Source: an uncultured Nitrospiraceae bacterium (lineage in GTDB: Bacteria; Nitrospirota; Thermodesulfovibrionia; Thermodesulfovibrionales; SM23-35). Taken from it: a stretch of DNA of 64,000 bases. Positions 1 to 64,000 of the stretch are shown here, piece after piece; position 1 is the first letter of the stretch; the number at the start of each line of letters is the position of its first letter. A program made the position numbers and the translations under genes. The stretch covers positions 256,001 to 320,000 of the forward strand of contig CAVSHB010000001.1 in NCBI GenBank assembly GCA_963727775.1. The letters are read 5' to 3'. The notes beneath the pieces are model-generated. The model saw only the letters and a program-made list of their open reading frames with translations, made no database searches and had not been told where the DNA came from.

Positions 1-1307
1 GTCTTGCCATGATAATCGGCCGTTTAGTATATAGCGGCAGCAAGCTGGCTTTATCGCACAGATGGGAGGACACGGCATTATGGGAACTCTGCGGGATAGA
101 AGGGCCGGTTGACGTAGATAAGCATTGTTATGAGCCTATGGATCGTCTTTTACAGAGGCAGGATGCCATCCAAAGTACATTGGCGAAAAAGCATCTCCGA
201 AACGGCGCGCTTGTGCTTTACGATATAACCAGCAGTTATTTTGAGGGCGAGTATGAAGACAGTGAGATCGTTAAATTCGGATATAACCGGGACGGCAAGC
301 GGGGGCATGAACAGATGGTGATAGGGCTGCTTTGCAGTCCCGAGGGGTGCCCTGTGGGTGTGGAAGTTTTCCCTGGGAATACTCAGGATGCTCAAACGGT
401 ACCCGATAAAATAGCTGAGGTGCAGAAAAAATATGGGATCCAGGAGATAATCTTTGTAGGTGATCGTGGAATGGTTACTCATGCCAATTACGAAAAGGTT
501 AAGGATGTAAAAGGGCTCAATATAATATCGGCATTAACACACCACCAGATAAAAGAGCTACTGGAACGCAAGGTGATTCAGATCGATATGTTTGATGAAA
601 AGGAGATTATTGAAGTAGTGGATCCTGAGGCGATAGGACGGCGATACTGCTTATGCCGCAATCCAAAGACCGCTACAAGGGAAGCTGTGACACGCAAAGG
701 CTTGATTGAGGTCACCAGAAAGGCATTGGATAGCATAGCCCAATCAAAACGGAAGTCGTCAAACGAGAAGATAGCGGCAAGGGTGGGGAAGGTTCTGGGA
801 AAGTGGAAGACAGGTAAATTTGTAGAGTGGTCAGTACAGGATGGACGTCTCACATGGAAATTAAAAACAGAGAAGATCGAGACTGAGGAATTGATTGACG
901 GCTGTTACATCATTGCCTCCGATGTTCCTGCCGGGCTGATGGCAAAGCAGGCAATAGTGGCATCATATAAAAAGCTTGCTCTTGTAGAACAGGCGTTTCG
1001 GAACTTAAAGAGCGTACAGCTTGAGGTGCGGCCCGTTTATCACAAGACCGACGACCGAATCCGCTGTCATGTGTTTCTTTGCATGCTTGCCTACTACTTG
1101 CAGTGGCATATGAATCAGAGACTAAAGCCTCTGTTTCAGTCTGACGGAAAAAATAAACACCGCAGATGGACATTTGAGTATGTGATTGAGAGATTAAAGA
1201 GCCTGAGAAGGCAGAGACTTCAAGTGCAGGGCTCTTCGTGCCGAATTGTTTGCACCCCGGATAACAGTCAGCAAAAGATTCTTGATCTGCTCAAGGTAAA
1301 ATTGTAG
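1..1307 (+). CDS. IS1634-family DDE transposase, 5'-truncated by the window edge
   Basis: Motifs LYDITSSYFEG, GYNRDGK, FVGDRGM, VEQAFRNLK and HVFLCMLAY are typical of IS1634. The frame is open upstream of the ATG at 9. The element end is probably near 1385-1390, where the adjacent sensor gene is cut. Confidence 0.9.
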   Translation, partial: LAMIIGRLVYSGSKLALSHRWEDTALWELCGIEGPVDVDKHCYEPMDRLLQRQDAIQSTLAKKHLRNGALVLYDITSSYFEGEYEDSEIVKFGYNRDGKRGHEQMVIGLLCSPEGCPVGVEVFPGNTQDAQTVPDKIAEVQKKYGIQEIIFVGDRGMVTHANYEKVKDVKGLNIISALTHHQIKELLERKVIQIDMFDEKEIIEVVDPEAIGRRYCLCRNPKTATREAVTRKGLIEVTRKALDSIAQSKRKSSNEKIAARVGKVLGKWKTGKFVEWSVQDGRLTWKLKTEKIETEELIDGCYIIASDVPAGLMAKQAIVASYKKLALVEQAFRNLKSVQLEVRPVYHKTDDRIRCHVFLCMLAYYLQWHMNQRLKPLFQSDGKNKHRRWTFEYVIERLKSLRRQRLQVQGSSCRIVCTPDNSQQKILDLLKVKL

Positions 1308-2960
1308 CCATTTTCTTGAAATTAGAAATCGCCTTCAAATCATTGCAGCATATGGAGTTCCTCGTAGTTTTTAAAAAGAAAATACGACAAAAGGGAAATC
1401 CCCCTTTTCAATGGCAATGCGGCAGGCTTGCTCAAAGAGCGCCTGCAGATCACGTTCACGTACGATAGCCTGATTGATGTCGCTCAGCATGGCAAGGGTC
1501 CGGGTTAGTTTTCGAATACGTTCTTCCGCTTGTTTGCGCTCGGTGATGTCTTCAATTGTTGCCATGGTACGCAGAGGTTGTCCGTCTGCGTCCCGGAGAA
1601 CGGTCATATTGACATTCACCCAGACCAGAGAGCCGTCCTTACGCACATAGCGCTTCTCCAGACGGTAATCCGGCGCTTCGCCACGAACAACGCCTTGAAA
1701 TGCCTCCCAATCGCGCTCCCGGTCTTCAGGGTGCGTAATCTCTGGGACACGCATCTGAAGCATCTCGTCGGCTGAGTAGCCGGTAATGGAGCACATCTTC
1801 CGGTTCACGCGGAGCCATTGTCCGGTATTTATGTCAGCCTGTGCAATACCGATCGAGGCCATCTCGAACATTGCGCGGAATTGTTCCTCGCTCTCGCGCA
1901 GCGCTTCAGCGGCCTCATACCTTTCCTGGTAGAAGCGCGCTCGCTGATGTCTCCATACACAACCAACGCCTGCACCCGCGCATATCAGCAGGGCGCCTAT
2001 GAGAATTACTACCTCCCAGAGTCTCTCTCTCAGCGGTGCGTACACTTCCGCTATATCCATGCGGGCAACCAGAAACCACGGCGAATTAGGGACATCACGC
2101 ACATAGGCGAGCACCGGCACACCACTATAGTCTCTGCCTTCGACAATCCCTTTCTGTCCTATCGCTGCCTTTACAGCAGGTGTCTCCGTTTTCGATATCG
2201 GAATCCGCAAATTGAGGGCGGCATTCTTTTGGAATTTGAGTTCATTAAGGAAAACAACTTCATTCCCTTCGCTGCGGACGATCAGGGTCTCGGCGGTACG
2301 GCTGGACATGGGCCAGCGGCTGATAAAAGGATAGAGATATTTCTCCGGATCGATCCTGAAGACGAGAAGTCCTATAGCCCGGCTGCTATCCTGACCGTCG
2401 AGAATGGGAACCAAAACCTCCAGGCGGATGGCGCGATCCGGTGCATCGCGATGAAAATCAAGGAAAGTCATCTGCCCCGAACGAAGGGTTTCGGAAGCAT
2501 CCTGCAAAAGATGGGGAGAGATCGGTTCGGATGTAGCAGGGACAGCCATACGCTCGACGCCCTTGGTATCCAGCAGGAAGATCCTGTCGTAGTCATAAGC
2601 CGCCTGGAACTGACTAATCCACGTCCTAAGCTTGGTCCGCGCCTCCGCGTCCCCCGGTGTTTTGAGATACTGCCGCACCCGGGCCGTGAAGTTGTCGTTC
2701 TTGTAAAAAACAGCGGCATCCCCCAACCGCTCTTTTCTCCAATTCACCAATTCATCCACTTTCAGTTCCGCAACGGACGAAAGCTGACGCTCCACCCCGG
2801 CACGGAATTGCCTTTCGTAATTCCGGTAATAGAAATAACCGGCAGCAATAATCCCTAAAGCCAGTACCACAAAGACCAGAATCACCTTATTGGCAGCGCG
2901 CTTGTCTACTGGTTCGACCCTGACGCTCTTTGACCATGCCCGCCGGCCGGCAAACACTAA

Positions 2961-4911
2961 CAGGAGTTTAAGGGGTAACCTCTAAAAAGTCTCACAGATC
3001 TAACAATGACAAGGCTTTAGCTGGTTTTGGGGTGTAAGACCCCACTGGCATTTACTGAGAAACCAAAAGCCGATAGGACTTCGGCTTGGGTCTTCGTCGG
3101 TATCTCTATCTGGCGGCCAGCCTTTCTTCCGCCTTCCTTTAAAAGCAGTACAGAATGTAGATTCCGCATGTCCTCCATGACGTCTTCCGCTGTGCGATGA
3201 ATACCTGTGGCATTAAGTTTCAACTCAATCCGCCGCAAATATGTCATAGCGACAACACAACTGAACAGGTGACAGCGTATCTTGCTGTCGGTCCAGTGTC
3301 TTATGGGCCGCATGGCAACCAGATCGTCTTCTTTGCTAAGCCGGAAGCGGCTCTCCACTTGCCATCGGTCGAGGCTGGCTTTTACTATAGCCGTTGTGGT
3401 CCAATCCACGTTGTCGGTGATAATGATGTTCTTGCCGAGCATTATGCGCTTTCGCTCGATGGCCGTCCCATCTCTCCGGAAACTCATACCCAAACCTTCT
3501 GCCGTCTGAGAGAACTCCAGGGCGTAGAAATCGCTCGGCACGTGAAAACGCTCACAGAGACGCAGATATCTTTCTCGGATCGCTTCCTGTTTGCGCCAAT
3601 GAGGTTCTTTATTACGAACCTTTGACCTCATGGCAAGGAGTTCCTGTCGGATCGCATCCAGTTTACTGTCAAGCGTGTAGGTTTGCTTTCTTGCCGTTAT
3701 CGGATTATACGTTACCACTACCGCCCGTTGCTTGCCCCAGTATTCGCCCTTTGTTCGGTACACGAGCATGCGGTCCTCCTTCTTCCCCTTCTGTAGCAGT
3801 AGCCGATTCTTCTCCGTGTCCGCCGGCTCAAAGACATCCAAAGACGTCATGGCCAGTTCCTCGGCGAAGTAGGTTGAATACGTCGTCACAAAATGTATGC
3901 GGGAGTGCTCGTCTATCCAAGCGAAATTGCCCTCGGAGTTCATCCCTTTGTCTATCACGACGGTAAGTTTTTGTTTCGTCTTGTTCAGTCCGCATACGAC
4001 TCCGAACATCTCATCCATGACCGCCTCAAACTGACGACTGTCATGGAGATTGCCCGGATAGGCGCAATAGTACAACGGCAGCCGGCTATCGCGCGATACC
4101 AGAAGCCCTAATCCGATCTGCCGGAGATTATGTCGTCCTTCCTTGTTCTTCCCCCGGCGAGCAAGCTCAGAGGGCGTATCACTCGCCATAAAGGTGTAGT
4201 AGTTCGTGGTATCGAACAGCAGACAGTCGGCATTAGGGGATTCAAGCTCCCAGATGCTCTCAAAGAATCGCCGGGCAATTGTCTTGAGTGCAGCTTCCGA
4301 TACCCTGTCCCACTTTTCCCAGTAGCGTTGACTGGTGAACTCATCAATATCAACAGGACGAATCTGCTGGACAGCCGTTCGCCCATACCATTGGGCAAGC
4401 TTGTTCTTGCTGGTGCTCTCGCACATCCGATTCCATATGCAGTACAAAAAATACTCTCCTACGGACGGACCTTCCTCCTGAGTACCCCTCTGGATCTCCT
4501 TGTCTACAATGCCCACAAGGTCAACATCTTGGCTAACTTGATGGGCCAGCCACAATGCTCCGAACTCTTCCACTTTGAGCCTGACTGCCGCCTCTGCAGA
4601 GCCTGCCACGAGACCAGCCACCCGTTCAGGAGAGCCGATGTATATTTGGGAGACTACCTTAGGCTTCCCTCCAACGCGGGCAATCTCGCGCACATAGAGG
4701 TAGGGTCTTCCCTTTTTCGTCTTGATATGGAAATGTGCCATGTCAAATACTACCATGGTAGGGTCTTACATGTCAAGCATAAAATGCATTTAAAACGCAC
4801 AAATAATGGGTTTGTTATACAATAATGTAGGGTCTTACAGTAAGTCGTCGGAAAAAGCTAGTAATTTCCAGCGGTTGGAGAGTTCAAATGCAGTTACCCC
4901 TTAAACTCCTG
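2961..4911 (-). mobile_element. Complete IS1634-family insertion sequence
   Basis: Perfect 19-bp terminal IRs CAGGAGTTTAAGGGGTAAC (2961-2979, 4893-4911). 5-bp target duplication ACTAA (2956-2960, 4912-4916). Confidence 0.95.
3017..4756 (-). CDS. IS1634-family transposase
   Basis: 579-aa ORF with LFDTTNYY, RGKNKEGR, VIDKGMNS, VESRFRLSK and IRCHLFSCVVA. The start may be the ATG at 4741. Confidence 0.92.
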   Translation of the reverse strand: MVVFDMAHFHIKTKKGRPYLYVREIARVGGKPKVVSQIYIGSPERVAGLVAGSAEAAVRLKVEEFGALWLAHQVSQDVDLVGIVDKEIQRGTQEEGPSVGEYFLYCIWNRMCESTSKNKLAQWYGRTAVQQIRPVDIDEFTSQRYWEKWDRVSEAALKTIARRFFESIWELESPNADCLLFDTTNYYTFMASDTPSELARRGKNKEGRHNLRQIGLGLLVSRDSRLPLYYCAYPGNLHDSRQFEAVMDEMFGVVCGLNKTKQKLTVVIDKGMNSEGNFAWIDEHSRIHFVTTYSTYFAEELAMTSLDVFEPADTEKNRLLLQKGKKEDRMLVYRTKGEYWGKQRAVVVTYNPITARKQTYTLDSKLDAIRQELLAMRSKVRNKEPHWRKQEAIRERYLRLCERFHVPSDFYALEFSQTAEGLGMSFRRDGTAIERKRIMLGKNIIITDNVDWTTTAIVKASLDRWQVESRFRLSKEDDLVAMRPIRHWTDSKIRCHLFSCVVAMTYLRRIELKLNATGIHRTAEDVMEDMRNLHSVLLLKEGGRKAGRQIEIPTKTQAEVLSAFGFSVNASGVLHPKTS

Positions 4912-5661
4912 ACTAATAGAGCTACCCCAAGAAAGACGAAAGCCAGAGAAGTTGATAACGCAGGCGGAATGAATTGTCCGCCGTAGAGGAGGGGCGTTCC
5001 AAGAAGATAGGCCAGGAGCAGTACAAGGCTTGTCAGAATTATGAGGCAGGCCAGCCAAAAGGCTGCTATTGCGCGTCCCGGTGAGGCTGTGGTCGAGGAC
5101 AAAGCCGTCAATAATGAGAAACCGACGAGCACAAAGTATAACGCCGTCAGCGGTGAGATCTGCCCGATCGGGACCCCGTCTGTTGTCCCTGTGATGGGGA
5201 TTCCGAGGTGTTCGGCGTTCAAATGGATGCCCAGATAAGACAAGAAGAACAACAGCACGGCTATGAATGTGCCTATCGAACCAATGGATCTCCAAATCCC
5301 GTATATATTGCGGTTTAGAGGCTTGCGGACACAGAAATAAACTGCGCTTCCATACAATATGAATAACAGCGCGGCACTCGGCGCCATCGGTACCGGTGAC
5401 CCAAAGCTGGCGAGAAGCAGATGTCCTGTAATCCATCCAAGAAGGGCGACGAGCCCCGAAACAGCCGCAAGCGCTCCACATGCCTGAGCAAGTGCATTCA
5501 ACACGTGACCTTCTTTTAGTTCGTCAGCGCCATTCATCGTCATTTATCTCGTCTTATTGATTCTTCTATCAACAGGAGGAATATCAAGAAAAGCTTAAAG
5601 GGTACTTTTCATCATTTTGATTATATCAACTATAAGAAAATTTGCAACTGCAATGCCCGAA

Positions 5662-6960
5662 TTGACTCAAATTAAATGTTACCGAAGTAAGGAGTAAAAA
5701 GGTATCGTTGACTCATAATGCATGTTACCGAAAAAACATGCATAGAAAGGGACTGCATTATGAGCTCAAAATCGAAGAGAGAATATCTTGAAGCGGTATA
5801 CCTGAGGTACAAAAAAGCATCTCGAAAGAAGAAGGCACTTATCCTGGATGAATTTTGCGCTGCCTGCAGATATCATCGGAAACACGCTATCCGGCTGCTA
5901 AGGAAATTTACCCGTTATATCAAACCAAAAAAGAAGAAGAGAGGGAGAAGACCTTTATACAACAAAGAAGCTATCGTTAAACCCCTGAAGAAGATCTGGC
6001 TATCAGCAAATCTTCCCTGCTCCAAGAGACTGAAAGCCATATTAGTATTATGGCTTCCCGGCTATGTTCAGGAATATGGAAATCTTCCCTCAGAAGTTAC
6101 CAAATCACTCTTGACCGTATCTCCTGCCACTATTGATAGACTTCTAAAACCGGTCAGAGTGAAATATAAAGGGCGGGGCAGGTCTACCACAAAGCCGGGA
6201 ACACTCTTAAGGAAGCAGATACCGATAAAGACAAACCAGTGGGATGAATCCCGTCCGGGGTTTCTGGAAGCTGATACCGTTGCTCATTGCGGCACATCTA
6301 TGTCCGGTATGTTTGCCTTCACCATAGACTGTGTAGACATTGCTACTGGCTGGACTGAACAAAGAGCGGTATGGGGCAAAGGTGAAACAGAGGTGTTAGA
6401 GCAAATCAAAGACATTGAGGTATCTCTCCCGTTCCCATTGCGCGGATTCGACTCTGATAACGGTAGTGAGTTTCTCAATTATCACCTTCTGAGACATTTT
6501 ACGGAAAGAGAACAAAGAGTACAGTTTACTCGGAGCAGAGCATATCACAAAGACGATAACTCACATATCGAACAGAAAAACTGGACGCATGTCAGACAGT
6601 GGCTTGGATATCACCGGTTCGATATCCCTGAGATTGTTCCGCTTCTCAATGATCTCTATAAGACGGAATGGAGATTGTTTCATAATTTCTCTGCCCTTCT
6701 GTGAAGCTTATCGCAAAACAACGGATTGCCTCAAAAACGATAAAGCGCTATGATAATCCCAAGACGCCTTATCAGAGGGTCATGGATTCACCGGATATCG
6801 ATCCCTCTACAAAACAGAAGCTTACAAAGCAGTTTGAAAAGTTGAATCCATTTCACTTGAGAAAGGCCATGGAAGATAAGCTGAAAAAGATCTTCCTTTT
6901 ATGCTACAAAAACTCACGCTGAGTCACCGATCCTTCGGTAACATTTTCTTATGAGTCAAC
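5662..6960 (+). mobile_element. IS with an integrase-core (rve) DDE transposase, family uncertain (ISNCY/IS481-like)
   Basis: The right end TTCGGTAACATTTTCTTATGAGTCAAC (6934-6960) is an imperfect inverted match to two tandem left motifs (5662-5686, 5707-5732). Confidence 0.75.
5760..6922 (+). pseudogene. rve-domain transposase with a one-base deletion frameshift near 6690
   Basis: Motifs FLEADTVAHCG, FDSDNGSEF and EQKN. Adding one T restores HNFFCPSVKL and joins ORF 6701-6922. Confidence 0.8.
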
Positions 6961-6967
6961 TGGTGCC

Positions 6968-7054
6968 TACCTTTCACCGCATGACCTCCGAAGACATTCA
7001 GCAGTTATACTGAAGCGTCAGGACCTGGAAACCACTAAGGTGTATCTCGGCAGA
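6968..7054 (+). pseudogene. C-terminal remnant of a tyrosine recombinase
   Basis: Reads YLSPHDLRRHSA-VILKRQDLETTKVYLGR: an H-x-x-R box and a catalytic-Tyr box, with the intervening helix missing. Confidence 0.65.
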
Positions 7055-7131
7055 TATCGACTCGATACCGGTTCTCAGCTTTTGGCCCGAATTGGAAGCC
7101 GGGGGAACCGCTGCATAAATCTCCGTCAAGT

Positions 7132-7362
7132 TCAATCATCGTCCATCCACTTCAGTTCGGTCTTACCGTCATGACCGTGAATTTTGATCATCTGTTCGAC
7201 GGTATCATATACCGTTACCGAGGGGATATCTTTAATGGTCCAGGCAAGAACGCACTTCCCCGAAGAAAACTGCACTCCCTCCGCTATCTTCCCAACGCCC
7301 GAGATGCCTGTCTTGTCCTCATATCTGATCATCTCAAATCTTCTAAAGCTATAGGGTTTCAT
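7132..7362 (-). CDS. Small conserved hypothetical protein, phage-associated type
   Basis: D-x-(T/S)-G-(I/V)-S-G-x-G-x-x-A-E-G-V-x-F-S ... I-H-G-H-x-G-x-T pattern. The start is uncertain (7362 or 7392). Confidence 0.7.
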   Translation of the reverse strand: MKPYSFRRFEMIRYEDKTGISGVGKIAEGVQFSSGKCVLAWTIKDIPSVTVYDTVEQMIKIHGHDGKTELKWMDDD

Positions 7363-7462
7363 ATCGGGCCACCAGGTTTCTTTTTGCAACATGGTGCAAT
7401 CATGCTTTCACCGATAACCTAAATTGGTTATAAGAAAGCGGCGGATTACTTTGTAGAAAATT

Positions 7463-7804
7463 TTACAACCCCAATGCCTCCGCTACCCTCTTTCTCTGTT
7501 TCTCTATAGCTTTCTGCCCCTGGTCAAGATTCTTCAAAATCTCCTTTTTTGCGCTGTCAGAGAGGTCTTTGCCCTGCTCGATGATATCCGTGACCCTGTC
7601 TTTTACATCATCGGCAAAATCATTGATACTGTCAACCGCATCTTCCACTAAATGGACAGTCTCCTTTTTTATCCGGCGCGCGGTCTTCGCGATATCTTTC
7701 CGTGTTTCCTTGCCCGATTTAGGCGCATAGAGCAAAGCAAATGTAGCGCCGGCCAATCCTCCCAACAAAAAAGCCCCTGCGATCTTTCTATAATCGTTTT
7801 CCAT
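7463..7804 (-). CDS. YtxH-domain protein
   Basis: FLLGGLAGATFALLYAPKSGKETR motif followed by a coiled coil. AGGAGG RBS. Confidence 0.9.
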   Translation of the reverse strand: MENDYRKIAGAFLLGGLAGATFALLYAPKSGKETRKDIAKTARRIKKETVHLVEDAVDSINDFADDVKDRVTDIIEQGKDLSDSAKKEILKNLDQGQKAIEKQRKRVAEALGL

Positions 7805-7977
7805 TTTATCCTCCTTTATTTATGGCGTTGTCTAAACTTTAGCAAGTACCGGCGACAGAGTCAACCTGTTAGATTCCCATCCATAGAAATAATTTAAGCC
7901 GCCGGTGTCTGCAACGAAGAAAAGCACGGCATTCTGAAAAAGATTGCTTTTTTAACCGATTTCGTTAATATTTAATA

Positions 7978-9861
7978 ATGGCTGAAACCAAAAAAAGCAT
8001 GTCCGATATTATGAAAAGCCCTCAGTGGAAAATCGGCATGGGCATCCTGATCTTTTTTCTTTTCCTCTATCTTTGGAACCAGTTTTTTACCTTAGGGCGT
8101 CCTGAACAATACAGCATTACTTATAGCCAGTTTCTTGAACAGCTGAACACAGGTAACATTAAATCTATCACCATAAAAAACCACCAGGTGAATGGGGAGT
8201 TTATCAAGAAAACAGATTTGCAATTGCATGATGAAAAACAGACTGTATCAATAAAAAATTTTCTGACCTTTCTGCCTTCCTTCCAGGGTGAAGATCTTCT
8301 CAAAAAGCTTCAGGAGAAGAATGTTGCAGTCACTGTCGAACCCTCCGAGAAGGGGTCCATACTCTGGCAGCTGCTAATCGGGGTATTGCCGTGGCTGCTG
8401 ATCATCGGGGTCTGGGTGCTGATCATGAAACGTGCGCAGCAGATGCAGGGAGGACCCGGGGGGCTTTTTAGTTTTGCCTCAAGCAAAGCAAAACTTTTCG
8501 ATGCGAGTAAAAGCAATATAACATTCAAAGACGTTGCCGGTATGGACAATGTAAAACAGGAACTGAGGGAGACGATAGAATACCTGAAAGACGCCTCCAA
8601 ATTCAGGCGTCTCGGCGCAAAGGTCCCTAAGGGAGTGCTTTTGGTAGGACCGCCCGGCACGGGGAAAACCCTTCTGGCCCGCGCGGTTGCGGGTGAGGCC
8701 GCAGTGCCGTTTTACAACATCAGCGCATCGGAATTCATAGAAATGTTCGTCGGGGTCGGAGCTTCCCGTGTAAGGGACATGTTCAAGAAAGCAAAGGAGT
8801 CCCAGCCGAGCATCATTTTCATAGACGAGATCGACGCCGTCGGCCGAACGCGCGGCGCAGGTATGGGCGGAGGTCATGATGAACGTGAGCAGACCCTTAA
8901 TCAGCTTCTGAGTGAGATGGACGGCTTCGAGTCCCATGAAGAGGTGATTGTAATGGCGGCTACAAACAGGCCGGATGTGCTCGACCCCGCGCTGCTCAGA
9001 CCGGGACGTTTCGACAGGCATATCGTAATCGACAGGCCGGGCATGAAGGAACGCAAGGCGATCCTTGAAGTCCACACAAAAAATAAGGTTGTATCGGAAA
9101 ATATTGACCTTGAAAAAATGGCGAGGGGGACCCCCGGCATGACCGGCGCCGACCTTGAGAATATGGCAAATGAAGCTGCGCTTATCGCTATAAGAAAAAA
9201 TAAGGACAAGATAGATATGAGCGATTTTGAAGAAGCAAGGGACATAATACTCATGGGTTCAGTCAGGGAGGAAACAATAAGCGAAACAGAAAAACGTATA
9301 ACTGCCTATCACGAGGCTGGGCATGCATTGGCGGCATGGAGCCTTCCCGGGACAGACCCCTTGCATAAAGTCAGCATCATCCCGCGCGGGATGGCCATGG
9401 GCGTGACCCAGTTACTGCCTGAAGAAGACAGGCACTATTATCCAAAGACGTATCTCATGAACAGGCTGAGCGTTGCGCTTGCCGGAAGAGTTGCGGAAAA
9501 AATGGTATTTAATGATACGAGCAGCGGAGCGCAGAGTGATCTGAAGGAAGCTACCGATCTCGCCGAAAAAATGGTTGCCCAGTGGGGGATGAGCGACAAA
9601 GTCGGTCCAATAAGCCTCGGGAGAGGAGAGGAACATCCCTTCCTGGGGAGAGAGCTTGCGTTGCCGAAGCGATACAGTGAAGAAATGGCATGGATGATGG
9701 ACCAGGAAATCCGCGCACTGATAACCAGCGCAGAATCAAAAGCTGAAGAGGTTTTGAAGGATAAAAGACAGGTGCTTGATAACCTGGCTGACGCGCTCAT
9801 AAAAGAAGAAGTCCTCGACAAAGACGATATAGAGCGGATAATTAAGGAATCAACTCAATAA
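7978..9861 (+). CDS. ftsH: ATP-dependent zinc metalloprotease FtsH
   Basis: Two TMs, Walker A GPPGTGKT, Walker [20 protein letters not shown] and HEAGH zinc motif. Confidence 0.97.
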
Positions 9862-9867
9862 TCTGCG

Positions 9868-10647
9868 CTAACGATACAGGTCGGCAAGCCTTGCGAACTC
9901 CTCAATGCTTAAGGTCTCCGGCCTTCTGACCGGATCTATTCCGGCACTGGACAGCCATCCTTTTACGTCCGTGCTCAGACTTTTCAGAGAGTTCGAGAGC
10001 ATCTTTCTCCTTTGAGAAAATGATGTCTTTACAAGCTTGAAAAAAAACTTTTCATCTTTCACATCGATCGAAGGCCTCTCAAGGATTTCCATACATATAA
10101 CGGCGGAATCCACTTTCGGCACAGGTCTGAATGCCTCTCTCGGGATTATAAACTTCAGCTCCGGTTTTGCATAATATTGCACCATTATCGAAAGCACGCC
10201 GTAATCCTTTCCACCCGGTTTCGCAACAATCCTTTCAGCGACCTCTTTCTGAATTGTCAGTGTCATGGACTTCAGGTTCTGTCTTGTATCAATGAGCCTG
10301 AAGATAATAGGAGTTGTAATGTAATAAGGGATATTTGCAACGACCCTGAATTCGGGCAGGCTTTCATATGGATATTCAAGGGCGTCTCCATGTATCAATT
10401 CGACATTATGATATCCTTCAAGCGCTGTCTGCAATTTTTCATACAACCTGTCATCCAGCTCGATTGCAATGACCTTCTCGACTTTTGCGGCAAGCATTTT
10501 TGTGAGGATACCAAGGCCGGGGCCTATTTCAGCAACAACATTTTCCGGATCAAGCTGCGCCGCATGAATAATCCTCCCGATTATTTCAGGATGATAAAGA
10601 AAGTTCTGTCCTAAGGATTTTTTTGCCATTTGTTTGATAACAGACAA
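9868..10647 (-). CDS. rsmA: 16S rRNA m6(2)A dimethyltransferase
   Basis: KKSLGQNFL, EIGPGLG, ANIPY and PVPKVDS motifs. Lies downstream of pdxA. Confidence 0.96.
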   Translation of the reverse strand: MSVIKQMAKKSLGQNFLYHPEIIGRIIHAAQLDPENVVAEIGPGLGILTKMLAAKVEKVIAIELDDRLYEKLQTALEGYHNVELIHGDALEYPYESLPEFRVVANIPYYITTPIIFRLIDTRQNLKSMTLTIQKEVAERIVAKPGGKDYGVLSIMVQYYAKPELKFIIPREAFRPVPKVDSAVICMEILERPSIDVKDEKFFFKLVKTSFSQRRKMLSNSLKSLSTDVKGWLSSAGIDPVRRPETLSIEEFARLADLYR

Positions 10648-10686
10648 GCTTATAAGCTCTTGATATCATACCATGCCTTTATCACT

Positions 10687-10851
10687 CTAACCCACACTAT
10701 TCATAAGATTGCTGACAGATGCAGTATTTAAGCGGTTTTAAATTCTTTTAAAGAAAGAATTTACCTCGGAGGCCCGATTCGTACCGGGTCGAGAATGAGC
10801 GCAAATACTGTATTTGTCGGTACCACAAATTTTATAAATTGAGTGGGTTAA
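10687..10851. repeat. ~165-bp MITE-like structured repeat, copy 1
   Basis: Imperfect terminal IRs (TAACCCAC/GTGGGTTA) and a long internal stem (10711-10729 with 10803-10821). A highly similar inverted copy lies at 21763-21933. Confidence 0.85.
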
Positions 10852-10878
10852 ACAATGATTATTCATACTGCATGGAAT

Positions 10879-10991
10879 ATCAGAGCAGATGCTGTATCAT
10901 CGCTCATTCTCGGTCCCGAAAGCTTTCGGGACCTCCGAGGTATCCCGATCAAATCGGGATAAAGCCGCTCTGATACAGCATCTGCTCTGAT
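10879..10991. repeat. Branched hairpin element related to the 165-bp repeat
   Basis: A perfect 21-bp outer stem (10879-10899/10971-10991) encloses CGCTCATTCTCGG, a 22-bp palindrome (10912-10933), CTCCGAGGTA and a second hairpin (10941-10961). Confidence 0.85.
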
Positions 10992-11014
10992 CGATCAAAA
11001 TTATTCAGATTAGA

Positions 11015-11989
11015 TTAAACTTTCAGCTTTATTGCCAGTTTTATCGCCTCGATCATACTCGACGGATCAGCAATCCCCTTCCATGCTATATCATACGCCG
11101 TTCCGTGGTCCGGCGATGTGCGGACAAAAGGCAGGCCTATTGTGACATTTACACCCCTATCGAATGCGACCATCTTTAAAGGGATTAACCCCTGGTCATG
11201 GTACATACAAACAATAAGGTCTACTTCTCCCTTATATGCCTTATGGAAAATGGTATCGGGCGGGTAAGGCCCGGATACTGGGATGCCTTCTTTTCTCGCC
11301 TTTGCCATTGCAGGGACAATCTTTTTCTTCTCTTCATCGCCGAAAATACCGGCCTCTCCCGCATGAGGATTCAGACCTGCAACGGCGATTCTCGGGTTCC
11401 TGATCTTAAGCATATCACAGGCCTTTTTTGCGAGACGAATGGTCTTGAGCACCTTTTGCATAGTAATCAAATCAGGCACATTCCTTAAAGCTGTGTGGAT
11501 TGTGACGAGAATAACCTTCAATGGACCGCCGGCAAGCATCATTGCATAGTCCTTTGTTCCGGTTAAATCAGCGAGCATTTCCGTATGCCCCGGCCATTTA
11601 ACACCGGCCATCTTCAGAGCTTCTTTTGATATAGGGGCCGTAACAATACCGTCTACCTGCCTGTTTAAAGCAAGCTCAACAGCCTTTTTTATGTAACTCG
11701 TACAGGCACTGCCGCCCTCAACCGTAGGCCTGTTTTTTGGGAACCCTTTTATCATCCCCATATCGATAAGATCAATAGAATTTCCTGCAGGCCTGGATTC
11801 TTTAAGCGATTTGATTATCCTTAGTTTCATAGGGCTTTTAAGAAGTTCTATTGCTTTTCCCATGACCAAAGCATCGCCGATAACAATCGGAGAACAATGT
11901 TGTCTGATTTCAGAAGAAACAAGCGCCTTAACAATTACTTCAGGCCCTACCCCTCCCGGGTCCCCCATTGTGATGGCGAGTTTTTTCAT
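11015..11989 (-). CDS. pdxA: 4-hydroxythreonine-4-phosphate dehydrogenase
   Basis: ITMGDPGGVGPE, PGHTE, GLNPHAGE, MYHDQG and RTSPDHGTA motifs. The likely start is MKKLAIT. Confidence 0.95.
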   Translation of the reverse strand: MKKLAITMGDPGGVGPEVIVKALVSSEIRQHCSPIVIGDALVMGKAIELLKSPMKLRIIKSLKESRPAGNSIDLIDMGMIKGFPKNRPTVEGGSACTSYIKKAVELALNRQVDGIVTAPISKEALKMAGVKWPGHTEMLADLTGTKDYAMMLAGGPLKVILVTIHTALRNVPDLITMQKVLKTIRLAKKACDMLKIRNPRIAVAGLNPHAGEAGIFGDEEKKKIVPAMAKARKEGIPVSGPYPPDTIFHKAYKGEVDLIVCMYHDQGLIPLKMVAFDRGVNVTIGLPFVRTSPDHGTAYDIAWKGIADPSSMIEAIKLAIKLKV

Positions 11990-12093
11990 CTCATATTTAT
12001 TCCCTTTTATTGACTGAGATACTCCAACGGCAAACTTGTCTTTAATAGAGAATCTTTCCATTTCTTATTCGATTTATTTGTCATTTTATTATT

Positions 12094-12182
12094 TTCTAAC
12101 GTTCGGTTAACCAGCGCGGGTCATAACCTTTGCCAAAATCAAAGCAAGCTTAATCCGCGTCAGGGTTGAGCCGATTTATGCC
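12094..12182 (+). other. attC-like integron recombination site
   Basis: R'' TTCTAAC, L-box pairing TCGGTTAACC/GGTTGAGCCGA with a bulge, inner CGCGG/CCGCG stem. R' reads TTATGCC and lacks the canonical G. Confidence 0.7.
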
Positions 12183-12487
12183 CGCCTTCTCATTTTCTGA
12201 TGCCGTGCAATATCCAGTATCGCCTCAGGATGTGTTGCGGCAACTCTCAATAAAACACGAGCTGCTCCTTCAGGCTTCCGCCGTCCCTGCTCCCAGTTGC
12301 GTAAGGTGGCTACGCTGATCCCAATAAGAGATGCAAATTTGTCCTGGGAAAGGCCATACTGCTTCCGTATCTTCTGAACTTCGGATTCAGGAAACTCAAC
12401 ACTGCGCAAAGGTTTCATTCTGCCTTTCATTATGGCAGCACCTTGCTTAACGCTTTCCAGCAATTCTTCAAATAATTCCTTTTTCAT
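12176..12487 (-). CDS. HigA/NadS-like HTH (Xre) antitoxin
   Basis: LFEELLESVKQ N-terminus and LSQDKFASLIGISVATLRNWEQGRRKPEG HTH. Overlaps the toxin stop. Confidence 0.92.
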   Translation of the reverse strand: MKKELFEELLESVKQGAAIMKGRMKPLRSVEFPESEVQKIRKQYGLSQDKFASLIGISVATLRNWEQGRRKPEGAARVLLRVAATHPEAILDIARHQKMRRRA

Positions 12488-12891
12488 GTAAACTCCTTTT
12501 CAACAATCTTTTTCAATTGTTTGAGTTGTTCCGGCCTTAAATCATCCTGCTCACTCTTTGGATAGGCATAAAGAAGAAGAATGATGTCCTGAGACACGAA
12601 CCAATAATAAATACTTCTGATACCGCCTCTCTTTCCATGGCCTCCCGCGGACCAGCGGAGTTTTCTTAGGCCACCACTCCCGGGTATTATTTTGCCAACA
12701 TCGGGTCTATTGACCAAATGAGTCTGTAAAAGTCGATATTCATCATCAGTTATTAAACATGGCGACATAATTTTTGCCGCATAATTACAATGCAACCCTA
12801 TAATTCATGCCACTTCATGCGACAATTGTTATGACGGTATGTTTAATTCATGAATTCGCTTTGTGAATATCGGGGTCTCGATAATGACCAT
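12484..12891 (-). pseudogene. HigB/RelE-family toxin disrupted by an 86-bp MITE
   Basis: MVIIETPIFTKRIHEL (ATG 12891) joins ITDDEYRLLQ...GSGGLRKLRW...GKRGGIR after removal of 90 nt. The insert carries an in-frame stop. Confidence 0.88.
12757..12842. mobile_element. Miniature inverted-repeat element
   Basis: 26-bp imperfect IRs (19/26) flanked by a TTAA duplication (12753-12756, 12843-12846). Confidence 0.85.
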
Positions 12892-13315
12892 GGTTTATTA
12901 TACGTCAATGGCTTAGATAAGACAAATGTGATAAATTTATATTTATTTCTTGGCATAACGTGAAGCTCACTGGAGGGGCTGGTAGATTTGTTTTGGAGGT
13001 GAGCAGCCAGTAGGAGGGTACTGGCTGCTAAAAAGAATAAAAGTTATTTTTCTTGTTTTTAGAATACAGAAAAAATATGAAGAAATTGCGAAGGAAATAT
13101 GAAAACATTATGAAGGTTAAATATCAAACCCTATCGGGGGTACGACATGAAAGGGCGACTACCTGTAGCAAGCCTTTAGTCAGACTCCCGGCTGTGCATT
13201 TCCGTTTTCCATTTTTCACACCTTGCACGGTGTACTAATCAGGATGTCAAAGCAACAATCGTTACCGATATTTGATATAATTTTGTGTACATTTGATATT
13301 GGTTTGTAAAAGGAG

Positions 13316-14428
13316 TTGCGCATGATTATAGGTGTTCCGAAAGAAATTAAGAAAAGCGAGTTCAGGGTTGGGATGACGCCTTACGGCGTTGAGGAACTTA
13401 AGGCCGGCGGTCACATAATCCTTATTGAGACAGGCGCTGGAGCGGGCAGTGATTTTTCGGATGATGAATATCTGCAGGCAGGCGCTGAGATCGTCGGCAG
13501 AGACACTTTATTTAATAGAGCCGACCTCATCGTGAAAGTAAAGGAACCTGTTTCGTCCGAATACAATCTTTTCAGGGAAAGGCAGGCGATATTTACCTTT
13601 CTTCATCTTGCTGCAAACCGGGAGCTTATTGATCTGTTCCTCACTAAAAAGATTGCCGGCCTTGGCTATGAGACATTGCAGAAGGATGGGTCCCTGCCGC
13701 TCCTCTCACCCATGAGCGAGATCGCGGGAAGGATGGCGCCTATCATGGGGGCTTACTTTCTCCAGAAGGTCCATGGCGGCAGGGGGATTTTGCCCACAGG
13801 GGTAATGGGCGTTGAACCCGCAAAGGCGCTGGTCCTCGGCGCCGGTATCGTCGGCACTAACGCAGCCCGTGATTGTGTCGGCCTCGGGATGGACACCGTT
13901 GTCATGGATATAAGAATGGAGAGATTGCAGAAGATAGACGAGATGTTCATGGGAAGGGTAAAGACACTGCCGGTCACCGTACACAATATAAAGGAAGAGA
14001 TAAAGGATGCGGATATTATAATCGGCGCTGTCCTCATCCCGGGCGGGAAAACACCGGTTTTGATTAAACGGGACATGCTCAAGACCATGAAAAAAGGCTC
14101 TGTTATTATCGACGTGTCGGTGGACCAGGGAGGATGTTTCGAGACATCTAAGCCGACCACGCACGATGCGCCGATCTATGAAGTCGAAGGGATAATTCAT
14201 TACACCGTCGCAAATATGCCCGGTGCGTATCCGAAGACCTCAACCATAGCCCTGACGAATGTGACCCTTCCCTATATTAAGATACTGGCCGATAATGGCA
14301 TTGAAAAAGCGATAAGGGAAGACGCCGCAATAAAAAGTGCCCTTAATACTTACAAAGGTTTTATTGTCCACAGGATGCTCGCGGATTCCATGGGGTATAC
14401 TTTTAAGAATATTGATGAACTGTTTTAG
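13316..14428 (+). CDS. ald: Alanine dehydrogenase
   Basis: IGVPKEIK, VKVKEP, FLHLAA, PMSEIAGR, GAGIVG, DQGGC and VANMPG motifs. Confidence 0.95.
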   Translation: MRMIIGVPKEIKKSEFRVGMTPYGVEELKAGGHIILIETGAGAGSDFSDDEYLQAGAEIVGRDTLFNRADLIVKVKEPVSSEYNLFRERQAIFTFLHLAANRELIDLFLTKKIAGLGYETLQKDGSLPLLSPMSEIAGRMAPIMGAYFLQKVHGGRGILPTGVMGVEPAKALVLGAGIVGTNAARDCVGLGMDTVVMDIRMERLQKIDEMFMGRVKTLPVTVHNIKEEIKDADIIIGAVLIPGGKTPVLIKRDMLKTMKKGSVIIDVSVDQGGCFETSKPTTHDAPIYEVEGIIHYTVANMPGAYPKTSTIALTNVTLPYIKILADNGIEKAIREDAAIKSALNTYKGFIVHRMLADSMGYTFKNIDELF

Positions 14429-14529
14429 CCGGCGAACCGATGAATATTCTCAAAGGCCGGTGGCCGGTCCCTGCCTATTCAGTGACACTGATAGAATTGT
14501 CAAGCCAAAGTAAATCTTTCCACAAAGAA

Positions 14530-14568
14530 TTTCATCAAAAATTAACATTCTATTCATAATCCTGTAAC
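14530..14568 (+). promoter_or_regulatory. Putative Pho-box array 1
   Basis: TTTCAT/ATTAAC/ATTCAT/TGTAAC hexamers at 14530, 14541, 14552 and 14563 (11-bp period). Confidence 0.55.
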
Positions 14569-14615
14569 GGGAATAAAGTTTAATTATAAAAAAAGATTTT
14601 TATAAGGAACCAGTT

Positions 14616-14783
14616 ATGAAATGCCCGCACCTTATTAAATGGTTGACCTGCAAAGCTCAGGATAAGATATATTCCCCGAGTTCTTTCCAGCTCCAGGAAT
14701 ACTGCAAGAGGAAAGGCCATAAAAAATGTCCTTTTTACTCAAAGGGGGTGCAGATATGTAACGAAACTTTAACGGAATTGTAA
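14616..14783 (+). CDS. 55-aa Cys-rich small protein, not in the ORF track
   Basis: MKCPHLIKWLTCKAQDKIYSPSSFQLQEYCKRKGHKKCPFY... with an AAGGA RBS. Lies directly upstream of pstS. Confidence 0.7.
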   Translation: MKCPHLIKWLTCKAQDKIYSPSSFQLQEYCKRKGHKKCPFYSKGVQICNETLTEL

Positions 14784-14795
14784 CATGCTTGTAAT
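14757..14795 (+). promoter_or_regulatory. Putative Pho-box array 2
   Basis: TGTAAC/TTTAAC/TGTAAC/TGTAAT at 14757, 14768, 14779 and 14790 (11-bp period), upstream of pstS. Confidence 0.7.
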
Positions 14796-14834
14796 AATTA
14801 AAATATATTATAAACTATTTAAAAGGGAGGAACT

Positions 14835-15842
14835 GTGAAAACAATAATGAAACTGGCACTGGCAATGGTCTTGCTTCTGTCATTCACAAACGTTGAGGCC
14901 GCTGAAACCCTGAACGGCGCAGGAGCGACGTTCCCATATCCCGTCTACTCCGCTTGGGCGTATGACTATAACAAAATCACAGGGGTAAAGCTCAATTATC
15001 AGTCCATCGGTTCAGGGGGAGGCATTAGACAGATCACCGAAAGGACAGTTGACTTTGGTGCTTCTGACGCACCGCTTAAAACTGAGCAGCTCCAGAAAGA
15101 CAAATTGCTGCAGTTTCCCGCCGTCATCGGAGGGGTTGTCCCGGTCGTGAATATTTCAGGAGTAAAAGCAGGGGAGCTGAAACTTGATTCCGAGGCCTTA
15201 TGCAAAATATACCTTGGAGATATCAAAAACTGGGATGACAAAAAGATCAAGACACTTAATCCGAAGATGAGTCTGCCTCACAGCGAAATTACCGTTGTCC
15301 ACAGGTCGGATGGATCGGGGACAACCGCAATATTCACGGAATACCTCAGTGGCATATGCCCTGACTGGAAGGCGAAGGTAGGTTCCGGCACCTCTGTAAA
15401 GTGGCCTGTAGGCATCGGCGGCAAAGGCAATGAAGGAGTAGCAAATTATACTCAAAGGACAGCGTCCTCTATCGGCTATGTCGAATTTGCCTATGCAAAA
15501 CAGAACAAACTGTCTCATGTATCACTGAAGAACCATGCGGGGAATTTTATTGAGCCGAGCTTTGAAAGCTTTGAGGACGCGGCTGAGACCGGTGATTTCA
15601 ATCCAAAGAAAGATTTCTACCTGTGGCTTACTGACGCGCCGGGTAAAGGTTCATGGCCGATAGCAGGAGCAACCTTCATACTCCTCGCAAAAGAAAAGAC
15701 CGGTTCAAATAAAAATGTCATCACATTTTTTGACTGGGCCTTTAAAAACGGAGACAATAAGGCTAAAGAGCTTGTTTATGTCCCCCTGCCGAAATCCTTA
15801 AAGGAAAAGATCAGGACTTACTGGAAGACAAACGGTCTATAA
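14835..15842 (+). CDS. pstS: Phosphate ABC transporter substrate-binding protein
   Basis: Signal peptide, GAGATFPYP, YQSIGSGGG, DFGASD and HRSDGSGTT. Confidence 0.97.
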   Translation: MKTIMKLALAMVLLLSFTNVEAAETLNGAGATFPYPVYSAWAYDYNKITGVKLNYQSIGSGGGIRQITERTVDFGASDAPLKTEQLQKDKLLQFPAVIGGVVPVVNISGVKAGELKLDSEALCKIYLGDIKNWDDKKIKTLNPKMSLPHSEITVVHRSDGSGTTAIFTEYLSGICPDWKAKVGSGTSVKWPVGIGGKGNEGVANYTQRTASSIGYVEFAYAKQNKLSHVSLKNHAGNFIEPSFESFEDAAETGDFNPKKDFYLWLTDAPGKGSWPIAGATFILLAKEKTGSNKNVITFFDWAFKNGDNKAKELVYVPLPKSLKEKIRTYWKTNGL

Positions 15843-15867
15843 AACGAACTCACATAACTCCCCCCCG

Positions 15868-15943
15868 CCCCCTCTTAGCTTAAGAGGGGGTTTGGGGGCG
15901 TTACCTGAATTTCAATGTCACTATACTTATGAACTCCTTACTA
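15868..15943. repeat. REP-like hairpin plus one MITE-type end
   Basis: CCCCCTCTTA-GCT-TAAGAGGGGG stem (15868-15890). 15924-15943 matches the reverse complement of the 38173 MITE end at 18/20. Confidence 0.6.
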
Positions 15944-15970
15944 ATAACAATGGACAAGGGATAATGCAAA

Positions 15971-16912
15971 ATGGCTACAACAACCAGGAAGAACTCCTTT
16001 GATCTGATCTTTTCGTCTATTACAGCCGTTTCTTCATTCCTGGTTATTTTCTTTATAATCGGAATTGTTTATGTGCTCATTTCAGAATCTTTGCCGGCAA
16101 TAAACAAATTCGGAGTCATAAAATTTCTTGCTTCAACAGACTGGGACCCGGTAAAAGAATCTTTTGGCGCGTGGACCAATATTTACGGTACCATAATTAC
16201 AACGTTTCTCTCGCTGGTCATGGCAATACCTGTTGCTATCGGCATTGCGATCTTTGTTACTGAGATCTCCCCCAATTTCCTGAAAGGACCCATCGGGATG
16301 GCCATCGAACTTCTGGCTGCCATACCGAGCATCATTTACGGCATGTGGGGACTTTTCACTTTGTCCCCTATTATGAGCAACTATGTAGAGCCGTTTCTGA
16401 AAAAGGTCACCGCCGGCATACCTTTGATCGAGACCCTTTTCCGGGGTACGCCCATGGGAATTGATATCCTGACCGCAAGCATAATACTAAGCATCATGAT
16501 AATTCCATTTACCGCAAGCATATCAAGGGACTCTTTTAATCTCACGCCCTCGGTGGTAAAGGAATCCGCCTATGCCCTTGGAGCAACAAAGTGGGAGGTC
16601 GTCAAGGATGTGGTAATGCCCTATTCGAAGCTGGGCGTTTTTGGAGGGATAGTCCTCTCCCTCGGCAGGGCCCTCGGCGAGACTATGGCAGTTGCTTTTG
16701 TGCTCGGTAACAACCACAGGATAACCACATCCCTCCTCGATGCCGCCGCAACTATTACCGTAACGTTGGCAAATGAATTCACGGAAGCGGACAAGGACAT
16801 TTACTTATCTTCGCTTTTTTATCTCGCTCTCGTGCTCTTTGTGATGAGTTTCATTATCCTTGCCATAGCGAAATTTTTCCTTCTGAAAGCTGAGAGGAAG
16901 TATTCACGATGA
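15971..16912 (+). CDS. pstC: Phosphate ABC permease
   Basis: ELLAAIPSIIYG and GRALGETMAV motifs. Confidence 0.96.
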   Translation: MATTTRKNSFDLIFSSITAVSSFLVIFFIIGIVYVLISESLPAINKFGVIKFLASTDWDPVKESFGAWTNIYGTIITTFLSLVMAIPVAIGIAIFVTEISPNFLKGPIGMAIELLAAIPSIIYGMWGLFTLSPIMSNYVEPFLKKVTAGIPLIETLFRGTPMGIDILTASIILSIMIIPFTASISRDSFNLTPSVVKESAYALGATKWEVVKDVVMPYSKLGVFGGIVLSLGRALGETMAVAFVLGNNHRITTSLLDAAATITVTLANEFTEADKDIYLSSLFYLALVLFVMSFIILAIAKFFLLKAERKYSR

Positions 16913-17748
16913 CCATAGAGCAAAGGAGAAAAACCGAGGCGAGTATCGCCCTAACGCTCAGCACGTTGGCCGCGTTCCTGGGTCTTTTCTGGCTCGTATT
17001 CATCCTCGGTGATGTGCTTGTGCATGGCATAAAGGCGCTGAATCTCAGTCTGTTCATAAATGACCCGACTCCCCCGGGGGTAGAGGGAGGGGGGCTCAGA
17101 AACGCCTTTACAGGGCAGCTGATTATAACGTTATGCGCCACCTTAATCGGGGTTCCTGTCGGCGTGCTCGGAGGCACGTTTCTTGCCGAATATGCACGGG
17201 GCAGAAAAATTGCGAGGACTATAAGCATACTCTCCGATATCATGGTAAGCGTTCCTTCGATTGTTATAGGTACTTTTATCTATGCGATACTCGTAAAGCC
17301 TGTCGGCCACTTTAACGGCTGGGCCGGGTCTGTTGCACTCGCGATAATCATGATTCCCGTGGTCCTCAGGACAACGGAAGATATGCTTTCTCTGGTTCCC
17401 TGGACATTGAGGGAGGCTGCATTTGCCCTCGGCGCACCATATTATAAGGTTATAATACAGGTGGTTTACCGCGGGGCGGCAACGGGTATTCTGACAGGTA
17501 TTCTCCTCTCTATCGCGAGAGTGGCCGGAGAGACGGCGCCGCTGCTGTTTACCGCTTTTAATAACTCTTTTTTCACGCTGGACATGAAACAACCCGTTGC
17601 GTCCTTGACCGTGACCATATTTCAGTATGCCATGGGCCCTTACGAAAACTGGCACGCCCAGGCATGGGCAGCGGCATTTGTTATTACGATATTCATACTT
17701 ATTGTTACAATACTCGGAAGGCTCATTATAAAGTGGAGGTACAGATAG
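16909..17748 (+). CDS. pstA: Phosphate ABC permease
   Basis: [14 protein letters not shown] and [13 protein letters not shown] motifs. Confidence 0.96.
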
Positions 17749-18512
17749 TGCCCGGAACAGTTGAGATAGAAGTAAAAGACCTGGACTTTTATTATTCGGG
17801 GGAAATCCCCGCCCTTAAGAAAATAAATCTTTCAGTATACAAAAATGCCGTTACCGCACTAATAGGTCCTTCAGGCTGCGGGAAGACGACTTTGCTCCGG
17901 TGTTTCAACCGGCTGCATGACCTTTATCCGAAGAACAGGTACGAAGGCCAGATACTTTTTCAGGACGAGAACATCCTCTCAAATGGGACGGATCTCATCA
18001 ACCTGAGGAGCCGCATAGGAATGGTCTTTCAAAAGCCGACACCATTCCCCATGAGCATATTCGACAATATTGCATATGGGCTTAAACTGAAAGGGATTAA
18101 AAAAAGAGCTGACCTTTCGGAGAAGGTCGAAAAAGCCCTCAGGCACGCGGCCCTATGGGACGAGGTGAAGGACAAACTCAATAACAGCGCCTATGACCTT
18201 TCCGGAGGACAACAGCAGAGACTTGTTATTGCAAGGGCTTTGGCCGTAAACCCCGAAGTGCTGCTCTTTGATGAGCCGACATCCGCACTTGATCCGATAT
18301 CCGCTGCAAAGATAGAAGAACTTACGGAAACGCTTAAAAAAGAGATTACGATTATAATAGTAACGCACAATATGCAGCAGGCTGCGCGCATATCGAATTT
18401 TACGGCTTTGATGTATTTGGGAGAGTTGATTGAGTTCGGGGACACGGATACAATATTTGTAAATCCGCAGAATAAACTTACGGAAGAATATATCACAGGG
18501 AGATTCGGCTAA
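17748..18512 (+). CDS. pstB: Phosphate ABC ATPase
   Basis: [27 protein letters not shown] and VTHNMQQA. Likely GTG start coupled to the pstA stop. Confidence 0.96.
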
Positions 18513-19177
18513 TGGCTATTTTTGACGAAGAATTAAAAGAGCTGAGAGAAAAAGTACTGAAGCTCGGCTATATGGTAGAAAGCGCTATCCGTGATTCGGT
18601 AAAGTCATTGATGGACAGGGACAGCGAGCTCGCAAAAGAAGTCATCACGAGAGACCATCTGATAAACGCCCTCGACGTTGGGATTGATGAAGAATGTGTG
18701 AGGCTCATCGCACTCAGACAGCCCATGGCGAGAGACCTGAGGTTTATAACCACTACCATGAAGATAACCACGGACCTCGAAAGGATGGGAGACCTTGCCG
18801 TCAATATTGCGGAGCGGGCGATAGAGCTGAATCAGGAACCGCTGTTAAAGCCCTTCGTGAACATACCGAAGATGGCTGAGATCTCCCAGTCAATGGTAAG
18901 GGACGCCCTTGACGCATTTGTCACAGGCTGTTCCCGCCTGCCCTATGAAGTTATAAAGAGGGATGACGAAGTGGATGAGCTTACCGTACGGAACTTTGAA
19001 GAACTCATGTCTTTCATGGTACGGGACCCGAAGATTATCCCGCTCGCGGTTAAAAGGACTTACATCGCAAAATATCTCGAAAGGATCGCGGACCATGCAA
19101 CCAATATCTCCGAGATGATCATTTATATGTGCAAGGGCAAAATAATCAGGCATACTGAGATCAAGGACCAGGAGTAG
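18512..19177 (+). CDS. phoU: Phosphate signalling complex protein
   Basis: QPMARDLR, DLERMGD and LERIADHATNI motifs. Confidence 0.96.
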   Translation: MAIFDEELKELREKVLKLGYMVESAIRDSVKSLMDRDSELAKEVITRDHLINALDVGIDEECVRLIALRQPMARDLRFITTTMKITTDLERMGDLAVNIAERAIELNQEPLLKPFVNIPKMAEISQSMVRDALDAFVTGCSRLPYEVIKRDDEVDELTVRNFEELMSFMVRDPKIIPLAVKRTYIAKYLERIADHATNISEMIIYMCKGKIIRHTEIKDQE

Positions 19178-19249
19178 GTAATTTTACGATCTGTACGGGC
19201 ACAATCAAAAAATATAATCCCCTTTCGTGTGTGTTATCATAATATTTAA

Positions 19250-20017
19250 ATGCATCCTATACTAATAAGAATAGGTTCGCTGACAATACATACATATGGC
19301 TTTCTTGTGGCCTCGGGGTTTCTGGTCGGCATCTGGCTCGCGGTGCGGCAGGCCAAAAAAGAGGGTATCCCGCCGGACAAGATAATTGATCTCGGGTTCT
19401 ATATACTCCTTGCAGCCATTATCGGATCAAGGCTCCTGTTTATTCTTATTAATTACACCCACTATCTTAGATTCCCTTTGGATATTATTAAGATATGGGA
19501 AGGCGGGCTTGTTTTTTACGGCGGCGTGCTGCTTGCCTTACCCACCGCAGTCTGGTTCGTAATGAAGAACAGGCTTGGCGTCTGGAATACCGCGGATGTT
19601 TTTGCCCCTTCAATCGCGATCGGCCACTCTTTCGGACGGCTTGGGTGCTTTGCCGCCGGGTGCTGCTTCGGCAAGGCATCTGAAGCGCTTCCCTGGGGGA
19701 TTATCTTTACCGACCCTGAATGTCTTGCCCCGACACATATACTTTTGCATCCGACTCAGTTGTATGAATCAGCAGGCGAATTTATGAATTTTCTAATACT
19801 CTTGACCTTAAGAAGCTACAAGTCATTTGACGGCCAGTTAATGATGACATATCTTCTGCTCTATTCAATTCTTAGATTCGTCGTCGAAATTTTCAGAGGG
19901 GATGTGGCAAGAGGCTTTATTTTCTCGACAATCTCGGTATCTCAGGGGATCAGTATTCTCATGTTTCTGGCTGCGATTGTGGGTTTTGTTATTTTAAAGA
20001 AAAAGAAAAAACAATAA
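19250..20017 (+). CDS. lgt: Prolipoprotein diacylglyceryl transferase
   Basis: WEGGLVFYGG, GRLGCF and HPTQLYE motifs. Confidence 0.95.
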   Translation: MHPILIRIGSLTIHTYGFLVASGFLVGIWLAVRQAKKEGIPPDKIIDLGFYILLAAIIGSRLLFILINYTHYLRFPLDIIKIWEGGLVFYGGVLLALPTAVWFVMKNRLGVWNTADVFAPSIAIGHSFGRLGCFAAGCCFGKASEALPWGIIFTDPECLAPTHILLHPTQLYESAGEFMNFLILLTLRSYKSFDGQLMMTYLLLYSILRFVVEIFRGDVARGFIFSTISVSQGISILMFLAAIVGFVILKKKKKQ

Positions 20018-21037
20018 TCACAACGGCAAGTATGCTATTGGATTCAGGTCAAGTCCCGCGAAGTCTACTGCTTTAAAGTGGTGATATCCTGCTGCCCCGA
20101 TCATCGCCGCATTGTCAGTGCACAGGGATATGGATGGCATAAATATTTCCGTTGCCAGCTCCTCGCCCATCTTTATCAACCTCGCCCGCAATTCACTGTT
20201 TGCCGCAACGCCGCCTGACAGAGTGACCCTTTTAACCCCTTCATTTCCTATGGCCCATTCAGTTTTCCTCACAAGGACATCGACGATAGATGCCTGGAAG
20301 GAAGCGGAGATATCTCTGATTAGTCCCGATTCCAGAGGCCTGATTTCGGTCTGCCGGTTCCCGGAACCCGATCTCAAATAATTTAGCACCGCTGTTTTCA
20401 CCCCGCTGAAGCTGAAGTCGAGTGATTCAGGCAGATAGGCCCTCGGAAAGTCGATAGCCTTTGGGTCGCCGTCGTGCGCAAGTTTATCAATTAACGGACC
20501 GCCCGGATATCCGAGGCCGAGGAGTTTTGAAATTTTATCATAAGCCTCGCCTGCGGCATCGTCCCTTGTCCTGCCCAGTTCCACATATTTGCCGAAGGCA
20601 TCGATCCTGTAAAGGGACGTATGCCCCCCTGACACAATAAGCGCAATAAAAGGGAAGGACGGTCTCGGGTCTTCAAGAAACGAAGAGAATATGTGTCCTT
20701 CGAGGTGGTTCACCGCAATGAGCGGAATTCCTTTTGAATAGCACACAGCCTTCGCAAAAGAACAGCCGACGAGCAGCGAACCTATCAGCCCGGGACCGTG
20801 GCAAACGGCGATCCCTGATAAATCTTCGAAGGGAACTCCCGCGGTTGTCAACGCTTCATCAACAACGGGCCAGATCATCTCGATATGCCTGCGAGATGCA
20901 AGCTCCGGAACAATCCCACCGTATTTTTCATGTATCTCCGTCTGACTCGAAATAATATTGGAGATTATATTTGTGCCGTCTTCAACAACCGAGGCTGAAG
21001 TATCGTCGCAGGATGTATCTATTCCAAGGATAAGCAT
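20018..21037 (-). CDS. tsaD: tRNA t6A synthesis protein
   Basis: GIDTSCDDT, GGIVPELASRRH, NHLEGH, VSGGHT and TDNAAMI motifs. Confidence 0.97.
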   Translation of the reverse strand: MLILGIDTSCDDTSASVVEDGTNIISNIISSQTEIHEKYGGIVPELASRRHIEMIWPVVDEALTTAGVPFEDLSGIAVCHGPGLIGSLLVGCSFAKAVCYSKGIPLIAVNHLEGHIFSSFLEDPRPSFPFIALIVSGGHTSLYRIDAFGKYVELGRTRDDAAGEAYDKISKLLGLGYPGGPLIDKLAHDGDPKAIDFPRAYLPESLDFSFSGVKTAVLNYLRSGSGNRQTEIRPLESGLIRDISASFQASIVDVLVRKTEWAIGNEGVKRVTLSGGVAANSELRARLIKMGEELATEIFMPSISLCTDNAAMIGAAGYHHFKAVDFAGLDLNPIAYLPL

Positions 21038-21047
21038 TTCAGAGACA

Positions 21048-21695
21048 CTAAGGTTTGTAATTATACTTATTTACGCCTTTCGGCAGAGAGGGTTCGAACA
21101 ATTTGTCTTCCAGTCCCGTATTGATTTTAATGTCCTTTAAAGTCATCTCTATCCTGTTCGAATAAGAATCGTTTACAGTGAATGATTTTATCGGAAACTC
21201 GCCTTCGAAAAGTTCAATCTCTATGGAGAGGATCCCTCCCATCGGCTTTTTGGGTTTAAGGAGCAGCTTCCCGTTTTTGTCGGAGACTGCGAACTCTTCC
21301 TGTATCTTCCCAAACCCGCTTAAGAGGGCGATCGGCGCCTGGCCGTAAGTGTTCCTGTCAAATTTCCCGCTGAAGACCTGTTTTTCTTTTTTCTGAAAGA
21401 TAACGATTTCGTCATTATTAATAAACACATCCTGGGCATGCTCCCCTTTATACTCCCACTTCATCTTCATCGGCATTTTTATAAAAAACTTGCCGTTAAA
21501 TGTGTCGGTACGTTTCAGGTCCTTTACGTAGCTTTTCTGAACGAAGTTTCCTTTTATGTCCTTGATGTTTTCATAAGCCTTCTGTATCTTCGCAATTTCC
21601 TCATCCGCCGACGCAGCAGCCCCAATGACGGGAAACAGTAAACAACAAGCGGCAAGTAGCGAAATAATTACAAACCTGTTTTTAAGATATTTCAT
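21048..21695 (-). CDS. lolA: Outer-membrane lipoprotein carrier LolA-like protein
   Basis: Signal peptide followed by the LolA pattern F-x-Q ... G ... P-x-K-M-x-W-E-Y. Confidence 0.85.
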   Translation of the reverse strand: MKYLKNRFVIISLLAACCLLFPVIGAAASADEEIAKIQKAYENIKDIKGNFVQKSYVKDLKRTDTFNGKFFIKMPMKMKWEYKGEHAQDVFINNDEIVIFQKKEKQVFSGKFDRNTYGQAPIALLSGFGKIQEEFAVSDKNGKLLLKPKKPMGGILSIEIELFEGEFPIKSFTVNDSYSNRIEMTLKDIKINTGLEDKLFEPSLPKGVNKYNYKP

Positions 21696-21762
21696 TTGCT
21701 CCTCTATTATGTTTTATTTTATATTTTAAACGAACCCGCCCGCAGAAAGCCAAGGTTGACCC

Positions 21763-21933
21763 TGAGCCCACTTAATTCATAAAATTTGCCGGTGCCGACA
21801 GATACAGTATTTGCGCTCATTCTCGGCCCGATACCAATTGGGCCTCCGAGGTAAATTCTTTCTTCGAAAGAATTTAAAACCGCTTAAATACTGTATCTGT
21901 CGGCAATCTTATGATATGAATAGCGTAGGTTAG
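21763..21933. repeat. ~170-bp MITE-like structured repeat, copy 2 (inverted relative to copy 1)
   Basis: Near-collinear with the reverse complement of 10687-10851. It shares CAGTATTTGCGCTCATTCTCG and GGGCCTCCGAGGTAAATTCTTTCTT..AAAGAATTTAAAACCGCTTAAATACTG. Confidence 0.88.
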
Positions 21934-22032
21934 TTTTTTCAATAAAACTTAAAATCGCCCCCACTCCAAATCTGGAACCTGAGCAAGAAAGTCCTTGTTG
22001 ATTAAACCTTAGCCTGCATTTTATAGTTTTGG

Positions 22033-22842
22033 ATGACGGATACCTGGCGTTTTATTGACAGCGGGCCTTGCTCTGCTGCTTACAATATGGCACTGGATGA
22101 AGCGGTTGCCCATGCCGTGAGAAAAGAAAGCGCACCTCCGACATTGAGGTTTTACGGATGGGATGTGCCGTCAGTAAGCATCGGATGTTTTCAGAAGGCG
22201 CATGATATCGATACAATTTTCTGCCGGGAAAACCGTATCCCTTTGGTCAGAAGGATGACAGGCGGACGTGCTGTCCTGCATTACCATGAACTCACCTATA
22301 GTTTTTCAGTAAAAACAGCGTCGGGACCGTTCTCGCAGGGATTGCTTGACAGCTATAAAAAAATCAGCTCTGCATTCGGACTTGCATTATTAAAAACGGG
22401 GATTTCGCCGGAATTAAAATTGCAAAGAGAGGCCGGCCATTGTTCCTCTGCAACGCGACAACCGAGAAGTCCGTCATGTTTTCAGTCAACATCATACGGA
22501 GAAATCTCCGTGAATAGCATAAAAATTATAGGCTCCGCACAAAAGCGCTGGCCCGACGGTCTGCTCCAGCAAGGTTCCATCCCTCTTAGCCAGGATGAAA
22601 ATGCGATGGCTGCGATATTCAGACTCGGTTCAAAGAATGACACCAGAAAGTCTTCTGTCGGGTTGACAGAGATAGTCCCTGAATTAGACATCGATTCAAT
22701 TAAAGATTCCATCAGGATTTCTTTTGAAGAGACGTTTAATGCAAAATTTACTTTTTCAGTTCCGTCAAAAGAAGAAATTGTATTTGCCCGGGAACTCGAA
22801 GCCCAAAAATATCTTTCCCCCCGGTGGACCTTCAAAAGATAG
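22033..22842 (+). CDS. Lipoate-protein ligase A/LipM-family protein
   Basis: NMALDEA, PTLRFYGW, RRMTGGRAVLH and KIIGSAQ motifs. Confidence 0.9.
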   Translation: MTDTWRFIDSGPCSAAYNMALDEAVAHAVRKESAPPTLRFYGWDVPSVSIGCFQKAHDIDTIFCRENRIPLVRRMTGGRAVLHYHELTYSFSVKTASGPFSQGLLDSYKKISSAFGLALLKTGISPELKLQREAGHCSSATRQPRSPSCFQSTSYGEISVNSIKIIGSAQKRWPDGLLQQGSIPLSQDENAMAAIFRLGSKNDTRKSSVGLTEIVPELDIDSIKDSIRISFEETFNAKFTFSVPSKEEIVFARELEAQKYLSPRWTFKR

Positions 22843-22873
22843 ACATAAATTATTTGATGGTATAATTGAAACT

Positions 22874-23767
22874 ATGTACATTTATTTAAACGGTAAGATT
22901 GTCCCTTCAAAAGACGCCGTAGTTTCTGTTTTTGATCACGGCTTCCTTTACGGAGACGGTATCTATGAGACTATGAGGAGCTACGATGGCGTTATATTTA
23001 AGCTTGACGAACATCTTAAGAGGCTTTATCGTTCCGCGTCTCTGATAGGACTTGCCATGCCCTCCGGCGCAGACGCCATAAAAATTTCTATTTATGAGAC
23101 GCTCATGGCCAACTCTCTCAGTAATGCCTATATAAGGTTGACTATCTCAAGGGGACGCGGACCTATAGGCCTCGATCCGGACTTATGTCCCGAGCCTACA
23201 ATAGTGATGATAGCGCAGGAACTGAAGGCATACCCGCAGGCATATTACAAAAACGGGCTTGCCCTCATTATTTCCAAAACAAGGAGGAACCTCGCAACGG
23301 CAATAAACCCGAATATAAAATCGCTGAATTTCCTCAACAATATCCTCGCGAAGATAGAGGCAAAAAACAAAGGAGCGTATGAAGCTCTGATGCTGAACGC
23401 ATCGGGAAAGCTTACTGAAGGCACTATCAGTAACGTGTTTTTTTATAAAAGCGGCGTTCTCTATACTCCATCCGTTGACTGCGGAATTCTCGACGGGATA
23501 ACAAGGGGAGTTATCATTGACCTCGCCGGCAAAGAAGATATCAAGGTAAAAGAAGGCAAGTTTACAAAAAACGATGTCTATTCCGCAGAAGAGGTTTTTA
23601 TCACGAATACGACCATGGAGGTCATGCCGGCCTCAAAGGTCGACGATCAGAGATATGCTGTCGGCACAACAGCAAAATTACTTCGCAAGCTATACATGCG
23701 GGAAGTAGCTGCATACGTCGCAAATACGAAGGCACAAGGCCCTTCAATCTGGGGAGAAATGGAATAG
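22874..23767 (+). CDS. Class IV PLP aminotransferase (IlvE/PabC-like)
   Basis: DHGFLYGDGIYE, IKSLN, EGTISNVF and ILDGITR. ATG at 22874. Confidence 0.92.
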   Translation: MYIYLNGKIVPSKDAVVSVFDHGFLYGDGIYETMRSYDGVIFKLDEHLKRLYRSASLIGLAMPSGADAIKISIYETLMANSLSNAYIRLTISRGRGPIGLDPDLCPEPTIVMIAQELKAYPQAYYKNGLALIISKTRRNLATAINPNIKSLNFLNNILAKIEAKNKGAYEALMLNASGKLTEGTISNVFFYKSGVLYTPSVDCGILDGITRGVIIDLAGKEDIKVKEGKFTKNDVYSAEEVFITNTTMEVMPASKVDDQRYAVGTTAKLLRKLYMREVAAYVANTKAQGPSIWGEME

Positions 23768-24272
23768 CCCTGTCCTTGCCGCAGCTGGATTTTGCCGTGC
23801 TTATAGTTTCTTTCTCACCACACCAATGTCGATGTCCTGAACCTGTTTCTTTCCGTTTCTACTCCTCTGAATCGGGAAATCAGCGCTGACGTTAAATTCT
23901 CCCTAAAACACACGCAGAGAACATTCTCCCCCAAAATGAAGCATTCAACCCGAAATTAAGAATCCCTTCTCCAAGACTTCGTTCAGAAGTTTGCAACGAC
24001 GATTTTTCCGCAAGAGCGTCAACTTCACTTTACAATCAATACGCAGCAATCTGCTATCCTATCTTTTTTCAAAGATAAATTTTCTCGGGTTTGCCAGTGG
24101 TTACTTTGATACATACGCAAAGTAATCATATGACTGTACTGGTTATTCCGATCGGAAGACTTCCGCACTGTGTCTTATGTTTGTCAGATATGGGAGGCTT
24201 TTTAGGCCCGTCGCAGATGTGTAAAGATCAATAGATATCTCACCGAAGTCTTCTTAAACGAGCTCTTTCTTC

Positions 24273-24336
24273 TTTACGAAATCTTTATACTTTTAGGCCT
24301 ATTCTTTATACCTATTTTACACATCTTTTTGATAAT
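24273..24336 (+). promoter_or_regulatory. Putative KdpE-binding direct repeats and promoter
   Basis: TTTATAC-N4-TTTACAC (24305-24322) matches the E. coli KdpE site pattern. A second pair lies at 24273-24290, and GATAAT at 24331. Confidence 0.7.
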
Positions 24337-24424
24337 CTGGAGTGATGGAGGCAGACAAGAATGGATGGGTATATCTTTTGTGGTTCTTGGGTACCGGACT
24401 GCTGTGAAGCTCTTGAACGCATAA

Positions 24425-24982
24425 ATGACAGAAATGAATAAATTGATTCACTCACAATCTTTGCAGTCCCTTTTCAGTGTGACTGGCGAATCGCAAGCAG
24501 CCGTTACGAAACACCCGTTACTTTATGAGACGGCTCCTGATGCGAAAGGTGGTTTTGTAGTAATCCCTGTCGCAGATGTGGACCAATTGTCGATGAACGC
24601 AATTAGTTATACAAAACTTCTTGGCGGTGAAATTGTTGCCGTCCACATACTTCTTAATCCTTCGGATAGGGATAAGATGGAATACCGGTGGAAATTACAA
24701 AATATGGATATTCCTCTTTATATCGTTGAATCACCCCACAGCTCTATCATTGAGCCGCTCATGACCTATGTCGATGCAATACATCGTCGCCATAACGAAA
24801 GTACCGTCACTATAGTATTGCCTGTGCTTATCACGCTGAAATGGTGGCATCGCTATCTGCACAACCAGACAGTACGATTAATAGAAAGGGCTTTTCAACG
24901 AGAGACAGGAGTGACAACCGTACGCGTTCCGTTTTTCTTAGAAAAAAGAAAAAATGAAACGCGATATTGTAAACGGGGATGA
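24425..24982 (+). CDS. Stand-alone cytoplasmic C-terminal domain of a KimA/YdaO-type APC potassium transporter
   Basis: VVIPV..., AISY, VAVHI, VESPHSSIIEPL.YVD, VTIVLP, KWWHRYLHNQT and VPF. No TM permease domain. Confidence 0.75.
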   Translation: MTEMNKLIHSQSLQSLFSVTGESQAAVTKHPLLYETAPDAKGGFVVIPVADVDQLSMNAISYTKLLGGEIVAVHILLNPSDRDKMEYRWKLQNMDIPLYIVESPHSSIIEPLMTYVDAIHRRHNESTVTIVLPVLITLKWWHRYLHNQTVRLIERAFQRETGVTTVRVPFFLEKRKNETRYCKRG

Positions 24983-25063
24983 AACGACCTATGCTTTGTC
25001 TTAAAAGGACTGGAAAAGTGACCGATTTTTTTCTTATCTCATCTTTAAAAAGGAGGACGCACA

Positions 25064-25159
25064 ATGAACCTTATAATCTGGTTGCCGGCAATGTTTTTTC
25101 TGGGAATTGGTGCAATGACACTATGTTATCTCTTCATAAAAGCTTGCGAGAAAATATAA
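25064..25159 (+). CDS. 31-aa membrane micropeptide upstream of kdpF
   Basis: MNLIIWLPAMFFLGIGAMTLCYLFIKACEKI with a strong AGGAGG RBS. Confidence 0.75.
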   Translation: MNLIIWLPAMFFLGIGAMTLCYLFIKACEKI

Positions 25160-25175
25160 AAGCGAGGTGATGTCA

Positions 25176-25259
25176 ATGCTGATCTATCTGACAGTAGCTG
25201 TTGTGGTGTTCCTGTTCATTTACCTGTTTCTGGCCCTGATCCGGCCGGAATGGTTCTAA
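25176..25259 (+). CDS. kdpF: K+-transporting ATPase F subunit
   Basis: MLIYLTVAVVVFLFIYLFLALIRPEWF carries the YL..AL..PE.F signature. GAGGTG RBS. Confidence 0.9.
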   Translation: MLIYLTVAVVVFLFIYLFLALIRPEWF

Positions 25260-25305
25260 CAGGGACGTCAATGAAAACCGAAATACTTATTAAAGGAGCT
25301 AAATA

Positions 25306-27135
25306 ATGTTTATGCAAACCTGGTTTCTTCCCATATCGCTTCTGATAGTTGGGAGCTTGATCGCGTTCCCTTTAAGTCGCTACCTGGCGTGGATCATGGA
25401 AGGAAAGTACCGGCCCTTGCCGGTCTTTGGGTGGTTCGAAAAACGCCTGGACAGTGGCCCCCAAAACTGGAGGCAGTACGCCGGCTCTTTGCTCGTCTTC
25501 AACACCTTGCTGTTTGTCTTCGGCTTTCTTGTGCTGGCGCTTCAGCAATGGACGCCTCTGAATCCTGACGGCAAGGTGATGCTTGCCCCAAGTACGATTT
25601 TTAACAGCGTAATCTCATTCATGACGAACACGAATCTCCAGCACTATTCCGGGGACCAACATTTATCCAACTTCAGCCAGATTTTCTTTTGCATCTCCAA
25701 TATGTTTATATCGGCCTCTATCGGCTTCTGCGCGCTGGTGGCGATCATCCGGGCCCTGCGCGGGGAATCCGCCCTCGGCAACTTCTTCGTAGACATGTGG
25801 CGGGTAATAGTCTATATGTTTGTGCCCATTGCCTTTGTCATAGCCCTCTTTTTCCTGGTGCAAGGCAGCCCGATGACTTTAAAGAGCTCTTATCAGGTTT
25901 CGACTCTCGAACCTGCGGCCATGGGAACAACTGACAAGGGCGAAGTGAAGAAGCAGAACATCGTAGTCGGGCCGGTGGCCGCCCTTGAGTCCATCAAGAT
26001 GTTAGGGACGAACGGCGGCGGATTTTACGGCATGAACTCAGCTCATCCTTTCGAAAATCCCACAGCATTGACGAACTTTGTAAACATTTTGTCGATGATG
26101 CTGTTTCCATTCTCTCTCGTGTTGATGTACGGACGGATGCTCGGCCGATTGCGGCACGGCATCGTCATTTTTTCGGTTATGCTGACTTTAATGGCGGGAA
26201 CAATCGCCTGGTCGGTTTACTTTGACACACTAAAACCGAACCCGGGATTGACTGCTCATCCGGGCGCCCGAACGTATGAAATCCCTATCGCGACCGCGCC
26301 TGGCGGTAAGCGGGTTGTGTCTCTGCCGGCAGTCCCCGGCTTGCCGGTGGACCAGCATCTGGGCAATCTCGAGGGCAAAGAGATGCGCTTCGGAACCTCG
26401 GCAGGTGCTACATACGCAGCAGTAACAACAGACGTGACATGCGGCGCTGTCAATACCGAAGCCGACAGCCTTAATCCCCTTGCCGCCTTATCTCCAATGG
26501 CTGGGATGTGGCTGAACTGCATCTTCGGCGGCAAAGGTGTGGGGATGATCAACATGTTGCTGTACCTGATAATCGGAATCTTCTTGGCCGGCCAGATGGT
26601 GGGGCGAACACCAGAATATCTGGGCAGGAAAATCGGGGCGCGCGAGATGAAACTGGCCACTATTGCACTGCTGGTCCATCCAATGCTGATCCTGATGCCC
26701 ACCGGTCTCTTCGCAGCAACGGACTGGGGAATGAAGGCCGTGAGCAATCCCGGGGCGCATGGTTTTTCACAAATGCTCTACCAGTTCTCCTCGGCCTCCG
26801 CAAATAACGGCTCTGCCTTCGACGGATTAGGGGTGACCTACGGTTTCTACAACAGCACAAGTCCTGCGCCGATGGCGGTTGCGTGGGATATTGCGACCGG
26901 TCTGGTGATGCTCTTCAGCCGTTTTCTTCCGATTGTCGCGCCGATCGCTATGGCAGCCTCTCTCGGAGCGAAGAAGGCGAGCCCCTTTGGTTTAGGGACC
27001 CTTCGGGATGACAGCCCCACCTTCGCCTTCCTCTTGATGGCAACAATTCTCATCATCGGAGCATTACTTTTCCTCCCGGTTGCCGCGCTTGGACCGATTG
27101 CCGAGCACTTTGGGCCGATCCCTTTCGGCGGCTGA
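25306..27135 (+). CDS. kdpA: K+-transporting ATPase A subunit
   Basis: Filter motifs TNTNLQHY, GTNGGG, GGKGVG and ANNGS, plus EGKEMRFG. Confidence 0.97.
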   Translation: MFMQTWFLPISLLIVGSLIAFPLSRYLAWIMEGKYRPLPVFGWFEKRLDSGPQNWRQYAGSLLVFNTLLFVFGFLVLALQQWTPLNPDGKVMLAPSTIFNSVISFMTNTNLQHYSGDQHLSNFSQIFFCISNMFISASIGFCALVAIIRALRGESALGNFFVDMWRVIVYMFVPIAFVIALFFLVQGSPMTLKSSYQVSTLEPAAMGTTDKGEVKKQNIVVGPVAALESIKMLGTNGGGFYGMNSAHPFENPTALTNFVNILSMMLFPFSLVLMYGRMLGRLRHGIVIFSVMLTLMAGTIAWSVYFDTLKPNPGLTAHPGARTYEIPIATAPGGKRVVSLPAVPGLPVDQHLGNLEGKEMRFGTSAGATYAAVTTDVTCGAVNTEADSLNPLAALSPMAGMWLNCIFGGKGVGMINMLLYLIIGIFLAGQMVGRTPEYLGRKIGAREMKLATIALLVHPMLILMPTGLFAATDWGMKAVSNPGAHGFSQMLYQFSSASANNGSAFDGLGVTYGFYNSTSPAPMAVAWDIATGLVMLFSRFLPIVAPIAMAASLGAKKASPFGLGTLRDDSPTFAFLLMATILIIGALLFLPVAALGPIAEHFGPIPFGG

Positions 27136-27207
27136 GGTAGACTTATTGCGCTATGAAAACTACTGAACTTATCAAGAAAGAATTCGAAAACAATAAAGGA
27201 GTGAGAC

Positions 27208-29370
27208 ATGAATTATGTATCGGCTGTCACGGAAGCAATTCCGGAAAAGAGTCAGCCTTCAGGACTGCCGAAGCCGCCGAAACGTATAAAAGGACGGCGA
27301 CTGCTAGAGAAAGAAACAACGGTGGCGGCATTGAAGCAGGCTTTCGTTATGCTCAGGCCAGACATCCAGTGGAACAATCCCGTGATGTTTGTGGTCGAGG
27401 TCGGCGCGTTTTTGACGTTGTTCTTTATTATTAAGGCTGCATGGGGTGGCGCCGCGAGCCAGGTGCCGATAGGCTATTTTATCGCCCTTGACGTGTGGCT
27501 TTTCCTGACCGTTCTGTTTGCGAACTTCGCAACCGCGCTTGCCGAGGCCCGGGGTAAAGCCCAGGCAGACTCGTTGAGACGGGCCCGTCACGACACGGTA
27601 GCGTACCGTTATAATGCCTCGGGCGACATCGAGGAAGTTTCCTCAAATGTCTTGAAGCCGGGTGATAAGGTTGTCGTAGAGGCAGGGCAGATGATCCCCA
27701 GCGACGGAGAGATCATCGAAGGCGTCGCTTCTATTAATGAGGCTGCAATTACAGGCGAGTCGGCGCCGGTCATTCGTGAATCGGGCGGCGACAGGTCCGG
27801 TGTAACAGGGGGCACCGTTGTACTCTCCGACCGGATCGTAGTCCGGATCACCAGCGGCGCGGGCGACACATTCCTAGACCGGATGATAGCCCTGGTTGAG
27901 GGCGCAATTCGTCAAAGGACACCGAACGAGATTGCGCTCACACTGGTTCTTTCGGCCCTGACGCTGGTTTTCCTGATCGTGGTGACTCCCCTCTGGGCAA
28001 TGGCCTGGAACGCCGAGCAATACATGATGGGCTTCCTCGGTATCCAGGAACCCTTGAAGAGTCTCGGCACGGATGTCCCGACTCTTATTGCGCTCCTCGT
28101 ATGTCTTATCCCGACAACTATCGGCGCTTTGCTTGCAGCCATTGGGATTGCAGGTATGGACCGTGCCCTTCAGGCCAACATTATCGCCAAGAGCGGTAAG
28201 GCCGTGGAGCTAGCCGGTGATATAGATACTGTGCTGCTGGACAAAACAGGCACGATTACGATAGGAAACCGCAATGCGACAAAGTTCCTTCCGATAGGAA
28301 AATATTCAGCGGGTGACTTGGGCCGGATAGCTGCTATGGCCTCGGCCGCCGATGAGACTCCAGAGGGTAAAAGCATCGTGAAGTTGTTCGAGAAGCAAAG
28401 CGCTGGCGCTCAGGTCACCGTGCCGACAGATGCCAAATTTATACCTTTTTCAGCGCAAACCCGCATGAGCGGTGTTGATCTTGCAGATGGCCGACGGCTA
28501 CGAAAAGGGGCGCCGGACGCTGTCATCAAATTCATCTCAGCCAATCAGGGCAGTGTGCCGGGTGACCTAGAAGGGTTGGTCCATTCTGTAGCAACCGAAG
28601 GCGCAACCCCGCTCGTCGTCTCTGAGGACGCCCGCATTTTGGGTGTAATCGTTCTTGAGGATATTTTGAAACCCAACATGCATGCCCGGTTCGATCGGCT
28701 GAGGAAGATGGGGCTGAGGACTGTCATGATTACCGGCGACAATCCTCTTACGGCTGCGACCATAGCCGCAAAAGCGGGAGTTGATGATTTTCTCGCCGAG
28801 GCCACGCCTGAGAACAAGCTCGCTTTCATACGGAAGGAACAAACAGGAGGGAAGTTAGTGGCTATGATGGGCGACGGCACAAACGATGCGCCGGCTTTGG
28901 CCCAGGCAGACGTTGCTTTGGCCATGAATGCCGGCACACAGGCGGCCAAGGAAGCGGCTAACATGGTCGATCTGGACAGTGATCCCACCAAGTTGATTGA
29001 GGTCGTCGAAATCGGGAAACAATTGTTGATGACGCGCGGCTCCCTTACGACATTCTCGATCGCAAATGACGTGGCGAAATTCTTTGCAATTATACCGGCG
29101 CTCTTTGCAGGTACGCTGCCGTGGCTGGGGGCAATGGATATTATGCACCTGCATTCACCTACGTCGGCCATTCTGTCAGCCGTCATCTTCAATGCGCTCA
29201 TCATCCCGGCGCTTATCCCGATCGCGCTCAAGGGAGTTGCATATCGGGCACTCGGCGCCGAGGCATTATTGAGGAGGAACCTATTGATATGGGGGCTTGG
29301 AGGCGTGATCGTGCCCTTCATAGGCATCAAACTGATAGACATGACTATGGTTGCCTTGAGTCTGGTATAA
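27208..29370 (+). CDS. kdpB: K+-transporting P-type ATPase B subunit
   Basis: NPVMF, TGES, LIPTTI, DKTGT and GDGTND motifs. Confidence 0.97.
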
Positions 29371-29385
29371 CCAATTAAGGAGGAC

Positions 29386-30411
29386 ATGAATATGTCGAAA
29401 TATATTTCGAAAAGCATCTTGCTCTTGGCCCTTGCAGTGGTAATCTGCTGCATCCTTTATCCCCTTGCCTTATGGGCGATCGGGCAGGCTGTCTTTCCAT
29501 TCCAGGCCAACGGAAGCCTGGTGAAAGGCCCCGACGGCGCCATCGTCGGATCACGGCTCATTGCGCAGCCGTTTACCAAGGACGAGTACTTTCAGCCCCG
29601 TCCTTCCACGCCGTCGTTCGATGCGTCCGCATCGGCCTCGTCGTCCCTGGCCGCTTCGAACTACGCCCTACGCGACAGGGTAGCTCGTTCGCTAGGACCG
29701 ATTGTGACCTATCGGAGTGGGACTAAGGCCGAAAAGGCCGTGGCTCCAGATGTCGAGCAGTGGTTCCAGAAGGATATATACCAGGGGAACCCGCACATCG
29801 TCGCCCAGTGGGCCGACGTACACAACTCTCTTGCCCAGGCATGGGTCAATGCCGACCCGACACACGGCACGTATGTGGACAATTGGGCGAAAGCGCATCC
29901 GGCAGTGGTAGTGCAGTTCATTAAAGATAATCCTGGTACGCCGCAGCCCAAAGCTGCTGATCTGGCGATCGTGTTCTTTAAGAAATTCTCCGAGGAAAAC
30001 CCCGGAAAATTCCCTTCGGCTGTGACGCACAAAGGAGCGAACGGGAAGGACCAAACGAGCATTGAGCCGGTCAAGGAGGGTTCTGACGTTCAGACGACCT
30101 TTTTTGCTATGTGGAGAGAGGACCATCCCGATGCCGACCTTGAGGATGTTCCCGGCGACATGGTCACCGCTTCAGGTTCCGGGCTCGATCCTCATATTAC
30201 TTTGCAAAACGCCGAGTTTCAACTGGAGCGGGTCGCATCGAAATGGGCGGCTAACCTGAAACGTGAGCCATCGGCAGTTCGAAAAGAGATCGAACAGATA
30301 TTACAGAAGAATGCATCCGCCCCGTTTGGAGGACTCGTAGGTGAGAAGGTCGTCAACGTGCTGGAAGTCAATCTCGAACTTCGCAAGCTCTACGGAGCAC
30401 CGTCGTCATAG
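29386..30411 (+). CDS. kdpC: K+-transporting ATPase C subunit with a large internal insertion
   Basis: FQANGSL, GSRLIAQ, YFQPRPS, VTASGSGLDPHI and VNVLEVN motifs. Length 341 aa. Confidence 0.93.
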   Translation: MNMSKYISKSILLLALAVVICCILYPLALWAIGQAVFPFQANGSLVKGPDGAIVGSRLIAQPFTKDEYFQPRPSTPSFDASASASSSLAASNYALRDRVARSLGPIVTYRSGTKAEKAVAPDVEQWFQKDIYQGNPHIVAQWADVHNSLAQAWVNADPTHGTYVDNWAKAHPAVVVQFIKDNPGTPQPKAADLAIVFFKKFSEENPGKFPSAVTHKGANGKDQTSIEPVKEGSDVQTTFFAMWREDHPDADLEDVPGDMVTASGSGLDPHITLQNAEFQLERVASKWAANLKREPSAVRKEIEQILQKNASAPFGGLVGEKVVNVLEVNLELRKLYGAPSS

Positions 30412-30466
30412 ATGCACAACGACGGAGAGGACAATGTATCCATTGATTAATTAAAAGGAGGGAAGG

Positions 30467-31591
30467 ATGACGAAAAGGATTTTTACAATCGGTTTGATGT
30501 TATTAATGATATTAACATTTAGTGCGGGAGCATGGGCGGACGAGGAGAAGAAGGCAAGCAGTATCAATGTTGACGAAATAAAGAAAGCGCTCGGCCTGAG
30601 CATATATCTGCAGGGAGGATACAACTATAACTTTGCGAGCCCGGATTCAGGTGAGAACCAGTTGAGGGTGTTCGACCATAAGGCCAACAGCTTTACGCTG
30701 GACCTTGCGCAGATACAATTTGTAAAAGACCCGGCCGTAGGCGGCTTAGGCTATAAGCTGAAATTATCATTCGGTGAGACCGCTAAGTTCATCCATGCCA
30801 CGGGACTCGGCAATGCAGGCGATGAGTTTGATCTCACCGAGGCGTATATAAGTTATTCAGCGCCGTTGGGGAAAGGCCTCAGGTTTGATTTCGGAAAGAT
30901 GGCGACATATCACGGGGCTGAGGTAATTGAGGCGAGGGACAACCCTAACTATTCCCGTTCATATCTGTTCAACTTTGCAATACCATTCACCCATACAGGG
31001 CTGAAAATGAGTTATGCATTTTCCGATACCCTGAACGCGTCGGTCCATGTAGTCAACGGTTGGGACAACTTCAACGATAACAACAAGTCGAAAACCATGG
31101 GCTTATCAGTCGGCTATACCCCGGTTGAACAGCTTGCAATGATTTTTAACCTTATGTACGGACCTGAGAAGGACGATAACAACCACGACAACCGGTTTCT
31201 GTTCGACTGGGTAGGTACGATAAAGCCTGTAAAGAACCTTAGCATAATACTGAATACCGATTATGCGACAGAGCAACACACTGATCCCGACAGCGGCGGC
31301 ACGGCCAAATGGTATGGAGTATCGGCAATCGCAAAATACGACTTCAGCGACATGTACAGTTTGTCGTTGAGGGGAGAATATTTCAACGACCAGAACGGGG
31401 TGAGAACAGGTACCCCGCAGCATTTGAAAGAAGTAACGCTGACGCCGGAGATCAGGGTAGCACAGGGTTTGATCGTGAGGCCTGAGTACAGGCATGACTG
31501 GTCGAACGGAACGGTATTTGATGCACACGACATGCCGCTGAACAAGAAGCAGCAGGACACCATCGCGGTAGCGTTGATGTATACATGGTAA
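30467..31591 (+). CDS. Outer-membrane beta-barrel porin-like protein
   Basis: Signal peptide, N.NYSRS.LF..A.PFTHTG, NGWD, RPEYRHD and a C-terminal aromatic residue. Confidence 0.85.
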   Translation: MTKRIFTIGLMLLMILTFSAGAWADEEKKASSINVDEIKKALGLSIYLQGGYNYNFASPDSGENQLRVFDHKANSFTLDLAQIQFVKDPAVGGLGYKLKLSFGETAKFIHATGLGNAGDEFDLTEAYISYSAPLGKGLRFDFGKMATYHGAEVIEARDNPNYSRSYLFNFAIPFTHTGLKMSYAFSDTLNASVHVVNGWDNFNDNNKSKTMGLSVGYTPVEQLAMIFNLMYGPEKDDNNHDNRFLFDWVGTIKPVKNLSIILNTDYATEQHTDPDSGGTAKWYGVSAIAKYDFSDMYSLSLRGEYFNDQNGVRTGTPQHLKEVTLTPEIRVAQGLIVRPEYRHDWSNGTVFDAHDMPLNKKQQDTIAVALMYTW

Positions 31592-31689
31592 CCCTTAAAG
31601 ACAGGAAGATTTGAGATGAAACGATTCAATAGCGAGTTAATGGTCGCAGTAATACCGTGCAGGAGTGAAGAAAGGAAAGGGGGTGACTA

Positions 31690-32148
31690 GTGAGGAAGAA
31701 CAAAGTTATGTCCACAATCGATGCTCAGCGGCTTGCGCTCCGTTCACAATCAAGAAGACCAAGGACGACTTTCATTCTCTGCTGCGCACTCCTCTTCCTG
31801 GGCTTGAACATTCCTCTCACTGTTTTTGCTGCTTCCTATGTCCCTGCTCCTCTTTATCATCAACATGAGAAGCAAGAAACTACTATGGGAATCGGTGAAA
31901 CGGTTTATCTGTTTCATAGCGGTACAGATGATGTAAAGAAGACTATTCACGTTGCCGACATCCTTACCGTTCACAGAATAAACCCTTCTTGCCAAGTCAC
32001 GACGGTCGGGAGGATTAAGGTATTATCTTACATCGGAGAAACCTATCTGAAGGGTATTGTCATCGAAGGTGAGATTAGGCCCAAGGACATCGCAAAAAAG
32101 GGAGATGTTTCTTGTCTCATAATTCTGGCAGGCGAGTGTCTTCCTTAG
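31690..32148 (+). CDS. Hypothetical exported protein
   Basis: Hydrophobic N-terminal segment plus a small beta domain, co-oriented within the kdp locus. Start uncertain. Confidence 0.65.
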   Translation: MRKNKVMSTIDAQRLALRSQSRRPRTTFILCCALLFLGLNIPLTVFAASYVPAPLYHQHEKQETTMGIGETVYLFHSGTDDVKKTIHVADILTVHRINPSCQVTTVGRIKVLSYIGETYLKGIVIEGEIRPKDIAKKGDVSCLIILAGECLP

Positions 32149-32230
32149 TCAACAATTCGTACCTCGCACATGTTTCTGATTTGTGCCAGTAGTCGAAAAG
32201 TGCCAAAATAGGGTGAGGAGGAGCAAAGGT

Positions 32231-34921
32231 ATGGAAGATCACAGGTCTGATCCTGATTTGCTTATCGATAGGATGCGCAGGGAAACCGAGCGGAAACGCG
32301 AGGGGCAGCTAAAGATTTTTTTCGGTGCGGCCCCTGGTGTAGGGAAGACCTATGCAATGCTTGGAGCCGCGCAGCAGAAGCGGACGGAAGGACTCAACGT
32401 TGTCGTAGGGCTTGTGGAGACCCACGGGAGGAAGGAAACAGAGGCGCTCCTTGCCGGGCTTGAAGTAATGCCACGCCGTCCCGTTGAATACCACGGCGCG
32501 ACGCTGTCTGAATTTGACATCGATGCTGCTCTAAAAAGGAAACCTGCGCTCATTCTGGTTGATGAACTGGCCCATACCAACGCTCCAGGATCACGCCATA
32601 AAAAGCGATGGCAGGACATATACGAACTGCTTGGCACAGGTATCAATGTATATACCACAGTAAATGTGCAGCACCTCGAAAGTCTGAACGACGTGGTCAC
32701 ACAGATTACCGGCATTAACGTGCGTGAAACCGTCCCCGATTTTCTTCTCGACCGGGCCGACGAAATTGAGCTTATCGACCTTCCTCCAGAAGACCTCTTG
32801 CAGCGCCTCAGGGAAGGGAAGGTATACGTGCCGGAAGTGGTATCACATGCGAGAAAGAACTTCTTCCGCAGAGGTAACCTGCTTGCGCTCCGCGAACTAG
32901 CTCTTCGCCGGACTGCCGAAAGGGTCGACGAGCAGATGCAGAGCTACCGGGAAGTGAAAGGGGTCACGGAGGTATGGCCTGCCGCAGAGCGGATATTGGT
33001 ATGTGTCGGTCCGAATCCCCGTTCGATACGGCTGATCCGGGCCGCAAAGAGAATGGCCGCAGGGCTCAGGGCTGAGTTGATAGCGGTTTACGTCGAGGCC
33101 CCTCACAAGGTGAAGCCGTCTGAAAGCGATCTTAGGCAGCTTGCCGAACATATGCGACTTGCCGAGAGTCTGGGGGCCGAGACCGTGACACTTTCAGCTC
33201 AAAAGGCAAGCGAGGAAATATTGAATTATGCCCGTGCCCGCAATGTCACAAAAATTCTTGTCGGCAAGCCGACCCATCCTCGATGGAAAGATAAGGTATT
33301 CGGTTCCATGCTCGATGAAGTTGTTCGCGGGAGCGGAGAGATCGATGTCTACGTGATAACCGGCGACACCGGCGAAGCGATGACCCGGCACGTTGCAAAA
33401 GCCGCCCTGCGGCGATCAAGCCCAAAAGAATGGGTTCTGTGCATCTCCAGTGTGGCAGTCTGCACGGGGCTTTCCGCTTTGGTGTTCCCCTATCTTACCC
33501 TTGTAGACATTGCTATGGTGTACCTTCTGGGTATTATGCTGGTTTCAAGCCGTGCAGGCAATAGGCCATCGTTGTTGGCGACCTTCCTAAGCGTAGCGGC
33601 CTTTGATTTCTTTTTTGTGCCACCGCGCTATACTTTTGCCGTAAGCGACGTGAAATATTTTTTCACCTTTGCCGTAATGTTCATTGTCGCCTTTGTCATC
33701 AGCAGGCTTACAATAAAGGTACGGGACCAGGCGACCGCGGCCAGACAGCGTGAGCGGAGAACTGCTGCCCTCTACAGCCTGAGCCGAAAACTGGTGCAAG
33801 AACGTGGGATAGAACAACTTAGCGTCATGGCGGTAAAGCATATCAGCGAGGTTTTCTCAAGCCATGTTGTCGTCCTTGTGCCGGATGAAAGAGAAACATT
33901 AACAATCCCGGTCACAGGCCCGGCCACTTTTGCCCTCGATCAAAAGGAACTGAGTGTAGCCCAATGGACCTTTACCCACAGACAAAGGGCTGGTCTCGGA
34001 ACCGATACCCTTTCCGGCGCCAAGGCGCTTTATCTGCCTTTGGTCGCCGCATCGAGAACGGTAGGAGTCATTGGGGTCATGCCCACCCATGCGGGCGGCT
34101 TCTTTGACCAGGAGCAGGTCCATGTTCTGGAGAGTTTCACAAACCAGATCGCTATGGCTATTGACCGCGCCATGCTCTCCCAAGAGGCCCAACAGGCCCT
34201 CCTGAAGGCTGAGACCGAGACTTTGCGAAACACACTCCTCAGTTCCGTCTCGCATGACCTGCGCACCCCTCTATCTGTGATCACAGGCGCAGCGACTGCT
34301 CTTCTTGATAAGGACATAAGCCTGACTCAATCGGGCAAAGAAGAGCTGATCCAGACTATTTATGAGGAGTCTGAACATTTGAACCAGATTATTCGCAATG
34401 TGCTCAATATGACACGCCTTGAGTCCGGGGCGATAACGGTGAAAAAGGAATGGCAGCCCGTTGAGGAGATTGTCGGCGCTGTGCTTGACCGGTTTGGGGA
34501 AAAGCTCAAAGATCGTCCTCTGACAATAGATCTGCCGGCCGATTTGCCGTTGGTCCCCTTTGATCCCTTACTCATAGAACAGGTGCTGATGAACCTCCTG
34601 GACAACACAGTTAAGTATACTCCACAAGGAACTCCTGTTGAACTTTCGGCAGCTGTTAAGGAAGGCAATATTATCGTTAATATAAGCGATCGAGGGCCCG
34701 GTATTCCACCGGGTGAAGAGGAGCGGATATTCGAGAAATTTGTTCGCGGTGCGGCAACAGGTGGCGGTATAGGACTGGGGCTCACCATTTGCTACGCGAT
34801 TGTCACTGCGCATGGCGGGAGGATATGGGCCGAGAACAGGACGGGAGGAGGCGCGGTTTTTAGTTTTGCTCTTCCTATTGGGGAATACCATCCCCAGCCT
34901 GAGATCGAGGAAAAAGTTTGA
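32231..34921 (+). CDS. kdpD: Sensor histidine kinase KdpD
   Basis: LKIFFGAAPGVGKT, VDELAHTN, Usp domain, four TMs, GAF, SHDLRTPL and HATPase. Confidence 0.97.
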   Translation: MEDHRSDPDLLIDRMRRETERKREGQLKIFFGAAPGVGKTYAMLGAAQQKRTEGLNVVVGLVETHGRKETEALLAGLEVMPRRPVEYHGATLSEFDIDAALKRKPALILVDELAHTNAPGSRHKKRWQDIYELLGTGINVYTTVNVQHLESLNDVVTQITGINVRETVPDFLLDRADEIELIDLPPEDLLQRLREGKVYVPEVVSHARKNFFRRGNLLALRELALRRTAERVDEQMQSYREVKGVTEVWPAAERILVCVGPNPRSIRLIRAAKRMAAGLRAELIAVYVEAPHKVKPSESDLRQLAEHMRLAESLGAETVTLSAQKASEEILNYARARNVTKILVGKPTHPRWKDKVFGSMLDEVVRGSGEIDVYVITGDTGEAMTRHVAKAALRRSSPKEWVLCISSVAVCTGLSALVFPYLTLVDIAMVYLLGIMLVSSRAGNRPSLLATFLSVAAFDFFFVPPRYTFAVSDVKYFFTFAVMFIVAFVISRLTIKVRDQATAARQRERRTAALYSLSRKLVQERGIEQLSVMAVKHISEVFSSHVVVLVPDERETLTIPVTGPATFALDQKELSVAQWTFTHRQRAGLGTDTLSGAKALYLPLVAASRTVGVIGVMPTHAGGFFDQEQVHVLESFTNQIAMAIDRAMLSQEAQQALLKAETETLRNTLLSSVSHDLRTPLSVITGAATALLDKDISLTQSGKEELIQTIYEESEHLNQIIRNVLNMTRLESGAITVKKEWQPVEEIVGAVLDRFGEKLKDRPLTIDLPADLPLVPFDPLLIEQVLMNLLDNTVKYTPQGTPVELSAAVKEGNIIVNISDRGPGIPPGEEERIFEKFVRGAATGGGIGLGLTICYAIVTAHGGRIWAENRTGGGAVFSFALPIGEYHPQPEIEEKV

Positions 34922-34957
34922 AACGAGACTCTTTTGAACGTATGGAAACAGGATAGC

Positions 34958-35665
34958 ATGTCAGAGGATAACGGACTAATTTTGCTGATCGAAGATGAGC
35001 CCCAGATGCGGCGTTTCCTCCGCATTACTTTGCAAGGCCACGGCTATCGGCTCGTTGAAGCTGACACAGGAGAAGAGGGATTGCAGCAGGCCATAACCCG
35101 AAATCCCGATATCGTACTCCTCGACCTTGGTTTGCCCGATATAGACGGGATTGAGGTTGCGAAAAGGTTTCGTGAGTGGAGTGAAGTGCTGCCGATCATA
35201 GTCATTTCCGCTCGGGAGCAGGAAGAAGATAAGATCAAGGCACTCGATGCGGGTGCCGACGACTATCTTACCAAACCATTTGGAGCCGGCGAGCTGCTCG
35301 CCCGAATACGTGTAGCCCTCCGTCACAGGGTCATGCAGCAGTCGGTTCAAAAAGACCCGGAGTTCACTCTGGGGGACCTCAGGGTGGATCTCGCAAAAAG
35401 GCGGGTATTTGTGAAAGATAAAGAGATCCATTTGACACCCATAGAATATCGGCTCCTGACCGTGTTAATTAAGAATGCCGGCAATGTTGTCACCCATACT
35501 CACCTTCTGAAGGAAGTATGGGGGCCACCGTATATAGGCCAGACTGAGTACCTTCGAGTATATATGGCACAACTCCGGCGTAAGCTCGAAGAAGATCCTG
35601 CGCAACCCAAGTTTTTGATAAACGAACCGGGTGTTGGCTACAGGTTGAAAGTTGATGTCGGGTAG
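34958..35665 (+). CDS. kdpE: Response regulator KdpE
   Basis: LDLGLPD receiver domain and YLRVYMAQLRRKLE winged HTH. Confidence 0.96.
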   Translation: MSEDNGLILLIEDEPQMRRFLRITLQGHGYRLVEADTGEEGLQQAITRNPDIVLLDLGLPDIDGIEVAKRFREWSEVLPIIVISAREQEEDKIKALDAGADDYLTKPFGAGELLARIRVALRHRVMQQSVQKDPEFTLGDLRVDLAKRRVFVKDKEIHLTPIEYRLLTVLIKNAGNVVTHTHLLKEVWGPPYIGQTEYLRVYMAQLRRKLEEDPAQPKFLINEPGVGYRLKVDVG

Positions 35666-35729
35666 GGTAACAACTTCGAATAAGCGTTATATATAGGAAT
35701 AGCATAAGATTAAACCTCACTATTTAATC

Positions 35730-37485
35730 ATAGGGGAGACTAATTTTATAGCTATTAAAAAAAGAAACCTTCTGCAAGAATATGTTTATGGAGAAACAAA
35801 ATTCTTTTGACAGGAGGTTTCTATGGAACAAGTAGATGGTATCAGACTTAGGGAGTTTCGACAAGTCAAGAAAGAGATACGTGGCTCCGACCAGTATTTG
35901 ATCGTCGGCATCGACGTGGCCAAAGAGAGGCACAATGCCTTTTTCGGCACGGCTAACGGTAAAACGCTGCACAAGGGAGTGATCTTTGACAACACGATTG
36001 AAGGATTTGAGAAACTGCTGACGCTGACAGAAGCACTTAAGGTTCAACATAACTTTACGAAGGCGGTCTTCGTCTTGAGCCCACAGCTAATTACCATAAG
36101 CCTTTGGGAGAGCATCTCATTAAGTGCGGGCATATGGTTGTTTTGTTATCGGGGGCGGCAGTAAAAAACAACCGACCGCTTCTGGATGGCAGATGGGACA
36201 AGCACGACACTAAGGATTCCGCAAACGTAGCCGACCTCATCTGTCAGGGGAAATTCCTCTACTATGAGTACCCGGACCCGAAGATGCAGGATCTGAGGAA
36301 TCTCCTTTCCTTAAAGAGACGACTCAAGAAAGAGGAGCACAGTATCCGGGTTCGCATCCGCAATCAGCTTCTGGCTCAGTATTTCCCTGAGATGGATCGG
36401 CATTTCGGCCCGGCAGTGAGCCTGGCCGTAGTCGGACGCTGTCTTAATCCCTCGGTAATCGCGGGGATGGAATTCGATGAATTCCGCAGGCATGTTGCCA
36501 TCAGCAGGATGAATATTGCCCAACAAAAGCTGTTGCATACAATTTGGCAGATAGCCCCTGAGTCCATTGGATGTTATGTAGGGGACGTAGTACCGTTCGA
36601 GGCGAAGGTGATGGTATCGAAGCTTAATCAGGTGCGAGAGACGATCAAAGAGGTGGAAGATAAAATAGAGGATATGTGCCTACAGTTTCCGGAATACCCA
36701 TGCCTTTTGAGTATCCCAGGCTTTGGGCCGGATGTTTCCTCAAAGGTCCTGGGAGCGATAGGTAATCCCTTTCGCTTTACGAGCTATAAGCAGATCCTGA
36801 AGATGGCTGGCTTCGATCTTTGCGCGGAACGCAGTGGAAAGGCTTCAAACGGCGCAACGCCGGTTATCTCCAAGCAAGGGAAAGCTGATCTTCGATATGC
36901 CTTGTATCAGGCTGCTTTCATCGCTTCCCATCATAACAAAGCCTTTATGACTTATTACACCAACAAGCTTAGAGGCAGACAGAGAGAAAAAGGAATCAGC
37001 ACGAAGATGCATGTTAAGCTGGCCGCAAAGCTCCTGGTTATTGCATGGACCCTGATGAAAAAGAAGGAGCTATTCGATCCAAAATATTTTAATAGGGAGG
37101 ATACTACAATATAGGTCTGATCGAAATAATTCAACTGGGGGCTTCCTGTGAAGCTGTTTCTGTTCCAAGAGCCCTAAAAAATTACTTTGATGCGGAGAGC
37201 CCGAGAATAAGCGTTGAGGCTGAATGACCTCGTGAATGACAATACAGGGCCTCTCACTGAACTTGAGAATTTGGATAAAGGATGATGGGCGGTCCCGCAT
37301 TGCGGAACATGCCGGATAAACGTAACGATAAGAAATCAGGTTCGCTTTAAGTGAGAAAAAGCATCACAGAATTACTCCGTCGTTCGCAAAAACGAAATAG
37401 GAGGGCTTTGCCCTTTAAACGGGTCAACAAGCAACCTTATTAATTTTTATAGACTATTTTTTTTATTGACAGGAGGCACTATAGG
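35730..37485 (+). mobile_element. IS110-family element with a long 3' non-coding end
   Basis: Shared ATAGG at the inferred ends (35730-35734, 37481-37485). Outward TTGACA at 37466. About 370 nt of non-coding sequence follows the ORF. Boundaries are inferred. Confidence 0.7.
35823..37114 (+). pseudogene. IS110 DEDD recombinase with a 1-bp frameshift at ~36072
   Basis: GIDVAK, then VF[G]LEPTANYH restored by adding one G, KHDTKDS, SIPGFG, ERSGK and ISKQG..DLRYALY. Confidence 0.9.
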
Positions 37486-37551
37486 ATGTCATTCCGCTGC
37501 GAAGTTGCGGAATAACACTTATTCGTTCTCGGCAATAGTGCCCTCTCTCTT

Positions 37552-38145
37552 TCAGGGCGTAACATTCACTCTGTAATACCCTTCGTCCGACCGTGGATCC
37601 CAGTTCTGTAAAAAATGGTCGAGGGCAGATGTTTTCCCTATAGGGATATGTCCATACAAAAAAGATAGCTGTTTTGCTGCCTCTGATTTTGGTGCTCCAT
37701 CCACGACGACCTTCCACATGGCGGCTGCAAGTCCGGATCTGTCCGCACCGGCCTGACAGTGTATCAAAATAGGACGAGGCGCGAATTTGAAAACCTTAAT
37801 AAGTTTATTGACTTCAGCATTATCAGGTTCTCGGTATGCCGATAGAGAGATGTCAAAGTGCGTCACATTATGCTTTGCACATGCCACTTTTTCCTCTTTA
37901 TACCATGAAGAACTGAGGTTTTCACCACGCAAATTCAGAACGCTCTTGATGTTATATTGTTTAATATAATACGCAAGCTCATCCCTGTTAAGTTGAGCCG
38001 ACCTGTAAGCTTCTCCCTGCGTGATCGGGTGAAAATTACCACGCTCCGTTACATACCAAAAATAAATTGCAGGTAAAAGAAGTAACAAAGTCAAAACTAT
38101 AATGAAATTCTTTGGTTTGCGTATCATCATCCCGCTATGTCCCAA
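37552..38145 (-). CDS. Dual-specificity/tyrosine phosphatase-like protein, membrane-anchored
   Basis: YRSAQ, VLNLRG and HCQAGADRSG (CX5R) motifs. Confidence 0.9.
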   Translation of the reverse strand: MGHSGMMIRKPKNFIIVLTLLLLLPAIYFWYVTERGNFHPITQGEAYRSAQLNRDELAYYIKQYNIKSVLNLRGENLSSSWYKEEKVACAKHNVTHFDISLSAYREPDNAEVNKLIKVFKFAPRPILIHCQAGADRSGLAAAMWKVVVDGAPKSEAAKQLSFLYGHIPIGKTSALDHFLQNWDPRSDEGYYRVNVTP

Positions 38146-38172
38146 TCCCTCGTATCTATCATTCTCTTAATA

Positions 38173-38319
38173 TACTAAGGAGGTCATAAGTAAGGCCACA
38201 TAAGTTGTCATTCCCGCAAGCGAAGCGCGTCGAGAATCCTTCTGAAAACAAAGAAAGATTCCGGACAAGCCGGAATGACATGGATGCTGAACGTGGCTTT
38301 ACTAATGACCGCATTAGTA
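38173..38319. repeat. MITE-like element enclosing GTCATTCC/GGAATGAC REP-type hairpins
   Basis: 27-bp terminal IRs (23/27). Inner TGTCATTCCCGCAAGC...GATTCCGGACAAGCCGGAATGACA (38206-38280). Confidence 0.8.
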
Positions 38320-38419
38320 ACTAAGCTCAAACATGGTCTGTCACCGATTCCCATTCCTTATCGCTTGAAATCTTTATTCCAGTTTGCCTATATTTTGTGA
38401 GGAACTGTAAAGCAATATC

Positions 38420-39448
38420 TTATTTCCCCACCACCAGGATCACAAAACTGTCTTTGATCATCGTCGGCCGCGGTCTCGATTCTCCTGGCGCTGACGCCGC
38501 TTGCGGAGCAAACTGTGCGGCAGGTAAATAGATATTGTGGGTCTTGGGATCGATCGCCATTGTGCGCGCTCCGCGTTGTGTTGCGACGGTATCGACAACC
38601 TCGAACTTGCCCGGAGACGACTCATGCATCACGGTGAGAGTGCCGTCCCCGTTAGAGCTGAAAGCCAACCCCGTCCCGGGATCGAAACCGTTTCCGTCCA
38701 CCCCTTCGCCGATCGGCACAGTGGCAATTACTTTGCCTGCCTCCGTGTCGAAAATGGCCATAATCTTATTGTGACATCCCACAAAGACCCGATGATACAC
38801 CGAATCAATTCCCATTCCTGTAGGCTCTTCGCAAGGCTTGAGTGAAGACCGCTTAGTTACCGTAAGCTTCCGGCTGTCGATTTCTACGACTTCGTTAGTG
38901 TCTTCGATATTCACGTATACCTTCCCCTTGTCATCCGCCGTCGCAAATTCCGGTTTGCCGCCGAGTGCAATCGTGGCTGCAACCTCTCCACTGAAGCCAT
39001 CGAATACCGTAGCATCCTTACTGCGGCCATTGAAATCGAATACCCGTTTTGAGGCAGGATCGTACAAAATGGCATCAGGATTTGTTCCAGTCTTCACCTG
39101 TCCAAGAACTTTCAGCGTTTTCAAATCGAAAATAGTCGCCGTATTTGCCCGCCCGTTGCTAATAAAGCCGCGATTCAACTCGGGTGCCACCGCGATTCCG
39201 TGTACGCCAGGAGTGTCGGGAATATCGCCTATCAATTTATCTGTGTCGATATCGACCACCATTACGTGGATGGACCGGGAAATGTACAGCCGCCGGGAAA
39301 CGCCATCTACAGCCAGATAGTCCCAGCCGCCTTCGCCGCCCAGTTGCAGTTTTTTGATCACATGATGCCCGGAATCCGCCGCATAGGCGACTGTGCCGAG
39401 AACCAGACCACAGAACAACAAAAGTGTTTTCAATGAAGATGTTTTCAA
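38420..39448 (-). CDS. YncE-family beta-propeller protein
   Basis: Signal peptide, GEGGWDYL, GVHGIA and repeated YVTN-like blades. Confidence 0.88.
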   Translation of the reverse strand: MKTSSLKTLLLFCGLVLGTVAYAADSGHHVIKKLQLGGEGGWDYLAVDGVSRRLYISRSIHVMVVDIDTDKLIGDIPDTPGVHGIAVAPELNRGFISNGRANTATIFDLKTLKVLGQVKTGTNPDAILYDPASKRVFDFNGRSKDATVFDGFSGEVAATIALGGKPEFATADDKGKVYVNIEDTNEVVEIDSRKLTVTKRSSLKPCEEPTGMGIDSVYHRVFVGCHNKIMAIFDTEAGKVIATVPIGEGVDGNGFDPGTGLAFSSNGDGTLTVMHESSPGKFEVVDTVATQRGARTMAIDPKTHNIYLPAAQFAPQAASAPGESRPRPTMIKDSFVILVVGK

Positions 39449-39583
39449 AAGTTACCACCTTTCGTCCGTTATTGTCCTTTTTCTTAACATAACAGTTTCC
39501 ACGGCTAATCTTCTACAATTACTCTTTTCTGAGGGAAATGTTGAGAGGAGAAAGCACCGACAAGACGGAAGGATTTTTGCTAT

Positions 39584-41620
39584 CTATAAAGATGTTTTCC
39601 CGTTAATTCCACTCCAGTGGATACTTTGATTCCTTCCCGTTCTTTTTGCCTGGTACAATGCCTTATCCGCCCTCTCGATAAGTTCTTCTTTTTTCTTAAT
39701 GTCCCCGGCACTTGTGGATATCCCGATGCTTATGGTCACGTTGAAATTATTTTCCCCGGATACAAATTTTGTGTCCATTACGGTTTTTCTCAATCTCTCG
39801 GCCATGTTCATCGCGCCTTTTTCATCGGTACCCGGCAACACTACCGCAAATTCCTCGCCCCCGTACCTTGCGGGGATGTCTATGTTTCTTATGGTCTTTT
39901 TGATCATGTCGGAGACTTTCTTCAGTACGGCGTCTCCGACCGGATGTCCATAGGTGTCATTTATCTTTTTGAAATAGTCTATGTCGATAAGGAGTAAAGA
40001 GATCGGCTCTGAAAACCTTTCAAGACGGCCGAATTCCTGCGTGAGTCTTTCCTGGAAATGTCTATGGTTGAACAGGCCTGTCAACCCGTCTGTTATCGCC
40101 AGCCGCTCAATTTCCGTGTAGAATTTGGCGTTTGCTATCGATGTCGACGCCTGATTCCCGAGGACCTCAAGGAGTTTGATCTGATGAGGGCTTATTGCGC
40201 TTGTCTTTTCCAAAAGGAGAGCAAGTATTCCCAGGAGGTCTTTTTCATATAGCATCGGGAGCACAAACACGGAGCCTGTGTTGTCCGTTTTGAAAGGCAT
40301 AATGGGAGAGCGATAGCTCCTGACATCCGAAATATAAACAGACTCTCTGTTCTTCACGGCCATATCGAGCAGTGTCCCTTTGATGTTGTATGTCTTTTTC
40401 CCGCGGGAATACAGGCCTGTCTGATATACGACCTCGAACCCTGTCCCCTGCGCCATAAAAAAGATTATCTCTGAAGGCGCTATCCTGTTTGCTCCGTCTA
40501 TCAAGCTTTGTACTATGACATCCATATTAAGTGAAGAGAGCAGTTTTGAGCTCTCCTCATTTAAAATCTTCAAAGCGGAATAGGAACGTTGTATCTGAGG
40601 GTAAACACGTTCCCTCTGCAATACCCTCATGACCTGGTTTGCGAATATCTGAAGAGTATCCATATCGACGCTGCTGAAGGCATGAAATCTTCCGCTGTCG
40701 GCAACCATAACGCCCAGGGGAAAATTCTCATCGATAACAGGCACTAATATCAGCGAAGAAATCTTGTCTTTTTTTAAATACCCCGGGTCAAGCTTTTGTC
40801 CATTCATATCTTCTGAAGAAATAAAAGATTTTCTGTCCTTAAAACAGAGATTTATCATGCCTCCTTCAGAGGGTATGATACCGCCTAATCCTTCTGTTGA
40901 GCATCTCAGCTTCAAACTGCCGCCTGATCCCGTAAAGAGGTTAACAGAATCTGCAAATACCATATTTTTCGCGACAGTAAGAAGTTCCTTGATTTCATCA
41001 TCGGGCTTGAACATCGACTCCAGGTAATCGGACACAATTTTTTCATTACTGAACAATTTTGTTTCTGCCTCCATGTCCTGATCTTTTTCCGCTTCTTCTG
41101 CGCCGGACAGCGGCGCTGCCAGGAGTTCTTTTTTGGTCCTGGTTTTGAGAAGTAAGGATAGGCCCGCGGTCACTGCCAATGACGCGACGAAGGCAGTCTC
41201 TTCAAAGCGCGTCATCTTGTTTAAAAAATTGTTTATCTCAAGGAAAGGAATGAAGATCAGAAGCGAGAGTACGGTCCTATGCCCGTAGAATGCAGCAAGA
41301 CATACCATAAACGGGAAATAGACTATCCTTAACCACGGCATGGCAAATGCCTGGATAATGCCGGCGAGCAACAGCGATAAGGAAAGGAGGAATTGCAGTG
41401 AATATTTTTTTTCTTTTTTTAAGAAGTAAAAGGCGGAACATACGGAGATCGTAGCGGAGCTGAAGACAAACCACGGGACTTGTCTTTTTAAAGGAAATTC
41501 GAATAATAATCCGAGATAGGTGAGAAAGAGAAGGAGAAACGGAAGCCAGCTTTTTATCCGGAAGCCCTGCCTCTTTTTATCTCCTCTTCCCTGAAGTATT
41601 TTCTGTACAATATTTCCCAC
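39584..41620 (-). CDS. Membrane GAF-GAF-GGDEF diguanylate cyclase
   Basis: N-terminal TMs, two GAF-like domains, TDGLTGLFN, DIDYFK and an RxxD I-site before RYGGEEF. Start uncertain. Confidence 0.92.
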   Translation of the reverse strand: MGNIVQKILQGRGDKKRQGFRIKSWLPFLLLFLTYLGLLFEFPLKRQVPWFVFSSATISVCSAFYFLKKEKKYSLQFLLSLSLLLAGIIQAFAMPWLRIVYFPFMVCLAAFYGHRTVLSLLIFIPFLEINNFLNKMTRFEETAFVASLAVTAGLSLLLKTRTKKELLAAPLSGAEEAEKDQDMEAETKLFSNEKIVSDYLESMFKPDDEIKELLTVAKNMVFADSVNLFTGSGGSLKLRCSTEGLGGIIPSEGGMINLCFKDRKSFISSEDMNGQKLDPGYLKKDKISSLILVPVIDENFPLGVMVADSGRFHAFSSVDMDTLQIFANQVMRVLQRERVYPQIQRSYSALKILNEESSKLLSSLNMDVIVQSLIDGANRIAPSEIIFFMAQGTGFEVVYQTGLYSRGKKTYNIKGTLLDMAVKNRESVYISDVRSYRSPIMPFKTDNTGSVFVLPMLYEKDLLGILALLLEKTSAISPHQIKLLEVLGNQASTSIANAKFYTEIERLAITDGLTGLFNHRHFQERLTQEFGRLERFSEPISLLLIDIDYFKKINDTYGHPVGDAVLKKVSDMIKKTIRNIDIPARYGGEEFAVVLPGTDEKGAMNMAERLRKTVMDTKFVSGENNFNVTISIGISTSAGDIKKKEELIERADKALYQAKRTGRNQSIHWSGINGKTSL

Positions 41621-41838
41621 TCAGGACTTCCCTCAACTACCTTTTTTGAAAACGACTGCAATTTCTTTCTGACGACGGAATCTATCTCTTCTCCCACCTT
41701 GAGTTCCGAAACAATAGTCCTCTTGATCTCCGCCCGTATCTTGCCTTCTTCCCCCGTCGCTTCAACGAGTTTTTTGGCGAGGAGCTCTTTAAGCAGTACA
41801 TGAGCAAGGTGCGAAATCTTGTCCTCGGAGAGCATCAT
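41554..41838 (-). CDS. DUF507-family protein
   Basis: LSEDKISHLAH ... EGSPEWEILY pattern. Confidence 0.8.
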   Translation of the reverse strand: MMLSEDKISHLAHVLLKELLAKKLVEATGEEGKIRAEIKRTIVSELKVGEEIDSVVRKKLQSFSKKVVEGSPEWEILYRKYFREEEIKRGRASG

Positions 41839-42116
41839 AAGACGATGTTTCTCTCCTTCACGATTTTCCGTTTTGTGAGATCGAAGAGCGTTCTATAGTC
41901 CATGCGTTCCTTCTCAATTTCAGAGGCGTGGCTTTTTAATATTTCCCTTACTTCGTCGTTGAGCCTGTCCTCCACAGTGAGTTCAGTAAGGATAAGCGTT
42001 TCCGCCGCTAAAAGAAGTTTTTCCGCAGATATGCCTGGTCTGACAAGATTTTTTGAAATGAGATTATCTATTATTTTTTTTGTTAAGAGAGGAACCCAGG
42101 TCTTGGGGATCCTCAT
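41835..42116 (-). CDS. DUF507-family protein
   Basis: EDRLNDEVREIL ... MDYRTLF pattern. Likely start MRIPK. Confidence 0.8.
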   Translation of the reverse strand: MRIPKTWVPLLTKKIIDNLISKNLVRPGISAEKLLLAAETLILTELTVEDRLNDEVREILKSHASEIEKERMDYRTLFDLTKRKIVKERNIVL

Positions 42117-42117
42117 C

Positions 42118-42378
42118 CTACTTTTCCGCGTAGGCAATCAATGCTATACTTCTTGCCCGTTTGATGCACTCAGACAGTTCTCTCTGATGTTTTGCACAGG
42201 TCCCGGTCATTCTCCTGGGGAGGATTTTTCCCCTTTCCGTCAGATAACTCTTGAGTATCTTGATATTCTTATAATCAATAAACTCCACTTTTTCCGAACA
42301 GAACCTGCAAAATTTCCTTCTCTGGAATGTTTTCCGCTGCAAACTGCCTCCTCTTTCTCTATTGCTTGAAGTAATCAT
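42118..42378 (-). CDS. rpsR: 30S ribosomal protein S18, zinc-binding type
   Basis: [18 protein letters not shown] and CAKHQR. Start uncertain. Confidence 0.97.
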
Positions 42379-42401
42379 AATTTTCTTTTCCGTCCTTTAA
42401 T

Positions 42402-42800
42402 CTAAAATGGTTCTAAATCAGTGGTTTCTTCAGGCGGAATGATATCCCCTTCTCCGCCAAAGGCGGCATCCTGAGTACCCCCTCTCCTTGAGAGGAATCT
42501 TACGGATTGCGCGACCACCTCGAACTTGCTCTTCTGCTGGCCGTTCGATTCCCATCTCCTCTCCTGGAGCCTTCCCTCTACAAGCACTGAACTTCCTTTA
42601 TTGAGATATTTGCTGCACGACTCCGCCTGCTTACCGAAAACGACGTTGTCTATAAATAATGTTTCCTGCTTCATCTCATCGGACTGCTTATATTTGGAAT
42701 TGACCGCGATCCTGAAAGAGGCCACAGGCGTTCCCTGTGGAGTGTATCTGAGCTCGGGGTCCTTTGTAAGGTTGCCGATGAGTATTATTTTGTTGTACAC
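42402..42800 (-). CDS. ssb: Single-stranded DNA-binding protein
   Basis: NKIILIGNL.DPELRYT, VEGRLQ and an acidic PF C-terminus. Confidence 0.97.
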   Translation of the reverse strand: MYNKIILIGNLTKDPELRYTPQGTPVASFRIAVNSKYKQSDEMKQETLFIDNVVFGKQAESCSKYLNKGSSVLVEGRLQERRWESNGQQKSKFEVVAQSVRFLSRRGGTQDAAFGGEGDIIPPEETTDLEPF

Positions 42801-43157
42801 CTAAGCCTCGGCTTTTTGCTCCGGGGCCTGTTCAGTAGCGGCCTCGGCCTTTTCAAGGCTTTTCACCTGTTTGGCCTCAAGTTTTATGACCATATATTTT
42901 AATACAGAGTCAAAGACTTTATAGAACTCCTCCAGCTTTCTTATTGTAACGGCCGGCGTTTTATAGAACAGAAGCACATACAATCCCTTTTTCTGTTTCT
43001 TAATCTCGTATGCAAGCTTCCTCCTGCCCCAGACGTCCACTTTCAGGACCTCTCCGCCCTGACCCGTGATGACCTCTTTGATTTTCGCAACAGCAGCCTC
43101 GGCTTCTTCGTCGGATATGGCTGCGTTCAGAATGACCATATTTTCGTATATATTCAT
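42801..43157 (-). CDS. rpsF: 30S ribosomal protein S6
   Basis: YE..., WGRRKLAYEIKK, in rpsF-ssb-rpsR order. Confidence 0.97.
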   Translation of the reverse strand: MNIYENMVILNAAISDEEAEAAVAKIKEVITGQGGEVLKVDVWGRRKLAYEIKKQKKGLYVLLFYKTPAVTIRKLEEFYKVFDSVLKYMVIKLEAKQVKSLEKAEAATEQAPEQKAEA

Positions 43158-43787
43158 CGAACTTTCTCCTGGAAATTATTTTATTCTTTATAGAAATCTA
43201 AATTTTATACCATAATAAACAGAATAAAATCAACATATTTGCCATTTTCGCAGTATTTCGGAATAAAAAAACCGCAAAAGATCGCTTTATGGAAATTCCG
43301 GAGTACTTCGGACTGGCGTTCCGATTTAGTTCGGACACTATCCAGACCGCCTTAGATATCGTAGCTATCTTATGGCTCGGAAGACAATCCAATTGGCCCC
43401 AAACACAGGAGTACAACTACGAACAAACGTTTTCAGAGGTTCTGAAATTTTCTTACCTTCTTCATCTACTACGCACCAGAGTGATTTTTTATTAGATGTT
43501 ATGTGCACCTAATAACCATCACCGCGGCAAGTTCTCCGATTGTGTTTGTTTCCGGTAAAATGTGTTAAAAATCGTTAGCGTGTTTCATCCCATACTCTTC
43601 ACGGACCAGTTGACTTAAGAAACTTTTTTACAGCAGTGTTGCACAGATAGCAGCCTATTGTTCTGCAAAAGATTACGCCCCGGAGAACGAAAAGCTTACG
43701 GATTTCATGATTTTGAATGCTTCTCATTAATCATTAAAAATGCTTGCACATATAGCAACTAACCTGTAAAGAACCTAAGCAATATGA

Positions 43788-45160
<1,373 letters not shown>

Positions 45161-45164
<4 letters not shown>

Positions 45165-45565
45165 GGGATTCATTATTCACTTTCAGGATGGTAACCCCTC
45201 CGAAAATAATCGAGAAACGGGTGAAGGCTATCAGGCTGAAAGACGAATCTGGATTTTTTGGGATAATGAAAGGGCATATTAATTTCGTAACTGCCATTGA
45301 GCCGTCCCTCTGCTATTATCTTGATGAGAACGACAGGGAGGTGTTTCTTGCAGTTGATGGAGGGATAGTTAGTATTAAAGGGGGTATGGTGACTATGACC
45401 TCCCGTGAAATATTTGAAAGCGATGATGCTGAAAAACTGGCTGAAATTATCGATAATACAATGGTAAAAAGGGATTCTTCCGAACGTTCTTTTCTCAATA
45501 TGATTAAAGGTATTGAACAATCTTTTATGGAAAAGACTCTTGAATTGATAAAGAGTGGGTCGTGA
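45161..45565 (+). CDS. atpC: N-ATPase epsilon subunit
   Basis: G.FGI..GH and LAVDGG motifs. Follows atpD. Confidence 0.88.
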
Positions 45566-45846
45566 TGGAAGATAAAAAATTTTCTAAAGATATCGGGAAA
45601 TCTGCTAAGGAACTGATGGAAGCCAGAAAGGAGAGAGGCACATTCTGGCACTATGCCTATATTCTTGGTGTTGGCGGCTGGCTACTCGCGCTACCCATTG
45701 TTGGAGGGGCCTATCTCGGAAAATATCTGGACAAGAAAATGGGCGGAAGCGGCAGGATATCATGGACAATTACCCTTATCATAATCGGTATTGCAGTTGG
45801 CTTCTATAATCTCTGGTGCACCTTTATGAAGAGAGCTCAGAAATGA
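45562..45846 (+). CDS. AtpQ/AtpZ-AtpI-like membrane protein
   Basis: Two TMs with PIVGGAYLGKYLD, at the N-ATPase operon position. Confidence 0.85.
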   Translation: MMEDKKFSKDIGKSAKELMEARKERGTFWHYAYILGVGGWLLALPIVGGAYLGKYLDKKMGGSGRISWTITLIIIGIAVGFYNLWCTFMKRAQK

Positions 45847-46508
45847 AAGCCCTGAATGTTTTTCCGGAAAAGGTATTTTCCATGGGGCCTGTGCAGGTAA
45901 CTGATACTGTTATCACAACATGGTTTGTAATGGCTGTCATAATCGCAATCTGTTATCTGTTTACAAGGAGATTGTCCATACAACCGTCTATTGGTCAGGA
46001 GATCCTGGAGGGTATTTTTGAGGCCATAGAAAAGACAGTGAGAGAGATTCTTCCCATAGATCCATGGCTTGTTATCCCGGTTTTAGGAACCCTCTGGATC
46101 ATGATAGGCTTTTCAAATCTTATCGGCATTCTGCCCATGGTGAAAACACCGACTGCCGATCTGAATACGACATTTGCCTTTGCCGTAATATCCTACTCCA
46201 TGACGCATGTCTTTGGGATAGCAACACAAGGGCTGAAAGAATATATTTCTCATTACAAGGAGCCAACGTGGATATTGTTTCCTTTTCATCTGATAGCGGA
46301 GGTTACCAGGACAATAGCACTTGCAGTTAGGCTGTTTGGCAATATGCTAAGCGGGGATATGATCGCATTGATACTTCTCGGCATAGTCGGATTTCTTGTC
46401 CCGGTGCCTTTTAATCTGCTGCATATTGTTATTGGGATTATACAGGCTTACATATTTGGGGTTTTAACATTGGTGTTCATAGCTGGAGGAATACGGTCAC
46501 AACCATAA
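45843..46508 (+). CDS. atpB: ATP synthase subunit a
   Basis: PTADLNTT, LAVRLFGNM and IQAYIF motifs. Confidence 0.95.
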   Translation: MKALNVFPEKVFSMGPVQVTDTVITTWFVMAVIIAICYLFTRRLSIQPSIGQEILEGIFEAIEKTVREILPIDPWLVIPVLGTLWIMIGFSNLIGILPMVKTPTADLNTTFAFAVISYSMTHVFGIATQGLKEYISHYKEPTWILFPFHLIAEVTRTIALAVRLFGNMLSGDMIALILLGIVGFLVPVPFNLLHIVIGIIQAYIFGVLTLVFIAGGIRSQP

Positions 46509-46521
46509 AAGGAGGCTTCAT

Positions 46522-46788
46522 ATGGATGGATTAACGGTCATTATAGTTGTCTCAATACTCTCTGCTGGTCTTGCCATAGCAATCGGCGGCTATGGTCCTG
46601 CAAGAGCACTTGGTGAGTCACTCTCGAAAGCCCTTGATTCGATAGCACGACAGCCTGAGGCATCTACATCGATTATGAAGACGCTTTTTGTCGGAATGGC
46701 TTTGATAGAATCAATTGCCATCTATGCTTTCGTCATAGCACTGATTATCCTTTTTGCAAACCCGCTAATCGGGTATGTCGTAAAATGA
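46522..46788 (+). CDS. atpE: ATP synthase subunit c
   Basis: IARQPE loop, ESIAIY and FANP motifs. Confidence 0.96.
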   Translation: MDGLTVIIVVSILSAGLAIAIGGYGPARALGESLSKALDSIARQPEASTSIMKTLFVGMALIESIAIYAFVIALIILFANPLIGYVVK

Positions 46789-47525
46789 AATTCGATATCT
46801 GGACATTTTTTTTTCAGGTAATAAACTTTCTTGTTCTGCTCTTCATCCTTAAGCGGGTTTTGTATAAACCGATACGGGAGATTATAGAGAGGCGGAGAAG
46901 TCTTATCCAGCAACGCATCGAAGACGCAGAGAAAACAAAAAAGGAAGCCTTGAACTTAAAGGAGAACTATCAGCATGAGATGGACAAACTGCGTGAACTC
47001 AAATCCCAGATGCTCGAAAAGATGAATGAGGAAGTCGAGCAGGAGAGAAAAAAACTGATAGGCAGGGCTAAAGAGGAAGCATCAAGGGTTATTGAGAAAG
47101 AAAAAGCTGTGTTCGATACAGAAAAAGCAAGGCACGACGCTGAGTTGAAGGATAAGGCGATTGAAGCTGTTACGATCTTTGCAATAAATCTCTTAAAGGG
47201 TGTTTCAGATGAGAATCTCCATAAGGCCATATATGAAAAGCTTTTCAGGGAGCTCCAGGGAATAGCTTCTCATATGGCGGAGATAAAGGGAAAGGACAGG
47301 CCACTGACCGTGGATTTGGTCACAGCATATCCACTCAGTGAGACTGAGACAAGAAAGTTCCGGAAATCAATTGAATCTATTCTTTCTCAGAGTGTTGTTC
47401 TCAATACAACAATTGATGCATCCCTCATAGCGGGTGCTAAAGTTAAGTTTTATGATATGGTGTATGACTTATCACTGTTAGGTCAGATAAAGAAACTTGC
47501 CTTGAAGCTGAAAGAGACTGTCTGA
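46785..47525 (+). CDS. atpF: ATP synthase subunit b with delta-like C-terminus
   Basis: QVINFLVLLFILKRVLYKP, a coiled coil and DASLIAG. Confidence 0.92.
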   Translation: MKFDIWTFFFQVINFLVLLFILKRVLYKPIREIIERRRSLIQQRIEDAEKTKKEALNLKENYQHEMDKLRELKSQMLEKMNEEVEQERKKLIGRAKEEASRVIEKEKAVFDTEKARHDAELKDKAIEAVTIFAINLLKGVSDENLHKAIYEKLFRELQGIASHMAEIKGKDRPLTVDLVTAYPLSETETRKFRKSIESILSQSVVLNTTIDASLIAGAKVKFYDMVYDLSLLGQIKKLALKLKETV

Positions 47526-49022
47526 ATGGAAAAAGAGATAATCAGTTTTTTTGAGAAGATAAAAGAGACGGTAATGAAAACAGACCTTTCCGTTGAGATA
47601 TCTCAAGAAGGCAAGGTGCTTTCTGTTGGAGACGGAATTGTGAAGGTCTCCGGTCTTCGGGATGCAAAGCTCTATGAACTGATAGAACTTGAAAGTGGTG
47701 ATAAAGGCATTGTCTTTGACCTGGATGCTGAAAGTATCGGCATTGTCCTGCTTACCGAGCAGAACGGAATAAAGGCTGGAGATGGGGCTTACAAGACGGA
47801 GCAGATTGTTTCTGTGCCTGCAGGAGAAGGCCTTCTGGGCAGGGTGCTCGATGCTATCGGCAATCCTCTTGATGGAGGTCCTAAATCAGAACATAGTGCA
47901 TACTATCCTGTGGAAAGAGAGGCTCCTTCACTCCTGCAGAGGGATTTCATAACCCAACCGCTCTATACCGGCATTAAGCTTATCGACGCCATGCTACCCA
48001 TAGGCAGGGGACAGAGAGAATTAATAATCGGCGATCCTTCAATAGGGAAAACCGCCGTAGCTGTAGACACTATTATCAATCAGAGGAGTTCTGATGTCAT
48101 CTCAATTTATGTTGCTATAGGACAGAATATATCACACATCCTTAAGATCATCGAAGAGATACAGAAATATGGAAATTTCTCAAAGACCATATTTGTAGTT
48201 GCCGATGCCTCAGATTCCTTAGGACTTCAATATATAGCTCCTTACAGCGCCACTGCCATCGCAGAGTATTTCCTTGATAAAGGTAGGGATGTCCTCATTG
48301 TTTATGATGATCTTACCAAACATGCAGAGGCATACCGTTCATTGAGCCTTCTCCTGAAAAGACCACCGGGCAGGGAGGCTTTCCCAGGAGACATATTCTT
48401 TATTCACTCCAGACTCCTCGAAAGGTCTGCTAAATTGAACCAGAAATCGGGTGGCGGTTCTCTAACCGCCCTTCCCATAGTCGAAACACAGCAGGGCAGA
48501 ATATCATCTTATATACCAACAAATATTATCTCAATAACCGATGGACAGATATATCTGGACACCCTATTATTCAACAAAGGTATCCGTCCTCCCATCGATG
48601 TAGGGAAATCAGTATCAAGAATAGGCGGCAAGGCTCAGGTTGAAGCCATGAAGAAGGTAGCAGAAAGACTCAAGATAGATTACTCGCGATTTGCAGAAGT
48701 GGAAGTATTTACTAAATTCGGGGCACATCTTGAGGACGAAACAGCAAAACTCATCAAGCGCGGAGAACGTATGAGGGAGGTACTCAAACAACCTCGGTTT
48801 CATACCTTTACACTTTCAGCCATGGTATTGAGTTTCATTATTTTGGAATCAGGCATACTCGATGCTGTTGCTACTGCTTCGGTGGGAAAAGCCTATATGG
48901 AAATTCTGAACAGGACATTGACTGCACATGCAGAACTGATAAATAAAATCGATCAGGAAGGAAGGCTTACAGATAAGGATATCGAAATGCTGAAAAAATC
49001 CATCACTGCTGTTGAGATTTAG
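47526..49022 (+). CDS. atpA: N-ATPase alpha subunit
   Basis: VGDGI, GRGQRELIIGD, YDDLTKHA, PPGREAFPGD and SITDGQI motifs. Confidence 0.96.
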   Translation: MEKEIISFFEKIKETVMKTDLSVEISQEGKVLSVGDGIVKVSGLRDAKLYELIELESGDKGIVFDLDAESIGIVLLTEQNGIKAGDGAYKTEQIVSVPAGEGLLGRVLDAIGNPLDGGPKSEHSAYYPVEREAPSLLQRDFITQPLYTGIKLIDAMLPIGRGQRELIIGDPSIGKTAVAVDTIINQRSSDVISIYVAIGQNISHILKIIEEIQKYGNFSKTIFVVADASDSLGLQYIAPYSATAIAEYFLDKGRDVLIVYDDLTKHAEAYRSLSLLLKRPPGREAFPGDIFFIHSRLLERSAKLNQKSGGGSLTALPIVETQQGRISSYIPTNIISITDGQIYLDTLLFNKGIRPPIDVGKSVSRIGGKAQVEAMKKVAERLKIDYSRFAEVEVFTKFGAHLEDETAKLIKRGERMREVLKQPRFHTFTLSAMVLSFIILESGILDAVATASVGKAYMEILNRTLTAHAELINKIDQEGRLTDKDIEMLKKSITAVEI

Positions 49023-49024
49023 GT

Positions 49025-49867
49025 ATGCCATACTCTGAAGATGTCGAAAAAAAGATTAAATCCTTATATACCATAGAGGATATCATTGGTGCTATGAAGG
49101 CCTATGCGGGAGTAACCATAAGAAAGACAGAACAGATTGTTCCGAACGTCAGGGAGTATGAAAAAAATGTCCTTTCTGCTATGTCAGATCTGATCGTCAA
49201 TTATCCTGATCTGTTATTGTCAAAAAGGAACGGAGAGAAAAGGATTATAGTAGCCTTCGGCTCTTCCCAGGGGTTATGCGGAGCATATAATGAAAAAGTC
49301 GCTGATGCCGTTGTTGAAGTGATCAGAGACAAAGATGTCTTGTTTGTTATTGGAAGAAGACTCACATCATCTTTGCTATTAAGGCATATAGCCTTTGCGA
49401 ATTATAGTGATTCGGTATTGAGCATCAGCGGTATACAGGCTGCATTAGAAAGAACCATTGTTGAGTTAATGGATATCTACAGGAAGAAGGAGTTTTATAA
49501 TCTTACTTTTATTTTTACATCTGTTTTCGAAAACAAGGCACAGGTTGCCATAGAGCAGATACTGCCACCCGATATTGACAGAATGCTTGCTATGGGTCCG
49601 AATAATATAACACCCTTCACCTACCTTAATACAGAGGTTATTTTTGAAAGGGCTTTGGAAGAACTCCTTTATATCAGCTTTTATCGTTGCTATGCAGAAT
49701 CTTTGCGGAGCGAGAATTGGTATCGCCTTAGGAGCATGGAGGGCGCTTCGGATATATTAAGAAAGCATATTAGTGAACTCAGTTCTCTACAAAAATATAT
49801 CAGGCAGGAAGAGATAACAGAGGAGATGCTCGAGATATTGGGCAGTGGAATGTTCTACGGGCAATAA
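49025..49867 (+). CDS. atpG: N-ATPase gamma subunit
   Basis: GSSQGLCG, SEN..RL..M and RQEEITEE motifs. Confidence 0.92.
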   Translation: MPYSEDVEKKIKSLYTIEDIIGAMKAYAGVTIRKTEQIVPNVREYEKNVLSAMSDLIVNYPDLLLSKRNGEKRIIVAFGSSQGLCGAYNEKVADAVVEVIRDKDVLFVIGRRLTSSLLLRHIAFANYSDSVLSISGIQAALERTIVELMDIYRKKEFYNLTFIFTSVFENKAQVAIEQILPPDIDRMLAMGPNNITPFTYLNTEVIFERALEELLYISFYRCYAESLRSENWYRLRSMEGASDILRKHISELSSLQKYIRQEEITEEMLEILGSGMFYGQ

Positions 49868-50146
49868 GCATAGGCATGTCGAAATACCCGGCGTATTGCC
49901 CACGGGACACCATGAGCATCACATGCAAATGTCAGTTTCGAAGCGGTTCATTTATCAAATTGATGTTCATCTTGTTTTCCCAGCCAAAAGACTCAGCTAT
50001 GCGGCCAGATAGGGTATCAGGGCAAGATCATTCTCACGAGCTTTATGGTCGAAGTGGAATGACAGAGAATCGCCGTCTCTTTCTCTAATCGCAGGAACGA
50101 CCTCTACCGTCATCCGAAAAACCGTTGACCTACTTACTTATTATAA

Positions 50147-51767
50147 CCCAAAAAATGCAGTTGACCTAAAATAATATCCCCAAAGAAATTCTCCTTTCGT
50201 ATTAGAATCAATAGGTTTGACCGACCATCAACTCTAAACGAAAGGAGAATAGAAATATGCAGTCAAAATGTAGCACAAACATTGAAATAAATAAAGTGAG
50301 GATTGGATTTACGGAGAAGAAGCTGACTGCATATGGGGGCTTCAGTTTATTGGCGGCATTCTTTGAAAAGGTCAAATTGAGAGGGATATTGCAAGAGGTG
50401 ATTCCGGTCCATGAGAGTTCGCCCAATGGAATGGGGATATACAGCAAGGTATTGGCGTACATACTTCTGATCTATGCGGGAGGCAGCAGGTTTTCTCATC
50501 TGCTTTATCTTGGCTGGCAGGAGATTTTCACTGATCTTTTTGCAGTGAAGAGGCTTCCTCTAGCCTCGACGACATTGGGCAGGCTTTTCAGGAAGATCAG
50601 GAAACTGAAGGATGTGGAAGAGATGTCGGAGGGGTTATGGGGATACTTGAAGAAATTGATTCCCTGGGAGGAGCTCAAAGAGGACTGGTTGACGTTTGAT
50701 TCTACAGTCCTTGAGAGATACGGCAAACAGGAGGGGGCAAAGAGGGGATATAACCCGAAGAAGAAGGGCCGTGGTAGCCACAGCCCGCTTCTGGCATTTC
50801 TGAACAAGAGCAAATATGTGGTGCATCTGTGGAATCGTCCGGGCAATGTGATGTCATGGAATAATATCATTGGATTTTTCGAGTCCACATGGCAGAGGAT
50901 CAGCGAGCATATTGATATTAAGGGTGTTATTGCGGACAGCGGATTTTATCTCAGGGAATTTATCGAGCTTTTGGAGCGGAGAAAATTAATCTATATCATA
51001 GCCGCTCGTCTGTACCATCCTTTGCAGAGAATGGTTTATGCACAACAAAATTGGCAGCAGATAGAGGATGGAATATGGATCACGGAGTTTCTTTTTCAGC
51101 ATGCGGATTGGATAACCGACAGGAGATTCATTGCAGTTCGGCAGGATATAAAGAAGAGACCGCACGCGATGGGAAAGGAGCTGTCTCTCTTTGGAGATGA
51201 GTTTGATACAGGTAACTATCGTTATAGCGTATGGATAACCAATTCGCATGATCCTGCATATGAGGTATGGAAGCAGTGCAGGCCGAGGGCAAACGATGAA
51301 AACACTATCAAGGAACTGAAAGAGGATTTTGCGCTTGGTGGGTTCTCGATGAAGTATTTCTATTCAACAGAGGCGGCGATGCTTATCCGGGTATTCATCT
51401 ACAATCTGTTTGTCCTGTTTCGACATCAGATACTGGGGCAGCAAGAAAAGATAGAACGCTTGAAGACCTTGCGGTATAAGTATTTTGTACTCCCCGCTCA
51501 TTTGGGATGGGATGGCAGGAAGCCTGTATTGCGAATATCCGTCTTTACGCAGAAAGTACGATCAAAACTGTTATACCTCTTTAACCGCATAGGACAATAC
51601 TTTCCGCCCGGTATCGGTATTTGCACTGCAGTTGGAAGATGACAATAAAATTCAAAAGGAGATGTGCCAAGAAACAGTGCAAAGATTAGCTTTGCTAACG
51701 CTAATTCCGATAATGCCTTGATGGGCTTGTATCTACAGGTATGTCTTTTCTATCTGCACTTTTCGGG
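50147..51767 (+). mobile_element. IS1380-family element
   Basis: Imperfect IRs CCCAAAAAATGCAG / CCCGAAAAGTGCAG (12/14). No exact target duplication seen. Confidence 0.8.
50257..51642 (+). CDS. IS1380-family transposase
   Basis: LTAYGG, FDSTV, YGKQEGA..GYNP, ADSGF and R...ENTIKELK motifs. Confidence 0.92.
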   Translation: MQSKCSTNIEINKVRIGFTEKKLTAYGGFSLLAAFFEKVKLRGILQEVIPVHESSPNGMGIYSKVLAYILLIYAGGSRFSHLLYLGWQEIFTDLFAVKRLPLASTTLGRLFRKIRKLKDVEEMSEGLWGYLKKLIPWEELKEDWLTFDSTVLERYGKQEGAKRGYNPKKKGRGSHSPLLAFLNKSKYVVHLWNRPGNVMSWNNIIGFFESTWQRISEHIDIKGVIADSGFYLREFIELLERRKLIYIIAARLYHPLQRMVYAQQNWQQIEDGIWITEFLFQHADWITDRRFIAVRQDIKKRPHAMGKELSLFGDEFDTGNYRYSVWITNSHDPAYEVWKQCRPRANDENTIKELKEDFALGGFSMKYFYSTEAAMLIRVFIYNLFVLFRHQILGQQEKIERLKTLRYKYFVLPAHLGWDGRKPVLRISVFTQKVRSKLLYLFNRIGQYFPPGIGICTAVGR

Positions 51768-51971
51768 TTAATAAATAAAGTGACACCTTCAAAAAAATCC
51801 CTCTTGGGTACAGCGAGCGTCAAGTTGATTCAAGGAAGCTCTCAAAGTCATCTGTTCCATAGGCTGTTTGCTAAAAAATTATCGGCCGTTGTTATGCAAG
51901 AAATAATTATGATAATCTTGAACAGCAAGATTCTTATGCGGCCCAAAGGTCAAAGAAAGGAATAGTCTATT

Positions 51972-52871
51972 ATGAAAATTGTGTCTCTCCTGAGATTTGT
52001 CTTTCTGTCGGTGTCGATGGTCCTTTCACCGTATGTTGCGCATGCCATTTCAGGCGTCTATGAATATCAGAGCAGCACTTCGGTGATAGGCTCTATCACG
52101 ACTTGTCGGACAAAGGAAAACGAATCGCTTATAGAACTGGCCAGAAAAGTCGACATCGGATATAAGGCGATAACGGACGCGAATCCCCTCTTGGACCCCT
52201 TCGTTCCGGGAACCGATGCCCTCGTTACCATACCATCTGCGTGGATACTGCCTGATGTCGAATCCTATGATGGCATCGTCATTAATATTTCAGAATTGCG
52301 CCTCTATTATTTCACAAAACGGGGAAGCTTACGGTTGGTGAGGATATTCCCTATCGGAACAGGTAGCGAAGGCCACGATAGCCCGCCAGGCAAATACCGT
52401 GTGGTTGAAAAAATTGTGAAGCCCGCCTGGCATGTGCCTGAATCCATAAGAGAGGAAAATCCTGACCTGCCTAAAGTAGTCCAGCCCGGGCCTGATAACC
52501 CTCTCGGTTCTCACGCACTGAGACTCTCCGCAGGCGATATTCTCATTCACGGCACAAACAAACCATGGGGTGTTGGCAGGAGGGTCAGCCACGGCTGCAT
52601 ACGAATGTATCCGGAAGATATTTCCAGATTTTTTCCCATGGTGCCCATGGGCACAAAAGTGACAATTGTCCGGCAGCCCGTCAAAGTCGGCCTGCGAGAC
52701 GCCAGGGCGTACCTGGAGGTACATAATGATGAATTCGACAAAGATTCGGACTACCTTGCAACGGCCCAGACATTGCTGGCTAAAAAAGGTCTCCTAAAAA
52801 ACGTTAACTCGGAAAAGCTCTATCGCGCGATCCAGGAAAAACTAGGTATGCCGATCGATATTTCCGAATGA
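51972..52871 (+). CDS. L,D-transpeptidase, ErfK/YbiS type
   Basis: Signal peptide, LysM-like region, GPDNPLG, IHGTN and VSHGCIRM. Confidence 0.93.
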   Translation: MKIVSLLRFVFLSVSMVLSPYVAHAISGVYEYQSSTSVIGSITTCRTKENESLIELARKVDIGYKAITDANPLLDPFVPGTDALVTIPSAWILPDVESYDGIVINISELRLYYFTKRGSLRLVRIFPIGTGSEGHDSPPGKYRVVEKIVKPAWHVPESIREENPDLPKVVQPGPDNPLGSHALRLSAGDILIHGTNKPWGVGRRVSHGCIRMYPEDISRFFPMVPMGTKVTIVRQPVKVGLRDARAYLEVHNDEFDKDSDYLATAQTLLAKKGLLKNVNSEKLYRAIQEKLGMPIDISE

Positions 52872-52986
52872 TTATGAAAAAAGCCCTACTCTACGCATTA
52901 TCCTGTGCTTCCAAGTCTTATTATTTCTTGACATGTTAACCGCAATATTTAAGACTTCATCTTTACACATCTAGGCGAGGACTTCA

Positions 52987-53163
52987 ATGCACAGACAGCG
53001 CATCGGTCACATCCGAGTGAGCCCCTTTGAACAAAATATAGCTCGTCAGCTTGACAATATCGCCTTAGATAAAGTGTTCTCGGACAAAGCCTATGGGAAG
53101 GACACTCGACGACCAGAGCTTGAAGCTCTAATGCAATTTGTTAGGCAATGGGATACTAGTTGA
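52987..53163 (+). pseudogene. N-terminal remnant of a serine resolvase (Tn21 TnpR-like)
   Basis: MHRQRIGHIRVSPFEQNIARQL...FSDKAYGKDTRRPELEAL, which stops after 58 aa. Confidence 0.82.
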
Positions 53164-53240
53164 TATAATAAATCAAGCTTCGGATATTTTTGGAATGAAG
53201 TGTAGTCGTGAGAATGCTTGAGTGAGGATGGTATACCCTG

Positions 53241-53476
53241 ATGGAACTAATGATGCGTGAGCCGTATGGAGGAGGAATATGGCTGTTCCTATTTCTCCTT
53301 TTCTGTACACTTATTGTTATCGGCATTATTTTGGTAATCGTGTGGATTGTGAGAAAGCATGGAAAACATACAAACAGCCCGCAGAAGAGACCGCCCTCGA
53401 CATCTTGAAGAAGGGACATGTCAGGAGAGAGATCAACAAGGAAGAATATGAGAGGATGAGAAAGGATGTCTTTTAG
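53241..53476 (+). pseudogene. Frameshifted SHOCT-domain membrane protein
   Basis: The TM segment (YGGGIWLFLF...WIVR) and ETALDILK...EINKEEYERMRK are in different frames. Confidence 0.7.
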
Positions 53477-53480
53477 GCTA

Positions 53481-54617
53481 GTGTAGTGTCCCACTAACGG
53501 CTTTACAATGAACGACCTTTTCCAAGATGGCATCGACCTTTTTCGTCCAGACAAACGGCTTGGGACTCTCGTTGTTGATCTGGATGAAGTCTTCTATTGC
53601 CGCAACAAGTTCCGAAACACTGCGAAAAACTCCACAGCGAATGCGTTTCCGTGTGATCTCTCCGAACCATCTCTCCACCAGATTCAACCATGAGGAACTG
53701 GTCGGCGTGAAATGAAGGTGAAATCGGGGATGTTTTTTCAGCCATGCTTTAACCTTGGGATGGTTGTGCGTACCATAATTATCCAGAATCATATGGACGC
53801 CCAATTCCGAGGGTACGGTGGCGTCGATCTGTCGCAGGAATTTCCGAAATTCGATGTTGCGATGCCTCGGATAACAGGAGCCAATAACTTTTCCCTCCAG
53901 CACATTCAACGCCGCGAACAGACACGTAGTGCCATTGCGCTTATAGTCATGGGTCATGGTTCGGCAGCGCCCTTTCTTCATCGGCAAGCCGGGTTGTGTC
54001 CGATCCAACGCTTGAACTTGGCTCTTCTCGTCAACACACAGCACCACCGCCTTGTCCGGCGGATTCAAGTACACTCCCACCACGTCCGTCAGTTTTTCAA
54101 CAAACCGCTTGTCCTTGGATAACTTGAATGTCTCAACGCGATGAGGCTGAAGACCGTGCGCGTCCCATATACGTTGCACCGTGGACTTGCCGACTCCCTG
54201 AGCCCTTGCCATCGAACGCACCGACCACTGCGTGGCATCGCGAGGTGTCGTGTGGAGAGTCGCTTCGACAATGGCCTTCACCCGGTCCGGCGGAAGAGCC
54301 TGTGGACTCGGGCCATGGGGTGCGTCCTCGGCCAATCCCATCGGTCCATGCTCTTCGAAACGTTTGCGCCATTGGATTACTGTCGGGCGGGAGGTGGACA
54401 GTTGGGCCGCGATAGCGTTGTTCGACAAGCCATCCGCCGCCAAAAGACAAATACTCGCTCGCAGTACTGCTCGCTGAGGGCTGGTCTTAGCCCGTTTCCA
54501 AGCTTCCAATGTCCTGCGCTGCTCTTTTGTCATCTCCAGAACTTCTGCTTTTTCCCACATGCCATATAGCTTACCATGACAACTAATCATTGTCCAGCTT
54601 TTAGTGGGACAGTACAC
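53481..54617 (-). mobile_element. IS630-family element with an intact single-ORF transposase (about 53478-54560)
   Basis: GTGTA(G/C)TGTCCCACTAA IRs flanked by TA within CTAG. Motifs CVDEKS, HDYKRNGT, ILDNY and SSWLNLVERWF. Confidence 0.95.
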
Positions 54618-54887
54618 TAGGAGCCTGTCAGACTTTCAAGATTTTTGGAAAGTCGATCTCCTGAGAAGCCCTAGAATCGCTTAGTAAATAAAGTCATTGC
54701 GACACCACAGGGCGTTGACCCTGTGGGTAGCTGACAAGGACCTGTGCCAAGAGCACAGGGTGTTATTTTTTTTATAAAAGAGGAATATTGAACTGAAAAG
54801 ATCTCTCTTCTTGTATGAATTCATATCATGCACTCTACCAATGACATTGACAAAAGAATTTATAACCTATGAAATATATCGTACTAA

Positions 54888-56165
54888 GTGCCCTGCTTCA
54901 TAAATTCGGTCACGTATTTCCCAGAGCTATGCGGCTAATGGAAAATGTACTATTGTAACCCTGCTTATCTTTTTGAGCAATTTGCCAAGATCCTGTCTTG
55001 TAAACTTCCACTCGAACGGCGTGGCGATTTTTTCATAATATTGTTCGAAGGAAATCAATCGGTTTTCAAGGGCCGAAAGCGAAGGGAAGGCATTAGGGGT
55101 CAGGGCTTTCCTTTGCAGGATCGAAAAATAGATTTCGATCTGATTCAGCCAGCTGGCATGAACTGGCCCATGAACAAGCTCCAGATTCGGATGCCTTTCC
55201 TTCAGTCGTGCGACCGACTTTACGCCGCGATGTGAGGAACCGTTGTCGACAATCCAGAAAACCCGTCTGGCTTCGTTATAGGGCGATTGTGCCATAACCT
55301 GCATCACTAATCGGTCGAATGGTGCAATCCCACTTTTTCTCTCGCAGCGTCCGAAAACTTTTGCCCGGTGAACATCGAGTGCAGCGATATATGCCCACGC
55401 ACCGCATCGTTTGTACTCATGTTCCACCCTCATGGATGCACCTTGCGCTGGTGGCAGTGTTGGATGACGCCGAGATCGGGCCTGAATGCTTGTCTTCTCA
55501 TCAGCCGATAGGACAAATTCGTCGTCTTTTAGGCATTTTTTATTCCAAACCCTCTCGTAAAGGTCGAGAATACGACCAGCTTTCGCAGTAAATTCAGGAT
55601 CACGAGGAAAAATCCAGCAACGATGCTGCCACGGACGGATAGCATCTTCATTGAGCCAACGCCATACTGTGCAATCACTGATAGTAGAGACTAGTCCAGT
55701 CCGACGAGCCTCGCGAGTAATATCCGCTACACTGAATCGTGAGAGTGGGAGATTGTGTGTAGCAGGCAATTCGCAGGCCAGTGCCTTAATGCTCATGACC
55801 AGCTCTGGGGGAAAAAGCCCGAGGCCGACCCGAGCGAGGGCGTTCTTCAATACCGTGCAACCGTTCTTCAAAAAAACGTTTTCTCCACATGCTGACAACC
55901 TCCCGCCGCGTATTCAAACGGTGGGCTATTTCGTCGTTCGTTAACCCATCCGCGGCCAATAGAATCATCTTGGCGCGAAGTACTTGATAATACGGTAACG
56001 TATATTTTGTGGCACATCTCATCAAGTGTTCCACTTCCTCTGGCGTCAGCCTTATGCTATATGGACTTTTCCTTGGCATTGATGACCTCCTTACGATCAA
56101 TCATGCCATATTCGATTCTATTTAGCAAGCTAATATTACGTTAGTGTAGTTATGATATTATGTAC
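54888..56165 (-). mobile_element. IS630-family element with two overlapping ORFs (55786-56079 HTH, 54927-~55810 DDE)
   Basis: ADEKTSIQ, VDNGSSH and ASWLNQIE motifs. The frames overlap at a T5C5 run (55807-55816). GTACTAAGT occurs at both ends and the IRs are weak. Confidence 0.88.
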
Positions 56166-56221
56166 TAAGTCATCCACTCGAATTGCTTCATCAAGAATCT
56201 ATGCGAAATCGATTCGCCTCC

Positions 56222-57564
56222 TCATTTTCCTCTCATTCTATTTATCAGTTTGACTATTCCGCCGATAAGGCTTTTGGGCCTGAGTTTAACCTCTATCGCG
56301 TCGATATCTTCCATGACGCCGCCTTTGTCCACGATGAAAGAGGCTGCTTTTGCAATGGACAATACCTGGCTGGGATAGACACTTCTATGCCCCGTCATTA
56401 GAAAACTGATGACACACGCTATTGCGGCATAGGGAGCCACCTGCGCACCGAAAAGCTCTACAGCCATTAAACTTGCAGAAATCGGCGTATTCGCTACACC
56501 TGCAAGGAGACTGACCATTCCTATTGCAGAAAATATATTTGGATCAAGCCCGATGATCCTTCCAAACAAGTTACCGGAAGTAGATCCAATAAAGAAGATA
56601 GAGTAACTATGCCACCGCTTCCCCCGAAATTAAGGGTAATCGAAGTAAATACCATTTTATAGAAGAAAGCTAATGCCGGAACTTCTCTGCCTTCAAGTGC
56701 ACCTTTAATTGTATCCAGTCCAAGACCTAAGTATTGTGTAGACAACAGAAACGTCAGCAATACAAGGACAAAACCTCCCAATATTCCCTTAAATGGCAAC
56801 CACATTTTCATTCTCCTGCTCAGATTCATGGTGAACTTTAAAATTTCAATAAACAGAAAAGAACAGAGGCCAAAAAATATACCGCTCAAACATACCTTGA
56901 TAAAAAAGAGGCTGCTAAAGACAGGGACAAAGTTCAACTGATGGTAAAAATACGTTATTCCCAAACCGGAAGAAACATGATAGCCCACAATACCTGCAAC
57001 AAAGGCAGGAAGAAGCACGTCGTACATCAGGCCGCCGACAAAGAGTACTTCAACGCCGAAGATGGCACCTGCGATAGGTGTCCCGAATACAGTGGCAAAA
57101 CCCGCACTGATGCCGCATATAACCAGCTTCTTGCGGTCTCTGTTCCCAAACTTAAACAGGTCAGCAAATGCCGATGCAAGCCCTGCGCCTATTTGTGCAC
57201 AAGGGCCTTCCTTCCCTGCGGACCCACCAAGTGCAATTGTTATGATCGTCGCTATAAGCTTTACCGGTACAACCAATGGATTTATTTTCCCGAAACGTTT
57301 ATGTACCGCTTCTATTACTTTTTCTGTACCATGTCCTTCTGCTTCGGGAGCAAGATATTTTACAATTAGACTGCTAAGGAACAACGCTCCCGGTAGCAAA
57401 ATAAAGTAAAATTTATAGCCTCTCGTAAATGTTATACCAAGACCTAATAGTTTCAGGAATATTGCTGTTGATAAGCCAACAATGACCCCTATGCACGATG
57501 ATAGGATCACCCATTTGCTGACGCTGATAAATAGTATTGAACCTTCTATGACTCTTCTTTTCAT
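56222..57564 (-). pseudogene. ClC-family chloride channel/antiporter with a 1-bp frameshift at ~56601
   Basis: GHGTE, GKEGP and FGTPIAG motifs. Adding one C restores GGIVTPIFFIG and joins ORF 56222-56569. Confidence 0.88.
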
Positions 57565-57663
57565 TTAAAACAACCTTTGCCAGACAAGATATTTTTAAGA
57601 TATGGGAATCGAAAGATTTCACTTATAATAGCGCTAATCGCCATTACTCACAAAGGACGTATG

Positions 57664-57694
57664 GTAAAGGGCGAGATCACATCTCGCCCTTTAC
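57664..57694. terminator. Perfect 14-bp hairpin downstream of the small lipoprotein gene (terminator or REP-like)
   Basis: GTAAAGGGCGAGAT-CAC-ATCTCGCCCTTTAC, with no clear U-tract. Confidence 0.5.
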
Positions 57695-57764
57695 AGAGTA
57701 GCTTCAAAATATCCGTTTCACCTTCACTGAACTGCTTCGAAAAGCAAGTCATGAAAGTTCATTC

Positions 57765-57980
57765 CTATTTTTGCTCATGCAATTCGAACGCTTTCTCGCA
57801 CTTCTTTGCAGCATTCTCAGCTCTTTCAGCCGCAGCTTCAGCCTTACTGCAGCAATCCTTCGCTTCCAGCTTGCTGATTCTATCAGCCAGAGGGTCTACT
57901 TGCTGCTTTACGTAATCTCTTGTAGCACATCCCCAAAATAGCAGCGACAGTAATGGAATAACTAATAATGCTTTTTTCAT
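57765..57980 (-). CDS. Lpp/OprI-like alanine-zipper lipoprotein
   Basis: Lipobox FWGC, Ala-rich coiled coil, C-terminal Lys and a strong AGGAGGT RBS. Confidence 0.8.
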   Translation of the reverse strand: MKKALLVIPLLSLLFWGCATRDYVKQQVDPLADRISKLEAKDCCSKAEAAAERAENAAKKCEKAFELHEQK

Positions 57981-58079
57981 TGTATAACACCTCCTTCCCG
58001 GATAGAAAGTGCTTCTCTGATAATCTCAGAATAAGCATTCACCCGCTTCTCGAGGCAACGCCATTTCAGGCAATCCTCA

Positions 58080-58490
58080 TTATTCCTTATTACACACATA
58101 TTCAAATAAATCGAGTTCATGAGCGCCCTGTTTTATGTGATGCCATAGGGTATAATCATATTCTTCTGTTTTCTCCGTGCCATCAATAAATCGAAAAGTT
58201 ATTTTGAGATCGTTATATCTCTCTTTGTCGCAATCCCATTGGCGGCAAATGAGAACCTCACTAATAGGTTTTTTGAAAGCACCGGACAACTTTGGTTTGA
58301 CATATGAAGATTTCTGACAGGCACTTACGATGTCATCAGAGATCTGCCTAATGCTATCACTGTCAATGGATACGGACATATTGCCATCCTTGCTTCTACC
58401 GACAAGTTGCCAGTTAGCCCCCTCTGACAGGGTTACGAGACAGAGGAGGCCAATGGCTAAAAGAGTTATTATATATGACCCTTTTTTCAC
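58080..58490 (-). CDS. Hypothetical exported protein (surface-adhesin E-like)
   Basis: Signal peptide followed by the W..., ID.DSI, DC, W..I and terminal VC pattern. Confidence 0.65.
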   Translation of the reverse strand: MKKGSYIITLLAIGLLCLVTLSEGANWQLVGRSKDGNMSVSIDSDSIRQISDDIVSACQKSSYVKPKLSGAFKKPISEVLICRQWDCDKERYNDLKITFRFIDGTEKTEEYDYTLWHHIKQGAHELDLFEYVCNKE

Positions 58491-58515
58491 TGTTCTTTAG
58501 ATATCAAGGACTGGT

Positions 58516-59091
58516 TTATTTGAAAACAAAATGATCCCTTCTATTTTTCACCCAACATGTTTCATTTTTTTCTGTACATATCGGTTTTTCCTTGCCATAA
58601 CTTATCGTATCCATCCTATTGGATGGAATTCCGAGTGCCAAGAGATACTGCTTGGCAGCATTGGCCCTTCTATCCCCCAGCGCGATGTTGTATTCGGCGG
58701 TCCCCCTCTCATCGCAGTTTCCCTCGATAAGCACTTTTATTGTCTGATTCTTAAGGAGCGCCGAAGACAGTTGCTCGAGTAAGGCTTGCGCAGTATCACT
58801 TATAGAATAATTATCGTAATCAAAGTAGATGTCATGAAATTTTGTTTCCAAAACCCTAATCGTTTCTTGCATATCCGATATCTGCTTTTTAGAAAGCTCT
58901 CTTTCCGAAATGTCTTTTGATTTGTTCATGTCCTTAAGAGGCGCTTGTTCTATCCGTTTGCGCTCGGGTTGCTTGTTCTCGACAGCGGAAGCTTCTTTCT
59001 TAGGCAGATCGGCAGTTTTCACAACATCTCTTTGCGCACACCCTACTATCATTACTCCTACTATCATTAAGACTGAGAATATTTTCCTCAT
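58516..59091 (-). CDS. pal: Peptidoglycan-associated lipoprotein (OmpA family)
   Basis: Lipobox IVGC, IYFDYD, EGNCDERGTAEYNIALG, SYGKEKP and KNRR. Confidence 0.92.
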   Translation of the reverse strand: MRKIFSVLMIVGVMIVGCAQRDVVKTADLPKKEASAVENKQPERKRIEQAPLKDMNKSKDISERELSKKQISDMQETIRVLETKFHDIYFDYDNYSISDTAQALLEQLSSALLKNQTIKVLIEGNCDERGTAEYNIALGDRRANAAKQYLLALGIPSNRMDTISYGKEKPICTEKNETCWVKNRRDHFVFK

Positions 59092-59225
59092 TAGTTCCCC
59101 TTCAGTGTTTAAGAAGATATAGCAGTCACAAGAGATCCTCTGGAGGTCTTGTGACGGATATCGTAATGGTTTTGTTTAAAGAGATTCTCTCAAAAAGAAA
59201 AGAGATGAAGCATACCCTATGAAGA

Positions 59226-59690
59226 TTAAACTGCTGGAGGGGACAGGCCTGAATGTAACAGACGATAGTCCTGTAACGGTCTTCGTCTATCGAGCGAAAT
59301 CGCTAATCTCGACAAAAGATGTTCAAAAAGAATGAAATTGCTTGTTGCTATAGATACACTTTCTAAATGTGCAATTTCAATATTGGTGTCCGGAGGTAAT
59401 ATCGCTCGCGCTTTTCTTAACAGTATTCTGTCATTCGAATTTGATGAAGAAGCAGTATTACCTGAGCTCAGCTTTGAACAGATAAGCTCCCACACAAATA
59501 TATCGAAACTTGTCGACATGCCGGCTGCTCTGTCCTGAGCAGTGAACTTTCCAATAATATTTTTAGTCGAAAGAGAATAAGAAAGAGGTGATATTGCATA
59601 AATAAAGAAATAGAAAATAAAACCGAAAGTGAGGATATATTTCTTTTTGTGTAAACTCATCGTACCATTAATGCTCAGCAAGAAATTCAC
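59226..59690 (-). CDS. Hypothetical protein with N-terminal TM and C-terminal HSGLSPP
   Basis: 154-aa ORF upstream of and co-oriented with pal. Start uncertain. Confidence 0.6.
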   Translation of the reverse strand: MNFLLSINGTMSLHKKKYILTFGFIFYFFIYAISPLSYSLSTKNIIGKFTAQDRAAGMSTSFDIFVWELICSKLSSGNTASSSNSNDRILLRKARAILPPDTNIEIAHLESVSIATSNFILFEHLLSRLAISLDRRRPLQDYRLLHSGLSPPAV

Positions 59691-59743
59691 TGAAATAATT
59701 ATGGCGCGTCAATATATATAATTGCAAGGGAGCAAGATATGAA

Positions 59744-61392
59744 CCTAAAAACGGCAGTTGACATCATAAATGGCACAAGTTAGGGAGTATCCAGGCAGGT
59801 TTTATCCTTAATGGGCCGATCAATTTTCTAAATGCGTACAATGCAATGAACCTTACGCGTTCAGAGAGATTCAACTGCTCCGCAGTAACTTTAACGCGCC
59901 CGAGAAAGCGCGACAGATTTCGCAATGCGCTTTCTACCTTCGCTGCCTTTGCATGCTGATTTGTAATAGTCAAGAAAGTCTGTCCGCCATGGCTTGTTTT
60001 TTTGGCCACTGCATGTAAAAGCAATGGGCGGCTTGTGATGGCCTCGTGATGTTTGTTAGGATTTGCAAGACGTACAAATAGAGACCACCAATTGTATATG
60101 AGGGCAACCATACGGCTGACAAAACGGCACCGCTTCAAATCTTTCGTCGTGTAACCACCCCAGCCCCACTGGTTTTTCAATTCATCGAAGCAGTTTTCAC
60201 TGTCTGCACGATCCCGGTAATGCTGGGCTATGGATAAAATATCATCAGGCAGTGATGTTACAAGCACTGCGTATTCATATTTCCCAATCCGCCCTTCCGT
60301 TTCTATAAATGCCATATCCAACTGATCCTTCGCCGTCTTCTGCTTAAGCAGTATATCTCCTGTAATAAGGCGACGCAGAACTATTACACGACGACTACGG
60401 CTCCATCCACTCAGTTTCAATGATGATTCTGTCCCCTTGTATCCTTGTCCGGCATCTGCCCAGTCATCAATTTCAAAAAGCCTCTCAATGAGACGTTTGA
60501 CGTTCTTTGTGAGCCTGAGCTTGGTAAGGTAATGAATTCTCCTTGCTTCTGCTCCTGACAGTACCCCCTCTACTCCAAAAGCAACATCTCCCCGTATAAA
60601 TGCCGGCCAATTCCCTTTGGGTATGCTTTCAAGCAGTTGCCACAGTCCAGCAGTATTGTGATTTGATGCCGTCTCATTCCCGGGCTTCACTTCAACTTTC
60701 AACGCCAATCTGGTATTTGCCATGAAATAACTATGGTAGCAGTGTGAGGGCCGACCCCGTTTTTTCGGATTGTATCCGACAACTGCTCCCTCCTGTTTTC
60801 CATACAAACACTTCACTGTCGTATCTGTATCAAGTATCCAAGAAGGACCTGCTACTACGGATAATACCGGCATTGTACAGCGGGCGAACTGAGTTTCAAG
60901 CCACTGTATTCCATCTTTTTCCTCTATATTCAATAAGGCCCGTCGCGCTGCATCTTCGCTGATGATTTTCTTCATCCCCAATAGCTCAGGATTGACGCCA
61001 TCACAACGAATTGCCGATATATGCGCATACCGCTTGTGCCCGGCAAGTATGGAAAGCATCAAGGTTCCCAATATATCCCGCTTAGCAGGCGCATTAGGAC
61101 TGCTGTACTCAAGCGGACAATCATCTACAAAGCTATCGAACAACCCGCTGACTTTCAGAAACTCTATGAAAAATGGAAGTTGCCCTAATGGTGTTACTGC
61201 TGCTTGTCTGTCCCATTCAACGTGAATCTTTCCCGCATATGTGTCGAGCCCTGCGCGGTTATTTTCCCTTGCCAATGCCCGTCGCTTTGCTTCACCCATC
61301 AGGTGATCCCTCCCTTGCTGTGTTTTTTACGCTTCCATGAATATTATCACAAGGTTACTGCGATAGGTGGGTTCTTAGCTGCTGTTTATAGG
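59744..61392 (-). mobile_element. IS1380-family element with transposase 59764-61299
   Basis: IRs CCTAAAAACGGCAGTT / CCTATAAACAGCAGCT (13/16), flanks ATGAA/TTGAA. Motifs LDTDTTV, YGKQEGA.VGYNP, RGD and YRDRADSENCFDELK. Confidence 0.9.
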
Positions 61393-61566
61393 TTGAATCC
61401 GATATATGCACAGAGAGGACGGCTGGATATCGAAAAATATGTTAATTCAGGTTACTCAGTTACCTTTTTTCGAGATCCTCTTATGATGGATATTCCTCTC
61501 AGTTCGGACACCTTATTTTTTGAGCTAAGCCATCACTCACCCTTGGCCCCGGACTTCTGGCCGTAC

Positions 61567-63584
61567 GTGCGCCACGAGGCTGCACAGAAGATGAGGGAAG
61601 GCCCCTCGGAGTCGGCTTGCAGGAGCAGGCTCCAAACCACCTTAAGCTGCATCTGTTAAGAGCAGGTGTGGTGAGCGTTAAGGAAAAGGCACTGGGAAAA
61701 GTGTCAGGTATGAATCAGCAGAGATGAACGCAAGTGAACCACTGATGAGGTGTCGAAAGAAGTCAGGCGACGTCGAAACTGGTGACGTACGGCATGCCAG
61801 AATAAGCCCGAGAGAAACCTGTTTACTGACCGGGCGGCGTCCGGCATAAAGGTGGCATGACTCTGATTCAGGCTTTTGTGGGGAACGTGGGAAGCTGTGC
61901 ACTGATGTAAAGGGAGAAATCCAAATGGAGGTCCCATGAGGATGAGAGTACCGATGCGGGGCACAGCGACGGAGTAGCCCGTAGTAGTGATGAAGACTCG
62001 TAATGGAGTTGGAGCAAAGGGGCTACATTGTTCAGCTTTATTAAATGGTCAACCATTTGATGGGAGGAGCTATTGAGTAAAGCAAAGCCGTTTAGTATTT
62101 CCAAACAAGTAGTGCTGGATGCCTTTAAGCGTGTAAAGGCAAACAAAGGTGTTGCCGGAGTAGACGGGGAGTCGATTGCAGAGTTTGAGAAGGCCCTCAA
62201 AAGCAATCTCTATAAGCTCTGGAATCGGATGTCATCAGGGAGCTATTTCCCGCCACCGGTTCTTACTGTTGAGATACCGAAGGACAATGGAGGTATACGG
62301 TCTCTTGGGATACCAACGGTAGCAGACAGGATTGCGCAGATGGTGGTAAAGCTGTATCTGGAGCCTGAAGTGGAGCCGCACTTTCACCCAGACTCCTACG
62401 GGTACAGACCTGGGAAATCGGCAGTGGAGGCAGTAGGGGTAGCTCGACAGAGGTGCCGGAAGTACGGCTGGGTTGTGGATTTGGATATTAAAGGATTCTT
62501 TGATAATCTGAACCACGAGTTGGTGATGCGTGCAGTGCGCAAGCATACCAACTGCAAGTGGATACTGCTCTACATTGAGCGCTGGCTGAAAGCCCCCGCT
62601 CAACTACGGGACGGGACTCTTGCAAGTCGGGATAAAGGCACGCCCCAAGGGTCATTATCCAAAGCTTTTGATAAGGCGGAGTAATCTCGCCCCTACTGTC
62701 GAATATCTATCTTAACGAGGTGGATAAGATGCTGGAGAAGGCGAAAATCGTAACGAGCAAATCTGGTTTTACCCATGTCGAATATGCTCGTTTTGCGGAT
62801 GACCTTGTGGTACTCGTAGATGGGTATCGCCGCTGGGACTGGCTGGTAGAGAGGGTATATCGGCGACTTCTTGAGGAGTTCGCAAGAGTTGATGTAACAG
62901 TCAACGAAGAAAAGACACGACTGGTAGACCTGATGAAAGGAGAGAGCTTCAGCTTTCTGGGATTCGACATTCGGAGTGTCCGAACACTGAGTGACAAATC
63001 AGGAGTGCTTATCACGCCAAGGATGAAAGCGCGGACGACCCTTTTGCATAACCTCAAGGAAATCTTCCAGCGCTTCATATCGCAACCAGTGGGCCGGGTG
63101 ATAGAACTGATCAACCCGAAACTCCGGGGCTGGGTTAACTACTTTAGGGTGGGACATTCCAGCAGGTGTTTTCAGTACGTAAAAGATTGGGTGGAGAAGA
63201 AGATACGGCGGCATCTTATGAGGGCTCGAAAACGGGGAGGCTTTGGCTGGGACAGGTGGAGTAGAGACTGGTTTTACGGGCATCTTGGGCTTTATGCCGA
63301 TTATAAGGTGAGGTATTACCGTGGACTCGAAAGCGCTGCCAGCGGATAGGCATCATAACCCTTGAGGAGAAGCCAATAGGAAAGCGTAGTGCGGGAAATC
63401 CGCACGCTGCGTTTGACGTGGCAGGGAATGGAGAAGTGCCATGGCGAACCTAAACGGGCACGAAACTGGAAACGGTGGATACAGCCAAGGGGAGACCTAC
63501 GGTAACTCGCCATTCTTTGACCCTACTGACGAGGGGGAGCTGGAGATAGAGCGTATTTGCCACTACGCCAGCTCTCTACTCTAT
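61567..63584 (+). mobile_element. Chimeric/nested group II intron stack
   Basis: 5' GTGCG at 61567. EBS1 (61787-61793) pairs with IBS1 (61560-61566) and EBS2 (61758-61764) with IBS2 (61552-61558). DV at 63381-63414. Two successive DVI-type 3' ends (~63526 and 63584). Confidence 0.9.
62073..63349 (+). pseudogene. ltrA: Group II intron reverse transcriptase/maturase broken at the PQG motif
   Basis: AGVDG, GIPTVADR, SYGYRPGK, DIKGFFD, GTPQG, then 26 extra nt (62651-62676), then GVISPLLSNIYL, RFADD and RGWVNYF. Confidence 0.9.
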
Positions 63585-63708
63585 AGACAGTGAGATATGT
63601 CTTAACCCGCTCAAAATCTCTATTTCTATGTGAACTGCGGTGCTTCACGGCGACTCGTTGGTGCGTTGAGTACAAGGAAGAATTGTATGTTCAGATCTGC
63701 AGAATTCT

Positions 63709-63942
63709 TCATGCACACTGGTGCCCAGTTTTTTTGACATACTCTCTCAAGGCATCGTTCATGAGTGTCTGATATCCGGATTTCTTTTCCGTAGCCAGTT
63801 TCTTGAAAAACAACAGAATGTCATTATCAAGTCTTATGGTCGTGGAAATCTTTTTGGGTCTATAAAACCTACCCCTTATTCCTTTTGAAAAGTCATACTC
63901 CTCTTTGAGTTCAAATGTTTCTTTCTTATCCAATTGTTTCAT
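63709..63942 (-). CDS. BrnA-family antitoxin
   Basis: EYDFSKG, TIRLDNDIL.FFK and GYQTLMNDALREY motifs. Confidence 0.9.
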   Translation of the reverse strand: MKQLDKKETFELKEEYDFSKGIRGRFYRPKKISTTIRLDNDILLFFKKLATEKKSGYQTLMNDALREYVKKTGHQCA

Positions 63943-64000
63943 ATTGTTTCACCTCCTTTTTTGTTGCTTTCCTTGCATTTATTATTCTTATGATTTCATC
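63926..64000 (-). CDS. BrnT-family toxin, 3' end only
   Basis: DEIIRIINARKATKKEVKQYETIG*, overlapping the antitoxin start. Confidence 0.85.
   Translation of the reverse strand, partial: DEIIRIINARKATKKEVKQYETIG

Follow-up and report, generated by a model that had tools for sequence, protein, structure and literature searches.

An apparently mosaic IS110-group element with a predicted bridge RNA downstream of its recombinase gene in an uncultured Nitrospiraceae bacterium

It has been recognized that IS110 and IS1111 elements differ in the location and arrangement of their guide RNAs. According to the cited parts of two sources, the usual place of the bridge RNA is upstream of the recombinase gene for IS110 elements but downstream of it for IS1111 elements, though exceptions exist (Durrant 2024 PMC11208160; Siddiquee 2024 PMC11187229), and section 6 of the latter mentions an IS110 group whose region is downstream. 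The cited parts of the same paper give the guide order as a difference between IS110 and IS1111, and the length of the sub-terminal inverted repeats of IS1111 elements as 7-17, usually 11-13 bp (PMC11187229). IS621 and ISCro4 (IS622) have DEDD and Ser residues and a 2-nt core, all of which are also found here (PMC11208160 and PMC11208158, both in part; PDB 8wt6, 9t56). IS1111 seekRNA elements, such as ISEc11, ISPa11 and IS4321, carry a downstream guide RNA, and some IS1111 elements target REPs or the ends of other elements, in both respects like the elements described below (PMC11187229, in part). The IS110-group elements ISPpu9 and ISPpu10 insert into palindromic repeats, as does the copy under study (PMC12288879 and 10.64898/2026.03.19.712850, cited parts), and classic REPs number more than 800 in P. 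putida (PMC12288879, in part). In this study we analysed a window of 64,000 nt, the whole stretch of DNA considered here, from an uncultured Nitrospiraceae bacterium. Homology with four full paralogues in the same genome delimits an element of about 1.8 kb at 35686-37489, flanked by two GT cores. By its sequence features it is an IS110-group element with a well-supported downstream bridge RNA, and the mechanism is one that is already known. We put the probability that the element works by RNA-guided bridge recombination at roughly 0.9, an estimate drawn from sequence comparisons. The features of the window copy are collected in the table.

Table. Positions of observed and predicted features of the element and its target in the window
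Feature	Position	Strand	Basis
Left arm of target palindrome; left target LT, AATAAGC, at 35679-35685	35677..35685	+	empty-site comparison
Left GT core copy	35686..35687	+	paralogue homology starts here; single GT in the empty form of L003, a paralogue
Left end, 135 nt, opening with right-donor sequence TATATA	35688..35822	+	comparison of loci
Predicted hairpin hiding the ribosome-binding site of the recombinase gene	35763..35822	+	fold, -23.3 kcal/mol
Recombinase gene of the IS110 family; D31, E86, D129, D132, S338; product of 430 aa in paralogues	35823..37114	+	domains, paralogue alignment
3' module with another ancestry: final ~100 codons, bridge RNA and right end	36800..37489	+	left limit approximate (36800-36930)
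Right non-coding end, 373 nt	37115..37487	+	ORF and paralogue comparison
Predicted bridge RNA, ~177 nt, closed by outer helix; target-binding loop, then donor-binding loop	37189..37365	+	alignment fold
Left target guide, identical to LT + core	37206..37214	+	guide-flank match
Inner hairpin of target-binding loop, holding the second GAATGAC	37216..37231	+	fold
Right target guide (core + RT, reverse-complemented)	37234..37240	+	guide-flank match
Predicted target-loop handshake bases	37241-37242	+	position
Left donor guide, 8 nt, 7/8 match to left donor + first core base	37277..37284	+	as long as the LDG of IS621
Right donor guide, TAAC, at 37323-37326; handshake bases of donor loop at 37327-37328	37323..37328	+	guide match
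TTGACA, candidate -35 box of promoter predicted at circle junction	37466..37471	+	sequence
Left donor LD, last 7 nt of element	37481..37487	+	paralogue alignment
Right GT core copy	37488..37489	+	paralogue comparison; L003 empty form
Right target RT, CATTC, at 37490-37494, and remainder of interrupted palindrome	37490..37525	+	empty-site comparison

The genome holds four further full copies, with about 89% DNA identity to the window copy, and one partial copy. The comparison drew on 160 loci related to it, namely 80 of 196 genome matches and 80 of 574 metagenome matches; together with the genome's own copies they make up the 166 loci examined. The left junction was located in 126 of them, the right junction in 122 and the target loop in 103; in the remaining loci a flank was missing or the patterns were not fitted. 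Of the 126 left junctions 120 have a GT core, as have 118 of the 122 right ones; these counts lean to GT because the patterns of this anchored search themselves contained GT. Agreement that does not depend on these patterns comes from a contig of run X3, in which both flanks of paralogue L003 are joined with exactly one GT. The 2-nt core is hence seen at both junctions and as a single copy in the empty site. An AT core, first considered by eye, was dropped, since GT accounts for all copies. An initial annotation, made from the window sequence alone, had proposed to fix the ends by aligning other copies and empty sites, and this alignment places them at the two GT cores. The left end at 35730 given by that annotation lies 44 nt too far to the right, because paralogue homology already begins at 35686. 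Neither ATAGG that it took for an end is terminal: the copy at 35730-35734 is internal and recurs there in one of six aligned relatives, and the right one (37481-37485) also falls within the element, where it belongs to the left-donor sequence. Since the true left end is 35686, the empty site rebuilt at that time was wrong and contains 42 nt of element sequence. The ORF-poor 3' region and the TTGACA are as it described them. An 11-nt direct repeat (35807-35817 and 37466-37476) connects the ribosome-binding site region with the right-end -35 region, its left copy being variable among relatives. We also observed a 100-nt block (35790-35890) that is identical to the paralogues inside a region otherwise 88-97% identical, for which gene conversion is a possible explanation.

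The recombinase gene of the window copy is split over two frames, 35823-36164 and 36104-37114. Its product carries the domains PF01548 (DEDD RuvC-like) and PF02371 (Tnp20) of IS110 bridge recombinases, and NF033542 scores an intact paralogue at 168.8 bits (cut-off 140), so that the DEDD recombinase first recognized here is confirmed, in two frames. The residues D31, E86, D129, D132 and S338 align with the catalytic residues of IS621; among 120 homologues, D31 is present in 117 (3 gaps) and the other four in all 120. The window copy retains the codons for these residues, but the frameshift splits them. It is one base short at 36071/36072 compared with all four full paralogues, just before the catalytic glutamate, and the missing base suspected near 36072 is in this way borne out. 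The window copy is present in none of the sequencing runs (best share 0.18); contigs of relatives in runs X1 and X10 have the extra base, which is uninformative on the strain of the window. Pairwise alignments of repeats from this assembly contain 0.16 gap openings per kb, which makes an assembly error at this position plausible. If the frameshift is real, the sequence predicts no complete enzyme from the window copy, which, barring such an assembly error, is probably inactive on its own. However, the four intact paralogues could act on it in trans, because they and the window copy have a common donor sequence. The predicted anti-Shine-Dalgarno hairpin in front of the gene (35763-35822) is family-wide, with some matching changes on both sides, and a CCTCC-like/GGAGG pair is found by a loose pattern in 124 of 126 loci. 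A comparable feature is the structured 5' leader that damps translation in ISPpu9 (PMC12288879 and 10.64898/2026.03.19.712850, both in part).

Downstream of the gene, 57 aligned loci whose guides are distinct give a common fold of two internal-loop arms under a single outer helix. In this fold 94.7% of the alignment cells pair, as against 30-46% in slid controls, and two-sided changes occur at 17 of 32 pairs, a number as high as which was seen in 0 of 500 shuffles; the outer stem of the target loop is conserved without any two-sided change. The window RNA by itself folds no better than shuffles (z -1.55). A covariance model, which the initial annotation had suggested together with a search for loop/target covariation, matches 74 of 80 genome loci downstream of the gene (30 of these by construction), and four of the six misses are without downstream DNA. 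Both the conserved structure and the covarying guides were found, but the guide RNA, once thought to be about 370 nt long, is now predicted at about 177 nt. Within this genome the model matched only the six IS copies, and no stand-alone RNA copies were detected among the 150 of about 500 candidates that were scored. Rfam gave no match at E up to 1 within 35500-38500. Contigs of relatives from RNA data cover the right end, although contigs cannot show expression. In six loci (L048, L049, L050, L051, L054 and L056) about 1.1 kb lies between the recombinase gene and the bridge RNA, and in L054, the one that was read, it contains a gene for a 323-aa DUF3991/Toprim protein.

Another finding from this analysis is the mixed ancestry of the window copy. 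To the left of 36800, 116 against 47 informative sites favour paralogue L003 as its relative, while to the right 137 against 15 favour L091 (0/1000 shuffles), which is one 2.1-kb metagenome contig and itself possibly an assembly chimera. Trees of 13 rows were built with the target-loop guides excluded and with the duplicates L001, L002, L004 and L094 and the frameshift-misaligned L163 omitted. They group the window copy with L003 for the 5' gene (support 100/98) and with L091 for the right end (98/96), where it also groups with L011 and L012 (99/97). AU tests, for which the clades were picked after a first tree, reject window plus L091 for the 5' gene (p 6e-34) and window plus L003 for the right end (p 6e-42). 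L091 carries guides identical to those of the window copy and is inserted in the same palindrome, and its 5' gene groups with L014. In the non-guide tail the window copy is 92-94% identical to L091, compared with 57-62% to L003. These comparisons suggest that the guide of the window copy was likely acquired when its 3' module was exchanged by recombination with another lineage. For the clade as a whole we propose, tentatively and at slightly under even odds, that the donor ends of these GT-core elements are near-fixed and that the downstream bridge RNA is an exchangeable 3' cassette. Homologous recombination in the last quarter of the gene would then swap whole guide modules between lineages, a one-step retargeting, and broken copies would lend their guide to intact paralogues. 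It is unlikely, in our estimation, that this is a bridge-RNA element whose mixed ancestry is an assembly chimera, or whose guides and those of L091 arose separately by point mutation. Multi-copy repeats are indeed prone to chimeric assembly, and the contig of L091 is short. However, compared with the local paralogues in 150-nt windows, the 5' part shows 88-97% identity rather than 100%, the assembly has no second copy of this 3' end, and the identity with L091 extends to the non-guide tail, which is unexpected from target convergence. In the accessible part of the open literature we found no study of guide exchange by recombination.

How the element compares with described systems also bears on its group. 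The likeness to IS621 includes a 7+2+5 target, an LTG of 9 nt, an RTG of 7 nt, an 8-nt LDG with one core base and a short RDG, handshake bases, the order LTG-RTG-LDG-RDG, short inverted ends, an RNA of about 177 nt and, in the window copy only, a palindrome as target; the guide layout is that of the IS621 design template (supplement 7 of PMC11208160, in part). In contrast to IS621, the RNA here is downstream of the gene, the core is GT instead of CT, there is no 5' hairpin and one outer helix closes both loops, and the protein is about 100 aa longer and distant (E 1e-15). We found no named element above 30% identity to the clade protein. The nearest named protein is ISRel25, of the ISRel25/ISMex12/ISYps2 subgroup of IS110, with 29.6% identity over 92%; this subgroup has a WDKxD motif in common with the clade, and a clear but unnamed clade member adjoins it in Supplementary Table 1 of Durrant (rows 483-484, PMC11208160, in part). 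By eye, ISRel25 (L171 1910-2180) has a target-loop-like motif behind its stop codon, and its right end carries a similar motif that closes with GT; the RNA covariance model gave no match there, and the ISRel25 guides could not be matched to flanks. Our literature search turned up no guide-RNA study of this subgroup.

We consider it very improbable that the element belongs to the IS1111 group, with a seekRNA and ends recognised via long sub-terminal inverted repeats. An RNA 3' of the gene and a right end longer than the left are the usual IS1111 layout (PMC11208160, in part), and the downstream RNA is the one IS1111 feature found here. In contrast, the longest inverted match between the ends is 5 nt in the window copy and 3-7 nt in 87 loci (3-6 nt in 86 and 7 in one), compared with 11-13 bp in IS1111 (PMC11187229, in part), so that the clade has no long sub-terminal inverted repeats. 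The bottom-strand guide precedes the top-strand guide, which is the IS110 order and the reverse of that in IS1111; the protein has 430 aa as against 330-350 aa, and the clade has a clear donor-binding internal loop. ISRel25 is moreover listed among the IS110-type names in the source data of Siddiquee (PMC11187229, in part). The guide order and the short or absent inverted ends therefore place this clade with the IS621-like IS110 group. It departs from the usual left-end bridge RNA of IS110, the downstream location being a listed exception (PMC11187229, in part). Among the literature consulted, including the accessible parts of 10.1101/2025.10.25.684509, 10.64898/2026.08.14.744561, 10.1101/2025.05.14.653916, 10.64898/2026.08.31.748434 and PMC13626964, we found no study of this clade.

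The case for RNA guidance comes from the covariation of guides with flanks and ends. The paralogues carry different guides at the same positions, and their flanks differ accordingly. Each distinct guide was counted once in the statistics, whose shuffles do not remove relatedness. Counted in this way, left target guides match the flank at 190 of 245 positions in 35 guides (shuffled mean 101.7, sd 7.8; 0/20000 reach this), and right target guides at 85 of 110 in 22 guides (shuffled 36.7, sd 5.4; 0/20000), while two controls are at chance (6/22 vs 5.7; 28/120 vs 27.2). In the donor-binding loop, the fifth base of the donor guide is the same as the fifth donor base in all 109 loci, this base being G in 92, T in 12, C in 3 and A in 2, counts of loci that are not independent events. 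The right donor guide TAAC is invariant and hence gives a match only, without covariation. Target-binding-loop guides and donor-binding-loop guides, as in IS110 bridge recombinases, are thus both found. All 47 guide types have, right after TAAC, a base complementary to target base 7; the second donor-loop handshake base is complementary in only 9 of 47. Pairing of the former loop base with target base 7 is what the handshake rule predicts (PMC11208158, in part), and the natural variation of this clade supports that rule independently. In the window itself, the GAATGACA reported at 37234-37241 and the GAATGAC at 37222-37228 are both present. The 8-nt match, which the first reading cautioned could be chance, has P about 0.011 alone in Markov resamples of the 373-nt end; a 9-nt left-target match, missed in the first reading, has P 0.0013, and both target matches together have P 5e-5, in the same kind of resamples. 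The second GAATGAC was rejected as a guide: it stands in a hairpin-loop position and recurs in six other guide types with non-matching targets, which points to coincidence. That the guide-like matches are chance, or were copied from the flanks after insertion with targeting done by the protein, deserves next to no credence. An 8-nt match alone does occur in about 1% of resamples, but both strands, both ends and a handshake base covary at fixed loop positions over tens of distinct guides, with controls at chance, and copies with one guide occupy different sites with one consensus (L082-L087). Covariation across relatives supports, for the window copy, the earlier reading of an RNA-guided recombinase with a downstream guide RNA on a palindromic repeat.

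When the two flanks of the window copy are joined with one GT kept, they rebuild a palindrome that is intact elsewhere. Two empty target near-copies occur in this genome, each with 13 of 14 bases. The target pattern is also present in 6 of 56 other family genomes, in few copies each (control pattern 0), and eight target loci read from those six genomes match at 14 of 14 bases. As in REPs, a repeated extragenic palindrome occurs without the element, but at low copy; the target palindrome is REP-like but rare. The REP targeting proposed at the outset holds insofar as the target is a palindromic repeat, but this repeat is low-copy and unlike the one at 38206. The empty site had been likened to the hairpin at 38206-38280; the common part is the right half of the target, with 2 of 7 left-target bases. 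That hairpin, a different repeat sharing only this half, was rejected as the target type. Longer GTCATTCC hairpins, such as the one at 38206, match 0-4 of 7 left-target bases, and this second, longer hairpin family, with three copies (window 38206-38280; G000 C1 1132110 and 1464132), is not among the predicted targets.

Strong folding was seen in only eight of the 80 rebuilt empty sites, and three of these eight are copies of one insertion. Palindrome targeting is therefore a property of the guide of the window copy and not of the family. About 59 different 14-bp targets are predicted over the 103 loci, a few of which may be register errors, and most relatives aim elsewhere than at this palindrome. 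Hairpin targets are therefore exceptional in this clade (8/80), unlike in ISPpu9, which also differs in its AG core and, in the cited parts of PMC12288879 and 10.64898/2026.03.19.712850, in having no junction promoter. The paralogues of the window copy target the terminal inverted repeat of an integrase + IS91-type element. Three of the four full paralogues lie in that repeat with flanks in common (L001, L002, L003, L169; G000 C3 213041-220826), and from these same flanks the three paralogues likely travelled with the integrase/IS91-type element. Two copies of the host element (L169 3160-6374 and L170) carry a 3.4-kb block with three tyrosine recombinase genes, the block being inverted in one relative to the other. 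In several genomes (L174, L175, L180, L163, L093 and L001-L003) the end of the integrase/IS91-type element adjoins an arm of the target palindrome across a short variable spacer, so that two unrelated mobile elements may use this palindrome as a landing site. At G000 C3 224026-224083 and C2 ~573949 the left target of the window copy is followed by GT and a paralogue-type right target, and the C3 site is a palindrome carrying 11 additional bases at the core. Such sites may represent scars left either by donor-only excision or by a hybrid element.

The element likely moves in an IS621-like manner by means of the predicted two-loop bridge RNA. Its ends would join at GT to give a circle, whose junction would set TTGACA ahead of the left-end TATATA and allow transcription of the gene and the RNA. 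After processing, the RNA would associate with a tetramer of the recombinase; the first RNA loop would pair with the two strands of the 14-bp target, the second RNA loop with the joined ends, and composite DEDD/Ser sites would exchange strands around GT, aided by the handshake pairs. By analogy we infer transcription, processing, the circle and catalysis. The predicted junction promoter, with only 4 of 6 bases in its -10 box and an 18-nt spacer, is the weakest step of this cycle; its -35 box was the search anchor, so that its count is circular. No circle-junction contig was found among the contigs of seven runs, in which contigs drop rare forms, and a promoter scan of the linear element gave one internal site, below chance.

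The clade can be regarded as a natural library: a single RNA scaffold, combined with a native GT core, an IS621-type guide layout and a protein less than 30% identical to named elements, serves the different predicted 14-bp targets. If active, it would extend bridge editing beyond CT cores, and the mosaic copy points to a natural route of retargeting by a swap of the 3' module. In the window, the element starts 20 nt after a gene run (29386-35665) with putative kdpC, kdpD and kdpE genes, and it is followed by a convergent dual-specificity phosphatase gene at 37552-38145.
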